From the NCBI GenBank assembly GCA_965644315.1, contig CBFFRQ010000031.1:124001-188000 (forward strand): 64,000 bases of DNA. Direction: 5' to 3'. Within the stretch, counting starts at the first letter, position 1, and each line of letters begins with the position of its first letter. Positions 1-64,000 of the stretch are shown here, in pieces. A program made the translations under genes and the position numbers. The notes under the pieces are model-generated. The model was not told the DNA's origin. It saw nothing but the letters and a program-made list of their open reading frames with translations, and searched no databases. This DNA comes from Caecitellus pseudoparvulus (Eukaryota > Protista > Bigyra: Bicosoecida).

Positions 1-122
1 TAAGCGGCGAGGCGGCGTGAAAACCACAACCCCCCGCCGGAAGTGAGCCGGGGGGGGAGCAGGGCAGCAGATGCAGAGCATGCAGCTGGCCCGGAGTGTA
101 TTGAATGCAGTGGTTCTGCGCC

Positions 123-1028
123 CTACCTCGCCTCCCACGGCTGCCCGAAGGTGTCAGCCCGCACCATGTCTGGCAGTGCGAAGCGTGGACTGCGCCGGGC
201 CTGGGAGGGGTCCTCCGCGTGTGCCTGCCCCATGGAGATGATGAGGGGCACGTCGTACCTGCTGGGGATGTCCAGCGCCCGGGCGATGCGGTCTCCGTCG
301 AAGCCCTCCATGGGACAGGTCGCCAGTCCGTGGGCCGTCGCCGCGAGCAGCATGGTGCTGGCTGCCATGGCCGTTTGCTTGTACGCCCACGCCGTGGGAG
401 ATTGGGGTGTCGGCATGGGGGTCAGCGCGGATGCAGCCCGGATGAGGGTGGAGCGCACCAGGCTCGCGATGCGCGGCAGGGGGCCCGAAGCGAAGGCTGC
501 CGCATTCATTGGCAGGGAAGCAAGGTACCCTTCGTGCGCCCCGCTGGACCGCTCCATCTGCACCACCGCGTCCACTCGGCGCAGGGACTCCAAATCAGCT
601 GCGAATACAGCTGTCACGGCTGCGTCCTGCACACGCCAGGCGTTCGGGCCCAGGCACGCGTCCGCCACGGCAGCCTTGGCCTCCTCTGACTGCACCATGA
701 CGATGGTATACGGCTGGAGGTTGAAGCCGGAAGGCGAACGCTGGGAAAGGGGTTGGGGGGCGAGGCAGTGGTGAGGGGCTTGCCTGCAGAAGCTGGAGTG
801 CATCTCCGTACGCACCAGCGTTTGGGTCAGGATGTCCTCCAACACGTCAGGGGGTATCACGCTGTCTCGCTGGAAGCGCTTGCAGGACCGGCGCGTGTTG
901 ACCACCTCCCGCATGACGTCAGCCGCTGAGGTGGATGCAGCACGATACCAAGCCCTGACCAGCGGTAGCCTGACGGTCTGCACCGCAAGACTCTGCGTCC
1001 CTGCTGCACAACAGCGGCGCAGCGCCAT
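123..1028 (-). CDS. Nitroreductase-family flavoprotein, probably mitochondrion-targeted; one in-frame intron 815..741
   Basis: Motifs TRRSCKRF, (R)SPSGFNLQPY, TAMAASTMLLAATAHGLATCPMEGFD and IISMG match the nitroreductase fold. A 75-nt GTGCGT...CCCAG intron removes a non-homologous insert. The N-terminus is Arg/Ala-rich. Confidence 0.9.
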   Translation of the reverse strand: MALRRCCAAGTQSLAVQTVRLPLVRAWYRAASTSAADVMREVVNTRRSCKRFQRDSVIPPDVLEDILTQTLVRTEMHSSFCRQAPHHCLAPQPLSQRSPSGFNLQPYTIVMVQSEEAKAAVADACLGPNAWRVQDAAVTAVFAADLESLRRVDAVVQMERSSGAHEGYLASLPMNAAAFASGPLPRIASLVRSTLIRAASALTPMPTPQSPTAWAYKQTAMAASTMLLAATAHGLATCPMEGFDGDRIARALDIPSRYDVPLIISMGQAHAEDPSQARRSPRFALPDMVRADTFGQPWEAR

Positions 1029-1545
1029 GGTGCTGAACGCTGGCGAAACGCAAGCAAGGCTGAAAACTGAGACGCCGCCTGGCGCCGCCTGCCACGCAGT
1101 AGTGGTACAGACAGCAGGTGATTTACTTAAGAGTCGAAATGCTGCTGTGATGGTCGTGTGATTTTTTTAATTTGGTGCACCCATCGCACGAAAAAGCAAC
1201 TTTTAGTACTCTGTGACATAAAGGAGAGCACAGCAGTAAAGAAGGGTAGTTACGCTTTCTTGGATTATTGCTTCCTGAAAGATGAACATGAATGCACCGT
1301 TTTGCATGCATACACAGATGCCCTCCGCACCATGGATCAAATCATCAAGCTCCAGGACCTCTGAGAGCCGTTTGGCTTGCTAGTCAAGGCGCACATGGCA
1401 ACAGTGCGCGCTGTGCAAGGCTGTTGCCGGGAAGGCGGCGCACAGGATTCCAACGAAGCAAGCCGGCGATCCAGCGGTGCTTCGGGCTGCACCGCCTGAG
1501 GCGCTTACCGCAGCCTTCCGTTTAGGGGTAGTGAGGAAAGGGTGA

Positions 1546-4500
1546 ATGAAGCCTTTCGGCATCAGTTTGTGGGCCTGCCTCTTGGCTGGGCTGGCGGCAG
1601 GCACGGGGGCATGGGCAGTCGCTGCGCGACAGTGGAGTTCAGCACCTTCCCTTGCACCCTCATTCGCGGCCAAGGTCAGGGCCAAGTCTGCAGCCACTGC
1701 ACACACGACAACACCTGCGTCTTGGCCATTTCCCTCGCCACACCCGGATCCCATGGACTCCTTCATGCCGCTGCATGGCCAGATCCGTGACGCGGTGCAG
1801 GCTGGCGCAGTGGGCGAGCTGGGGGCTTTCTTCGTGGACAACACCTTCCTCGCACGCAACGTCGTGCAAGACATGCTGGGCACACAGGACAACTACGGCG
1901 CGTCGGTGACGTGGCAAGCCCTGCAAGGCTTCGCGGGCGCCTCCTCCTTGGCTGGCCACATCGCGGCAAGAGTGGCGGCAGGGGCGCCGCTGGCAGAGGG
2001 CGACGTCACTCCCACCGGCGAATGGGGGGAGGGACATGGCATGCCAGAGGCATGGGCATTCATATTGAACACGACAGGGGCCCACCCCTCGGCCACACGG
2101 CTGGCGAGCTCGCAAAGTGTGGCTGCGCTGTGTGGCGGGCAGCGGCGCTGGGCTGGGCTGTGTGCTGGCTTGCCTGCACTGCTGCCCGCTGCCAGCGAGG
2201 CGCAGGCCCTGACCACGGCACACGGCACCCCTCTAGGCGTGGCGCTGCTCCTGCTGGCCATCAGCCGCCTGGGGACGGCGGCGACCCCCCCCCACCTCGG
2301 CCTGGCGTCCGTGCAGGCGTTTGCCCGCGTGCATGGGCCACCCGCCTGTGCGCTGGCCACCCTCGCCTCCATGCCGGCTCCCGAGCTGCTGTGGCGGGCT
2401 GCACTGTCCCCCTCTGCGAATGCCAGCGAGGATGGAGTGGCATTTGTCTCTGACCCCAGGCGGCAGGAGCGTGGGGACACCACCCCCGGCGGACTGGCGT
2501 GGGAGGAGCAGGAGTTGCGCAGTGCTTGGTCCACGTGCCTGCGAGCTGCCACAGTGCGTGTGCTGCCACGCAGGGCTGGCCATGCCCCCCATGTCCTGAC
2601 TCCCTTGCCCCTATGGGGCGCCGCCTTGCAGGCTTTGCTGCAGGGTGTGGCAGTGGCCCAGGCGCCGCAACAGGGTGCCTCGGCAGGGAACACCCTGCGC
2701 GTGGGCCCCATCACAGCGCTGCTGCGAACAGGCGCCTGGCACGGCATGCAGGGCCTCCTGGTTCAAGGCTCCCTGCGCGCGGCGCTGTGCCCGCACGATG
2801 CCGGCGCCGGGAACGGCACCTGGCTGCACTTGCAGTGTGGCTCCCCCATGCCCTCCACTGTAGCAGCCTCTGCCTTGCGGCAAGCTTTGCTGCTGGCCCA
2901 GGAGTCGGGTCTGGCTCGCATGACGCAGACTGCCACAGGAGCGCTGCCGGCCTCAGCGGCGCGTCTGGTGGACATCATGCGGCACTCAACCGTGCTGGGC
3001 TTCGCGGGGCTCCCGGTGCCTGCAACTGCCGCCGCCCAGGCAAGCCGATCCAAGGCAGGGCTTGCCTGGGGCACGGGCAGGTCCCCCACAACAGTGCACG
3101 GCGTGGCAACTTCTCTGGGGTGGGCCAAGTGGTTCCTCGACGCAGCGGCGCCCTCAGCTCGGGCAGCGCGGTCGGGTGTCAGTGAGGCTGGTGTGTCTTC
3201 GGTGCTAGGGCGCCTGTCAGCGGCGGTGCAGGCTGCTGGCCTGCGACCGCATGCCGTGGTGGAAGTGGAAGGCATCGTGCAGGATGTGGCGGCAGTCCTC
3301 CGACAGCGCAAGGCGTTTCACTGGGCCGGGCTGGACGCCATCCCACTGCCGCCCGCGCTGTCACCCCTGCTGCTGGAGCGGCCGCTGACCGAGAAACACA
3401 CAGCGCTGCTGGCCACCATCCAGAACGCGGTGGTGGCCGTGCTCACGTTGCACGTGTCCGGCAGTGAGCGCAGCGCCGCCTTCCCTGGGTGGACTGGCAT
3501 GGCCCACAGTGCCGGGCAGGGGGACCCCACGTGGCACGCCTGTGTCGGCGCCGCACACTTTGGCGCGCCAGCCGACATTGGGGCAGGTGTGCCGCTGGTG
3601 TCGGCGGCTGCCCCTGATCGCCAGTCCCCCGCTGCCCAGCTCGTGCAGCACCTGCAGTCAGCTCTTGACAGCACTCTGTGGGTGGCGCTGACTGACGTGG
3701 CCTTTCGATGGCGAGCATCTCCCCTGGCCCAGCCGTCCAGCCACGCCCTGTGCCTGGCTGGTGTGACGGTGCAGCCCTGCACCAACGCCAGTCTCCTCTT
3801 GCAGCCCCCGCAGTGGGTGGCTCACCCCGCGGCATTCTACGCTGATGCCGTTGCCGCCGGGTACGCCAGCCCGTTGCTGGAGGATGTCCAAGCGGTGGGC
3901 CGGCTGCTGGCCCGCTTGCACAGAGAAGGCCTGAGCGCCTGTGTCCTGGCTGAGGTGGACGCAAGCTGGAGGCGTAGTGGCGATGCGACGGCAGCTTCCC
4001 ATGACGCGTGGCAGGCTGCCGCGTCGAAGCGACGTGAGGCGCTCAGAGACGCCATTCTGGGGTCCTGCCCAGGGGCGGCCCAGCTGCAGTTCAACGTCAA
4101 GGCGGTGTGCGCCTTCCTCCCCTCGACACTGACCAAGCTGTTCTTCATGCCGCCGGCACGCCTGCCTCCAACTGGCAGTGCCACCGGAGCCTGCGACACC
4201 AAGCCTTCTCTGGACGGAGACCTTTCCTTACTCCAGCTCGTGCCTGTGACGGGTGAGCACTGGAGCAGTGCACTGGCTCTAAGTGCTGCACCTCGCAAAG
4301 CCTGTGCTGGCCGGGCGCTGGCAGCAGGGGACGTGGGGCTGTGGGGCGCCTTGACCAGGTGGTCGGACCGACTTGGCAAGGGAGGGCAAGCAGCTGCCTC
4401 CGCCTGCTCCTTCCTGCACAGTGCCACTTGCTCCCCAGGGGCGGGCTGCGGTGTCGGCTTTGCACACCTGGTGCGGCTGCTGCGGGGCCACCGGCGCCGG

Positions 4501-6933
4501 CTGTGGCTGCTGCAGCAGCGGGTTGAGCTGCAGAGCGTGCAGGCGATCGTGGATGAGCACAGTTTTGGCTCGGGCGACCTGGAGAGCATGCAGGCAGCCG
4601 CGACACACCTTCTGCTGGCCCTGACGCCCCCTGCCATGTACGACGAGGGCACCAGCATTGCAAGCTCCCTGCTGGCCCCCGACGCCGTGGTGCTGGGCGA
4701 GGTGCTGCCCGTGTCGCTGTCCCAGCACTGGGGCGTGTACACGTCCAGGCTTGGCTGTGCCGCGGCGGCGCCCCAGGTGAAGCAAGACGCACACCACGTC
4801 ATGTTCCGGCACTTGCGCGACCAGTTTGTGCGAGCACAAGGCAAGTTGCCCCACGGCGACCCTGGGCGCCGTGTGCCACTGCCCACAGAGGCCCTGCAAG
4901 GCCTGGCCCGTGCCGCAACAGACGTACTGCCGCGGGCAGATGCCGAGCGACTCGTGAGGCACTGGCTCACCCGGCGCAATTCCCGGCTTCTGCGCGACGT
5001 GGAACCGCTGCTGCTGCCCCCACGCGTGACTGCCCGAAAGGCTTTCCCCACTGCCATTGGCGTCATTCAGCACAGCCGGGTGTGGTATGCAGACGAGCCC
5101 CCTGCAGCTCGTGTTTTGCATGGGGATTTACCCGGGGCACTGGTGGCCCACAATGACTCCTGGCTGCACCCACAGCCAGCTCCTTCACCGAGAAGCGTCG
5201 GGTTCCTGCACCTCGTCTTGCACAAACTGGCCCTATTGAACTTGCCCCTGGCCGGCATTCCCAGCCACACACTGCTCACAGATGCTGCGGCGGCGATCGG
5301 GCCCGTTGCAGTGTCTGTGCCCACCGCTTGGCGCCGGAACACTTCAGAGGCGGAGGAGCTGACTGTGGACCATGTCCTGCTGGCAGCTGCAGTGGTGGGT
5401 GCCATTCCCGGCCCCACCGTGTTGAGCAATGCTGGTGATCGGCGGTCACTTCCGACTGCTCCCACCATGCGCTTGGCACAGTTCCTGCGCCTCACTGCAC
5501 AGCGCAGGCCGCAGGAGCCAGTGGCGGTACCTCTGTCGTTCGCGTACATGTCTGCTTCAACTCCAAGCGCAACGCTGGCTGGCGTGTACGGCCTGCTGCA
5601 AGGTCAAGCTGTGAGTGGTCTGAACGCGTCGTTGCAGTCCACTGCTCCGCAGCACGACCTGCTGGCACCCGCTCAGCTTTGCGTGGGAGATGCCTCGCCT
5701 TGGTGTGCGGCGCGCAATGCGCTGTTTGAGGCCACTCGGTCAACGGGCGCGGCCGTGTTTGGCTGTAGTGGGGCCAGCATCGCCGGGGCTGCCAGTGTTG
5801 ACGACTTGCTGCGCTCGGTGCAGCTGTGCTACCACGACTGGACTGGGCCGGCGACCCCCCCAGCTGCAGAGCGGCCCCTGCATTCTGTGCTCCATGCTTC
5901 GGACAACGGGACCTTCACCGCATACCTCTCCGAAGCCAACGTGGGGCTGCATGGAGTGGCGTTCCCGCCTCCCTCCCGCACCACCGCGCCCAGCGCCGTC
6001 GTGCACGCTGTGCAAGGCATGCTGTCTCCCAGAGGCGACGGCGGCGTGCCTGAGCCACTGCGGTTCTTCTCCTCACTTGCAGCGCACGAGGCTGCATGTG
6101 CAGGGGCGCTTGCAGCGTTTGAGAGTGAGGGGGCGCCCTTGCGAGGCGTGGTGGAGGCGTGTTCCGGCACACCCCAACCCACGGCAGTCGCGCCGGATCC
6201 GCCTCGTCCGGAGTCAATCCTGTGGCCGGTGAGCGTGCAAGACATGCAGCAGTACGCGAGTGTTCGCGCGGACATTGCATGCCGGGAAGCAGCGGCAGTG
6301 CAGAGGTCTGCCGACGCAGATGCGCTGCGTGCCAAGCACGGTGGGCCGAGGGCCATGCCAGTTGACGACACGGCGTTTCTGGACGCTGCGCGCGAGGCCT
6401 GCGCACGTGCCCGTGCGGCAGCGACGGCCCTGCTCACTGCAGATGGTCACCACTCGAATGTGACCACCGCCACCGCTGCAGCGTTCCCTGCGTTGGGCGG
6501 ACTGCCCTTGCACACTCCGGCATGGAGCAGCGGCGCAGTGGTGCAAGCCTTGCATGGGCGGCACTTGGTGCTGAGCACGCCGCCAGTGTGCGCCGCCGCT
6601 TCTGCCGAGACCTCTGCCATGCTGGTGCTGCGGCTGGCGACGTGCGTCGGGCACAACTCCTCCCGCTTGCTGCAGGCCATGGACCTGCTGCACGCGGCGC
6701 CGCCTGCCGATGCTCCGAGAGCGCTGCGGCGGGCACGGAGCACGCTGCGGCGCCTGCACGCGTACGTCGGGCCGCTCATGTGCGACGCGCTGCTGCACAG
6801 CCTGGTGCAAGCCTGCCCACGGCTCATGGTGGGGCAATTGGCGCCTGGGGAGTTCGTGCGCCTGCCGCCTCAGTGGGGCCTCGCCACGGTGTCGGCGGGG
6901 CCGGGGGTGTTGCTGCTGAACGGGGGGGGGTAG
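1546..6933 (+). CDS. Large (1795 aa) secreted protein with a degenerate C-terminal JmjC/cupin-like domain
   Basis: Uninterrupted 5.4-kb ORF with signal peptide MKPFGISLWACLLAGLAAG. The C-terminal segments GLPLH..SGAVVQALHGRHLVLSTPP and LMVGQLAPGEFVRLPPQWGLATVS resemble JmjC strands. Confidence 0.6.
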   Translation: MKPFGISLWACLLAGLAAGTGAWAVAARQWSSAPSLAPSFAAKVRAKSAATAHTTTPASWPFPSPHPDPMDSFMPLHGQIRDAVQAGAVGELGAFFVDNTFLARNVVQDMLGTQDNYGASVTWQALQGFAGASSLAGHIAARVAAGAPLAEGDVTPTGEWGEGHGMPEAWAFILNTTGAHPSATRLASSQSVAALCGGQRRWAGLCAGLPALLPAASEAQALTTAHGTPLGVALLLLAISRLGTAATPPHLGLASVQAFARVHGPPACALATLASMPAPELLWRAALSPSANASEDGVAFVSDPRRQERGDTTPGGLAWEEQELRSAWSTCLRAATVRVLPRRAGHAPHVLTPLPLWGAALQALLQGVAVAQAPQQGASAGNTLRVGPITALLRTGAWHGMQGLLVQGSLRAALCPHDAGAGNGTWLHLQCGSPMPSTVAASALRQALLLAQESGLARMTQTATGALPASAARLVDIMRHSTVLGFAGLPVPATAAAQASRSKAGLAWGTGRSPTTVHGVATSLGWAKWFLDAAAPSARAARSGVSEAGVSSVLGRLSAAVQAAGLRPHAVVEVEGIVQDVAAVLRQRKAFHWAGLDAIPLPPALSPLLLERPLTEKHTALLATIQNAVVAVLTLHVSGSERSAAFPGWTGMAHSAGQGDPTWHACVGAAHFGAPADIGAGVPLVSAAAPDRQSPAAQLVQHLQSALDSTLWVALTDVAFRWRASPLAQPSSHALCLAGVTVQPCTNASLLLQPPQWVAHPAAFYADAVAAGYASPLLEDVQAVGRLLARLHREGLSACVLAEVDASWRRSGDATAASHDAWQAAASKRREALRDAILGSCPGAAQLQFNVKAVCAFLPSTLTKLFFMPPARLPPTGSATGACDTKPSLDGDLSLLQLVPVTGEHWSSALALSAAPRKACAGRALAAGDVGLWGALTRWSDRLGKGGQAAASACSFLHSATCSPGAGCGVGFAHLVRLLRGHRRRLWLLQQRVELQSVQAIVDEHSFGSGDLESMQAAATHLLLALTPPAMYDEGTSIASSLLAPDAVVLGEVLPVSLSQHWGVYTSRLGCAAAAPQVKQDAHHVMFRHLRDQFVRAQGKLPHGDPGRRVPLPTEALQGLARAATDVLPRADAERLVRHWLTRRNSRLLRDVEPLLLPPRVTARKAFPTAIGVIQHSRVWYADEPPAARVLHGDLPGALVAHNDSWLHPQPAPSPRSVGFLHLVLHKLALLNLPLAGIPSHTLLTDAAAAIGPVAVSVPTAWRRNTSEAEELTVDHVLLAAAVVGAIPGPTVLSNAGDRRSLPTAPTMRLAQFLRLTAQRRPQEPVAVPLSFAYMSASTPSATLAGVYGLLQGQAVSGLNASLQSTAPQHDLLAPAQLCVGDASPWCAARNALFEATRSTGAAVFGCSGASIAGAASVDDLLRSVQLCYHDWTGPATPPAAERPLHSVLHASDNGTFTAYLSEANVGLHGVAFPPPSRTTAPSAVVHAVQGMLSPRGDGGVPEPLRFFSSLAAHEAACAGALAAFESEGAPLRGVVEACSGTPQPTAVAPDPPRPESILWPVSVQDMQQYASVRADIACREAAAVQRSADADALRAKHGGPRAMPVDDTAFLDAAREACARARAAATALLTADGHHSNVTTATAAAFPALGGLPLHTPAWSSGAVVQALHGRHLVLSTPPVCAAASAETSAMLVLRLATCVGHNSSRLLQAMDLLHAAPPADAPRALRRARSTLRRLHAYVGPLMCDALLHSLVQACPRLMVGQLAPGEFVRLPPQWGLATVSAGPGVLLLNGGG

Positions 6934-7115
6934 CACGCGAGTAGTTTGGCTACGTTGCTCGCGTACATTCTTCATGCTCGCTTTCGGCTTCTCGCTGTGT
7001 GCCCGCTGTTTGCCTGCTGTGGTGCAGGCAGCGGAGCTTTGCTGAATGCACTGGCTGTCAGGCCAGCGGGCGCTGATTGCGGCACAGCCTTTTGGCGTGT
7101 GTTTACCAGGCAGTC

Positions 7116-9785
7116 ATGGTGCGCCGGGCAGCGGTTGCGGCGTGCGTGCTGGCTGCTGCGATTGGCGCGGCAGCCGAGGCGCAGGGGCCTTGCCTCGTTG
7201 AGGTGTTGGCGCAGGAGTGCGGGGACGTCCTTGACCGCTGCGCAGGCGTGGTGCGCAGGGTGAATGGCGGCGCTCTGTTGCCGTGCTCCACCACCATTTA
7301 CGACGCCACGGAAGCTGCCAGGGTGCTGCTGCACGAAGAGGCGCAGGGGTCCCTGCTGAAGCCTCACGGGGTGAAGCTGGGCGCCTGTGCTACGCGAGCA
7401 GATGCACGGGGCAAGCTCCCGAATTCCGCAGTGGGCACCCGGCTCAACTGCAGCCCACTGCTCAGCATTGACATGGGCCTGATCCAGACGGCAGGGGACA
7501 TCGCCAGTGCGCCGTCGGGGGACGACGGGCTCATGGGCCACTTGATGTCGGCTGTGAACCTCGTCCTGGATGGGCTGGTGGAGCGCTCCGCTTTGAAGGT
7601 TGCGACCCTCGGCAGTACCCTGCAAGCCCTGCAGCAGCACGTGCACAGCAAGCGGCCGCTGGTGTTCCAGTACACCCTGGCCCCTGACTTGTCCAGGCGC
7701 CACCATGAGCCCTCCAAGTTTGCCCTGCCCCTCCTCAACGACACTGCCCACGGCGGGGAAGGTGCCTGGCTGGCAGCGCATGAGGGCACGTACTTGCAGA
7801 GCATCGTGGCAGCGGGCGGCGCCAAGACCGGCCCAGTGCACGCAGGCACATGGGCCGACTTGCCCTCCCGCCCATCTCACGCCATGCCGTACTCTGGCAT
7901 CCGCCTGGGCCTGCCCATGGGGGAGGCGGGCGGCCCCGTCGTACGAGGCGGCCTGGCGCCCATCACCCCCGTCACCGCCCGGCACTTGGAGGAGTTCGTG
8001 ACGGGGAGCTTGGGGGCAGGCATCGCGCTGTCCCACACTGTGCGCGTCCTGCTCCCAGACCTCACCAACCTGCCCACCACCCCCGGCCAATTCTCCGTGT
8101 TTGAGAGCGTCCTGTGCACCGCCCCCTCCCAGACCGAGCCTTGTGCTGTGGACTCCCACATGGTGCGGGCTGGGCTAGACCTGCAGCGTGCCGCGGCCGC
8201 CGACGCCCCCGTCGGATCTCGCGACGTCCTCATGGGCGCTGGCTTCCGCTTCGACACGTGCAATGCCGTGGCTGCCATGCCCCTGCAGGTGCCGTGGATG
8301 ACCATGGCGCCAGGCACGGTGGCCACCATCTCTGTGGCCTTCCACACCGACGCCACCGTGGACGTGCAGGTGAATGGCATGTCTGCGGCCGTGTACGTGC
8401 CCCACACAAAGGCCTGGGCGCGGTCCCCCGCCATGGCGACGCCGCCGGGGTACAGCCAGCCCTTCTGCCACCTCAGCGTGTACCAGCGCGCCCTGTACCT
8501 GGGCTCTCCCGACAGCGCCCCTGTCTGCGACTTGGACCACATCCAGAGCCACGTCAAGGGCTGGGCGCGTGCCACCCACTGGGGGTACTACAGCTTCATG
8601 AACATGCCGCCCAGCTACACCCAGCACGCCAGCACGCCCGAGTTGGCCCTGCGGCAGTTCAAGCCCGCAGATCGCCTGCAAGCCCTGCGCACGACGACGT
8701 CCAGCCTGGCAACGTGGTATGGCCGCATCCAGACGCCTGTGCCGGCAGACATGGTGCTACGGGCGCCGGAAGGGCACGGCTTCGGCGCCGTCACCATCGG
8801 CCGCGTCGCAGTCATGTCTGTGCACTACATGGACCACACCAGCGGCGCCTTTGCCAGCCTGGCGACGTTCTGGGAAGACATCCAGGGAGGAGACATCCCT
8901 GGGCGCAGCGACATGTTCCCGTATGCGGGTGGGGCTGTCGTGTTGAACCCTGAGGACGGGTACATCCTCACCACCCGCACTGCAGCGCTGGGTGGGCAGG
9001 ACGTGCAGGGTGCGGAGCCGCCCGCCTGCCGCCAGTTCCTCATCAAGTGTTCCTCCGCGCCCGCCGCCATCCCCAACGACGCGCCACAGCCGTGTTTCGT
9101 GGCGCGGCTGGTGAAGCTGTCCAGTCCCGAGCTGGACCTCGCACTGCTCAAGGTGGAGCGCGGGCTGGGCATGGGCACCGCGCGCAGCCCGGGCACGATC
9201 AACCCTGCCACCATCACGCCCTCCACCTATGGCGCGCGTGGAGTGAAATTCCTGACGGACGGCATGCGCAAGTGCCTGCGCCGCACCATGCACAAGGCGG
9301 TGGATGCGCCGGCGGCTGTGATGGGCTTCAACGGAGCGACGCCAGACGCTCGCTTCGCTTCAGGCATTGTGGTTGCAAAGAGGGTGCTGGGAAAAGCCCA
9401 GGAAGCAGAGACACTGCCTGTGCAAGGCAGCGCGCCACCCGTCCTGGCGGGCAGTCCTGTCTTCTTTGAACTGGAGGGGACCAGCCCTGCCGTGCACAAG
9501 TGCGCGCACTCCACTGACACACACCCTGACAGGGAGTCAGCCCTGCTGCTGGGCGTGGCATCTGCACCAGGCAACCTGCACGCAGCCTCTGCCAGCACCA
9601 TGGTGCCTGTGCAGGCTGTGCAGCGTTTTCTGGATGCCTGCAGCGCCGGTACCCACGTGCCTGCGGAGCTGGACCCCGAATCACGCAGCATGGGCTTGCC
9701 CGAGTGTGTGCGGCTGGAGGTGAACTCCCGCACAGGCATGGTCAAGCAGGCCCACGCGCGGGGGCTGCCAGCATATGCAGACTGA
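7116..9785 (+). CDS. Secreted protein with a C-terminal trypsin-like (HtrA-type) pseudo-protease domain
   Basis: ATG 7116 gives the signal peptide MVRRAAVAACVLAAAIGAAAEA. Protease-fold motifs are GGAVVLNPEDGYILTTR, ARLVKLSSPELDLALLKV, VMGF, LAGSPVF and LLGVAS. Confidence 0.65.
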   Translation: MVRRAAVAACVLAAAIGAAAEAQGPCLVEVLAQECGDVLDRCAGVVRRVNGGALLPCSTTIYDATEAARVLLHEEAQGSLLKPHGVKLGACATRADARGKLPNSAVGTRLNCSPLLSIDMGLIQTAGDIASAPSGDDGLMGHLMSAVNLVLDGLVERSALKVATLGSTLQALQQHVHSKRPLVFQYTLAPDLSRRHHEPSKFALPLLNDTAHGGEGAWLAAHEGTYLQSIVAAGGAKTGPVHAGTWADLPSRPSHAMPYSGIRLGLPMGEAGGPVVRGGLAPITPVTARHLEEFVTGSLGAGIALSHTVRVLLPDLTNLPTTPGQFSVFESVLCTAPSQTEPCAVDSHMVRAGLDLQRAAAADAPVGSRDVLMGAGFRFDTCNAVAAMPLQVPWMTMAPGTVATISVAFHTDATVDVQVNGMSAAVYVPHTKAWARSPAMATPPGYSQPFCHLSVYQRALYLGSPDSAPVCDLDHIQSHVKGWARATHWGYYSFMNMPPSYTQHASTPELALRQFKPADRLQALRTTTSSLATWYGRIQTPVPADMVLRAPEGHGFGAVTIGRVAVMSVHYMDHTSGAFASLATFWEDIQGGDIPGRSDMFPYAGGAVVLNPEDGYILTTRTAALGGQDVQGAEPPACRQFLIKCSSAPAAIPNDAPQPCFVARLVKLSSPELDLALLKVERGLGMGTARSPGTINPATITPSTYGARGVKFLTDGMRKCLRRTMHKAVDAPAAVMGFNGATPDARFASGIVVAKRVLGKAQEAETLPVQGSAPPVLAGSPVFFELEGTSPAVHKCAHSTDTHPDRESALLLGVASAPGNLHAASASTMVPVQAVQRFLDACSAGTHVPAELDPESRSMGLPECVRLEVNSRTGMVKQAHARGLPAYAD

Positions 9786-9787
9786 AA

Positions 9788-9795
9788 AATGCATT
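9788..9795. terminator. Palindromic AATGCATT, putative bidirectional 3'-end signal between the pseudo-protease gene and RAD50
   Basis: Lies in the 23-nt gap between the convergent stops at 9785 and 9809. Confidence 0.55.
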
Positions 9796-9808
9796 GACCA
9801 CCGGCTGG

Positions 9809-12800
9809 TCAGCTCCACGTCACCCGGACAACATCGCTGACGTGCTGCCGGGCGGCATTCTCCACCCGCCGCACTCGGAGAAAGCTGGGCGTCAGAGACA
9901 CCGCGGGACCACCTTCTTCTTGCACGGCTTGCTGCCGCACGAGCTCTGTGACGAACTCTTCGTCGTGAGTGATGAGAACCAGGCGAAACTTGTGCTGGTG
10001 TTGGCGCGAGGCGACGAGTCTGCAAATCGCCCGCGCCAAGCCGGCCCGGTTCTGCACGTCCAGGTTTGTCGTGGGCTCATCCAGCGTGATGAACTGACAG
10101 TGGGTGGAGAAGGACGTCGCGAGCGCCAGGCGAATGACGAGGGATGCCAGCACCTTCTGCCCCGCACTGCAGCGCCCGCGCATGTTCAGCTCCGTCGCGC
10201 CCTTCTTCATCACGACGCGGTACTTGAATGACTTGGAGGCGGCGCCTCGCTCCTCCTCTGCATCCGCTCGCAGCTGAATGCACTCTATATCCTCACCACA
10301 GTACGTGGCGCGCCACAGCCGGGCCACCTCCTCATTGATGTTGGCCATCTTGCTGGCGTGGTACTTGGCCAGGGCACGCTCGACGGCCTTGTAGTACCGG
10401 TCCAGATCCCTCGTCACCAGGCGCAGGGATACTTGGTCCACCATGGCTTTGTGGTGTGCCGTCACGACTTCTGCGAACTTGGGCGCCGCCAACTCGACCC
10501 GTACAGCCTGCAAGCTGCGCTGGACTTCCTCCAGACGCCCTTGCTGCACTCCCTCCTGCAGACTGGCTGCCTCAGCAGCACTCAGCGCCTCCTGAAGCTG
10601 GCGCTTGATGTCCCCCTCCTGCCCCACAGCCTCCGACAGCTCGGCCTGCAAGCGTGTCACCTCCTGCTCAGCGTCGCTCTTTTCGTGGCGAGCACGGATC
10701 AGGGAGCGCAAGGCCAGCAGGCCTGCCTCCATGCGTTTCATGCTGGACAACGCAGTGGCGGCTGTCGTCGCTGCGTCGTTGGCTGCGGCCAGCGCGCGCT
10801 GTGCGTCCTCCAGGGCAGCTTGGGCAGCTCGCCGGCTGGCCTGCGCGTCAGCATGTCGCTGCCTCAGGTCTTGCCGGCCCAGCTCCTGCACACTGGACAC
10901 CAACACACTCAGATCCCTGCTGAAGGTGTCCAGGGCAGCTGCCTTGGCCTCCGCGGCTCGCCGATCGCTGTCTGCACGCTGTTGAGCCTGCTTTGCGGCG
11001 GCAGTTGCCTCAGAAGTGCGGGCTGCGAGAGGACCCACCGCCGCGGAGGCATCTCGCAGCTTTGCCTCGAGCCGCTCCAGGGACTGCTGCACCCGCTTCA
11101 CGTCGGCCTCGGCCTGTGCAGCTCCTGCTAGGCTGCTCTTCAGCTGCAGGACGCGTGACTGTGCAGCATGGGCAGCTTGCCGCGCCTGCTGCACCCGCTC
11201 CTGTTCCGCGTCTGCCTTCGCTCTCGCGGTTGCAAGGCGGCCATCCAGACGCTGCTCCTCCTGCTCCAAGCGCGCCACGGCAGCCCGGGCAGTGTCTAAG
11301 CTGGCGCTGCCCTCTCCTGGCTGGGAAGACACCTGGGCAAGCTTGGCCTCTCCTGCCCGCCATGAGGAGTCCACACGGTACACCTTCGACAGCAGCGCCT
11401 CACAGGCTGCCTCAGTCTGCTTGGCATCTGCTGCCGCCGCTTCAGCCCTCTGCACAGCACCAGTGCAGTCCTTGTCAGCTGCCGCTGCAGCGTCAAGCGC
11501 GCCCAGGGAGTCTTGCCACTCCTGCCACTTGGATGCGTACCTTCCCAGGGTGGTGGCGGCCTCAGTCATAACCTGCAGCATGTCCGAGGCCTCCGCCACA
11601 TTGGCTTCCTCCTCTGCCACGTCCCTTGCCGTGTTCTTCGCAATCAGCGCATCCATCACCCGCAGCATGTCATCGCCGGAGCCCCCTTCCATGTGGGTGC
11701 CGCACAGCTTGCAAGCGTGCTTCTTCACACTGGCAGCCCGAAGGCGCTGAAGGAAGGCCCCGCCGCTGCGGGCCATGGCCAAGTTGGCTTGAGCAGTGTC
11801 CAAAGCTTCCCTGGCCGACTCTAGTACACTGTCGCCGCCCACGAACGCAGAGGGCTCCAGGGGCTCACCACTGCTGGCGTCGGATGCACGGACCAGGCAC
11901 TCGTCGGGGAGACTGCGCTGCATGGAAAGCAGCGCCTCTCGCAGATCTTGCGCGCGGTCCTTCGCGTGCACCACCTCTGCCCGGGCCTTGCTTGCCGCGT
12001 TGTGGGCCGCTTGCAGCGCATCCCTCGCAGCAGTGGCCCGCCCAGCAACAGCTGCGCGCCGCTCAGTCACGAGCTGGAGAGCATTCGAGGGGCCAATGTG
12101 CCCAGGGCCTGCGCCGCCTGCCGCAGGGGCGAGCCACTGGGCGTCAGTCAGACCAGAGGGCGCCGCAGGGAGAGGAGTTGCGGGCAGCACAGTGGAGAGG
12201 TCGGCGGCACACTCCGCCAGCGCAGCCCAGGCTGCCTTCCGGGACTCCACTGCATCTTGCCGAATGGACTCTTGGCGCATGGCAACTTCAGAGGCTTGCT
12301 GGGCTTGGCGCACCCGGTCCCTGGCTTCTGACAGCTGCTGCCGCGTGTCTCGCAGGGCTTCGCTCAAGCTTGAAATGGCAGCTGCATGGCCAGAGGATGC
12401 GGAAGCAGCGGCTGCTGATGCCTCGCTCTGCCGTGCCGCAGCCAGCTCTGCTTCGGCAGTTTCCAGAAGACTCTGCTGCGAGCTCTGCGAGTCGCTCGTG
12501 CCAGCCTGCAGCCGCAGCGCCTGCAGCTCCTTAGCAGCCACATCACGCTCACTGCTGGCAGCGGCCCTGGTGCGCTCAGCGGCTGCCAGGTCTGCCCGCG
12601 CAGTGGCCAAGTCAGCGTGTGCGGCAGACGCCGCAGCACGCCCTGCCCGGTCGGTGGCTGTCAGGGCGTCCTGCGCGGCTTCCAAGGCTCCTGTGGCGCT
12701 CGTGCGCAGGCGATTCAGCACTTCAGCAGTCAGCGGCGAGGCAATGGTGGGCGGCCAGCCTGGCAGCTCGTGCTTTCGGCTGCCTGAGCTCGCCACCTCA

Positions 12801-14190
12801 ATCAGCCGCGCCTCCTTGGCAGCCAGCGCGGACACCTGCTCCTCCAGGCCCCTCGCCCGCTCTGCAGCTGTGTGAGCTTGGAGCTTTGCCGCAGACTCGG
12901 CCTCCCGCGCTCGTTCCAGCGCAGCCTGTGCTTCTTGCTGCTTGTGCACTGCTGCGGCCAGCTGTGTGCTCACCTGGTCTGCGTTGGACTCCACCGTGGC
13001 CTCATCCGCCGTGAGCAAGACCGCGAAATCCTCTGCAGACACGGAGGCCTTGAGGTTCGCTTCTGCCTGGGTGACATTAGCGGAAGCCCGCTGCACCCCA
13101 GCCTCTGCCGTCTCCACTTTCTGCACCAAGTGCTTGCTGGCATCCAGCTGCCGCTGCAGCTGAGCCGCGCGGTCCTTGGCGGCAGTGGAGGCCGCCGATG
13201 CCTCGTTCAGGGCCTCTGTGTACTGCTCTTCACTCCGAATCGCCTCATCCCTGCGAGCCTCCAGGCCCTGGAAAGTTGCCAGCCGTTCAGCCGTCACCTT
13301 GCGGTGTTCTGCCGCTTGCTTCTCCAGGGCAGAGTGTTCCCGCTTCTGCTTCTGGATCTCCTTCAGCGCCTTGGCGTACCGTGACGCTTCGAAAATGGCA
13401 CCGAACTTGTCCTTCAGCACAGAGGCGTCCCCCAGTGGCCAGTAGCTGTCCTCTTGGTGGCAGAAGATGACGTTGTCCAGGATGGACTTGGACACGCGCA
13501 GGAGCTTGGTCACAGACGTCGACAGCTCGCTGACCTTCACGGTCCAGGACTCCGTGCCCTCGGGCTTGCGCACAGCCAACGCCCCCGTCCCTCCAGAGAA
13601 CTTTAGCTTTCCGTCTGAGTTCCTCGACAGCTGCGCGGTGCCAGCAGCAAGGGATGAGCAAGGGCCACGCAAACGAGACGTGCTTCAGCGGCCGTACATT
13701 CATGCGGCGAGAGACGACCATGGGCGTCCCGCCGTGGTCCAACCGAAGCTTGATGCACGCCTCCACGGAGTTTGCGTCAGTCAGCTGCGGGGTCACGCGC
13801 ACTGAGTTGTGCGACGCCTGCGTTTCGCCAGCGTTGCGTCGCACTCACCGCCACGTCGTGCAGGAAGCTCTGGCCGTTCTTGCAGCCGGGGGGCAAAATC
13901 CCCGTCGTGATGAACTTCAAACACTCTATTATGGTCTGAGGCCAGGGGAGCAGGTCGCTGCGAGCCACTGCAGGGCGCCCTGGCCAATTTGAAACTCACC
14001 GTCTTGCCGCAGCCATTCTGGCCGATGAGCACTGTCAGAGGCTGGTCGAACCTGATGGTCTGTGCGCGGCAGAGAGAGGCAAGATATGACACTGGGCAGC
14101 AGTCCTCCCATGGTTGGCTCGCCTCACCTGCTCTGTCTCAGGTGCGTAGCTGCGGATGCCACTGATGCTGATGGCCTGAATCACTGCCAT
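9809..14190 (-). CDS. RAD50: DNA repair protein RAD50; 5' exons 14190-14128, 14059-14000, 13935-13849 and 13784-~13698, then a long final exon
   Basis: ISISGIRSY, Walker A GQNGCGKTTIIECLK (reassembled across introns), long coiled coil with zinc hook CKLC, signature MRGRCSAGQKVLASLVIRLALA, Walker B LDEPTTNLD and LITHDEEF. Confidence 0.97.
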
Positions 14191-14326
14191 GGCCTGCCAA
14201 CTGCTGCCAAGCAGCACACAGACGAACCCACAGGCAAGTGGGAGTGGGGGTTCGTGCTCACGCCTATGGCCCCAGCGCCCAGCGGAATTGCCCGGCAACG
14301 CTGTTTTGGGCCACACGCAGTTGTGC

Positions 14327-14378
14327 TTGTACAAGCGTGCAGGATTTGCTGAGGGGCAGTTCCTGCACGCTTGTACAA
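14327..14378. repeat. Perfect 18-bp inverted repeat (hairpin/cruciform) in the divergent RAD50 promoter region
   Basis: TTGTACAAGCGTGCAGGA (14327-14344) and its reverse complement TCCTGCACGCTTGTACAA (14361-14378) flank a 16-nt spacer. Confidence 0.9.
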
Positions 14379-14520
14379 ATTCCCCACCCAACACCAGCCA
14401 CGCCTTTGGGTAGAAAAACCAATGAAGGCCTCAGGTGAACCCCTTTCCTAGCGCTTCCCGCGGCGGAGTTGTGCATTGGGCGTGCCGTGGCTGCAGAGCC
14501 TGCAGCCAGACAAGAAAGCC

Positions 14521-15734
14521 ATGGCGCAAGGCTTTGCACCCACAGGCTGGCCGAGTCTGGAGCCATGCCATGTCACAACACATGGCCATTTCGAGGCAGT
14601 CCCACCCGATTTCGGAGGCTGCTCTGTGCCCGTTCCGCAGGTGAGGCTGCGCATGTTGTTGCTGCAGGTCGCACGCGACGTCACGCTTTTCTGACTCACC
14701 CCTGCTCGCAGCCTGCAGACTTCGTGTTGGAGCCGGAGGAGCATGCGAAGATTCACCTGGAGGAAGCAGCATCAGGCCCACGTGCTCACGGGCAGCGCGC
14801 CAGGTCTACTGGTGTCACATTCAGCAACAGCCAGCCCCGGCGCAAGGCACACACAACGAGTCTTGAGGCAGGGTGGTGGGACCGCCTGGGTCAGTTCGAT
14901 CGAACGGGGGGCATGGTGTTCGAAGACGACCACATCGCTCGAGTGCCAGCTGGGTGGCTGTACTTTCGGGAGGGCGACTGGCTGCCGCAGTGCATGCGCC
15001 GGTCCCGCGACCCTGCAGCCCCAGCCGACAGCACGAAGGCTGAGCAGAAGTCCACGATGGACGCCTTTGCCAGGCGCATGCAGTGGATCCGCGCCAACAT
15101 GCCCCAGCAAGGGCCCCACGGACAGGGCGCCCCCTCTCAGCCTGAGCAAGCAGCCGTGTCCGAGGTGGACGCCCTGCGAGCACGGGCCCTGGCCAGGCTG
15201 CAGTATGTGCTGTGGCACCTGCGGCAGGAGGAGGCTGCCATCGAGCTGGGCGTCATGCCTGACTTGCAGCTGGCCGAGAGCGCTCTCGAGCAAGGGCGCT
15301 GGGACACCCACAGTTCAGCAGCGCTGGCCTCAGGCAGCGCTGCAGTGGAGTCGGGAATGGCGACGCTGCGCCAGGGGGGGCAGGGAGGTTGTGGGGCGTG
15401 GGGCGACTACCGTGGCCTGCTGCACTTTGCGCGGGATGACCCTGCCGCGGCAGTGGGCCAGTTGAAGTGGTACCGCTCAGCCCTGCAGTCTCACGCGGCC
15501 ACCGCTGCTGCACGGCGCACAGCCGCCCTGAGTCAGGCCTTCCGAGCAGAGAAGGCAAAGGCAGCGGCAGACAGCCCAGATGGAGCGGCGCAGCTGCAAG
15601 CGAGCATGCTGGAGGCAGAGGCCGCCGTGGAGGCGGAGGAGGCCGTGGCGGCTGTGGGAGGCTTGGGGGGGTACCCCGTGTACGCAGTGGACACGGTGGA
15701 CCAGCGGGCGTACCCCCGGCCGCCACTTGTGTGA
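14521..15734 (+). CDS. Hypothetical protein; probable intron 14641-14711
   Basis: GCCATGG start context. A CAG|GTGAGG...CGCAG intron joins the first exon in frame to the long ORF. The product is helical and Ala-rich with no recognised family. Confidence 0.55.
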
Positions 15735-15760
15735 ATGGGCAGTGGAGAGACGGCCACTGA

Positions 15761-17525
15761 TCATGTGTGCTGGGAGGACGCTGCCAGGGTGACTCGGTAT
15801 GCCGGCGCGTACTCTGGCAAGGCCAGGTCCATGTGTGTGGCGGTGCAGATGCTGTCCAACATCCACTGCACTGAGACGCTGGAGATGGGAGCCGAGCAGG
15901 CCGACCAGGAGCCCCGCTCCACTGCGTGTGCCAGGAAGCCAGGCAAGGCGGCAGGCGCCTTGCTGTCGTCCAGCAGCAGGACAGGGCTGCACCCCTGCTC
16001 TGCAGCCTGCCGTAGGAATGCCTCCACCTCCGCTTGCGTGGAGCCGGGCGGGAGGACGCCTGCGCCCATGGCAGCCAGCATGGCCACTGCGTGCTTCTCA
16101 ATGGGGGCGGGGAACTGCCAGAGGCCCACCATGACCACCGCCAGGCCGGCCAGGAGGGAGGAACAGGCGCCGGCACGGGCAGCAGCCGGGCCGGCGTTCA
16201 GCAGGGCGGACTGCGTGATGGCGCTTTGCAGGCTCTCGTCGTCCCCTGCGACGTGGTATGGCTGCTCAGCGACCAGGGCGAAGGGTCGGTCGCGCACGCT
16301 GGCAGCCAGCCACTCGGGGTTCACTATGTGCGCCCCCGCAAGGAGGGCCTGCAGGTACCCATCCGAGCGGTGCCGGGCGACGTGCAAGGTGCTGCTGGGA
16401 GAGCCGGGTGCGACGCGCCTGCGCTTGCCGCTGTGGGCGTCCCCCCGCCTCACGCGGGGGTCACCGACGACCTTGGTGGGCACAATGCAGTGTGTGACGC
16501 TGGGGTTCCACGTCGTCACCACCTCCACGAGGTCATGTCCCAGCGCCTCCTGCAGTTGCTGCAGCTGTCGCTCCGTGCGCCGGGGAATGGCCAGCGCGAG
16601 GATGACAGTCTTGGCCAGGAGACTGCGCATGTCAGCCGCCGCAGCCTGCGTGGGACTGATGGCTGGCGCTGGCGGTGCGGCAGTGGCAGCAGGGCGGCGC
16701 CGAGACGAGGTGCGCCGAGGGGGCGTGGCTGGAGGGGGTGTTGGGGTGGGCGGTGCATGGGAGGATTGGGATGCTTCTGGCTGCGAGGCGGGTGGCGGTG
16801 CAGCAGCAGCAGCAGCGGTGGGCGGCACGGGGCGTAGCGGCGGCACCGCGGGGTCCACGGTGATGTTGAAGAAGTCGTCCTCATCAGAGTCGGCAGCATC
16901 TGGCGCCTCTCCGGCGCCTGCGACTTGAGGAGGATGGGTCGCACCATTTGAGCGATGCTGGAGGGTAGCTGCCGTGCCCGCTCCTGTGGCAGCCGAGTCC
17001 ATGGACGTGTCTGCCCCATCAGCAATCATAGCACCACAGATTTGGGAAAATGTGGTGGGTTGTGTGAACTGCGCAGGGACCGGCGCGGCGTGCAGGCAGC
17101 CTTGACGCAAGTGTGTCACAAACGCTCATCAAAAGCCGCACCTCCACGTCCACGTCCAATCCCTGTGGCTGGATGGCTCGGTACGTGTCAATAATGCCCT
17201 GGTACACATACGACACGGCTAGCTCCCGCTTGTTGCAGGGGTGCTTGCACATGGGGCAGCGCTTGTCCACCCGCAGAGCTGCCTTGATGCAGTCCTGGCA
17301 GAAGACATGGCCACAGGGGCATTGCGTGGGGCTCTTCATGAGCGACAGGCAGACTGGGCACTTCAGCTCCCCCCCCAGCGCCACGATACCCTCAGCAAGG
17401 GACTCAACAGCCTGGTTGTATGCTTTGCGGCTGGCTCCATGCAGGGCGGCCACCGCCTCGGGCGGCACGTGCCAGGTCGACAGCTCCACTGGCTCAGAGC
17501 CAAGGCTGGGAGCGGCATCCGCCAT
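15761..17525 (-). CDS. BRCA1/BARD1-like RING finger + tandem BRCT protein; intron 17141..17069
   Basis: C3HC4 RING (LKCPVCL...CPCGHVFCQDCI...CPMCK). BRCT1 is VTHCIV...RSDGYLQALLAGAHIVNPEWLAAS...YHVAGD. BRCT2 is LLAGLAVVMVG...SVQWMLDSI. Confidence 0.85.
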
Positions 17526-17828
17526 GTTCTCTGCATGCAAGGTGACAAACGATGGCCCCGCACAGGCTTGCGCAGCTTTCCATGGCTGGACAGGTTGTTA
17601 GGGTTTTGTGGTCGTGGTCTTGCAGAGAGACCAGGCGGCAGGCGTGGCCGGCACTGGGGAAACCCCGTTCTCAGCCAAACCACACCTGCCTTCCCTGCAA
17701 CCAAAACTTCGAAGCGCACCTCATCCGGCGACAGTCTTTCGAGTGGCTGCCGTTCGCTGCGGTGTCCTTGCCGCTCCGTGTCAATTGCCGCAGGCGTGTG
17801 GCTCAAGGGGGAGAAAGCAGAGCGAGAG

Positions 17829-18607
17829 ATGGCTGAGGCCAGCTCCACGGGGCCAGCCGTGGCAGCAGCTGACAGCATTCTAGCACAGCCCCCGGCTGGT
17901 GTGCATGTGGACTCCCTGGCTTACTTGGACAAAGAGGTGCGTGAGGCCGGAGCGTTGGGGCAGGCAGGAGCTGCACCTCTGCCTCGCTTGCTGCGCAGCT
18001 GGAGGAGCCAGGCATGAAGCAGCGGGTGACAGAGATGATCAAAGCAGAGATGGCGACATTTCAGAAGCCAGACTACCTCGCAGCGCTGCCTGCTGTGGAG
18101 GACCCCACGTTTGGAGGGTCTGCTTTCCTGCAAGCGGAATATGCTCGAGTAGCGGCAGGCAGAGCACGCAGTGACGGCGAAGGCATCTCGACACGGCACT
18201 ACGAGGCATGTGATATGCCAGAAGGGCCTGCCATGGAGGACCCAGCGGCCTGGGAGTCAGCCTGCGACGCAGCACGCATTCGGCTGGAGGCCCAGGAGCT
18301 GCACAGCGTGAACCTGGAGCTGCTGGGCAAGTACGGCGCCGCAGCTTGGAAGGGCGCGGCAGCGACGGCCGAGGGCCGGGCGGCTGCCGCACAGGCCGCG
18401 TTGAAGCGCCTGGAAACCAGCACCGCCGACGTGAACAAGGCGCGGCGGGCGGCGCAGGACCACCGGGGGGGCAAGCTGAGCGCCGCGCGGGCAGGGTGGG
18501 TGTCGGCTGTGGACTCCACCTTCCAGCTGCGCGTGGCAATCGCGGAGTTGGAGGGCCAGATGGCCAACGCAGGCGCCCAGAGCAGCGTGGGTGGCAGCAT
18601 GGACTGA
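17829..18607 (+). CDS. BCAS2: Pre-mRNA splicing factor SPF27/BCAS2; intron 17937-17998
   Basis: VDSLAYLDKE, MIKAEM...DYLAALP, RHYE...AWESA and NLELLGKYGAAAWK followed by a coiled coil. Confidence 0.9.
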
Positions 18608-18632
18608 AGGGGTGCGTGTGGTCACCTGGACG

Positions 18633-18640
18633 AATGCATT
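18633..18640. terminator. Palindromic AATGCATT, putative bidirectional 3'-end/polyadenylation signal between convergent BCAS2 and PIP5K
   Basis: Lies in the 50-nt gap between the two stop codons. The same octamer occurs in other convergent gaps. Confidence 0.55.
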
Positions 18641-18657
18641 GCTGTGGCAGGGCCGTG

Positions 18658-21600
18658 TCAGGTGGAGTGCTTGGCCATGAACTCCACGAAGCGCTCGGCG
18701 TAGTCTTTGGGCGCGACGGCAGAGATGGCCTTGCGGTCGTGCGTGAGGCCCTTCAGCAGGTTCTCCCCGCTCTTGCGGAGGTTGTACTGCTGCAGGATGT
18801 CGATGATGCCGAGGTAGTACACCTCCTCCGACACCACGCCGTCGCCGTCCGAGCCTGGCACGGCGTCACAGGCTGCCGGGAAGAAGTCCAGGTCCCGCGA
18901 CGTGAAGCGGTCCGCCGGCGCCACTGGGCCGTGGAAGGACATGACGGTCTTGATGCTGGGGCGGGCGGCAGATGGGGGCGGGGAGTCCACCCGGAGCTGG
19001 ATGGGAGGGGGGCGGCCGGGGCCCCCCGCACTCTGCCCTCCCACAGCCGCCGCCGCCGCCGGGGTAGGCTGTCGGAAGGACACGCCGCGTCTCTGGGACC
19101 CTGCGGCAGCGGCGGCCACGGCCTCTTGTGCCCCGCCTGCTGTGGCGTCCTGACGGAAGCTGTCGTGTGAATGCCAGGAGGCCACTGAGCTGCCGTCTGA
19201 CGTGGCGGAGGGCAGCGTGCGGGCGGAGAGGTTGGAGGCGCTGGCGCCACGCACGGCGACGGGAGGGCGCACGCGTGCAGGGGCTGCCGCTGCAGCTGGC
19301 ACGCCGCCCTCGTCCTCCTCCTCAGAGTCCCACGCATGCCCCTCCTGCTCCAGCTCAGCCACCGCGGCTGCTGCGGCGTCGGCGAGGGAGGGCGTGCTGT
19401 CGCCAGGGGAGGAGGGGCCGACGAAGACAGACTGGCGGCGCACGCCCTGCACGTGTGGCTTGTGGCGGTAGCGGATGCCGAGGAGGAGGGAGTAGTCCAT
19501 GATCTGCTGGGCCATGAGCCAGTCGGCGTCCCGCTGCAGCTGGTCCAGGAAGGCGGCCCGGCGCGTGGGGCCCAGCTTCAGCTTCATGCCGCTCTCCATG
19601 AGGTCCAGGTCCTTCAGCACGACCTTGCCTGGGCCCCGCGCCTTCTCCTCAGGCTTGGCGGCGCGGCCGACGGTGGAGCCCTTCAAGTCGTACATCTCGT
19701 GGATGGGCAGGTCCCCCGAGTCGAAGACGGAGTGCATGACGACGAAGTGCACCTTCTTGTTCAGGTGCTTCATCTTCAGGCGGTGCATGCCGTAGAAGCG
19801 CGGCAGGTACGTGCCGGGGTTCTGGGCGCAGTGTTTGAAGTAGTGCAGGAGGATGCGGCGCAGGAACTTGCTCTCCTCCACCGTCTGCGTCTTGATCATG
19901 AACTTGCCGTCGTGGGAGAAGAAGAAGAACTGGCCCGACTTGGAGTTGGAGTGGAACTCGATGTACTGGTAGGCGCCGCCGAGGGAGGCCAGGTACTCCT
20001 TGCGGTCAATGCCGAAGCGCTCCCGGAGGTGGTGGAACACCTTGGGCGCGTAGTCCTTCATCTTGAACGTCTCTGTGAGCTGGTGGGGCTGCGTCACCGC
20101 CGAGCCGCTGGGCGGGAACTCCAGCTTGTTCACCTCCATGAAGTCGTCCATGGTGAGCTTGGAGCCGTGCGGCACGGAGACGACGGAGGTGTAAATGCCC
20201 ACCATCATGCCGTAGGACAGGTGGTAGAACTGGTGCTTGGCGTGGATGGCCTTGCCCTGCAGCTTCTCCTCCTTCTGCTTGTAGTACTCCTCCGTGCCCT
20301 GCTGCATCTTCTGCAGCTTCTTCAGCACCGTCGGGCGGTGCAGGCGGGGGCCCTTCTTCTGCCCTGCGTTGGGGTTCTCTGCCAGGGCCCGCTCCAGGTC
20401 GCTGCCGGGCGCCACCGTCGGGCGCACGAGGGGCGTGCTGACAGCGTGGGGCGCCGCCCGGGCCTGGTGGGGCGAGCTACCCTCTCCGCCCTCGTCTGCC
20501 TCTGAGTCGGCGCCCTCGCCTGGGGCCGGTCGGGGGACGTGGCCGTCAGCGTAGTACGGCAGGTGGTCCTCGCCCCCCTCCTCCTCCGCGGGCGGCGGCG
20601 ATGTCCCCTCCCCTGCGCCGCTGGACCACCCCATGCCGTCACCGGCTGGCGCGTGTGGGGCAGCTGAGGCACCGCCCGAGCCTGGCACAGGCGCGCCGTC
20701 CCAGCCACCTCCCATGGGCACTGGTGACTGCTGGGCCACGACAGCTCCAGCTGCCGCAGGGGGGTGCCGCGGCACAGGGGGGCGCCCCCCCAACAGCTGC
20801 TGAATGGCGGCCTGTGGCACGAACACCTTGCGCCGCGGCGCGACGGGGCTGCGGTGGGCAGAGCCCTGCTCCACACTGCGCTGGCTCAGCATGTGCATGC
20901 GCTGCTGCACATCGGCCACCAGGGCAGAGCGACTGCTGGCTGCCGGCGCAGGGGCAGAGGCGTCCTCCCCGCGTCCGCCGCCAGCTGCTGCCGCGACGTC
21001 GGGCGCTGACATGGCACGCAGCAGGGGCCCCGAGCCACCGCCTTGAGTGGGGCGCTGCATGCTGGCATGGCGGGCCAGTGCTGCTCGCAAGTGGGGCGCC
21101 AGGCGGCGGGAGGAGGAGGAGGAGGGGGGTGGCGAGGTGGCGGGCGGGGCACCGCCTGGCGCCGTCGTCGTGGGTGTGAGAGGTACAGCCCGTGGGGGCT
21201 GCACGCCATCTGCCATGCTGATGGTGGGCGCAGTGGCTGGCGCCTGGCTGCCGTGGCTGGCGCCGTCCAGGATGGCCTTGGCGTTGCGCAAGGAGGCTGC
21301 AACTGCACCCAAGCTCCGCGCTCGATGCAAGCTTGGGCTGCCTCGCCCAGGGCTGCTCACTGCTTGCAGACTCACGAAGCGCTGAGGAGAGGAGGGTGGC
21401 GATCGCCTGGGTGATTCCCGGCGCGGCGACGCCTCTTGGGCGCTGGGGCTCAACGTGGGTGCAGCCTTTGCCTCGGCGTTTCGTGGGGGTTGCGCTGCAA
21501 GGCTCGCAGGCACCGGCAGCGGGCTGCCCGCAGCAGGCGCGGGGGAATGGGGCGGAGACATGGACACCTCGATCTCCTCTGAACTGCTAGCTGGTCTCAA

Positions 21601-21750
21601 GCTGGGAAGAGCCCCCTTGCTGGCTGCCTGGGGACTCGCGGTGGACTGCAGCACCGCGCGGTAGGAGTCCAGCTGGGACAGCTTCCCCAGCTGCCCACCC
21701 TCGTCGCTGGAGACAGAGATCTCGTCGTCGCTGGAGTAACTATATGCCAT
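18658..21750 (-). CDS. Phosphatidylinositol-4-phosphate 5-kinase with a long disordered N-terminus
   Basis: FKMKDYAPKVF, SKSGQFFFFSHDGKFMIKT, YDLKGS, VLKDLD, IMDYSLLLGI and YYLGIIDILQQY. Confidence 0.95.
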   Translation of the reverse strand: MAYSYSSDDEISVSSDEGGQLGKLSQLDSYRAVLQSTASPQAASKGALPSLRPASSSEEIEVSMSPPHSPAPAAGSPLPVPASLAAQPPRNAEAKAAPTLSPSAQEASPRRESPRRSPPSSPQRFVSLQAVSSPGRGSPSLHRARSLGAVAASLRNAKAILDGASHGSQAPATAPTISMADGVQPPRAVPLTPTTTAPGGAPPATSPPPSSSSSRRLAPHLRAALARHASMQRPTQGGGSGPLLRAMSAPDVAAAAGGGRGEDASAPAPAASSRSALVADVQQRMHMLSQRSVEQGSAHRSPVAPRRKVFVPQAAIQQLLGGRPPVPRHPPAAAGAVVAQQSPVPMGGGWDGAPVPGSGGASAAPHAPAGDGMGWSSGAGEGTSPPPAEEEGGEDHLPYYADGHVPRPAPGEGADSEADEGGEGSSPHQARAAPHAVSTPLVRPTVAPGSDLERALAENPNAGQKKGPRLHRPTVLKKLQKMQQGTEEYYKQKEEKLQGKAIHAKHQFYHLSYGMMVGIYTSVVSVPHGSKLTMDDFMEVNKLEFPPSGSAVTQPHQLTETFKMKDYAPKVFHHLRERFGIDRKEYLASLGGAYQYIEFHSNSKSGQFFFFSHDGKFMIKTQTVEESKFLRRILLHYFKHCAQNPGTYLPRFYGMHRLKMKHLNKKVHFVVMHSVFDSGDLPIHEMYDLKGSTVGRAAKPEEKARGPGKVVLKDLDLMESGMKLKLGPTRRAAFLDQLQRDADWLMAQQIMDYSLLLGIRYRHKPHVQGVRRQSVFVGPSSPGDSTPSLADAAAAAVAELEQEGHAWDSEEEDEGGVPAAAAAPARVRPPVAVRGASASNLSARTLPSATSDGSSVASWHSHDSFRQDATAGGAQEAVAAAAAGSQRRGVSFRQPTPAAAAAVGGQSAGGPGRPPPIQLRVDSPPPSAARPSIKTVMSFHGPVAPADRFTSRDLDFFPAACDAVPGSDGDGVVSEEVYYLGIIDILQQYNLRKSGENLLKGLTHDRKAISAVAPKDYAERFVEFMAKHST

Positions 21751-22183
21751 GACTGCAGGCGCCCTCGGTGTCCCTCCAGCTGCTCGTCGTTCCACGATGC
21801 AGGCGCCACGTTCCACTGCACCTTGCCGCCTGCAGCAACCTGCTTGACCAGCTGGCTGAGCAGGGCAGCCGCTGCGTCTGGCGGGGTGTACCCACGCCTA
21901 CTTGACGCAATACCGCCTGCAACGCACGTAGGCGACAGTCTACATGTTTTGCGGGGTCTCGTCAGGTGCTTCAGGTGTTGTGCAGGTGATGGTCGAATTC
22001 CGCATACGCCGCAGCCACGTCCGCGCTAGATCCGGGACGCTCCCGCAGGGTGAAGAGACTTCCGAGCCAAGCACAGCACAAACATCATGATTGAATGCTG
22101 CTGCCTGCGCTTCCGATCCCAACTCTGCATTTCGGGTGTGCCTGGTCCGCCGACAAACGCAGCAACTTGCCAGCTGCGACTGA

Positions 22184-24330
22184 TCAAGCCCGGGGCCGCT
22201 TCATGCCACGGCCGCCACGGCCACCACCACGGCCACCACCACGGCCACCACCACCACGGCCTCGTCCCCGTCCCCGTCCCGCCCTAAATGTAGCCTCACG
22301 CCCCCCTCCCTTGCTGCCTCGTGTGCTCGCTCGCAAAGCCTCCTTCTCCGCCAGGGCCGCCTGCACAGCCGGCAAGCGCTGCGCCAGCGGCACCTCCTTG
22401 GCAGCCGCGGCGGCAGAGGCGGCCTTGACCTTGCTGCGCAGGCGGCCCTTGTTGCCCAGCAGCAACGTCGCAGCAGTGCTGCTGCCACCCCTCGCCACAT
22501 CCCCCTCATCCTGCACTGTGTACATGGCAGGCCCGCGGCGGCCGGACACTGGCCCCCCCGCGCCGTCGTCGGCGTGCGCCAGGATGCCAGCCGCCGCCAG
22601 CGCCTCTTCATCACTCTGCACGTCTTCCTCCTCCTCCTCGTCGTCGCTGTCATGGGCGCGCTGCCAGGCAGGTCGCCCCCGCCGACCCCCTGCCGACCCA
22701 GATGCCTCCAGGTGTGCCGCGTACTCTGCCGACTTGGTGTCCACAGCCATGTCTGGGTTGGAGAACATGCCGGCGAAGCGGTCGTCGGTGGTTGCGGCAG
22801 AGGCGCCCGCCGCAGCCACGTCTGCGTTGACCTTCACGCGGCTGGCGGCGGGCGTAATACGGCTGCCCGCCTTGGCCGCCAGCTTCTCCGCCACCTTGGC
22901 CTTGCGCCACTTGTCGTAGGCGAAGGGGTCCACCGCCGCCGCCACCTTCTTGTACAGGCGCACGTCGATGAAGAAGCCGTGCATGTAGGGGCGCAGGAGG
23001 GAGGAGCCGACGAGGTGCCCCATGCCCAGCTTCAGCAGCTCGTCCCGCGTGATGAACTTGTAGTCGTCGTACACGCGCGCCTCGCCCTGGCCCTGGGCAC
23101 CCTCCTCCATCTCCTCCGTCAGCGCGTCCAGGAAGGCGCACCAGCGAGGCGCCACGCCGAGGGCCGGCACGTAATACGCCTGCAGGCGGGACTGCTCCCC
23201 CGACGCCAGCAGCAGCCCAGAGTCCCGCGTGCTAGCAGCCGCGCCGCCCACGGCGCCGGAGCCCTCAGGTACGATGCAGAGGCGGGAGATGGCAGCCGGC
23301 GTCTCGATGTTGGTGAAGATGGCGCCGGTGTGGCGGTTCCACACCTTGATGATTTTGGCGTCGGCAGAGACGACGTGGGCACCCCCCCCCCCTGCGGCGG
23401 TCTCCCCCCCCCCCACCGCACTGCCCACTGCTGACCGGTGGAAGGCGACGTCGATGATGGGCAGGCCGTACTGGTGCGTCTTGCTGGTCACGGGCGTGCT
23501 GGCCCGCAGGTCGTACACGTGCACCTGCCCATCCCCCGTGCCCACCGCGGCGCCCAGACCCGTGCCGTCGAAGGCCAGCGCTGACACGACGTGGTCCCCC
23601 CCCACAGGCAGGCTGGCGACGGCTTTGCGGACACGGGGGTCCCACATCTCCACGATGCCGGCGTCGTTGCCGGTCATGAGCAGGCCGGACGTCGGGCACA
23701 GCTTCATGCAGTTCACGCCCTCGGCGGAGGACGTGTACGGCGCCATGAACCGGCCTTCCTCCAGGTTCAGGCGGTACACTTCATCCCCTGCGCCGCCCAC
23801 GAGGAGCTCGGCACCCGGCGCGTAGTACGCCATGCACCGGCCGAACTTGGGCACCCGCGTGCGGTAGTGCCGCCCGTACGCGGCGTGGAACTCCAGCGTC
23901 CGGTCCACCTGCAGGAAAACCATCTTGGACCAGTCCTCAGACAGCACGTCAAAGGCCACCACCTCTGCATCCATGTGCCGCTCGAACTTCATGCCCAGGT
24001 CCTGCACATCGTACACCTTCACCTGGGGTGGGTACACGCCTGAGACGGAGGAGGGGGTGCTGTGCCAGGCCAGGTCGCTGGCGGGCCGCTCCAGAGCAGC
24101 CACGCACCACAGGCGCAGATGTACAGTCCATCTGAGGACATCTTGATGTCTTGACTCGCGGTGCTGAAGTCAAAGTCTTGCAAGAGTTGGATGCGGCGAG
24201 CGTAGCCCTCGTCTTCCTTCAGCAGCGCTCGGCGTTTCTGTTCTGGGAGCCAAGCTGGCAACTTCTTCCCTGCGGCCAGGTTGTACACTTTCACGCCGTT
24301 CAAGGCGGTCACTGTCATAGCAGACGCCAT
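22184..24330 (-). CDS. NOL10: Nucleolar protein 10 / Enp2 (WD40 + NUC153); intron 24107..24040
   Basis: NGVKVYNL...LPAWL, RIQLLQDFDF, GVYPPQVKVYD...MKFERH, YRLNLEEGRF, PALGVAPRWCAFLD.LTEEME, YDDYKF, YMHGFFID, DDRFAGMF and an RGG tail. Confidence 0.96.
22205..22280 (-). repeat. Coding 12-nt-period repeat (CGGCCACCACCA) encoding the RGG/GR tail of NOL10
   Basis: Tandem ggccaccaccac units translate on the minus strand to GRGGGRGGGRGG. Confidence 0.8.
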
Positions 24331-24515
24331 GTTGGCCTCGTTTCTTGCAGAGCCTGCGTCACAACTGGCCCGCCTGGGTGCTGGGCGCCAGCCAGGAGCC
24401 GAAAGTGTGCGGGGCTGAAACGCCGCCGAAACTCTGGCACTGGACCTGGAGCCTGCTCATGCACTCTCAGGAACCGCCTGCCACGTATCGGGAATTTGTG
24501 CATTGCGGTACACAG

Positions 24516-26810
24516 CTAATCAATCTTCGGGGGGGGCGCCCGCACCCAGGTTAACAACCCCCCCTCCCCCAGCGCCAACTCGTGGCAGGCCATGATGGTG
24601 GCGCCCACCCACTTGGTGCGCAGCACCGACTGCATGTCGTCAATGTCCTTCTTGCGCCGCTTGCGAGCCTTCTCCGCCGCCTCACTTGCATCTGCAGCTG
24701 CAACGGCGGCCGCCACTGCTGCCTCCTCTGTGCTGGCTCCCGGTGGCGGCGGCGGGGTGGCCTCCTGGCCTGCGCTGGGCGCTGCCGACACTGCGGGCTG
24801 TGGGCTGGCCACGTCCGACACAGGGTCACTGGCCTGCAGGGCGCTCTCGATGGACGCCAGGGCGGCGACGGCCTCGCCCTCCCCCGCGGCGCCTGCCCCC
24901 ACATCCAGCTGCCGCACCGTCAGGCGCACACAGCGTGGGAGGCGGGAGCCGCCTTCCAGGCCGTTGTAGTGGTACAGCGTCAGCTCCCGCGTCAACTGGG
25001 CACTGTCAAAGTCACCAGGCGGCGGCGTCGCCTGCACTGCCACCACACTGTCCTGCCCTGGCTGCAGGGGCCCCGCCACGGCGCCAGTGCCCCCTGTTGC
25101 GCTGCCGCCGAATTCACTCTCCTGCAGCTGCCGCGCCACCTCGCTGTCCGTGCGGGCCAAGGGGACAGCAGGTGGGATGGCGGGAGCGGGCGCAGGTGCG
25201 GGTATGTGCGGCTCCACGACAGAGAAGAACACATCGAAGAACACGATGCCCATGGAGTCCCCCAGCTGGTCCATGGTGGCCCACAGCGTGGCGGGGTCCC
25301 CCGTGCCGCCTGCCGTCAGGCCCAGATCCCGCATGGCTGCTCGGGCGCCATCCCCATCCAAAAACTGCCCCCCCGCCGTGTCCCTGCCGTTGAAGGCTGC
25401 GAGGGCCCGTTCGCGAGGGGTGCCACTGGCTGGGATGGCGGGGGCCGGGGCAGGCGCAGGTGCAGGTACAGTGAGGGCCTCGGCCCGCCCAGTGCACACC
25501 GGCTCCACGGCTTTCCAGAAGTCGCTCCACAGGATGAAGCCACCTTTGTCCAGGTGCGTGGACAGTGCGGTGAGCTTGGCTGGGTCATTGGCCACGGCGC
25601 GGAAGGGCGAGTCCTTCAAGTTGAACTGCCACTGGACGTTCAAGTTCTTGTCCAGCAGCACCTCCCGCAGCTTGTCCGGGGGGATCATGCCGCCGCCGGT
25701 GCCGTCTGCAGCGCCAAAGGCCCGCCGTGCCATGGAGGACGGGGACGCCTGAATGCTGTCCGGGTCGCTGGCGAAGAGGACACTGTAGTGGGAGGAGCTG
25801 GCCAGCACGAAGAGGGGGAAGGCGGGCTCCTTGAAGTACGTGCCGACGTTGGTGTAGCGCAGCGCCTCCAGCTGTGTGAGGTAGCCGATGTCGGGGCGGT
25901 GCAGGACGCCCCGCACGCTCATGCCAGGCAGGTCCGCCATGGCAGGGTCGGCATCCGGCATGCCCTCCAGGAGGCTCTTGGAGCCGTCAAACACGCCGCT
26001 CGTGGCCCTGCCCGTGATGGCCAGGTTCAGCAGTTCCTGGGAGCCCTGCCCGAAGCGCTGCACGAGGTGAGTGTCTGGCTCGTCCATGTCGGCCTTGACG
26101 CCAGGCAGGCCCCTGGACAGCAGCAGGGACAGCACCACCAACACGATGCCGGAGGGCGTCTCGTACACGGGCAGCAGGGCCGCCACGGCGCTCTGCACGT
26201 CCCCCTCCGACGCGTGTGTCGTGGCAGTGAAGGCGTCGGCAGGCGTGCTGCGGTCACACGGCACGTGCTCGCCGTCCACGGCCACCACGACAGCAGCGCC
26301 TTCGTGGCTCTGACCAGCCTGCCACAGCATGGTGGAGATGGCGTGCACCAGCGCCTGCTCTCGGCGCTCCAGGGGCGCCGTGAAGGCGGCGGGCACAGCT
26401 GGATCCGGGCTGGGGGAGCTGGCACGTGGGCCATCGGGGGGGGGATCGCCCTCCACCCTGGGGCGCTTGGCAGCTGCCTGGGGGGGCTGCCCTTCAAACA
26501 TGAGGTCTTTCAGCATGAATGCCACCAGCGCAGCAAGAATGCCGCACGGCCCTCCATTGCTCTGCACGCATGGCGACATGGCGTGGTGTGTACGCAGGTG
26601 GGGTGGGGAAACGCCCTTCCACGACAGCCCCTAGGCCGCACTCACCTGCCGCAAGCCGAATGAGTTGGGGGCATCACCCAGCACGATGGCCTGGCTGAAC
26701 CAACGTGAAACGTCATCCTCTGTCAAAGTGGGGCCGAACAGCAACTCCCAGGCCTCCTGCACTGGCACTGGTTCTGGAGAGGTGGCAGCGGCACTCGCTT
26801 GCGCTGCCAT
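24516..26810 (-). CDS. MINDY-3-like deubiquitinase with duplicated EF-hand-like inserts; intron 26645..26562
   Basis: FGLRQ|SNGGPCGILAA (catalytic Gln/Cys), QELLNLAITGRA..VFD, IGYLTQLE, SSSHYSVLF (catalytic His), YHYNGL and LRTKW. Confidence 0.9.
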
Positions 26811-26882
26811 GGCGTCTGCTTGGGCACTCTGCACAGCCTACGGGCACCAGTGTAGGGCATGCATTGGGCGCAGTGCGCTGGA

Positions 26883-29800
26883 CTACTCCTGTGCACCCCA
26901 CAGCGCTGCCATCATGGAGGCGCCTTGTGCTTTGTTGTGGCTGCCCAGCCCAACTGCTGTGGTGGCCAGGGCAGGCCGGCCGACGTACTTCACTGGCACA
27001 CTCGCGCCGGCAGCGACACCCCCCTCAGCCGCCTTGCCCACTGGCACGACACCCAGTGCCTGCAGGGGCGCCAGGAGGTGCGGGCGCACCCAGCTCCACG
27101 CCCCGGCATTGGCAGGCTCCTCCTGGGCCCACACCAGCTCCACGCTGCGGGGCTTGGGCTTCGCAGCCTTGCCCACGCCGCCCTTGGTCTTGCCGCCCAC
27201 GACGTTCAAGTCGCACTGCACCTCCTCGCCAGGCGTCAGGAAGGCGCCCAGCGCCTGCGCCACGCCCTCGGCTGGGAAGGGGCACAGCTCCTCCACTCGC
27301 ACGATGGCAGTGGTGATGGCGTCCCCCTCAGCCGCTGTGCGCGCCGCGAGGAGGTCGTAGTACACCTTGCCGCTGCACAGGACGACCCGGGTGATGCCCT
27401 CAGGCGCCGCGGCAGCCGCAGTGTCCTGCAGCACAGGCTGGAATGCCGTGCCAGGGGCCATGTCCTCCAGGGTGGACGTCGCCGCCGGCAGGCGCAGGAG
27501 GGTCTTGGGGCCCACCACCACCATGGGCTTGCGGAAGGGACGCACCATCTGGCGCCGCAGGGCGTGGAAGTAATTCGCGGGGGTGGTGGGGTTGATGACA
27601 CTCCAGTTGGCCGTCTCCGTCACGGCCTTGTCCTGCCCCACCTCTGGCCACGCATACGCAACGGCCTGCCCGTTGGCATTCTGCAGGTACCGCTCCATGC
27701 GGCAGGAGGAGTGCTCAGGCCCAGCGCCGTCGAAGCCGTGCGGCAGCAGCAGGGTCAAGCCGCTCTGGCGCAGCCACTTGCTCTCTGACCCTGCCAGGAA
27801 GTTGTCGATGATGATCTGGGCGCCGTTGCCGAAGTCGCCGAACTGCGCCTCCCACATGGGCAGCACGGCGGCACTCTCCAGCCCATACCCGTACTCGAAC
27901 CCCATCACTGCGAACTCCGACAGGTGGGAGGACCACACGTCCAGCTTGCCATGGGCAGGGCCAGGGGACCAGCTGCCCGCTGCGACTGCGGCGTCCCCTT
28001 CCACGTTGGGCATGGCGTTCAGGGGCGCGAAGCGCTCGCAAGAGGTCTGGTCCACCAGCACGGCGTGGCGGTGGGCAAAGGTGCCTCGCTGGCAGTCCTG
28101 CCCAGACAGCCGCACGTCGGCGCCCTGCAGCAGCAGGGACCCAAACGCCATCGTCTCAGCAGTGGCCCAGTCCACCTTGCCAGCCTGCTTGCCCTCCGCC
28201 AGGCCCGCGCGCTGCAGGCGGTCCTTGGCCCACATGCGCTGCAGGCGGTCGTGCATGGTGAAGCCCTCCGGCGTGGACACGGACGCCTGGGCGACGTGCT
28301 GCAGGGTGGCGGTGGGCACGCCCGTGTCAGGGCACCAGGCGTTGACGAGGCGGGGCAGGCGCCCCTCCACGCCCTCCTCCCACACCAGCCCCGACCCCGC
28401 AAACTCGTCCACACGCGCCTGGCGACAGGCAGCCCACTTGCCCCGGAAAGCACTGTAGTCCCCCACACCTGGCGCGGCGGAGGCGCCTGCCGCCACGAGG
28501 GCCGTGGCGGTGACGTCCCCTGCCTCCAGGGGCCCCGTCGGCGCCGCCTCGCCGGCTGGAGCCAGAGGCCCCTCCCCTGCAGCACTCAGGGTGCCAGTCT
28601 CGGGGGTGAAGTCGGAGATGGCGTCGTACTCGCTCTGCAGGTATGCCTCCAGGCGCGCGCGCAGCTTCTCGTGGGCAGACAGGGTGAGCTCGCCGCTCTG
28701 CAGGAGCTGGCTGGTGTATGCGGCGGGAAAGCCCTCCCGCTGCCCGATGACGGCGTACAGGTCAGGGGAAGTCATGCTGGGGTCGTCCAGCTCGTTGTGG
28801 CCGTGCCTGCGGAAGCCCATGAGGTTGATGACGGCGTCCTTTCCGAAGCGGTCCCGGAAGGCGCAGGCGATGCGGGTGGCGCGCACGACGCCCTCCATGT
28901 CCTCCGCGTTCACGTGCAGCACCGGCGCGCCAGCCAGCTTCAGCACATCTGACGCGTGCGTCGTGGAGCGCCCGTACTCGCTGTGGGCCGTGAAGCCCAG
29001 CTGGTTGTTGGTGACGATGTGCAGCGTGCCGCCGACGGAGTACCCCGGCAGGCCCGCCATGCCGGCCGTCTCTGCCACGACACCCTGCCCAGACACGGCC
29101 GCGTCGCCGTGGATGAGGACGCAGGCGGCGCCAGGGGAGTGGCTCTCCCGCTTGGCGCGGGTCTTGCCCACGGCGACAGGGTTCACTGCCTCCAGGTGGG
29201 AGGGGTTGTGCAGCAGGGTCACGTGTAGGGACTTGCCGCCGTAGGTGCGGTTGGTGGCCACAGCGACGTGGGAAGACACGTCGTCCAGCCCCTCCCACCC
29301 CGTGGGGATGTCGGGCAGCCCCTTCAGCTTGCGGAACAGCTTGCGGGCGGGGTACTGCAGCAGGCTCACCAGCAGTGCCAGGCGGCCGCGGTGTGCCTGC
29401 CCAATGACCACGTCGCCCCAGCCCGCCTCGGCGCCGTGCGCGAACATGGTGTCCAGGGCGGGCAGCAGGGACTCCGTGCCCTCCCCAGAGTACCGCTTCA
29501 ACGTCTCGTACTTGCGGGCCAGGAAGTTCTCGAAGGCGTCCGCTTGCTGCAGCAGGCTGTGTGCGTTGCGCTTCTGCGCCAGGGACATCCTCTGCCCTGC
29601 AAAGGCAGCCGCCGTGGGGTCAGCCCCCGACGCAGCCACGCCCGTGTGGGACGCCTCCAGAGCATCTGCCATCCACTGGCGCTCCTCTGGCGTCTCGCAG
29701 TGCAGGAACTCGGCGCTGACGGTGCCGCTGTACATGCTCTGCAGCGTGCTGCGCAGGTCAGCCACGGACTTGCCCACGGCCCAGGCAGGCAAACCCGCTG

Positions 29801-30208
29801 CATCAGCGACGGCCTGAGTGATAACTTCTGCGTCAGGCAGCGCGTGCACGGCGGCGGAGACGCCGGCAAGGGCGGGCTGCCTGTGCGCGGGCGCAGCGTG
29901 CATCAACTGGTGCGGGCGGAGGCGTGCCTGCGCCAGTGGGCCGCGGCAACACGCACTTGTGGTGCTTATTCAAGCCCAGGGGATCAATGGCTGCTGTCAG
30001 GTGCCCATCCTGGCGGTAATGGTGCAGGAGGTCCCTCAGTGCCACGGCAGAAGCTGGCGTGGACAGGCTCTGCGTCGGGCAGCGTCGCGGGTTGTGAGTT
30101 GCGGAAGCTGCTGCAGCCGCTGCAGCCGGCGGCACGCACACTGCTGGCTCGGCGCCCAAGCGCCTGCCGCAGGGCAGTGCCCGGCAGCCCATGTGATCGA
30201 CTCAACAT
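26883..30208 (-). CDS. DHTKD1: 2-oxoadipate dehydrogenase E1 (DHTKD1-type 2-oxoacid dehydrogenase), mitochondrial; two 5' introns
   Basis: YRQDGHLTAAIDPL, KRYSGEGTES, HRGRL, NPSHLEAVNPV, HGDAA..GQG, NNQLGFT, GHNELDDP, DWATAE, LSGQDCQRGTF.HRHA, WEAQFGDF and PHGFDGAGPEHSSCR. These motif variants fit DHTKD1 better than OGDH. Confidence 0.88.
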
Positions 30209-30305
30209 GACTCCTTTAGCGGGTCAGCTGCATTCCGTCTGACAGGCACGCCCCTGGCTTGCCGGCTGTGTCTGGTGCAGTGGGACAAAAAGTGCTCCCG
30301 GCGCC

Positions 30306-32093
30306 TCACTGCGCTGGGCGGCTTCCCTGCCCTGCACACGCGCGCAGGCCCTCCACGCACCGCTGCACACTTCGCAGCCCCCCGTCCCCAGCCACGGCAG
30401 CATGCAGTGCATGTCTCCAAGCCTGCTCGGCCTCTGCCTGCCGCCCCAGCGCCTGCCACGCCTGCGCCACCGCCTGCAACGTGCCAGCCTCGCTGCGTTG
30501 CGGCGCGTCGCTGGGCTGCGCCAGTTGCAGCCAGTGCACCGCCGCCACGGCGCTGCCGTCGCCCGCCGCGGCAAGCACAGCAGCCATGACTGCTGCTGCA
30601 GCTGCTGCTGCCGTGGAGTGGCTCTGCCTCCACCGCAGCTCGGCAGCTTGCAGCACAGTTGTGAGGGCGGCATAGCCGCCGTCCATCGCAGCTGCAGCTG
30701 CCCTCAACAGCACCGCATCCTGGGCACGAGCCTGGGCAGCGCGCACGTGCACATCCCGAGCAAGGGTGGGGAAGGACGGCAGCGCTTGTTTCGTCGCCCA
30801 CGCCACTTGCTGTGGCAGGGAGCTGGCGCCGCTGGGAAACCTGCCCGCGTGCAGGCAGTGGGCGTGGTGTGGGTGCGCAGGGCCCTGCGTTGCACGCTGC
30901 TGAGGCGGTGGGACGCCTTGCTCCACGCAGCCATACGCCTGCAGGGCTTGCACCGCAGGCGTGGCCCCAGGCAGGGCGAGCGATTTTGGCAGAAGGTGGA
31001 CGGGCCACGCTGTGAGCAGGCGAGTCTGCCGGGCAGCCAGAGGCAGGGCGGGCGGGCCGAAGGGGCCACACGCCGGTGGCGGCAGCAGCGCCAACCCCAC
31101 AGCGCGCATGGTAACACGCTGTGAGGAGACGCCTTGCCGCTGGGCATGCAGGACGCGGGCGGCTGCCGCGGTGATGTCTGGCTGCCCCGCCTCGCCGGTC
31201 ACACCCTCCCGAGCTGCTGGAAGGAGGTAGGCTGACCCCAGGAGCGGGGCACTGGGCGCGTCGAAGGGGGCGGAGGCGCTGCCGGACAGGACAGCATACA
31301 TGCCCATGGCCTGCCGCAGGGCTCCCGTGTGTGCCAGGCGCCCCGGGCTGCGTGCCACCGCCACTGCCTCGCTGCACAGGCGCGCGGCGGCTGCAGTGCA
31401 GCCCATGTGCGCCAGTGCCCGCGCTAGGGCGACGAGGGAGGTGGCGGGGACCAGTGGCACCCGGGGCGCCTGGTCGCTGCCAGGTGGTGTGCCTGCGCTG
31501 AGCTTGTGCAGCAGCGTCATGACGCCGTGCACGTCACCGTCAGCGGCGGCCTGGGCCAGGGATGGCGGTTGGCCTGCCGTTGCGCCGTGCGGTGAGCGCC
31601 CAGCGCCATGCACGGGTGGCTGCACACTGTGTGGGGCAGAGTCCAGCGGCGAAGAGCCTTCTGGTGTGCCCTCTCCCTGCAGCCATGCCAGCATGACCTC
31701 TGCGAGGGCTGCGAGGCTGGCTTGGCCGCCGACTTCAATTTCCGCAAGCACGCTCGTGAGCAGGCCGCCAATGACGCTGGAGGGGGAGACAGCGATGGAG
31801 TCAGCCTCCATGACTTCGCCATCCTGCACCAGCGCGCTGCGGGCTTGCTGAGCGAGATCCAGCAGACCGTGGGGGCTGGCCAGGTCTTCCAGCGCGCTGC
31901 GCAGGGTGGCTGGCAGGTCAGGCTGGCCCAGCACCTCGCCACACCACGCCTCCCACTGCGCCGGGGAGCTCAGCGAAGCCCCAGGGCCGAGGAGGAACGC
32001 CTTGCCGACACAGAATGACAGGTGTGTGCGCAGTGCTCCATCCCCTGCCGCATGCAGCCACGTAGCTGCCAGCACGAGTTGAGGTGCGCCCAT
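30306..32093 (-). CDS. Highly divergent anaphase-promoting complex subunit 5-like protein
   Basis: SSVIGGLLTSVLAEIE..LAALAEVMLAW resembles the APC5 N-domain (SVVGLFLR...). SLVALARALAHMG...LCSEAVAVAR resembles the APC5 TPR (ALNLAALH.FG...EAIRIA). The C-terminus is TPR-like. Confidence 0.55.
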   Translation of the reverse strand: MGAPQLVLAATWLHAAGDGALRTHLSFCVGKAFLLGPGASLSSPAQWEAWCGEVLGQPDLPATLRSALEDLASPHGLLDLAQQARSALVQDGEVMEADSIAVSPSSVIGGLLTSVLAEIEVGGQASLAALAEVMLAWLQGEGTPEGSSPLDSAPHSVQPPVHGAGRSPHGATAGQPPSLAQAAADGDVHGVMTLLHKLSAGTPPGSDQAPRVPLVPATSLVALARALAHMGCTAAAARLCSEAVAVARSPGRLAHTGALRQAMGMYAVLSGSASAPFDAPSAPLLGSAYLLPAAREGVTGEAGQPDITAAAARVLHAQRQGVSSQRVTMRAVGLALLPPPACGPFGPPALPLAARQTRLLTAWPVHLLPKSLALPGATPAVQALQAYGCVEQGVPPPQQRATQGPAHPHHAHCLHAGRFPSGASSLPQQVAWATKQALPSFPTLARDVHVRAAQARAQDAVLLRAAAAAMDGGYAALTTVLQAAELRWRQSHSTAAAAAAAVMAAVLAAAGDGSAVAAVHWLQLAQPSDAPQRSEAGTLQAVAQAWQALGRQAEAEQAWRHALHAAVAGDGGLRSVQRCVEGLRACAGQGSRPAQ

Positions 32094-32244
32094 GCTGTCA
32101 ACTGGCGGGCCGTTCGTGCGACTCGAGGGCAGGGCGCTGGCGGTGAAGGCCCGAGGTACTCCCAGCAGAGAGGGGGACACACTATGTGCATTGCGTTTTA
32201 CCGCGTGCCAGCTGTTGCCGGCTCACGGACGGGGGGGCGGCACG

Positions 32245-35200
32245 TCAATCCTCCAACTCGATGGTGCGCAGGCGCAGGGTGTCCCGGGGGGGCGGCACGT
32301 TGTTGTACCGTGCCATGTACGCCAGGAGGGCCCGCGTGGGCGCGTCACCGTGCACGGCCGTGGCGGCGCCATCCGCCACTGGGCGCCAGGGCGAAAATGC
32401 CAAGGCATCTTCCGCCGCCAGGGCCCGGCTGCGGGGCATGTGGGCCAGCCCCCGTGACACCTTCAGTGCGAACTGCAGGGCGAGGCGGGCCCGGGCCCAG
32501 TCCCGGGCGCCCTGCCGCCCAGGGCGCTCCGCGTCCCCTTCCTGGTCCTGCTGCCTCCACTTCGCCAGCAGGCGGGCGAGGTGCCGCACGAGCTCATGCA
32601 GAGCTGCCACGGCAGGCGGCATGCCGGCGCCGCCGTGCTGCTCCTCTCCCGCCTCCTGCGCCACAGCCTGCCACACCCGCACCACCGCGCCGAGTTTGTG
32701 CGCCAGGGCAGCCTGGGCGTCCTCCTCCCCCAGCATGTACGCCAGGCCCAGCGCGTACAGGAGGCGGAAGAAGAGGGTGGGCCCAGGGCGGGCGAGGTTG
32801 GGGGCAGGTGTGCGGGCGGTGGCGCCACTGCCCGCCACGCCCCCCAGCATGGCGTGCCCAAAGGCAGCGTGCACGCCGGCGTTGGACCTGGCCACCCCCT
32901 CACGCAGGTACACCAGCACGGGGTCCTGCAGCCACACGGCTGGCGTGTACCCCGCCTGTCCATACACGTTGCTGCACAGGGCACGCAGGGGCTGTGTGGC
33001 TGACGCAGCCAGGGCGTCCGCTGCGGCCTGGGGGTCCCTGGCGCGCCCCGCCGCCACCACGGCATGCAGTGCCGACAGGGCGTTGGGAGCGGGCGACGGG
33101 GGTGGGCCTGGCGCCTGCCCCTCCTCCCCGCTGGATGTGGAGTGCAGGCGCCCCCTGCCCTGCAGGGAGCCGGCGCGGGAGGAGGGGCGCTGCTCCTGCA
33201 GGCGGGTGCTGGTGCGGGTGACGATGGGGTCTTGTGGCGCCCCCCACTGGGCCTGGTGGGGCAGCACCGGCCGCGCCTCGTGCAACCACTGGCCCAGCCC
33301 CGCGACGCTGGTGTCGTACGTGTACACGTCCACTGCCTGTCCCCCCCTCAGGGCGTGCGCAGGGGGGGTGGACGACTCCGCGTCATCTGCCGCGTGCCCC
33401 GTGCCAGCCCGTGGCTGCCCCAGCAGGTCAGCACGGGCACCCTCCTTGCTCTGCATGGCTTGGAAGGCGGGGGTGGACCGGAGGGGGGAGGGGGGGGCAG
33501 TGCCTGCCCCACCAGGCAACAGCACCACCCGCTCCACGCGCCGGGCCAGCGCGCGGGGCACTGGCGTCAGGGCTGCCACGAACTGCCCGCTCATGACGAG
33601 GGGCAGCCCCAGCACGTCCCCCACGCTGGGCAGGGCGGTGGCGATGTCTGGGCCGCCGCCCAGCAGCACGCTGTCCACCTTGCGTGGGCTGCCCAGCACC
33701 CCCTCCAGCGCATCGCCCAGGTGCAGGCCAAAGGTGACCCGCGGCATGAACTGCGCAGGGGAGGGGGCAGACCCACCGCCTGCCTGCGTCCGGGGGCCGG
33801 CGCCATCGACGTGGGAGGGGGGTGTAGCCTGCTCCCTCTCTTCACCCCCCTCGTCCTCCGACACGGCCTGGCGGTCCAGCTGGCGCACGAGGGAGGAGCG
33901 GTGCCGGCGATGGCGCTGCCCCCCGTCGCCGTCAGGGTCACCGTCTGAGGCAGAGGGGTGGGAGGGCAGGCGTGGTCGGCGGGGGCGCCGTGGCGTGCGC
34001 TTGGGCGGCGCCGCGTCACCTCCAGGCCCGCCTGCGTCAACCCCCCCCTCCTCCCCCTCCTCAGTGCTGCTGCTCCTGAGAGGCGGGTGTGGGGAGCGCG
34101 AGTGCCCCAGCGCAGCCAGCACGGCGGGGGGCAGGCCCACGAGGGGGGGCAAGTTGGCAGGTCGCACGGCGGGGGGCGGCGACCCAGACCGCCCTGGCGC
34201 GCCCCCCCCCTCGTGTGCCTCCTGCGCCGACGCGGCAGGGGCGGCGCCACGCCAAGGCAGGGCGCGCGGCACACATGCTGCTGCCCACGCCTTGCCTGCC
34301 GCCGCTGCCGCCTCCACCTGCACCAGCACCTGCACCTCAGCCAGCGCCCTCAGCGCCGCCAGCAGGGCCAAGTCAGCACAGCGCCGGCGGTGGGACAGCA
34401 AGGAGGGCTGGTGCATGATGGGCTGCGCTCGGGGGCGGGCGGCGGTGCCCCGGCTGGCGCGGCTGATGGCCGGCGTGACGAGGTTCAGCACCCCGGCAGC
34501 TGCAGCGGACAGGGCTGGGTCCAGGCTCGTGACGGGCAGCTGCGTCGTGCGCCGTGCTGCGGGGGGCAGCGCGAAGGCGTCGAAGAGCGCTGCTGGCGCC
34601 GAGAGCAGGTGGCGCTCGGCACACGTGCGTGCAGCGTGGCCGGGGTGGCCCCCCCCATCCTCCTCCTCCCCCTCCTCGGGCTCTGAAGAGAAGCTGCCGT
34701 CGGAGTCCTCGTCTGAGACGACGGTGACTTCGCCGCCCAGTGAAGCCAGCACCTCCTCCACGCCCTGTGAAGAGGGCGTGGGGCGGTAGATGGAGGGCGG
34801 CGGCGGCGGCGGTGCGCCCAGCGCCTCCACTGGCACCCCTTCGCCCTGCAGCTTCCACGCAAAGAGGAAGCCTTGCTCGCCAGTGCGCAGGACGGCACCG
34901 CCGTGCTCCTCCACAACGCTGTGCAGGATGCTGGCCAGGCGGTTCACGAAGATGGTGCTGCTGGCGCGCATGAGGGCGAGGGCGGAAGCCGCCCGTCCGC
35001 CACCGCCCTCCTCCTCCCTCACGCACTGGCCGTAGGTGAGGGGCGTCACGCCATCGGCACGCATGGCCGCCGGCACGGCGATGTGCCCGACAGGGGACGC
35101 CAAGCAGTCAATGCGGACGTGCAGGAAGATGGCCTGCACCTGGGCCGCAGGGCTGGACATGTCCAGCTCCCCCTCCCGGTTCACGCAGTGGGTGGCGATG

Positions 35201-37020
35201 GCGGCGCCCGCCCCGCCGAAGCCCGTGCGCAGCAGCTTGCCGATGTTGCTCACCGTGTGCAGCAGCAGGGCCGTCTCCAGGCCACCCTCTGCCTGCTGCG
35301 TGCTGAGGCTGCGTGGCCCGTGGCGCTGGTCACCCACCAGGACCTCTTGCAGGGGGTTGGCTGACACCGCCTGCACGACGGCGATGACCTGCTCCAGGGG
35401 CAGCAGCACGAGGTGGTGCAGGTCGTGGCTGAAGGAGTAGGCGCCCACAGCCAGCACAGCCAGCACAAGCAGCGTCAAGCCGATGCTGAGCAGGGCTTGG
35501 GAGCGGCTGGCTTGGCGGGCGTTGAACCAGGTGGCCGTGGTGAAGGACTGCCCCGGTGGCAGCACCGCCCACCGCTGCGTGCCGAAGACGGTGATGTTGG
35601 AGCCTGGTGGCGTGGTGAGGTGCACCTTGAGGATGTCTTGGCTGCGCAGGCCGCTCAGCGTGCTGCTCTGCTCCAGCACGCGGCTGCCGTTCAGGTCGAT
35701 GCGCAGCACCTCCCCGGAGGTGTCCAGGGTCAGGCTGGCCAGGGCGGTGTCCAGGGCCCCCTGCAGGTCCGCCCCGAACACTGCCCGTGCCAGGGCCGCC
35801 TCATGCACCACCTCAGCGCTGTACGCCTGGCTGCCATCCAGCTCCACTGGCGTCAGCAGCGGCACGATGAACAGCATGAGCAGGACGCCGATGATGACGT
35901 GCTGCGTCGTGCGGTCGGACAGCTGCTCCCCCACGCGTGACGTGCCTGTGAAGGTGCGCTGCGTGCTGCGCCGGGGGGCGGTTGTCGGCTCGGGGGGGGC
36001 GCCGCCGCGTCGGCGCAGGGTGGCCGCAGCCTGCGCCATGTCCTGCCCCGGACCTGGCGTCGGCGCCGCGTCTGCCGCCTCCTCTGCCTCCCTGCGCCGT
36101 GCTCGCTGACGCAGGGCCTCCAGGGGGTCGTCACTGTCGGAGTCGTCGGCTCCTCCAGGGCGAGGGGAGGGGCCCCCCTCGGAAGCGCCTCCTCCCCTCA
36201 CCGACACGCTGAAGCGTACGCCGGGTGTGCTGTCTGCCTCGGGCTCGGGAGTGGGCGGCAGCTCCCAGCACAGGCGCCCAGCACAGCGACACCTCCACCG
36301 GCGCCCCGACGCCATGGCTGCTGGCGTGAGGGTGAGGGATTCCCCCCACTCACAGCCTGCCCGTCGGCAAGGCACCTCGCAAGCGGGGTGGGGACGGGCA
36401 CAGCAGGTGTCCCAGGTGCACCCAGCCCACAAGTGGCGGAAGTAGCGGTACACACGAATGATGCGCACCAGGCGCACCACCCGCACAGCCCGGATGAAGC
36501 GCACGGCCCGGGCAGCGGAGCGGGAAGCCCGCCCCGCCCGCGCTGCCGCGCCGTCACCCAGCACGGCTGTGTCCACGCCGTCGGCAGGGACAAAGGCGGG
36601 CACTTCGAAGATGAGGGACACCGTGGCCAAGACGTCCAGCCAGAAGAAGAAGGAGCCCAGGCGCAGCAGGCGCGGCCACCTGGATGCGGTGCAGTTGGCG
36701 CGTGAGCAGTGCGGCAGGAGCAGGTACCCGGGCCGGGCCAGGCTCAGCAACACCACCTCCAGGGCGAAGAGGACAAAGACAAGGGTGGACAGGACAGCAA
36801 AGGTCGCGTCGGCGTCAGGGCCCGTCGCAGCCACCCTCACATCGTCGCCGAACAGCGCGTACACTGCCGCAATGGTCATGACCACGGTCACGCCCATGCT
36901 GTCCAGCCACACGTCCAGCTCACCACGCAGGCGCTGCCACCTGGCTTGCCCAGTCACGCCATGCTGCGCTCGTACTGCGCTGTCTTCTGCGTCCACAGCG
37001 GGCTCTGCAGAGTGCTGCAT
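32245..37020 (-). CDS. Ion-channel (voltage-sensor)/adenylyl cyclase fusion of the ciliate/apicomplexan ACalpha type, with a degenerate catalytic site
   Basis: YALFGDDVR, GSFFFWLDVLATVSL, S4-like RAVRFIRAVRVVRLVRIIRVYR, SRVGEQLSDRTTQHVIIGVLLML, LVLLPLEQV...NPL, LETALL...IGKLLRTGFGGAGA, FVNRLA.ILH.VV..HGG, FGLHLG.ALEG.LGS..KVD and the C-terminal TPR-like unit DW..A...DAPT..LL.YM. Confidence 0.85.
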   Translation of the reverse strand: MQHSAEPAVDAEDSAVRAQHGVTGQARWQRLRGELDVWLDSMGVTVVMTIAAVYALFGDDVRVAATGPDADATFAVLSTLVFVLFALEVVLLSLARPGYLLLPHCSRANCTASRWPRLLRLGSFFFWLDVLATVSLIFEVPAFVPADGVDTAVLGDGAAARAGRASRSAARAVRFIRAVRVVRLVRIIRVYRYFRHLWAGCTWDTCCARPHPACEVPCRRAGCEWGESLTLTPAAMASGRRWRCRCAGRLCWELPPTPEPEADSTPGVRFSVSVRGGGASEGGPSPRPGGADDSDSDDPLEALRQRARRREAEEAADAAPTPGPGQDMAQAAATLRRRGGAPPEPTTAPRRSTQRTFTGTSRVGEQLSDRTTQHVIIGVLLMLFIVPLLTPVELDGSQAYSAEVVHEAALARAVFGADLQGALDTALASLTLDTSGEVLRIDLNGSRVLEQSSTLSGLRSQDILKVHLTTPPGSNITVFGTQRWAVLPPGQSFTTATWFNARQASRSQALLSIGLTLLVLAVLAVGAYSFSHDLHHLVLLPLEQVIAVVQAVSANPLQEVLVGDQRHGPRSLSTQQAEGGLETALLLHTVSNIGKLLRTGFGGAGAAIATHCVNREGELDMSSPAAQVQAIFLHVRIDCLASPVGHIAVPAAMRADGVTPLTYGQCVREEEGGGGRAASALALMRASSTIFVNRLASILHSVVEEHGGAVLRTGEQGFLFAWKLQGEGVPVEALGAPPPPPPSIYRPTPSSQGVEEVLASLGGEVTVVSDEDSDGSFSSEPEEGEEEDGGGHPGHAARTCAERHLLSAPAALFDAFALPPAARRTTQLPVTSLDPALSAAAAGVLNLVTPAISRASRGTAARPRAQPIMHQPSLLSHRRRCADLALLAALRALAEVQVLVQVEAAAAAGKAWAAACVPRALPWRGAAPAASAQEAHEGGGAPGRSGSPPPAVRPANLPPLVGLPPAVLAALGHSRSPHPPLRSSSTEEGEEGGVDAGGPGGDAAPPKRTPRRPRRPRLPSHPSASDGDPDGDGGQRHRRHRSSLVRQLDRQAVSEDEGGEEREQATPPSHVDGAGPRTQAGGGSAPSPAQFMPRVTFGLHLGDALEGVLGSPRKVDSVLLGGGPDIATALPSVGDVLGLPLVMSGQFVAALTPVPRALARRVERVVLLPGGAGTAPPSPLRSTPAFQAMQSKEGARADLLGQPRAGTGHAADDAESSTPPAHALRGGQAVDVYTYDTSVAGLGQWLHEARPVLPHQAQWGAPQDPIVTRTSTRLQEQRPSSRAGSLQGRGRLHSTSSGEEGQAPGPPPSPAPNALSALHAVVAAGRARDPQAAADALAASATQPLRALCSNVYGQAGYTPAVWLQDPVLVYLREGVARSNAGVHAAFGHAMLGGVAGSGATARTPAPNLARPGPTLFFRLLYALGLAYMLGEEDAQAALAHKLGAVVRVWQAVAQEAGEEQHGGAGMPPAVAALHELVRHLARLLAKWRQQDQEGDAERPGRQGARDWARARLALQFALKVSRGLAHMPRSRALAAEDALAFSPWRPVADGAATAVHGDAPTRALLAYMARYNNVPPPRDTLRLRTIELED

Positions 37021-37698
37021 CGTTGTGGGCACGTCTGCGTCAACCTTCTGTGCAGCTCTATTTCCGCAGACCAATCACGCCTGTGCGGGCTTGGCGGATG
37101 GCCAGGGCAGGGCTGGGAGCGGGGCAAGGAAGCCACACTGCCCCCAGGAAAGCTTCAGGCACCCTGCACTTTCGTGTGCAGTGCTGCCTTTCGAGACTTC
37201 ACTGGGCAGGGGCTTGGACGCACGCAAGCCTGGGAATCCCGCAAGTTTGAGCCTGCGCAAGTCCTCGCAGTCCTGCACGGTGCCCAGACGGGGCCTGGCC
37301 GCCTTGCCTGCCACATGAACTCGCCCAGTACAGCGTATGGCACTGTCTTGTATTTAGCGCATCGCGGCCCTTGCAGCACAGGCCCTCTGCCAGCCCGCAG
37401 TCCAGCCCAGAGCGCAGGCAGGCTCTCTCAGCCGTCGCCAGAGTGCGCCGACACGTTGCGCCCCAGCGTTGCACACGCAGAGGCACATCCCCAAACCCGC
37501 ACTCCTTCACTCAGGCAGCTCACAGCCAGTGGTGGCAGAGGGCCTCCGGCGGACACCCCCCCACTCGCAGTTGCTTTGGACCTGCACTTGTGCGCGCCAG
37601 CCAGCCACAGCATTGGCCCAGACACGCCGCAGCACCGCACAGCAGCTGCAGCACGCACGAGGAGCGGCGACAAGGGGCAGCTTTCGACTGTGCACAGC

Positions 37699-40371
37699 AT
37701 GGCCACCATGGCAGTTGCTGCTGACATGGACCTGAACGAGCTCGTCACGTACAGCCTGTCGTTTGACAAGCTTCAAGGAGTCCTGCGTGGCTTGGCTGGC
37801 GCAGTTGCCGCACAGAACGACCGCATCGCTGAGCTGGAGGCTGCCCGTGACGGCAGCGAAGGCAAGTCAGGCGAAGGTGCTGTTGAGGCGCTGGAGGCAC
37901 GCGTGAAGGCTCTCGAGGCGGCGCTGGCCGCCTCCGAGCAGCAGCGCAAGGCGAAGGCCCAGGAAACCGACAAGCGAATCGAGGCGCTGGAGCGGCAGGT
38001 GTCAGAGCAGAGTGGAGCCAACGATGCAATTTCGCAGCTGAAGGACCGCCTGCAGAGTGTGGAGACCGACGTCGCCGAGCTGAAGGCGCAGGGTGGACCT
38101 GGGCAGGGCGCTGAACCCGGCGTCGCAGCGACGGGTGGCTCCGGCGACCTGGCCGCCTTGCAGCGCGTCGTGCAGAGCGTCAAGGGCGACGTGGACGCCC
38201 TGAACCGCCAAGGCCCATGGCGTCCAACGGCAGAGAAGGCAGCAGCCGACGCAGGCGCCTTGAAGGCGCGTGTGGAGGAGCTGGAGGGCAAGGTGGCGGC
38301 GCTGAGCGTGCTGCCAGCAGGCAGCAGTGGGGACGTGGACGCAGGCGTGCTGGAGGCGCTGCGCCGGCACGAGGGGGACATCTCCGTCCTCAACGGCCGC
38401 GTGAGCGACAACGGCAAGGCCCTGGAGGGCCTGCGCGAGGAGGTGGAGGCACTGAAGGCCACTGTGGCGGACGCTGCTGCAGACGCCAGCGCCGCCAAGC
38501 ACGCTGCTGACGCGGCCCACGCGCAAGCTCACACGGCAGTGGAAGACGTGGCAGCGCTGCGCGACGTCGTGAGCAGGTTGCAGATGGGTGGTGGCGGCGG
38601 AGGGGGGGGCGACGACACCTCAGCATTGTGGGCTGCCGTACGGGCAGCGCAGGAGGTGGGGGAGGCTGGCTTGGCAGAGGGCCGGGCCGCCGCCGCCTCC
38701 CACGAGGTGGTGAACGACGAAATGGCGTCCATCCGCGCCACGCTCCGCAGCCTGGCGGAGAGCCTGGCCACCGTTGGCGGCGTGGACCCCGGCGTCGTGC
38801 AGCGCATCCTGAACGAGGCGGAGGAAGCGGCCCGGCCGGCGTCACGGGGCGCGATTTATGATCGTGCAGCTGGACGCGAGGCCCAACACGCCAGGCAAGA
38901 CGCATCTCGGGGCGGCACGCCGGCCTCCTCCACGCGGGGTGAGGGCAAGGAGGGCGAGAGCAAGGACGGCGGGTCCACCCTGGACGACGCCTGGCTGCCA
39001 GGTCAGGGTGTGGCGGCGGGCGGCTTGCCTCAGGGGCACGCGCCAGCCCCAGACGTCGTGCACCCAGTGCCCACACGCCGCCCAGATGCATCGACTGCCG
39101 GGGCAGGCAGCCGACACGGCGGTGGCGGCGGTGGCGCGGCGCCCACGCCAGGACGGGATGGCGTCCTGCCGCCCAGCACAGGGGCAGCCACACTGCCCAC
39201 CATGCAGGCTGCCTCCACTGCCGTGCCGGTGTCTACCAGTGGGAGCAGTGGCACCGCCGCCACGGCACCCCTGCGCCCCAGCAGTGTGCGCCCAGCTGGG
39301 TCTGTGGCGGGGGAGGGAGGCGTGCACTTGGTGCCCAAGGAGTCCGCCGCGCTGGACGTGCTGCCTGAGCTGCACGCCCTGCAGCGCCTGGCCAAGGAGA
39401 TTCAGACGGCTGTGGGCACCAAGGCCAACAGCAGCGAGTTGAGGCAGCTGGCTGCCCAGGTGGAGCGCCTCATGGCCATGCTGGCGGCACAGGGTGGCGG
39501 GCACAGCACGGCGCCCTCGCCAGATGCTCAGAGCGCGGGCAGGGACCTGGCGGGCAAGGTGGCTGCCCTGAGTGAGGCGCAGGAGGACCTGGCGGCGCGC
39601 CTGCTGGCGGCAGAGGCTGCCATCGCCGACCTGCAAGCGGCCCTGAAGAACTGCGTGTCGACGGAGCAGCTGGCAGCAGCGGTGTCTGGCCTGGGCGGCA
39701 CGCCGGCCGCCATGGGCCTGACCTTTGGCGACGGCGTGACTGCGGACCAGTTGGACAGCAAGGCGGACCAGGATGAATTCTTGCGCCTGGCCCGCACCGT
39801 GCACAGGCTGGTGATGACTGTGAAAGGCTTGCGCAGCCAGGGCGGCGACGCCGAGGTGCACGACACGGCGGCACTGGTCACCAAGCAGATCCTGCCTGGG
39901 TACAAGTGCCTGGTGTGTGATGCGCCCCTGGAGACGCTGGCCACCCGCACCACCCTGCCCGCCATCCCCTCCGCCACGCCCAAGCCGCCACCGTCCGCTG
40001 CAGGGCGCGTGTTCGGCACGCCTGCAGGGCGGGGCAGCCGGCGCACGACGGCCAGTGTGCCAGGCAGCAGCTCCACGCGCCTGGGCACGCCAGCTGTGGT
40101 GGGGGACACGCACACCTCCTTCGCGGAGCTGTCCGAGTCAGCGGCTGAGGCAGACCGGCGCCACCCCGCCTTCCCCTACAACACGCCACAGGCCCCCCAC
40201 ATGACGCGGGAGCATGGCAGGTCCCCTGTGGCAGGGGAGGGAGCCGGGGGAGGCGGCGGCAGCACCGGCGCACCTCCTCGCATGGGTGGCGGGGGTGGCA
40301 ACACCTCCACGCTGCTGCCCAACGGCCAGGTGCTCATGCGCGGCAGTACTCCCACCGCCACAACACGCTGA
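37699..40371 (+). CDS. Coiled-coil protein with DUF4795 (QRICH2/C16orf96-like) C-terminal CxxC motif
   Basis: N-terminal LNELVTYSLSFDKLQGVLRGL, long heptad repeats, LDSKADQDEF, and DTAALVTKQILPGYKCLVCDAPL (compare AAxxRxQL...CLSCDRPL). Confidence 0.65.
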   Translation: MATMAVAADMDLNELVTYSLSFDKLQGVLRGLAGAVAAQNDRIAELEAARDGSEGKSGEGAVEALEARVKALEAALAASEQQRKAKAQETDKRIEALERQVSEQSGANDAISQLKDRLQSVETDVAELKAQGGPGQGAEPGVAATGGSGDLAALQRVVQSVKGDVDALNRQGPWRPTAEKAAADAGALKARVEELEGKVAALSVLPAGSSGDVDAGVLEALRRHEGDISVLNGRVSDNGKALEGLREEVEALKATVADAAADASAAKHAADAAHAQAHTAVEDVAALRDVVSRLQMGGGGGGGGDDTSALWAAVRAAQEVGEAGLAEGRAAAASHEVVNDEMASIRATLRSLAESLATVGGVDPGVVQRILNEAEEAARPASRGAIYDRAAGREAQHARQDASRGGTPASSTRGEGKEGESKDGGSTLDDAWLPGQGVAAGGLPQGHAPAPDVVHPVPTRRPDASTAGAGSRHGGGGGGAAPTPGRDGVLPPSTGAATLPTMQAASTAVPVSTSGSSGTAATAPLRPSSVRPAGSVAGEGGVHLVPKESAALDVLPELHALQRLAKEIQTAVGTKANSSELRQLAAQVERLMAMLAAQGGGHSTAPSPDAQSAGRDLAGKVAALSEAQEDLAARLLAAEAAIADLQAALKNCVSTEQLAAAVSGLGGTPAAMGLTFGDGVTADQLDSKADQDEFLRLARTVHRLVMTVKGLRSQGGDAEVHDTAALVTKQILPGYKCLVCDAPLETLATRTTLPAIPSATPKPPPSAAGRVFGTPAGRGSRRTTASVPGSSSTRLGTPAVVGDTHTSFAELSESAAEADRRHPAFPYNTPQAPHMTREHGRSPVAGEGAGGGGGSTGAPPRMGGGGGNTSTLLPNGQVLMRGSTPTATTR

Positions 40372-40380
40372 ATGCACGTG

Positions 40381-40944
40381 TCACCGCGCAGCAGTGGCGG
40401 CAGAGGCTGCCTTCCTTGCGGCAATGGCGGCGTTCGCCTCCGCACGCTCCGCATACCCGAGCTTGGCGTACACTTTGCCTGTGGCAGCCTCCCAGCGCTT
40501 CACGTCGCGCAGGCTGTGGGCCCGTGGCTCGTAGGCTGTGCGCGAAAACTTCTTGTTGTGGGCTGCCAGCTTTGCTGCGAGGTCATCCCCACTCGCGGCG
40601 TCTGCCGGCTTGCTGCGGCGAGGCTGCTCTGCACGAGCACGCCCGGTGCCGCACCGTTCGCGGGGTTTGCCGCTGGAGGAGCCACTGGACGTCCGGTGGG
40701 TTGCACTGGACTTTGCACTTCCACGGGCTCGCTTGGTTGACTGCCCCCCCGCACTGCGCGCAGAGCTGGACGGCGCTGCCGCCGCGCGGTTCACGCGTCG
40801 GGGCGCCTTGGACATGGCAGGTCGAAGGAGGTGGCCGTGGCTGACGCCAAACCACTCATCATGTTCCTGTCCAGCGGTGTCATGGAATGTGCTGTTGTCT
40901 TGAATGCTGTGCAGAGGGGCGTCAAAGTCAAACTCCCCTGCCAT
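40381..40944 (-). CDS. Small basic protein with a TPX2-like Aurora-A-binding N-terminus
   Basis: EFDFDAP...DEWF parallels TPX2 YSYDAP...DSWF. A basic linker leads to a C-terminal helical unit YEPRAHSLRDVKRWEAATGKVYAKL. Confidence 0.6.
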   Translation of the reverse strand: MAGEFDFDAPLHSIQDNSTFHDTAGQEHDEWFGVSHGHLLRPAMSKAPRRVNRAAAAPSSSARSAGGQSTKRARGSAKSSATHRTSSGSSSGKPRERCGTGRARAEQPRRSKPADAASGDDLAAKLAAHNKKFSRTAYEPRAHSLRDVKRWEAATGKVYAKLGYAERAEANAAIAARKAASAATAAR

Positions 40945-41343
40945 GCCTGCGGTAATTGGTTGGCGTTAGGGTGACACAGGCAGCTGGGTTCTGGAGCCCA
41001 GAAGGGTCAATCGGGCGTGCGCAGCGTTAGGAGAAGGAACAGCAACACTATGAAAATGCGTTGCATGAAGTTTGGCTTCGCTGGCTGCCCGCTCCTTCGG
41101 CAGGAGGCATTGACTGTTGCAAGTGACGCGTACCGCGGCCCAGTACACATTTTTGCATCATTCACGCACTTCGAAAATGGCGCTCACGTCGCGACCCGCC
41201 CAAGCAGCCCTGGAGCCCCCCGCCCAGCGCCACTTTTTCATCGCTCGTCACACTCTCACCACTCACGCACGCTCCGTGCTTCAGCTTGCTTGAATCAGCT
41301 GCCTTCCGGCGCATTTGTTCAGCACCTCCTCAATTTCCGCATC

Positions 41344-42553
41344 ATGGCATCTCTTGCAGGGTGAGTTGTTCTAGACGCAGCCTTGGGCCTGCTGCACGTG
41401 TGCGGCTCAGAGCTATGCCCGGCACGGCGTAAGCATGCCTGCGTTGTCCATGTGCTGCTACTCGGCAGCTGTGCGCCAGCGGTGGAGGGCGGGGGTTCCG
41501 CCTGTGCCAGAGCGGGGTTTTGGTAGCGCTGCAGCTTGCACGCTCCCTGCGCCAGAGTGCCATTGCTGCAGCTGTATATTCGGCTGATCTTGTGCTCTGT
41601 CCCTGTGCTTTTGGCGTGTGCCGGCGGCGCCATGTTTGAAGAAACACACTCCCCACGCCGACTGGCCTGCACCACGCCGCTGCCCGCCCCCGCTTTGCAG
41701 CCGCGAGGATGACGTCGCCAAGCTGTTGGCTGCCAACGCCCACCTGGGCACCAAGAACCTGGACCCCGGCATGACCGACTACGTCTGGCGCCGCCGCCTG
41801 GATGGCGTGCAGATCCTGAACGTGGCGTCCACCCTGGACAAGCTGCGCCTGGCTGCCCGCATCATCGCCGCCGTGGAGGACCCCGCTGATGTCTGCGTCG
41901 TGTCCGCACGCCCCCACGCCCAGCGTGCCGTGCTGAAGTTCGCCAAGTACACCGGTGCCCAGAGCATTGAGGGCCGCTTCACCGCTGGTACCTTCACGAA
42001 CCAGATCACCAAGCAGTTCAAGGAGCCCCGCCTGCTGATCGTGACCGACCCCCGCACGGACTTCCAGCCCGTGAAGGAGGCCTCTTACGTGAACATCCCC
42101 GTCGTGGCCTTCTGCGACTCCGACTCCCCCCTGAACCACGTCGACTGCGCCATCCCAGGCAACAACAAGGGCAAGCTGTCCATCGGCCTGCTGTACTGGC
42201 TGCTGGCCCGCGAGGTCCTGCGCATCCGCGGCACCATCGCCCCCACCGACCCTTGGGATGTCCCCGTGGACCTCTTCTTCTTCAAGGATGCTGAGGATGT
42301 CAAGGCCATGGAGGAGGAGCAGAAGGCCGAGGCTGAGGCCGCCGCCGAGGGCTGGGACGCCACCGCCGACCAGGGTGCCGTCGCTGCCGAGTACTCCGCC
42401 GCCCCCGCCACCTTCGCTGCCCCTGATGCCAGCGCTGCTGCCTTCGCTGCCCCCACCGGCGACTCCTGGGATGCCACCGCCCCTGAGGGTGCCCCCGCTG
42501 AGGGCCAGTGGAGCGCCGCCCCTGAGGGTGACGCCACCTGGACCGGCCAGTAA
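41344..42553 (+). CDS. RPSA: 40S ribosomal protein SA (uS2); intron 41361-41700
   Basis: [74 protein letters not shown] and DLFFF. Codon bias is strong. Confidence 0.98.
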
Positions 42554-43204
42554 ATGCTGCGTGCCGCGGCATCCCCGCTACCCCCTTGACACTTGACTTT
42601 CTGACACTCCCTCCGCCCCTGTGCGATGATTTGACTTGGCAGGCGCTCGCCCTCGCAGCCCGCACGCCTCGCAGCCCCCCTCGCCCCACCCAGTTGGCAC
42701 GGTTGGTTGATCTGCGGGTGCAGGAGTGCACGGCCTCCCCCCCTCCCCCACTGCCACACCACCCAGTGGGGAGGCCCGTGCACCCTGTGCTTCAGCCCGT
42801 GCACACCTGACCTGCCAGCTCCCCCCGACTGCCCTAGACGACCACCACCTTCGCGTTTCGTCAGTGCAGCGCAGCAGCACGACACGACGTGGGATCGCGT
42901 GGAGGATGGAGAGCGCCGGACGATCGGTGCAGGAGAGCAACAAACCAAACCAGTGCTGCTCGCTTCACGATTGAAGCGGGTGGTGACGCTAGCGATGTCC
43001 GGGGCGGGGGCCACGGCTGGCGCATGTGGTATGCGCCTGCTCAATCCCCCCCTGGTGCCTGCGTCGTGTGGTGTCTGCGAGGAACAGCCCTGCCTCGTCA
43101 AGAGTGCAGGGGCGGAAGGAAGGAAAGAAGAAGAGTGTCTTGGGGCTGGCCTGCCCCGTGGAGGATTCGGCAATGCATTGAGCGATGCATGGGGAGCGTC
43201 TGCA

Positions 43205-44633
43205 TCACTGCTGCGCCTTCTTGTTCAGGCGCTTGACGACGACGGCCGCCGCTGCAACGCCGGCCACTGCGCCGGCCACCGCGCCCAGCCCTGCCGCCCA
43301 CAGCAGTGAGCCGCAGCCCCAGGAGCCGCCGCCCCCCTCACCGCAGGCGCAGTCCGGCCCACAAGGCTGAGGGCAGGGACACCCGCTGGCTGCTCCAGTG
43401 CCGCACTTGCAGCCATCTCCGCAGTTGCAGGGGGGGGGACAGGCGCAGCCGCCGGCAGCGGCAGGCGCAGTGCCGCACTTGCAGTCGTCCCCACAGGGGC
43501 ACGGCTCAGGGCAGGCGCAGCCTGGCGAGCGCTTGGTTGGCGCAGAGCCACAGGCACAGGATGGACCACACTGGCAGGTGGAGCCGCAGGCACAGCTGGA
43601 CGCGCAGCAAGGCTCCGTGGCCGCTGCGGCGGGGGGTTCGCCCTGGAACGCCTCAAAGGCGGGGCTGCGGGGCAGGGCGGCCAGGTCCATCTCAGCGATG
43701 GTGCGGCGGATGAGGGCGACGATGGCGGGGGTGGCCACCCTGGCGGCTTCCAGGACCTCCTCGTGGTTGGGCGCCTCGGACGGGTCGTCGCCCGGCCCCA
43801 GACACTTGTTGGTGATGAGGGAGACGCCCATGACGGAGAGGCCCGCGTGGGCCGCCGTGACGACCTCAGGCGCGGTGGACATGCCAACGGCGTCAGCGCC
43901 CAGGATGCGCATGGCGCCGATTTCCGCGGCAGACTCGAAGGCGGGCCCAGACAGCCCTGCGTACACGCCCGAGTGCAGCTTGTCGGCGACGCCCTGCTCT
44001 GCAGCCACGGCGTGCAGCTTGGCTGCCAGGGCGCGGGAGAAGACGTTGTTCAGGGAGGGGAAGCGGGGGCCGTACCGGGTGTCATTCTTGCCCACCAAGG
44101 GGTGGTTGCCCGCCAAACCAGGCAAGTACAGCTGGTCTTTGATGCACATGAAGTCGCCCACGTTGAAGGCAGGGTTCACGCCACCGGCAGCATTTGTGAC
44201 GACGACGACGCGGACCCCCAGCGCGGCAAAGACGCGAATCTGAGCTGCAATGGTGGACAGTGGGTGGCCCTCGTACGCATGCAGGCGTCCACGGAGGAGG
44301 ATCTGCCGAGGGAGGCGAAGGTTGGGTTCAGAGCGTGTGCGGGGGACAGTGCGGCACAGCGTTTCGTGGGGCGTTTCGCCCACGCCAGGGCGCACGCACC
44401 ACGACTTTGTCTTCGATGTCCCCGATGACGAACTCGCCGACATGTCCCTGCACGCTGGGCACAGGGTATGTCGGCACTTCATCGAAGGGGATGCTCTTCT
44501 TGTTGGTGACGGCGCCAACCAAGGAAGCCAAGCCGGAGCCGCAGACCACGCCGACATCAGGCACGCGGCCGCCCAAGTGCTCACGCAGGCAGGCCGTGAC
44601 GCGGTGCACGTCCACTTCTGTGTGTCCAGCCAT
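43205..44633 (-). CDS. PNP: Purine nucleoside phosphorylase (trimeric type) fused to a metallothionein-like Cys-rich domain and a C-terminal TM anchor; intron 44399..44303; about 443 aa
   Basis: CGSGLA, QGHVG, GRLHAYEG, TNAAGG, GPAFESAAE, VGMSTAPE, ITNKC and PNHEEV. The same exon continues in frame into 26 Cys (CxC motifs) and LLWAAGLGAVAGAVAGVAAAAVVV-KRLNKK. Confidence 0.93.
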
Positions 44634-44960
44634 GGTTCAAGGAAGCTGCGAGGCGGGTGCGCGGTGCTGTTGGTGCGCTCAGCACGGCTGCAGGAAGCTG
44701 GCCCCAGAAGGTGACACCCGCGAAAGTTGCCCTCCCGGGCACTGCACTTCAGAGGGCCTTCAACTCACAGGTATCCACGGGAAGCTCAGCCAAGGAGGGT
44801 GGGGGCTGCAAGGGGGGTCTCAGGGCAAGCAACAAAATTGCGTGGGCATGAAAAGATTGCTGCCGGCGACGGATTGGCCTGCGCATTGTCCACCTGCTGC
44901 CCCTGACCTTCGCACGCCGATCACGAGCGGAGTGCGTTCGTTGTGCAGTGCGCTGGCACC

Positions 44961-47900
44961 ATGCAGGGTCTCGGGGCATTATGTGGGGAAATCCAAGAAC
45001 GGGAGGGCGTCCCTACGCCAGAGCCGCCCTCACTTCCAGCCCCTGGGCAGGCCTTCCCGCCAACGTTTCATCGAAGTGAGCGCCCCGGCGAAACGCCGAG
45101 GACCTCTCGCTTCCGGGCCAAGCTAGCTTCCGCGCGGGCCAGCAGAAGGCCCGCCTCCAGGGATCAGGGCAAGCCTTCTACCACTGGTGATGCCGCCTCG
45201 GGCCGTCCCAGTACTCGACCAGGCGAGCTGGACAGGCATGCCATCCGAGCACAGAACGCTGCTCTGCTGGCTCGCATGTCTGAGCAGGAGATGCAGGAGA
45301 CGATGGACAGCGCAGCTGGCCTGCTGTCCTCCCACGCCCTGGCCATGCTCGCACAGCGGGCACAAGGCACACAAGCCGCCCCTGCGCCACCACCACCCGC
45401 TGCCTGCCCGAGCACAAGCGGCGGCGAGCAGGCGCTGGACCTGTCCACCATCACAACGGAGGAAGAGCTCATGCAGGCGGCACAGGACCTGCCCCTCGCC
45501 GAGCGGGCCAAGCTGGCATGGACAGGCATGGTGCCCGTGGACGGCGATGCCGCACCTGCCACCACCACCTCCGTCGGCACGCAGGCGGTGGGGCTGCTGG
45601 CAGAGGAGGCGGCGGGGGCGCGGGAGCCTGCCTGGCGCGGGCAGGAGCACGTCCGGTACGACCTGCAGGGTGCCTTGGCCCGGCAGGATGCCCCCTACGA
45701 CCAAACCCTGCACCACCACGGCGACGCGCCGGAGGAGGCTGGGTACACGCTGCGGGAGCTGGTGGGGCTAGCACGCTCCACGGTGGGCGGGCAGCGCACC
45801 CTGGCACTGACTGCCATCACGGGCATCCTACAACGGCGCCGGGCTGCCATCGTGCGAACGTATGCGCCGCCAGGGGCCGCGGCACCGGGCCCGCCGGCAG
45901 ACATCTCCCCCCCCCTCATCCCCAAGGTCCTGCCCGTCATCCTGCGGTGCGCCCTGGACGACGGACACGCAGCTGCCCGGGCGGCAGGCATCGCAGCGCT
46001 GGAGGCCTTCGCCGTCGCCCCTGAAGACACCGCGCTGAGCCTGGACGTGGACCTGGCCGCGGGTGCGGCGGGGTGTGCCTGGCCACCCGCCTGTGCCGCT
46101 CCCCACGCTCAAGGCGCGCTGCCCCTGGCCCACCAGGTGGACAGCATCCAGGTGCAGCGCCCTGGAGACGCAGAGGAGGAAGGGGGCGAGGAGGCGGCCC
46201 AGGCGCCCAAAGACGGCGCGTGGGCCGCCGCAGCCGTCTGTGCGCGGGACGTGTGGGCGGGGCTGGCTGCCATGCACACCGTGCACCGCCTGGCCACACT
46301 GCTGACGCTGCCCCAGGCGACGCCTGTCCAAGCGCCGGCCCACGCACAGGTCCTGCACATGCTCACGGCAGCTGTGCGGGCAGACCCGGGCCTGGCGCAT
46401 GGCATGGTGCACATGCGCACTGCGGGGTCCCTGGGGCCTCGTAAGCCCAAGGTGTCCGCGACGCTGGCAGGGGGGGACCCGCTGCACGGCTCCATGCACC
46501 CCCTGTCCCCCCTGGCCCTGGCCCTGCACAGCGTGGCAGGGTGCCCAGCTGGCCCCAGCCTGGATGCCGTGCTGGCGCTGGCCACAGCCGTGGCGCTGAG
46601 TGGCCCCACGGCGGCCGCTGCTGTCGGCGACGGCACTGCTCTGGAGGATGTGGTGGCGCGCGTGGGGCAGGGGCATGCGGGCATCCTGCCGCCCAGCACG
46701 ACAGTCCTGGCGCTGCGCCTGTGGCGGGCATGTGTACCTCACAGCCGCGCGGCGCGGGATGCCGCCGCCGCCACCTGGGCCCTTCTGCACGAACTGGTGC
46801 AAGGAGACGGCGCCCTCGTGGCGGCTGCCGCGGCGTGGCTGGTGGCTGACCTCGTGCATGCCACCGTCCGGGCATGGATCAGCCTGCAGACACCGCCGAC
46901 GGAGCCTGCGGATGAGGGCGCCACAGCGGCAGAGGTGCCGCAGGAGGCGCTGGGGTTCACGAAGGACGCGGCAGTGGACCAGCTGACGCCCTTCCTGCAG
47001 TGGGCGGGGGACGTGGTGTCCTCCGCCAACCACGCCCACTTGCTGCCTCCTGCCTTGTCCCTGCTCTGCTCCGTCCTGTCCCTCCCCTTCAGGCCGGCCA
47101 CCGAACCAGTGCAGCTCACGCCCGTGACCTGCCTCGGAGACGCCCTGGCTCTGCCTCTGCAGGCCGTGGCAGGCAGCCCGCCACTCCTTGCAGCTGTCAA
47201 ACGCGTGGTGGGGGAGGCACTGCACGCAGAGGACACGGCCAAGGCGCTGTCCCTGGCACCGCCCGCGGGCCCCCACGCCCCTGGCACTCTGCTGCACCTC
47301 GCACGCTGCCTGGAGCACACCGCCCCTGCCGCCCCCTCCTCGGCACCAGCCCTCGCAGCACACATATCTGCGCTCCTGGCAGCGTGCGAGCAGGCGGAGA
47401 CGTGGCTGCCGCCCTGCCTGTCTCGGCAAGATGCCGACGTCGGCGTCGTGCTCGTCGTGAACCCCGCCCTGAACCACCCCTCTGCAGCGCTGCCGGCACT
47501 GGCGCAGCTCCTGCGACAGGCCGCCGCCAGCGTCAGCAGCCCTTCATTCCTGCGCCTGGTGCAGGGTGGGGACTCACGCCTGGCTGCCTTGGCCCTGGGG
47601 GTGTGGACCCAGGCCGCGCGGGCGCTGGAGTGTGCCGTGGAGGGGCAGGAAGCCCTCGCCCAGGCACTGGTGCAGGACGTCTTTGGAAGCTACCCCCTGC
47701 AATGCGCCCTGCAAGCTGCCTTGGCGCTCCTTGCACCAGCCCACCTGCCGCCCAGCCTGCAGCAGGCACCCAAGGCCCTCGCGAGCAGTGGGCCAGACAT
47801 GGGTGCCATGGTGCGGGAGGCCCTGCTGCACTGCATTGGGCCGCGCAGCACAGGGCACCCCCGTCGGGGCAAGCACAGGTACAACAGCGCTGTGGAGCAG

Positions 47901-49328
47901 CTGCGCGAGGCACGGGCGCTGGCCTTCCCGCAACACATCGCCGCGCTCATGTCACCGGCCCCACCCGCGTGCAGGGAGCTGCCTCTGTCCGGGCACGGCG
48001 TGCTGGAGCAAGCCTACACGAAGCATGTCCGGGGGCTGCCGCTCCCACGAGACCCTCACTGGGCGTTCGCCCTCCTGTCTGCAGCCGCAGAGCGCGCGTC
48101 CCTCCGGTCTGCCCCTGTCGGACTGCTGCGCCCTGAGGAGGAGGATGCAGAGGCACGGGGGGAGGGCATGGGGGACCCTGGAGCAGGCCTGTACGGCGCA
48201 GCGTGGCTGGCTCTGGCCCACAGTGCCGTGTGCGCAGTGAGCACGAGCTTGACGGGGCGCCAGGGCCACATGGGCACGCTGGGGCCAGCACAGGGTCTGG
48301 CGGTGCTGGCCCTGGTGCAGGTGTCTGGATGCCGCCCCCAGTTCCTGGCCCTGCGCCGCCTGGCACCCTGCCTGGACAGTCTCACTTACGCAGTCCTGGC
48401 TGCCGCCTCGGCCTGCCCACAGCCCGCTCTCGACGACGCGGAGGATGCAGAGTACTGGCAGGCTGAGGCGGGGCAGGGGGCGCTGTTGGCGCGCTGTGCC
48501 GTGGCTCTGCCTGCCTCACGGGGCAGCGTGTCCCTGCCCCTGCGCGCCTGGACGTGGGCTGCTCGCTGGTACACGGGCGTGCCACCCGCCCTCTCACGGT
48601 TCATGCAGCAGGGCATGGCCCAGCCCACCGCGTGTGCCTTGGCGGCCCTGGCCTTGGCGCCAGGCCTCAACGCCCTCTCCACTGGCGTGCGCATCGGGCA
48701 GGAGGTGCCGGTGCCCGCCACAATGCGGCGCCTGCCCAGCGTCGCCAGCCCTGGCGCACCACCCCCTGCCACGCTGGCCTGGGACATGCTGGTGGCTAGG
48801 GGCAGGGTGGGGCACTTGCTCCATGACCCCGCTGCAGACCTGCCCCCCCCTCACCACCCCCTTCTGGCACCCCACTTGCCCTTCTCGGCCGTGTACCCCG
48901 ACCGCCTGACTGGTGGCATGGTGCTGGATGCGGTGCTGTCCGGTTACATGCAGCTGCCTGAGGCAGGCGCCGCCACCCCCTTCGCCGTCACATGGGCGGC
49001 TCACCACATCAGGCAGGGCTTGTTCTCGGGCTCCCCCCTGGCTTCCACGCACACTGCCTGTGCCGCCGTGGCCCGGACACTGGTGGCTGCCAGTGCCCGC
49101 CCCAGCCTGCTGCGCTTCCTGGCCCAAGTACTCGGGGGGGCCCTCCCCCTTCACACCGCCGCCGTGGCAACCGGTGGCCGAGCCGTGCAGGTGCTGCGCT
49201 TGGTGCTGCAGGGTGCGGCAGGCACGCCAGGGGCCGCATGGACCCCGGCCGCGGGGGAGGCGGCCCCTATCCAGCGCGCCCTGGTCATGGCTGGGACAAG
49301 CTTGGCCGACCTGCCTGCCGAGGCGTGA
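44961..49328 (+). CDS. RPAP1: RNA polymerase II-associated protein 1 (Rba50/MINIYO)
   Basis: GEIQERE, RPAP1_N (IRAQNAALLARMSEQEM), RPAP1_C (RYDLQG...LHHHGDAPEEAGYTLRELVGLARSTV..QR.LAL) and LRCALDD. Confidence 0.9.
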   Translation: MQGLGALCGEIQEREGVPTPEPPSLPAPGQAFPPTFHRSERPGETPRTSRFRAKLASARASRRPASRDQGKPSTTGDAASGRPSTRPGELDRHAIRAQNAALLARMSEQEMQETMDSAAGLLSSHALAMLAQRAQGTQAAPAPPPPAACPSTSGGEQALDLSTITTEEELMQAAQDLPLAERAKLAWTGMVPVDGDAAPATTTSVGTQAVGLLAEEAAGAREPAWRGQEHVRYDLQGALARQDAPYDQTLHHHGDAPEEAGYTLRELVGLARSTVGGQRTLALTAITGILQRRRAAIVRTYAPPGAAAPGPPADISPPLIPKVLPVILRCALDDGHAAARAAGIAALEAFAVAPEDTALSLDVDLAAGAAGCAWPPACAAPHAQGALPLAHQVDSIQVQRPGDAEEEGGEEAAQAPKDGAWAAAAVCARDVWAGLAAMHTVHRLATLLTLPQATPVQAPAHAQVLHMLTAAVRADPGLAHGMVHMRTAGSLGPRKPKVSATLAGGDPLHGSMHPLSPLALALHSVAGCPAGPSLDAVLALATAVALSGPTAAAAVGDGTALEDVVARVGQGHAGILPPSTTVLALRLWRACVPHSRAARDAAAATWALLHELVQGDGALVAAAAAWLVADLVHATVRAWISLQTPPTEPADEGATAAEVPQEALGFTKDAAVDQLTPFLQWAGDVVSSANHAHLLPPALSLLCSVLSLPFRPATEPVQLTPVTCLGDALALPLQAVAGSPPLLAAVKRVVGEALHAEDTAKALSLAPPAGPHAPGTLLHLARCLEHTAPAAPSSAPALAAHISALLAACEQAETWLPPCLSRQDADVGVVLVVNPALNHPSAALPALAQLLRQAAASVSSPSFLRLVQGGDSRLAALALGVWTQAARALECAVEGQEALAQALVQDVFGSYPLQCALQAALALLAPAHLPPSLQQAPKALASSGPDMGAMVREALLHCIGPRSTGHPRRGKHRYNSAVEQLREARALAFPQHIAALMSPAPPACRELPLSGHGVLEQAYTKHVRGLPLPRDPHWAFALLSAAAERASLRSAPVGLLRPEEEDAEARGEGMGDPGAGLYGAAWLALAHSAVCAVSTSLTGRQGHMGTLGPAQGLAVLALVQVSGCRPQFLALRRLAPCLDSLTYAVLAAASACPQPALDDAEDAEYWQAEAGQGALLARCAVALPASRGSVSLPLRAWTWAARWYTGVPPALSRFMQQGMAQPTACALAALALAPGLNALSTGVRIGQEVPVPATMRRLPSVASPGAPPPATLAWDMLVARGRVGHLLHDPAADLPPPHHPLLAPHLPFSAVYPDRLTGGMVLDAVLSGYMQLPEAGAATPFAVTWAAHHIRQGLFSGSPLASTHTACAAVARTLVAASARPSLLRFLAQVLGGALPLHTAAVATGGRAVQVLRLVLQGAAGTPGAAWTPAAGEAAPIQRALVMAGTSLADLPAEA

Positions 49329-49373
49329 GTGCCCCCCTTCCTCCGCCGCCGGCGTCGTCAAGACAGGCATGCA

Positions 49374-51319
49374 TTACGTCGCTGGGCAAGTGCTGGCCAC
49401 GCCGTGCACGGCAGACAGCAGGGTGGCCACCAACTCCCCCGCGTCCTCCTCCAGCACCAGCTCCAATTCACTGAAGAAGCTCTCCAGGCCCTTGGGCAGT
49501 CCCCCTGTCAGAGCGTTCATGATGAACGTCGTCATCGTCTCGTCTGCCTCGCCCAGCAGCTCAGTCAACTGCTGCTGCACCAGCGGCGCCAGCACCTCCT
49601 GCAGCTCGCTGTCCTTGTCTGCTTGGGAGATCGTCGTCCACAGGCGTGTGAGGGGGTACTCCAGCCACCCAGAGTACGCTGTGGGCGGGGGGGGCAGGGG
49701 CTGACCGTCCCCGCCACCAGCGGCAGCAGGCGCATCAGCTGCGCCGGCGCCGCCAAAGGCGATGGAAATCGGCTCCGCGTCCTTCAGCTTGCGTGCAGCA
49801 GAGGAAGCAGCCGTGGCAGTGCCAGTGGCAGGGGCGCCTGCGACCGCGCCCTCCTCCTCGTCGCTGTCCTCGTCTTCAAACCGCGCGTCCCGGGGGCGAT
49901 CGTACCGCCCCCCTCCCCGCCGCACACGCTCCCCCTCACCGCCACGGGCCTCTGCACCGGGCTGTGCACCAGGAGCCCCCGCCGTCTCTCCACGCCCTGC
50001 CCGCTCACTCCCCGGGGGGGGCGACCGGCTGCGCTCCCGCTGCTGCGCCTCCTGGGCCCGGGCAGCCCTCGCCCGCTCCCGCGCCGCCCGGATGCGCTCC
50101 CGCTGCTTGCGAGTGGCCTCCGACGCAGCCGTCTCCCTGAAGGCGTCGATGGCCGAGACAACCTTGTCGTCGATCACCGGCATGTGCACGTCGGCGCCGG
50201 AGTTGCCAGCCAGCCCCGCCTGCTGCTCCGCCGCCAGGGCGTCCTGCCGCGCTGCCAGCTCCGACGTGTCCCCTGCGCCGCCACCCACGACGCGCTGGGA
50301 AAAGAGGGCCTTCAGACTCTCCATCTTGCGCCGCCCGTCCTGGGCGTCCGTGTCGCCCGCCTGGCGCCCACCCCCCAGTCCCGCCCGCAGCACATCCACC
50401 ACCCGCCCCCCCAGCACATCCAGCTCCTTGCGCTCCGCCTCTGTCACGCGCCACACCCAGCGCATGCTGTCCGAGACGTCGGAGGGCACCTCCAGCGCCA
50501 CCTCCACCACGGCCGCCTCCCCCTCCTCCACCTCCTCCTCGCCCCCCTTGGCCTCCTCAGCCTGGGCCTTGCGTAGGGCAGTGTGCCACGTGGACAGCGC
50601 AGTCAGCAGGGACGCGCCGACCTTCACCACGAAGCTGTGTGTGTGGGACACGGGCAGGCCGTGCAGCACCCTGACAGCGTTCAGGAGGGCCTCAGGCTGC
50701 CCGAACTGCACGAATGCGAAGCCCTTCGTCTCCTGCGTGTCGGGGTCCGCCCCTCGCTTCCACATGCGCACGGTGCCGAAGATGTCCATGATGCGCTGCA
50801 GCGTCCCGTCGTCCATGTCCTCGGGGAATTTTCCCACCCACGCCCGCAGCGGGGCGTCCACAGTCGGCAGGGCAGGCTGCGGTGGCGGCGCAGGGGCGCT
50901 GGAGGCAGGCGGAGCTGGCAAGCCTAGTGTGGCGGGTGGGGCGGGCACGCCGGGTGGGACGGGCATGCCGGGAGGCAGAGGCATGCCTGGGGGTGGAGCC
51001 ATGCCTGGGGGCATGGGCGGCATGCCTCCAGGGACAGGCATGCCTGGGCGCGGCGGCGGCATGCCTTGCATAGGACCAGGCGGCATGCCTGGGCGGGGGA
51101 AGTAGCCCTGCATGGGCGCTCCATACCCGGGGTGCATGGGGGCACCATAACCATACGGCATGCCGTAGCCTGGTGCACCGTAGCCAGGCTGCTGGGGTGG
51201 CATGCCTGAGCAGGGGGCAGGGCGGAGGGTGGCAAGGGTGTGAGCGGAATTTGACCAGCGCCAGGCAACTCACCATACTGCTGGGGTGGCCACCCGTAGC
51301 CTCGAGGGGGGCCAGACAT
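49374..51319 (-). CDS. RBM25: RNA-binding protein 25 (Pro-rich N-terminus, RRM, PWI); intron 51273..51206
   Basis: RRM AWVGKFP...FGTVRMWKRG..KGFAFVQF...AVRVLHG. C-terminal PWI-like YPL.RLW...ELLGEADE....FI...ELELVLEEDA. Confidence 0.82.
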
Positions 51320-51446
51320 GGCGCAAAGGCAGAGAGGTAGCGCAGCGCAAGGCTCTTCTCTTCACCCCCTGGACTGCCTACCAGCTGTGCATTGTGGCAG
51401 GTCGTTGGCTTGAGTTTGAACAGGCCGCCAAATGGTCCCAGGCCCC

Positions 51447-53085
51447 TCACCCAAAGTGAAAGGGCACGCCACCGCCCCTACGGCGGCCACCCCCCCCACC
51501 ACCACCCCCGCCGAAGAACATGCGGAAGATGTCCTCTGGGACCCCTCCCTGCATGCCGCCGCCGCCGCCGTGGAAGCCGCCCGGCCCATCGCCGTCCAGG
51601 TCTTCGATGTCCACGCCCGAGTCATACCGGGCCTTCTTGGTGGCGTCGCTCAGCACGGCGTTGGCTTCGTTGATGTCCTTGAACAGCGTCTCCGCCTTCT
51701 TCTTCTCCTCCGCGCCCTTGGACGCGAAGCGGTCTGGGTGGCACTTCAGCGCCATCTTGCGGTACGCCTTCTTGATGTCGGCCTGGCTCGCCGACCGCGG
51801 CACGCCCAGGATCTTGTAGTAGTCCTTGCGCTTGGCCGCCTTGAGCAGGTGCCTGTACTGCCGCAGGTCCCGCTCGATGTTGCGCATGGTGTCCCTGTCC
51901 TCCGCCAGTCGCTTGGCCGCCTCTAGGTCCCGGCAGGCAGTCTCCAGCGCCTCGGCGTCACCCACCTCCTTCAGGCACTGCGCCCGGCGCAGGTACGCCT
52001 TCAGGTACGAGTCGTCCAGTTCCAGGCATGCCGTGCAGTCGGCGGCAGCCTCTGCCCACTGCCGCAGCTTCATGCGTGCAGCGGCGCGGTTGGCCAGGAG
52101 CTTGGAGTTGAAGGGGGCATTGGCAGGGTCCAGCGCCAGTGCGGAGGAGTACTCGGCAATGGCATCCGCCCACCGCCCAGCTTTGAAGGCGTCGTTGCCA
52201 GCGGCCTTGTGCCGCTCCATGCCTCGCAGCTTGCGGAACTCTGCCTTGATCTCCGCCGCGTCGGGGTCAGACCGCAGTGCCGCCCGGAGGGAGGTGACGG
52301 CCGCTTCGATGTTGCCTTGGCGGGCCAGGGCCTGCGCGCGCACCTGCACCAGTGCCACGCTGCGGGGGAACTGAGGCAGCAGCTCCGTCGTCAGCGCGTA
52401 CGCGTCGTCGTACCGCCCCATGCCGGCCAGTGCCGCCACACGCATTTCCTGCAGGCGCTGGCAGGCGGGCGCGTCGGCGCGCGCTGCGCCCACGAGCTTG
52501 TCCACCATGCTGTAGTTCCCAGCTGCTAGGTACTCTTCTGCCTTGTCCTGCCGCCTCTCGGTCAGGTTCACGATTTGCCGGTCCTGCGGGTGCAAGGGGG
52601 GGGGGGTGGCGTGCCGTGGGCGGCAGCAGCACAGCTCGCAGCCAACGCACCTTGGAGGCATTGGCGTCCATGGGGTCCTGGATCAGGGCCTTGGTGTACA
52701 TGTCGGCGGCCTCGGTGTACTTGCCCTGCAGCGGGGGGGGCACAGCCAGTGCAGGCAGCGAGCGCTCCCGTCGGTTCCAGCGCCAGCCGGCACTCACCAT
52801 GGCCAAGTACGCCTTGCCTGCGCGCAGGTATGCCTTGATGAACTTCGGGTTCAGCTCAATGGCAGACTTGCAGTCTGCAATGGCCTTCTCATAGGCTTTG
52901 ATCATGAAGTGCGCCGCGGCACGGTTCGTGTAGAAGCTGACCGACTGGGGGTCTGCAGCGATCGCCTTCGTGTACGCATCGATGGCGGCACGGTAGTCCC
53001 CTGCCCGGTACGAGTCGTTGCCTTGCTCCTTCCAGTCCAATGCAGTGGTGTCCGCATCGTTTCCGAGCACATTCTCTGCAGCCAT
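51447..53085 (-). CDS. DNAJC7: DnaJ homolog subfamily C member 7 (TPR repeats + J domain); introns 52797..52726 and 52650..52584
   Basis: TPRs WKEQGNDSY...YTNRAAA and [11 protein letters not shown]...NRAAA, J domain [11 protein letters not shown]...CHPDR, and a G/F-rich tail. Confidence 0.93.
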
Positions 53086-53355
53086 GGTGACTGCAGGCTC
53101 CAGCTACAGGCCTACAACCTCGCAGGACGGGGTCAGTTCAATTTCCGCGAGCAACCCTCCTGACTGCAGGCGTCAACGTTGGGCTTGCTGGTGGGGGCCA
53201 GGTTCGAGCCAAGCGACACTTTCAACAGCATGGATGGCTGCATTGCTGTGCCTGCTGCGAGGGACGGCTCTCGGATGGCGCGGCTTTGCCGGCCATGCGC
53301 CACTGCTGGCCTTGGCTGTGCTGAGCAGAGCACTCTCCGCAGCGCCTTGCACCCG

Positions 53356-55073
53356 TCACAGGAAGGTCTTGGGAGTCATGGTGTAGGAGGGCGCTCCCTT
53401 CTTGGCCTTGAGCGCCTGGGCCGTGAACGGCTGCCCCGTGACTCCCAGCACCCGCTCCCAGGTGCGGCCCAGGGGGTCCATCACGCGGGGGGAGTTGTCC
53501 ACCAGCACCTGCATGGGGATGTACACCGTGCGGTTGTTGTACAGGCCGACAGAGAACCCTGTCAGCCCCGCCATGGCCCCATGCACTGCGTTCTGTCCCA
53601 GCAGGAGGCAGTACAGCGCGTCGCTGGCGTTGGCGGGGACTGACCGAATGACGTACGACGGGTCAATGAGTTTCACGGGTGGCTTCTCGCCCAGCAGCGC
53701 CCCCAGCTCCCTGGCAAGCGTGTCCCGCAACCAGGGACCCACAGGGGGCAGCTTGGCGTTGCCGCCCGCGTCCACAGCAGGCTTGCCCTGCTCGTCCACC
53801 TCCGGCGGCATGTACTCAGTCCCTGCACCCTCCGCCACCACCACCACAGCGTGGCCCTTGCGCTGGATGACGGCGTGCAGGTGGGGGATGAGCCCGTCCT
53901 GGCCGTGCAGGGGGGTGGTCACCTCCGGCACGAGGCAGGCGTCCACGTCGCCGCTGGCAAGCGTGGCGTGTGCAGCGATGAAGCCCGCATGACGCCCCAT
54001 GAGCTTCACCAGCCCGACGCAGTGGGGTGCGGAGCGTGCCTCCACGACGGCCGCCTTGATGGCTTTCACGGCCTCCCCCACCGCCGTCGTGAAGCCGAAG
54101 GAGCGGTCCACCAGGCTGACGTCGTTGTCGATGGTCTTGGGGATGCCCACGACTGCCAGGGGCCGCCCGGCGTCGGCCGCCCACCGGGCGATCTTCACTG
54201 CCCCACGGTGGGTGCCGTCACCGCCCACGATGAACAGGCACTGCACACTGTACTTGTCCACGAAGGCTTCGATGGCAGCCAAGTTGAAGCCGCCGCGCGC
54301 CGAACCCAGCACTGTGCCCCCCGCGTCATGAATGCGCTCCACAGACGCCAACGTCAACTCAGTGGGCGGGTGGGCGGCAGCGTCGAAGCCATTGAAGCCG
54401 TCTGTGATGCCCAGCACCCTGGAAGCACCGTAGTCCAACAGCAGCGTGCGAGTCACCTCGCGGATGATGTTGTTGAGCCCTGGACACAGCCCGCCGCAGG
54501 TGACGATGGCTGCCGTCACGGCGGTGGGCTCAAAGAACAGGGCCCGCCGAGGACCAGCACGCACATACGCGCGGGACACCGGCTCGTGGCTGGCCTTGCG
54601 CACAATGTCAGCGATGATGATGTTGTCCTCCTTGATGAAGTTCTGTGGACAGGGCGTCGGCGGCATGAGGTGTGCGAAGGCCAGGCCGGGGCCGCACTCC
54701 CCACAGCCACGCACAGGGTACTTTCGTGGGTTGGGGGCGTGCTGGGCAAGGTCAGGCAGGGTGTCAGCAAGCGACGGCACGTCCATCAAGCGGACCTCGG
54801 TGATGGCGTGCCTGTGGGCAGTGTGACGGCGTGGTGATCTGCGGAGTTTGCCAGGCGTCCTTCTCGGACTCACTGGTGCGACAGGGAGAAGTTCTGCAGG
54901 ACGAAGTCGCGCCCAAGACCCTTTTTGTGCCAGGGCAGGCTGTGTTGTGGTTTAGCTGCCAGCGGCAGCGACGCTGGGGGTCCCTGTTGCCGAGCTGGCT
55001 CAGAGGCCTGGCTGCGCTTGCGCAGCGCCGCGACGGCAAGCGCCGCCACAGCGACACAGCCTGCAAGCTCCAT
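53356..55073 (-). CDS. ATP-dependent 6-phosphofructokinase (plant/trypanosome group-X type) with an N-terminal hydrophobic anchor; introns 54873..54812 and 54714..54643
   Basis: RAGPR, IVTCGGLCPGLNNIIRE, GGTVLGSARGG, GGDGTHRGA (Gly = ATP-type), GIPKTIDND, MGRHAGFIA, VVVAEGAG and DPSYVIRSVPA. Confidence 0.95.
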
Positions 55074-55218
55074 GACTAAGCACGAGTGGAGGGCAGCTCT
55101 CGCCTGCTCACATGGGTGCTGCGTGGCCCAGCGTGCGCTGTCTGTTGAATGTACACGCAGCAGTGCATTGTCCGGGGCCGAGGAGGCTCGGTCATGCGAG
55201 TTCACAGGCGGCAGGCCA

Positions 55219-56132
55219 TCATTCCTGGATCAGGGGTAGGGAAGGCAGTAAGTGGGAAGCCAGGAAGTATCCCAGCACGCTGGCTGCGGCGGTGGCAGCG
55301 ATAGCCATGCCACCCGCCCAAGCCCGACTGCGGTACGGCAGCAGGCGTGACTTCATGCCGACAAGGAGAGCGGTGGACAGGCATGCCGTGGCCAGCACCA
55401 CCACCACCAGCGCCGCTGTTCGCCAGTGCAGGGGCAGGGCAGGGTGCCCCATCTCCCACATGAGCAGGGCGCCGCAGGGGATGCTGCCTGCCGCGGCGAA
55501 GGCCACGGCTGCACAGACGGCGTTGTGCAGGGGGTCGTACGTGGGAGCCTGCATGCGCAGCTCCAGGGCCATCATGAGGTCTGTGAAGAACTCCGTGTGA
55601 ACCGACAGAGTCGTCATGCTGCTGCGTGCAGCGCCCTCCGCCACGCCCCACCCCACCAGCAGCTCCGTCATCTCAGCCACCTCCCCCTCGGGGAAGTTCT
55701 TCAACTCCCACAGCTCCCGCCTGCGCTCCCGAGCGTAAAACGCCTGGTCGCTGGTGTACTGCAGGTACACCCGCACTGCCAGCGCTGCGCCCAGGGCAAT
55801 GGTGCTGCTGAACGCCAGAGCCAGCAGGGTGCTGGGCGGCAAGCCGACGGCTGCCCCAGCTGCGATGACACCGCTGGCCGCCATGGTGCCGTCAAACGCG
55901 CCATACACGGCACACTTTTCCAAGACACTTGCCCCCCTGTGCATGGCCAGGTGGGGTGAGTGCGGGCCTGCTCCGTGACGGCCACGCATGGCATTCCAAA
56001 CACATCAGCGAAACGCTACACGTACTCGGCATGCCCTGGCTCACACTTGACGACTTGGTGTGCAGCAGCACTGGCAGCTGTCGAACCCATCTCATAGGCT
56101 TGCCTGGCTGCATCCAAGTCACGGCTCGCCAT
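55219..56132 (-). CDS. VIT1/CCC1-family metal transporter-like protein; intron ~56025..55937
   Basis: Exon 1 is MASRDLDAARQAYE...AAAH. Then AVYGAFDG, the cytoplasmic metal-binding segment ERRRELWELKNFPEGEVAEM...MMALEL, FAAAGSIP and about 5 TM segments. Confidence 0.85.
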
Positions 56133-56399
56133 GGCGGGCACTCGGTGTGCGGCGGTTCAAAGTCCTGACGTAAGGTGACGGGCCGGTGTCAACGATGGCA
56201 GGCCGGCTTCCCCACCTAGGCTGCGCCAACAGACCTGACGCGGGGAACAGGAGGGGGTGCAGCACGTATTGCTTTAGTCGCTGGGCTGCATGGCACCGAA
56301 TCGAGTTTGCTGCGGTGCGGTAGGTGAAGGGAGTCGAGCAGGGAATCCCTGGACGGGCAGGCATCCGCAGACAGTGCATTGATTGAGACGGAGGCGCAC

Positions 56400-56945
56400 T
56401 CAGATGAGCAGCTTCTCGATGGCCAGCTTGGTGGTGTCAATCTGGCCCTTGAGCTGGGAGCCCTCGGTGGTCATGATGCTAGCGGAGATGACGGGGCGGG
56501 ACACGTTGCAGGCACGGCCCAGCGCCACCTTGGATGGCACGAAGACGTAGGGCACGTTCTTGTCTTCGCACAGCAGGGGCAGGTGCAGGAGGATCTCCAG
56601 GGGCTCTGCGTCAGCTGCCAGCACGATGAACTCAGAGATGCCTCGGTTCAGGGTCTTGGTGGCTGTGGCGCGGCAGGAGGGGGCGGGGCAACTCGTGAGG
56701 CGTGGCGGGCAAGTTCCGCAGACACGCAACGTGCTCACCCTCGTTGGCGCCCTTCTTCAGCTGCTTGTAGTTGGCAGCCTGCTGCACCAGCTCCAGAATG
56801 GAGACAGTCAGCTTGCTGTCGGCGAGAGGGTACGCCTTGGGGTTCACCTTGGGAGTCTCAGCGGCCTGAGGGTGTGGGGTGGAACAGCGGGAGTGCAGGA
56901 GGCGCGAGGCGCACACTGCGGCGGCCGCAGCGGCACACGCACCAT
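56400..56945 (-). CDS. SNU13: Snu13/15.5K (NHP2L1) snRNP/snoRNP protein; introns 56942..56866 and 56738..56663
   Basis: [18 protein letters not shown]|[52 protein letters not shown]. Confidence 0.98.
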
Positions 56946-57386
56946 GATGGAATGGGAAAGGGGGGGAAGTCAGGTGCATCACCGAGTAGACGGATCATTT
57001 GCGAGCTTGGAGGGCAGGGAGGTTGCGGAGGGGTTGGAAAGTGATCCTGCTAGCGGCTGTGTGTGTCTGTGTGGCCTGGCGGTGGCGAGCGCAGCTGGGC
57101 CTTGGGACCAAATCCAGGCCGCACCCGCGATGTATTATGGTTGCAGTACACCATGCCTCCCATAATTCTCGCACTGAACTGTGTGGCTCTGCTTCGCGGC
57201 ACGCCTGACTCCTGTCCAGCACTCGGAGCAGGAAAGCTCTCTCTGCCGTGTGGAGTGCAGACTGTGCAAGAGCACCGTGAGCTGGGCGGCACGCGTCCAA
57301 GCAAGGTGTCAGTCAGACATCACGCGATTGTACCGCGTGGCGTGTCCTAGGTAGACCACTGCACACCATCACGTTCCCCAGCAACC

Positions 57387-58657
57387 ATGGGTGCGTCTTC
57401 TGCGGAAATTGTGCCTCGCAGCTGCCCGAAGGCGGCCCGTCCTGCACCCCGCCCCTCGGCCACCACGGCAGTGGACGTACTTGAAGAACAACAGATGGAG
57501 GTAGAGGCCATTGAGTCCATCTACGTGATGGGGGAGTTTAACTGTGCGTGTCTCCGGGAGCCTGCAGCACGCGCACGTGCTCGACTGGCCTGCTTGCCAC
57601 CCCTTCTCAGTGACGGGGGAACGGCCTAGTGGCGGCCCACTGTCCTTCACCTTGGACCTGAGGCCACACGAAGAAGGCATGGGCGAGGTGAATCACGGTG
57701 CGTGGCCAGCCGCGAGTCAGCCAGCCCGCAGGCTGAACCAGCACTCAGCGCCGCCTGACACCCTGTGCAGTGGCTGCGCGCCTGACCGTCGTGTACAACG
57801 ACACGTACCCCGAGACGCAAGCCGACAGCATGACTGTGAGCGGCTTGGATGGACTGACAACGTCGCAGGTGGCGGAGCTGCAGGGCGTCGTGGATGCGGC
57901 GCAGGAGGAGAACGTCGGCATTGCCTGCGTGTTCAGCGTGGCGGAGGGCGTGAAGGAGTGGCTGGCGGACAACAACCACCCGCCCTCCGACGGCAGCATG
58001 CGGGGGCAGATGCTGGACCGGCAGCGCAAGGAGGCCCTGGCAGCTGCCAAGGCAGAGGCGGAGGCGGCTGCCGCCAAGGCTGCCGCAGCAGAGGTGGCTG
58101 CCCGCCGGGCGGCTCAGGAGGCACGCTTCACGGGGGATGGGGAAGGGGGGTTGCCGGGTGCTGCCGTGGCTGCGCCCTTTGTGGACTACTCTGACACATC
58201 TGGAGACGTGCTGGGCGGGAAGGTGGACACCTCCCACGGCACCATGGTGACCGTGGACACCTTCATGGAGTGGCGGGCAGCGTTCGAGGCAGAGCAGGGC
58301 ATCGACCGGGAGGCAGAGGAGGCAGCACGCGAAGCCGCCATCACCGGGCGCAAGTGGTTCCAAGCCAACAGCAAAGGCGTGGCGGTGGCTGCCGCCGCGG
58401 CAGCTGCTGAGGCTGCCGACCGCGTCACGGCTGCGGCTGCCAGTGGGGAGGGCGGGGAGGAGGATGACGACGACTACGGTGCTGCGGCGGCGGAGGCGGA
58501 GGCAGAGCGGGCTGGCCCCATTGACGCCTCTGTGTTTGCAGGGGAGGAGGACGAAGACCTCTCCGACTTGTCCGACCTCTCTGACGGCGAGGGTGAGGGC
58601 GAGGAGGAGGAGGAAAGCGACGATGAGGACTTCGGCGTGGGCGCAGGGTTCGAGTGA
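57387..58657 (+). CDS. RWDD1: RWD domain-containing protein 1 / Gir2 (DFRP2); three short 5' introns
   Basis: EEQQMEVEAIESIY, YNDTYPET, ENVG...VFSVAE..KEWL, HGTMVTVDTFMEWRAAFEAE, ITGRKWF and an acidic tail. Confidence 0.88.
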
Positions 58658-58695
58658 GCACCGTACCGGGCGGTGGCGCGGGTGTGCCGGTGTGC

Positions 58696-58703
58696 AATGC
58701 ATT
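58696..58703. terminator. Palindromic (C)AATGCATT(G), putative bidirectional 3'-end signal between RWDD1 and PDI
   Basis: Lies in the 56-nt gap between the convergent stops at 58657 and 58714. Confidence 0.55.
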
Positions 58704-58713
58704 GTCCTCATGC

Positions 58714-60613
58714 TCACAAGTCCTCAGAGTCCTTGGAGATGTCGCTGGCGGCGTTCTTGTTGATGAACTCGATGATGCCATCAGCTGTGCGGTCGCCGTC
58801 GAAGGTGACGGGGGTGTTGGAGCCGGCAGGGAAGAAGTACAGAGTGGGGAAGCCCTGCACGTTGACGCCGGGGTGGTCCACCTCGTTGGCGGTGGCGTCC
58901 ACCTTGGCGATGACGACGGAGTCGACATCCTCGAAGTGCTCTGCGGCCTTCTCGTACTCGGGGGCCAGCGCCTTGCAGTGGCCGCACCAGGGGGCGTAGA
59001 ACTCCACCAGCACGTCCTTGGACTCGTCCAGGGCAACTGCCTCGAAGCTCTTGCCGACAATGACCTTGACGTTGCCATCGTAGTCCTCGCCGTCGGCGGG
59101 GATGGGCTCGGACTTCAGGAAGGGCTTCAGCTTGCCAGCGGAGAAGTCGTCCACGAACTGCACGAGGGCCTCCGTGGAGAAGTCGTGCTTGCCGTCCACC
59201 TTGGGGTACGCAAACTTCTTCATGGCGGCGCCCTCAGGCATGCTGACCAGCACGGCAGTGGGGGTGTCCTCTGCGGAGATGTCGAAGTAGCCCATGACGC
59301 GGTCCTCGGCGGGGCCGACGGTGATGAACAGGACGGTGCCCTTGCGGTCCACGGCAGCCTGGCGGTAGGCAGCCATCAGGTCAGCGGATGACTTGTCAGC
59401 GACGTCCACGAACAGCAGGAAGTGGTTCATGATGGGGCCGGAGAAGATCTTGTTGGCGTTGGCAGAGGAGAAGGGGACGACCAGAGGCAGGGCAGCGCTG
59501 TTCACGAAGGTGGTGAGCGCATCCACAGTCACGTCGCCCTCGAAGACGGCATCCTCCTCACCCTCGAACGAGCGGAAGGCAACGATGGCGCCGTCAGAGA
59601 CGCCGTTGGCAGATGCGGCATCTGCATCGGCCACGATGCCGAAGGGCACGGAGTCGACGGCACCTGCGACAGCCTTGAAGGCGGCAGCGGCGTCAGTGGA
59701 GTCGTCGGAGAAGAAGCCAACGACAGCAACCTCAGCATCAGCAGTGAAGGCCTTGATGCCATCGGCACCCTCCAGCACCTTGAAGGCAGGGCCAGACTTC
59801 TTGGTGACCCAGTTGACGATCTCGTCGGCGGTGCGGCCGCCGCCGTACTCGGTGGGCTTGCCACCGCGGAAGAACTTCAGGGTGGGGAAGCCACGCACAT
59901 CGAAGCGGTCTCCCAGCTCCCGGTTGGCGGTGGCGTCGACCTGAGATGCGTAGCGGGCCGGCGCCGTGTGGGTCACTTCCTCAACAGGAGCAAGGTGAAG
60001 CGTACACGGGCAGGCGGCTGAGCAACACGCACCTTGGCGATGAAGAGGTCGTCCTTCTTCAGGGTAGTGGCAGCCTTGGCGTATTCAGGGGCCAGGGACT
60101 TGCAGTGTCCGCACCACTGTGGGGGGCAGGGTGGCGGGGAATGCGTGCAGGCAAGGCTCAACGGGGTTGGTGTTGGCGTGGCGGCGGCGATGCAAGACAC
60201 GTGGACCACAGCCCCGCCTGCGGCGACGGGAACAGCAACCAGGCACACAAAGCGCCGCTGGTCAACTTGTGAGCCACGCGTGCGTGGGACTCCAAGCACT
60301 CTCGAGCAAGCCGCAGCAGTGCAGGGGCACTTGCGGCTTTGCAAGGAACTGTGCCGTGCGGGTGCACTGCAGCACACGTACAGGTGCGTAGAACTCCACC
60401 AGCAGCGTGTCGAAAGAGCCAATGGCCTCGTCGAAGTTGGAGTCATCCAAGACCAGCACGTCGTCCTCCACGGGGAACTGTACAGCGGCGGAGGCCAGCG
60501 CGGGCAGTGGTGCGGCAAGCACGCTACGTGTCAGTGGTGCGCTGCCGACTCACGTCGTGTGCAGCTGCCACGGCAACGGCCGCAGCAGCCAGGAAAGTGG
60601 CCAACAGCTTCAT
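58714..60613 (-). CDS. Protein disulfide isomerase (a-b-b'-a'); three introns
   Basis: Signal peptide MKLLATFLAAAAVAVAAA. Two EFYAPWCGHCK sites, the first split by intron 60381..60117. GFPTL occurs twice. The C-terminus is SEDL. Confidence 0.96.
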
Positions 60614-60787
60614 GACTACTGAGGAGTTGCAACGAACGCCACGTGTCCCACACCTGGGCTGTGGTTGATTGCTGGGGGTTGGTTGGATAGTGCTGCGGGG
60701 CGCCCTCTGCTCCAGCCGCCCCGCAACACAAGATGGGCACCCACAGACTGTAGGCTGGAGACTACGACAGCAATGGGGTGGCATGCA

Positions 60788-61694
60788 TTACGCGCGGGCC
60801 TCCTGTGAGGCAGCCCACTCCCGCATCTGCACATGCCGGCTGAGGTACCCACGCTTGGCATCGGAGTTGTAGTGCTTCATGAGCTTTGAAGGGGGAGTGG
60901 GGTTCTTCGGCAGCACGGCAAACTTCTGAGGCTTCAAGTGGCCTCGCAGGGCCACGCGACCGTAGTACTGTGTTGTGACTTTGCCGCCCACCTCCTCCAC
61001 CCGGGCAATGGCCGAGGCGGAGGCGTCGGACACCGTCAAGTCCAGCTTTGCCGTGAAGCCCTGCGCGCCAGTGCCCAGCAGCTTCACCCCCTCCTTCAAG
61101 TGCCTGCCGACAATGCCACTGAGCCACAGGTCCCGCAAGGTGATGGGCTTGCTGGCGTCTAATCTGCCCTTGTCCACCCACTGCTGCAGCTTGGCGAGGC
61201 TCACCACGTCCAAATTGCGCTTGAACCTGCGCAAAACACGGTGGAAATGAGCGTGCACACAGGATCCAAACAAACCGAAACTTGCCGAGGGCAGTGCCGC
61301 GCAGGAGGTGCGGGGCCCTGCCCTGCAAGCGTGTGCAAGGCGCCGGCTGGCGCTGCGGAAGTTGAGCGGGAACGCACCTGGCGTTGGAGAAGCCCACCTT
61401 GGGCAGCCTGCGGGCCAGTGGCGTCTGCCCGCCCTCAAACCCGGGGCGAACACCACCACCACTGCGAGCCTTGTGTCCCTTGTGTCCGCGGGTGCTGGTC
61501 TTGCCACGCCCAGCGCCATCACCCCTGCCAACCAGCTTGGCCTTCTTCATGGCTCCCTCATTGTCCCGCAGGTCGTTCAGCCAGAACGTGACGGGGGCTG
61601 GCTCAGCACATGCCGCAGTTGTGTGCACGCCCCGCACGGGCCCCCCTGCACGAGACCCCGCTCGCCCTACAGCCGCAGCAGCGGCGCGCAGCAT
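60788..61694 (-). CDS. MRPL15: Mitochondrial ribosomal protein uL15m; intron ~61377..61227
   Basis: Presequence [11 protein letters not shown], then [11 protein letters not shown]...[39 protein letters not shown] and AS.SAI..VE..GG. Confidence 0.93.
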
Positions 61695-62037
61695 TCTGAT
61701 GCGGAAATAGCGCACGTCCACTCCTGACCGCCGTCCACTGGCCACGCAGGAATCAGCGGCGGGCTGCTGGGGGCAGAGAGAAGGTGTCCTCTTCGTTGGC
61801 GAAACTCTCGCGTGGTCACGCAGTGAAGGAGCGGCTTGAATTTGCCGAGGCGCGAGGCTTGGCAGTGCTGGCTGCACGAGCCGAATCAAGCAGTCAGGGC
61901 GCCCGCAAGCTTGCAGCAGGCAGCAGAGGCCGAGCTCAGCTGCCGCAAGCCCATGCCTGCACACAGGGCAAGTTCGGATCGGCCACTCGCTGCTGCGCCT
62001 GCACGCACGGCATGCGCACTGCACCCCCGCAACAACG

Positions 62038-62915
62038 TCACATGAAATCCTCCTCCCAGTCCTCAGCAGCAGCTTGGTCCACAGTGGGCACACTGGTGAG
62101 GGTGCCGCCGCCACCCGCCGCCGCAGCAGCCTGTATCTCGTCCCCGAACAAGTCCTCGTCTAGTTCCGCGCCGCGCCCCCCCCCGGGAGCCTGCGCGAAG
62201 AGGCTCTTGTACGACCGCAGGTCAGCCTGGGCCGCCATGTCCTTGCGCGCCTGGGCTGCCGCAGCTGCCTCCTCCTGCCGCTCAGCCTTGAGTTTCTTGC
62301 GCTCCACCGCATCCCGTGCCCGCCGCTGGCCTTCCAGATCCGGCTCCTCCACCCACGTCTTGGTCTTGGCCAGGGCGCGCAGGATGTCCTTGTCCCGGGA
62401 CACGGTGCGGTACTGCTTCTGGGAGGGCTTGTGGAAACCCACCTGCCCCACCTCCATGCTCTTTGTCTTGCGCAGGTTGGCCCACGGCGTGTACACGATC
62501 TTCACGTTCTTGATCTTGCTGCCTTTGATGCTGTTGGCCTTCACCAGCTGGCAACACTCTTCCAGGGCGTCTTCTGAAATGTCAGTCCAGTCAGTGCCCT
62601 TGGGCAGGCGCAGGTACACGTGTGCAGAACTCATGTCGTCCACGTGAAACCACACATCTGCAGGCCTCACAAGCAGCGCACGCATCGTGAAGGAAAGAGT
62701 GGGCACCAGGCTTCACCGTGGCTCACACACCTTCAGGCCAGCCCCACTTGATGAGGAGCTCGTTCTCATGCTTGTCCTTCCCCATGTACACCATCGTACC
62801 ATCTACAACGCGTGCAAACCGCGCAGCGTGCTGGGCGTGAACGCAGGCGAAACGCTGGCGCCTGGGCCTGTCAGCGAACGCCAGACGCACCTGAAGTTGT
62901 GAAGTAAAACACCAT
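62038..62915 (-). CDS. CCDC25: CCDC25/Jlp2 (NFACT-R, DUF814) protein; two introns
   Basis: MVFYFTTS|[24 protein letters not shown]|[28 protein letters not shown] and [10 protein letters not shown]...GQVGFH, ending EEDFM. Confidence 0.96.
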
Positions 62916-63193
62916 CGTGTGTATGGCTGTGTGAAGAGCTTCTGGGTGCGGTGGGAATCACTGCAGCTGAATGCCCAGCGAGTTACCGGTGCGTGACGAG
63001 GACAGAAAGTTGCAAGCCAGAAGTCTGCGACGCTGGCACACGCCAGTCCCTCACGTGCGCACAACTGGTCACGTGGAGTGCTCCCACGAACAGCATGCGA
63101 GATTTGATGTTGGGTGGTGTGGATGTAAATTGCTGCACGTTCTGTGCGACTAGGAAGCGCGTGGGGGGGGGGGCAGCGCTGGCTCACCTCCCC

Positions 63194-64000
63194 TCACAAG
63201 ATGCTCTGCACGAGGTCCGCCACTGAGACGCCCCCCGCGCCATCTTGGCAGTGCGACGCCACCAGCTCTTTCAAGGACTCTTCAGACAGCTCTCCTACCT
63301 CCCTTGCCGCAGCTTGCGCAGCCTCATGCCCCGCATACAGCCGGACCTGCCACAAGGCAGCTGCCTGGCCCTGCACGGCCCACGCCTGGCACGCCAAGCA
63401 CACCACGGGCGGCGGCGGGGGCAGCGACACCTCCTGTGCCGTCGCCAGCAGGCTGGGGTGCATGTCCCCCCCTGCTTCCGCCTGCACGAGCTGCACCAGA
63501 GCCTTGGCCAAGCGCAGGTGGGCCAGGGACACCCCCCCATCCACAGTGGCCCCACTTCGCTGGGCAGGGCAGTGCGTCGCCCAGGAGGGAGCGGACGCGC
63601 CCACCTCCAGGCGGCACACTGCCAGGACTGGCCACAACAACTGCCCTGCCTCTGACGCAGTGTCCTGGCCCAGGGTGCGGGCATACTCCTCCTCCGCTCG
63701 CACCACCGCCTGCCGCCCACCCCGTACACCCACCGCCAGCGCGGACTCCAGGACGTTGTCCCCAGCAAGCATGGCTGCCACGCAGCGCAGGGCGCTGTGC
63801 ACAGCCTCAGGGCTGGCCATGCAGCCAGGGCGCCAGGAGCTTGTGCCTGGTGCCTGAGGTGGCAGGGGCAAGGCAGGCAGCAGGAAGAGGCCTGCGCCAC
63901 CTGGTGCGGGGCCTGAGGATGTGCCGTCTGTCCTGTGCACGTGCTGGTGCACGGGCATGCGCTGGCGGCGGGCTTGGTGCCTGTCCTCTTCATGCTGCAT
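63194..64000 (-). CDS. 3' part of a hypothetical helical protein truncated by the window edge
   Basis: Open frame to the stop at 63194 with Ala/Leu-rich helical composition like the neighbouring genes. There may be an intron near 63855-63930. Confidence 0.45.
   Translation of the reverse strand: MQHEEDRHQARRQRMPVHQHVHRTDGTSSGPAPGGAGLFLLPALPLPPQAPGTSSWRPGCMASPEAVHSALRCVAAMLAGDNVLESALAVGVRGGRQAVVRAEEEYARTLGQDTASEAGQLLWPVLAVCRLEVGASAPSWATHCPAQRSGATVDGGVSLAHLRLAKALVQLVQAEAGGDMHPSLLATAQEVSLPPPPPVVCLACQAWAVQGQAAALWQVRLYAGHEAAQAAAREVGELSEESLKELVASHCQDGAGGVSVADLVQSIL

What the first reader, a model, noticed from the sequence alone, without database searches (positions are those of the whole stretch)
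43205..44633. Purine nucleoside phosphorylase fused to a metallothionein-like domain and a tail anchor: candidate membrane-tethered arsenate/metal-handling enzyme
Seen: the PNP domain keeps all residues equivalent to the human active site (S33, H64, R84, H86, Y88, F200, E201, M219, S220, N243, H257). It continues without intron or stop into 43609-43313, about 100 aa with 26 Cys in four CxC-rich modules: CCASSCACGSTCQCGPSCACG, CACPEPCPCGDDCKCG, CACPPPCNCGDGCKCG and CPCPQPCGPDCACG. A 24-aa hydrophobic helix (43306-43235) and the basic tail KRLNKK follow. Established: CxCxxxCxCG.xCxCG is the plant/algal/fungal metallothionein pattern. PNP accepts arsenate in place of phosphate, and mammalian PNP promotes arsenate-to-arsenite reduction in the presence of a nucleoside and a dithiol. 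Metallothioneins bind As(III), Cd, Zn and Cu. Inference: the fusion could supply its own thiols to reduce and trap arsenic, or make purine salvage metal- or redox-regulated, on the cytosolic face of an organelle (a short TM plus basic tail is typical of mitochondrial or peroxisomal tail anchors). I know of no described PNP-MT-TM architecture.
Basis: partly seen in the sequence, partly recalled or inferred. Interest (0 to 1): 0.88.

Follow-up and report, generated by a model that had tools for sequence, protein, structure and literature searches.

The report
Purine enzyme with metallothionein-like membrane tether
A marine flagellate makes an intact purine-salvage enzyme (PNP) with a predicted membrane anchor and, in the linker between them, a recently gained block of 26 cysteines built like a metallothionein; the fusion is real and transcribed, but nothing here ties it to arsenic.

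Summary
Observation confirmed. The minus-strand gene (44633-43205, one 97-nt coding intron) encodes 443 aa: a trimeric-type PNP with all listed active-site residues, a 99-aa block with 26 Cys in four modules, a 24-aa hydrophobic helix and a basic tail. A transcript contig lacking both introns carries the whole fusion. The anatomy splits in two. The tail anchor is not special to this gene: about 30 unannotated, apparently protist PNPs have one, including two relatives' orthologues (both next to an RPSA gene) whose linker has no Cys. The Cys block was found only in this species (1.84-billion-protein search). It evolves like a modular metallothionein: modules 2 and 3 are a tandem duplicate, another strain has lost one module and duplicated another in frame, and all four variants at Cys codons are synonymous. 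Best reading (0.55): a tail-anchored PNP carrying a tethered metal-thiolate buffer that works largely apart from catalysis. Arsenate reduction is chemically possible but unsupported (about 0.08). Metal binding and localisation are untested. New variant of a known kind; other scan notes report Cys-rich inserts in other proteins of this genome.

The parts
44769..44837 (-). 5'UTR exon
   Evidence: L006 1-69 aligns here; X5 contig joint
44646..44768 (-). 5'UTR intron, 123 nt, GT..AG
   Evidence: skipped in X5 and L006
44400..44633 (-). First coding exon (ATG at 44633), PNP residues 1-78 with S33 and H64
44303..44399 (-). Coding-region intron, 97 nt, GT..AG; the orthologue in L009 has an intron at the same place
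43691..44302 (-). PNP domain residues 79-282 (R84, H86, Y88, F200, E201, M219, S220, N243, H258)
   Evidence: AlphaFold2 pLDDT mostly above 90; pN/pS about 0.12 across strains
43610..43690 (-). Post-domain helix and Ala/Pro linker, residues 283-309; its first half is shared with other tail-anchored PNPs
43547..43609 (-). Cys module 1 (8 Cys, residues 310-330)
43472..43519 (-). Cys module 2 (6 Cys, residues 340-355); absent from the variant allele (72-nt in-frame loss)
43400..43447 (-). Cys module 3 (6 Cys, residues 364-379); 78% DNA identity to module 2 at a 72-nt period
43340..43381 (-). Cys module 4 (5 Cys, residues 386-399); duplicated (63 nt, in frame) in the variant allele
43235..43306 (-). 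Predicted C-terminal transmembrane helix, residues 411-434
   Evidence: hydropathy; helix 418-442 in the model; equivalent helix in about 30 related PNPs
43205..43234 (-). Basic tail KRLNKKAQQ (net +4) and stop codon
43165..43204 (-). 3'UTR (at least this far); 43165-43188 overlaps the 3' end of the convergent RPSA/uS2 transcript
   Evidence: L006 ends at 43165; plus-strand poly(A) behind 43188 in X6

Best explanation
The protein is an active inosine/guanosine-type trimeric PNP held by a C-terminal tail anchor on the cytosolic face of an organelle, an arrangement inherited from a wider group of protist PNPs. In this lineage the free linker between enzyme and anchor gained a Cys module and expanded it by in-frame tandem duplication into a metallothionein-like block. 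The block most likely binds Zn, Cd or Cu(I) as thiolate clusters and acts as a membrane-tethered metal buffer or sink that rides on a housekeeping enzyme (up to 78 Cys per trimer), with little direct part in catalysis. Shown: gene structure, one spliced transcript, conserved catalytic residues, orthologues with anchor and no Cys, module gain and loss, conservation of Cys among strains. Inferred: enzyme activity, trimer, membrane insertion and topology, which organelle, metal binding and metal type, independence from catalysis.
For: Spliced full-length transcript. Block is 26% Cys with 1 aromatic residue in 99, within the 15-35% Cys and under 10% aromatic definition in PMC7216689. Weak Pfam Metallothio_PEC hit, E=0.012, below cut-off; nearest Atlas clusters are metallothioneins, score 0.82, a lead only; low pLDDT as expected of a metal-free thionein. 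All 4 variant sites in Cys codons are synonymous (chance 0.0002-0.005) while spacers show 6 amino-acid changes. In-frame module loss and gain in two independent data sets parallels Oikopleura MT population variants (PMC8283569) and the modular fungal Cu-thioneins (PMC4755600). Orthologues P0003 and P0128 (61% identical, tree support 100, RPSA as neighbour) have linker and anchor with no Cys. No signal peptide is evident and 28 of 29 related tails end with net positive charge.
Against: No metal-binding data. No curated metallothionein family is matched at its cut-off. Polymorphism counts are small, some come from low-depth contigs, and two spacer changes may stem from the duplicated module. Several related PNPs have small Cys clusters just before the anchor, which could point to a lipidation or redox role. 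Metallothioneins are normally small, inducible and soluble; a fusion to a housekeeping enzyme is a poor way to regulate capacity. The helix is Ala/Gly-rich and only moderately hydrophobic.
Confidence: 0.55

Rival explanations
1. Metal- or redox-gated enzyme: loading or oxidising the block compacts the linker or cross-links the three subunits, changing PNP activity, stability or distance from the membrane.
For: The block sits in the only link between enzyme and anchor; the variant allele keeps four modules and 25 versus 26 Cys, which may mean that length or capacity matters.
Against: Orthologues lack the block; it is separated from the domain by a 27-residue linker and has no confident contacts in the model; modules are lost and gained between strains.
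Confidence: 0.17
2. One reading: PNP makes ribose-1-arsenate, the tethered thiols reduce it to arsenite and trap it.
For: PNP accepts arsenate and, with a thiol, yields arsenite in vitro (PMC3368394); the phosphate-site residues are intact; the thiols are covalently attached.
Against: The reaction is generic to phosphorolytic enzymes and not known in vivo (PMC12608789). No arsenic-related gene among the immediate neighbours, which are RPSA, RPAP1, an RRM protein and DUF4795. Single lineage only. The genome has a phytochelatin synthase. From general knowledge: metal-loaded thiolates are poor reductants, the block would be consumed stoichiometrically, and phosphate usually exceeds arsenate in seawater and cytosol.
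Confidence: 0.08
3. The Cys residues serve membrane attachment or structure (S-acylation, disulfides, haem or Fe-S binding) rather than thionein-type metal clusters.
For: P0175, P0186, P0208, P0212 and P0255 have 4-6 Cys just before the anchor, on separate branches; C408 lies three residues before the helix.
Against: 25 Cys in regular CxC pairs over 90 residues is far more than acylation needs; a cytosolic location disfavours disulfides; feature search points to metallothioneins.
Confidence: 0.11
4. Tolerated junk: a repeat expansion in a GC-rich linker with no function.
For: Found in one species only; linker varies freely across the family; Cys-rich reading frames arise by chance in this genome.
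Against: Cys codons vary only synonymously; between modules 2 and 3 all six Cys are kept while 8 other codons changed residue; all length changes seen are in frame.
Confidence: 0.07
5. Annotation artefact: the Cys block is intronic or belongs to another transcript.
For: One RNA contig skips 72 nt of the block.
Against: L006 is spliced at both introns and keeps the whole block; the 72-nt skip has non-canonical ends, an 11-nt microhomology and also stands in a DNA scaffold.
Confidence: 0.02

Closest known systems
Trimeric purine nucleoside phosphorylase (NP-I; human and bovine PNP, PF01048, TIGR01697)
   Same: Fold, all listed catalytic and substrate residues; best PDB match E=6e-72 over residues 3-278.
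   Different: Solved PNP matches end by residue 283; this one adds about 160 residues with a Cys block and a predicted tail anchor.
Unannotated tail-anchored protist PNPs (P0003, P0128, P0004, P0008, P0130, P0176 and others; one cluster includes a Tripos fusus transcript)
   Same: PNP, post-domain helix, variable linker, one hydrophobic helix, short basic end.
   Different: Linkers hold 0-6 Cys, not 26. No paper describing this group was found.
Modular metallothioneins (Cryptococcus CnMT1/2 and Tremella TmMT, PMC4755600; Oikopleura OdiMT2, PMC8283569; plant type 4/PEC, PF02068)
   Same: Tandem 5-8 Cys modules of CxC pairs with short spacers; 26% Cys; module number varies within a species.
   Different: Those are stand-alone soluble proteins; here the block is internal to an enzyme-anchor protein. 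No sequence match above a family cut-off; metal binding untested.
Cys-rich appendages of metal-handling proteins (P1B-ATPase tails, COG0523 inserts)
   Same: Cys clusters attached to a larger, sometimes membrane-bound protein; examples exist in this genome.
   Different: Their host proteins transport or deliver metals; PNP has no metal cofactor or known metal role (own knowledge).
Mammalian PNP as arsenate reductase in vitro (Radabaugh 2002; Gregus and Nemeti 2002, as cited in PMC3368394 and PMC12608789)
   Same: Same enzyme family and phosphate site.
   Different: Uses free dithiols; in vivo role unknown; no fused thiol donor described.

Membership tests
Trimeric PNP (inosine/guanosine type) | Profile match over curated cut-off | tested here: met
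   PF01048 131.9 bits vs 25.1; PRK08202 297 vs 218, TIGR01697 280 vs 197; TIGR01700 266 is under its 293 cut-off
Trimeric PNP (inosine/guanosine type) | Phosphate site S33, H64, R84, H86, S220; ribose site Y88, M219, H257; 6-oxopurine pair E201, N243 | tested here: met
Trimeric PNP (inosine/guanosine type) | Phosphorolysis activity and trimer | not testable with these tools
   needs purified protein
Metallothionein | 15-35% Cys, under 10% aromatic residues (PMC7216689) | tested here: met
   block: 26 Cys and 1 Trp in 99 aa; whole protein only 30 Cys in 443
Metallothionein | Cys in CxC / CC motifs, modular | tested here: met
Metallothionein | Small (up to 300 aa) stand-alone cytosolic protein | tested here: not met
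   internal block of a 443-aa spliced product
Metallothionein | Homology to a described MT family | tested here: inconclusive
   PF02068 16.4 bits vs cut-off 31.8; Atlas 0.82; P0166 E=9e-4
Metallothionein | Metal-thiolate cluster formation; metal induction | not testable with these tools
   needs ICP-MS/ESI-MS and exposure experiments
Tail-anchored membrane protein | Single hydrophobic helix within about 30 residues of the C-terminus, no N-terminal signal | tested here: met
   helix 411-434 with 9 residues after it; the N-terminus aligns with soluble PNP from residue 3; simple hydropathy only, no dedicated predictor
Tail-anchored membrane protein | Membrane insertion and organelle | not testable with these tools
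   basic end is compatible with mitochondrion or peroxisome (own knowledge), not shown
Arsenate reductase | Arsenite formation in vivo, arsenic-linked context or induction | tested here: inconclusive
   no arsenic-related gene among the immediate neighbours; activity not testable here

The most novel reading that the evidence does not exclude
A self-contained, membrane-bound arsenate reductase and arsenite trap, in which PNP arsenolysis is coupled to its own fused thionein: a natural enzyme that turns a side reaction of phosphorylases into a detoxification route.
Probability: 0.08. Interest if true: 0.85.

Novelty: new variant of a known kind. Interest (0 to 1): 0.55.

Why it matters
It is a transcript-supported natural fusion of a metallothionein-like block to a metabolic enzyme with no known metal role, caught soon after it arose: relatives without the block and strains with different module sets are at hand, so gain, expansion and function of such a domain can be tested directly. 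Protist metallothioneins outside ciliates are barely known (PMC7216689), and size-limited screens would miss one buried in an enzyme. The search also exposed a wider, apparently undescribed group of tail-anchored PNPs, which suggests purine salvage at an organelle surface in many protists. The construct pair (with and without block) is also a clean test of whether tethered thiols can make PNP's arsenate side reaction matter.

Tried and rejected
Other PNP-Cys fusions: word-index search on residues 195-365 of exon 2 and exhaustive search of 1.84 billion representatives gave only the same species' protein (P0001) and one 82-aa protein at E=9e-4; metagenome scan gave one same-species contig; viral contigs none; Atlas feature and shape searches none. 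HMMER down-weights Cys-rich matches, so distant blocks may be missed. Donor metallothionein gene in the own genome: protein searches found only this locus; DNA pattern scans were at control level (122 vs 96, 60 vs 76) and the inspected hits looked like off-frame noise; an intron-split small gene could be missed. Single-sequence structure prediction was useless (pLDDT 36). Organism name: not obtained; the assembly matches none of the four Cafeteria burkhardae assemblies in PMC6972860 nor Halocafeteria. The 'Symbiodinium sp. KB8' label of P0001 is taken as a contaminant contig because its DNA is 98-99% identical to the window, UTRs and introns included. The careful tree did not finish; the quick tree was used. 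Paper searches found no PNP-metallothionein fusion or tail-anchored PNP. Slips corrected.

Full report
Observation. The finding is a minus-strand gene of a GC-rich eukaryote (genome 30.6 Mb, 215 contigs). The coding sequence starts at 44633, is broken by a 97-nt GT..AG intron (44399-44303) and ends at 43205, giving 443 aa. Residues 1-282 are a purine nucleoside phosphorylase: PF01048 E=3e-38, NCBIfam PRK08202 and TIGR01697 over cut-off, best solved-structure match E=6e-72, with S33, H64, R84, H86, Y88, F200, E201, M219, S220, N243 and H258 (human H257) in place. Residues 310-408 (43609-43313) hold 26 Cys in 99 aa, in modules of 8, 6, 6 and 5 Cys plus C408. Residues 411-434 contain the most hydrophobic stretch and are followed by KRLNKKAQQ. 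An alignment-based AlphaFold2 model is confident for the PNP domain, unconfident for the Cys block and helical at 418-442.

Is it one transcript? Yes. Logan contig L006 (SRR18354346) lacks both the coding intron and a 123-nt 5'UTR intron and runs from 44837 to 43165 at about 99% identity, with the full 443-codon ORF. RNA run X5 shows both splice joints and run X6 has a contig crossing from the PNP C-terminal helix into the Cys block. These are assembled contigs, so they show presence, not level. Whole-protein searches and folds used P0122, an existing transcript-derived record. The two exons were joined only inside local scripts, for residue numbering and for counting variants against loci already fetched.

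The tail anchor is old. Among PNP homologues, about 30 distinct unannotated proteins carry a linker, one hydrophobic helix and a short end, net positive in 28 of 29 examined. In a quick tree 27 of them fall in one 38-member clade (SH-aLRT 99) and the rest among other protist PNPs; the named oomycete, Hondaea, animal and bacterial PNPs lack the helix. One such cluster includes a Tripos fusus transcript. I found no paper on tail-anchored PNP.

The Cys block is young. The closest relatives, P0003 and P0128, are about 61% identical, group with this protein at support 100, sit next to an RPSA gene in the same convergent arrangement, and P0003's gene shares the intron position. Their linker is Ala-rich with no Cys. 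They are not very close (RPSA 74% identical), so the gain is dated only to after that split. No other PNP with such a block was found. Five other tail-anchored PNPs have 4-6 Cys before the helix.

The block evolves like a modular metallothionein. Modules 2 and 3 are 78% identical in DNA at a 72-nt period, with all six Cys kept. A metagenome scaffold (L042) has module 2 missing and module 4 duplicated, both in frame (72 and 63 nt), and RNA run X6 shows the same two joints; this allele has 25 Cys against 26. Across alleles, four variant sites lie in Cys codons and all are synonymous, expected by chance at 0.0002-0.005, while spacers show six amino-acid changes; numbers are small. Composition meets the published definition (PMC7216689); family matches are weak (PF02068 E=0.012; Atlas 0.82). 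Tandem Cys modules and within-species repeat variation are known from fungal and tunicate metallothioneins (PMC4755600, PMC8283569), which are stand-alone proteins. No stand-alone donor gene was found in this genome, with limited power. A CobW-family protein and a P1B-ATPase of this genome also carry Cys-rich inserts, unrelated enough not to be hit by the block.

Mechanism. Most likely (0.55) an active PNP trimer is anchored on the cytosolic face of an organelle and the block binds Zn, Cd or Cu(I) as thiolate clusters, a tethered buffer that is largely independent of catalysis. The independence is inferred from orthologues that lack the block, its position beyond a linker, and module turnover. 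Rivals: metal or redox gating of the enzyme (0.17), acylation or other structural use of the Cys (0.11), coupled arsenate reduction (0.08), neutral expansion (0.07), artefact (0.02).

Arsenic. The premise is real: PNP forms ribose-1-arsenate and, with a thiol, arsenite, as do GAPDH, glycogen phosphorylase, polynucleotide phosphorylase and ATP synthase (PMC3368394); whether this happens in vivo is unknown (PMC12608789). Nothing here points to it: the neighbours are RPSA, RPAP1, an RRM protein and DUF4795, the fusion is confined to one lineage, and a phytochelatin synthase is present. It stays a cheap experiment, not a supported function.

Organism. Not identified. It is a marine organism whose DNA is in seawater, sediment and Mariana Trench metagenomes, with a short 18S gene (1,697 nt). 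A bicosoecid flagellate is likely (my inference from GC content, genome size and 18S length; an unchecked scan note says the same), but the assembly is none of the four published Cafeteria burkhardae assemblies.

Verdict. Observation confirmed, interpretation partly supported. New variant of a known kind: known enzyme, known kind of Cys block, known kind of anchor, in an arrangement not found elsewhere. Interest 0.55; 0.85 if the coupled arsenic mechanism held (probability about 0.08).

Noticed in passing
P0003, P0004, P0008, P0130, P0172-P0191, P0230, P0255, P0257, P0260, P0264: A wide, apparently undescribed group of protist PNPs with a C-terminal hydrophobic helix and basic end (predicted tail anchor); possibly gained or lost several times.
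   Followed up: partly
window 43165-43188: The 3' ends of the convergent PNP (minus) and RPSA (plus, about 630-nt 3'UTR, poly(A) behind 43188) transcripts overlap; JGI contig L010 joins the two through this overlap. The convergent arrangement is kept in relatives L009 and L063.
   Followed up: partly
window 41361-41694: RPSA first intron, skipped in contig L010.
   Followed up: no
P0166 (82 aa, MMETSP transcript): N-terminal hydrophobic segment followed by a metallothionein-like Cys stretch: a possible membrane-anchored metallothionein in another protist.
   Followed up: no
L050 (G000:C17:90107-93670, plus strand): CobW/COG0523-family protein with a Cys-rich insert of CC...C repeats resembling the start of module 1.
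   Followed up: partly
L058/L059 (G000:C89:362474-367582, plus strand): P1B-type ATPase with two CxCxC-type clusters in its C-terminal tail.
   Followed up: partly
P0175, P0186, P0208, P0212, P0255, P0004: Small Cys clusters (some CP[FV]-type) just before the anchor in other tail-anchored PNPs, on separate branches.
   Followed up: no
L004 / P0001 (GCA_905221625.1): A contig of the 'Symbiodinium sp. KB8' assembly is 98-99% identical to this window, so it is probably a contaminant; its gene model also removes a 16-aa stretch of the PNP domain as a false intron.
   Followed up: partly
G000:C68:1433973-1455758: Tandem array with a period of about 1.5 kb and at least 14 copies, seen in the pattern scan.
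   Followed up: no
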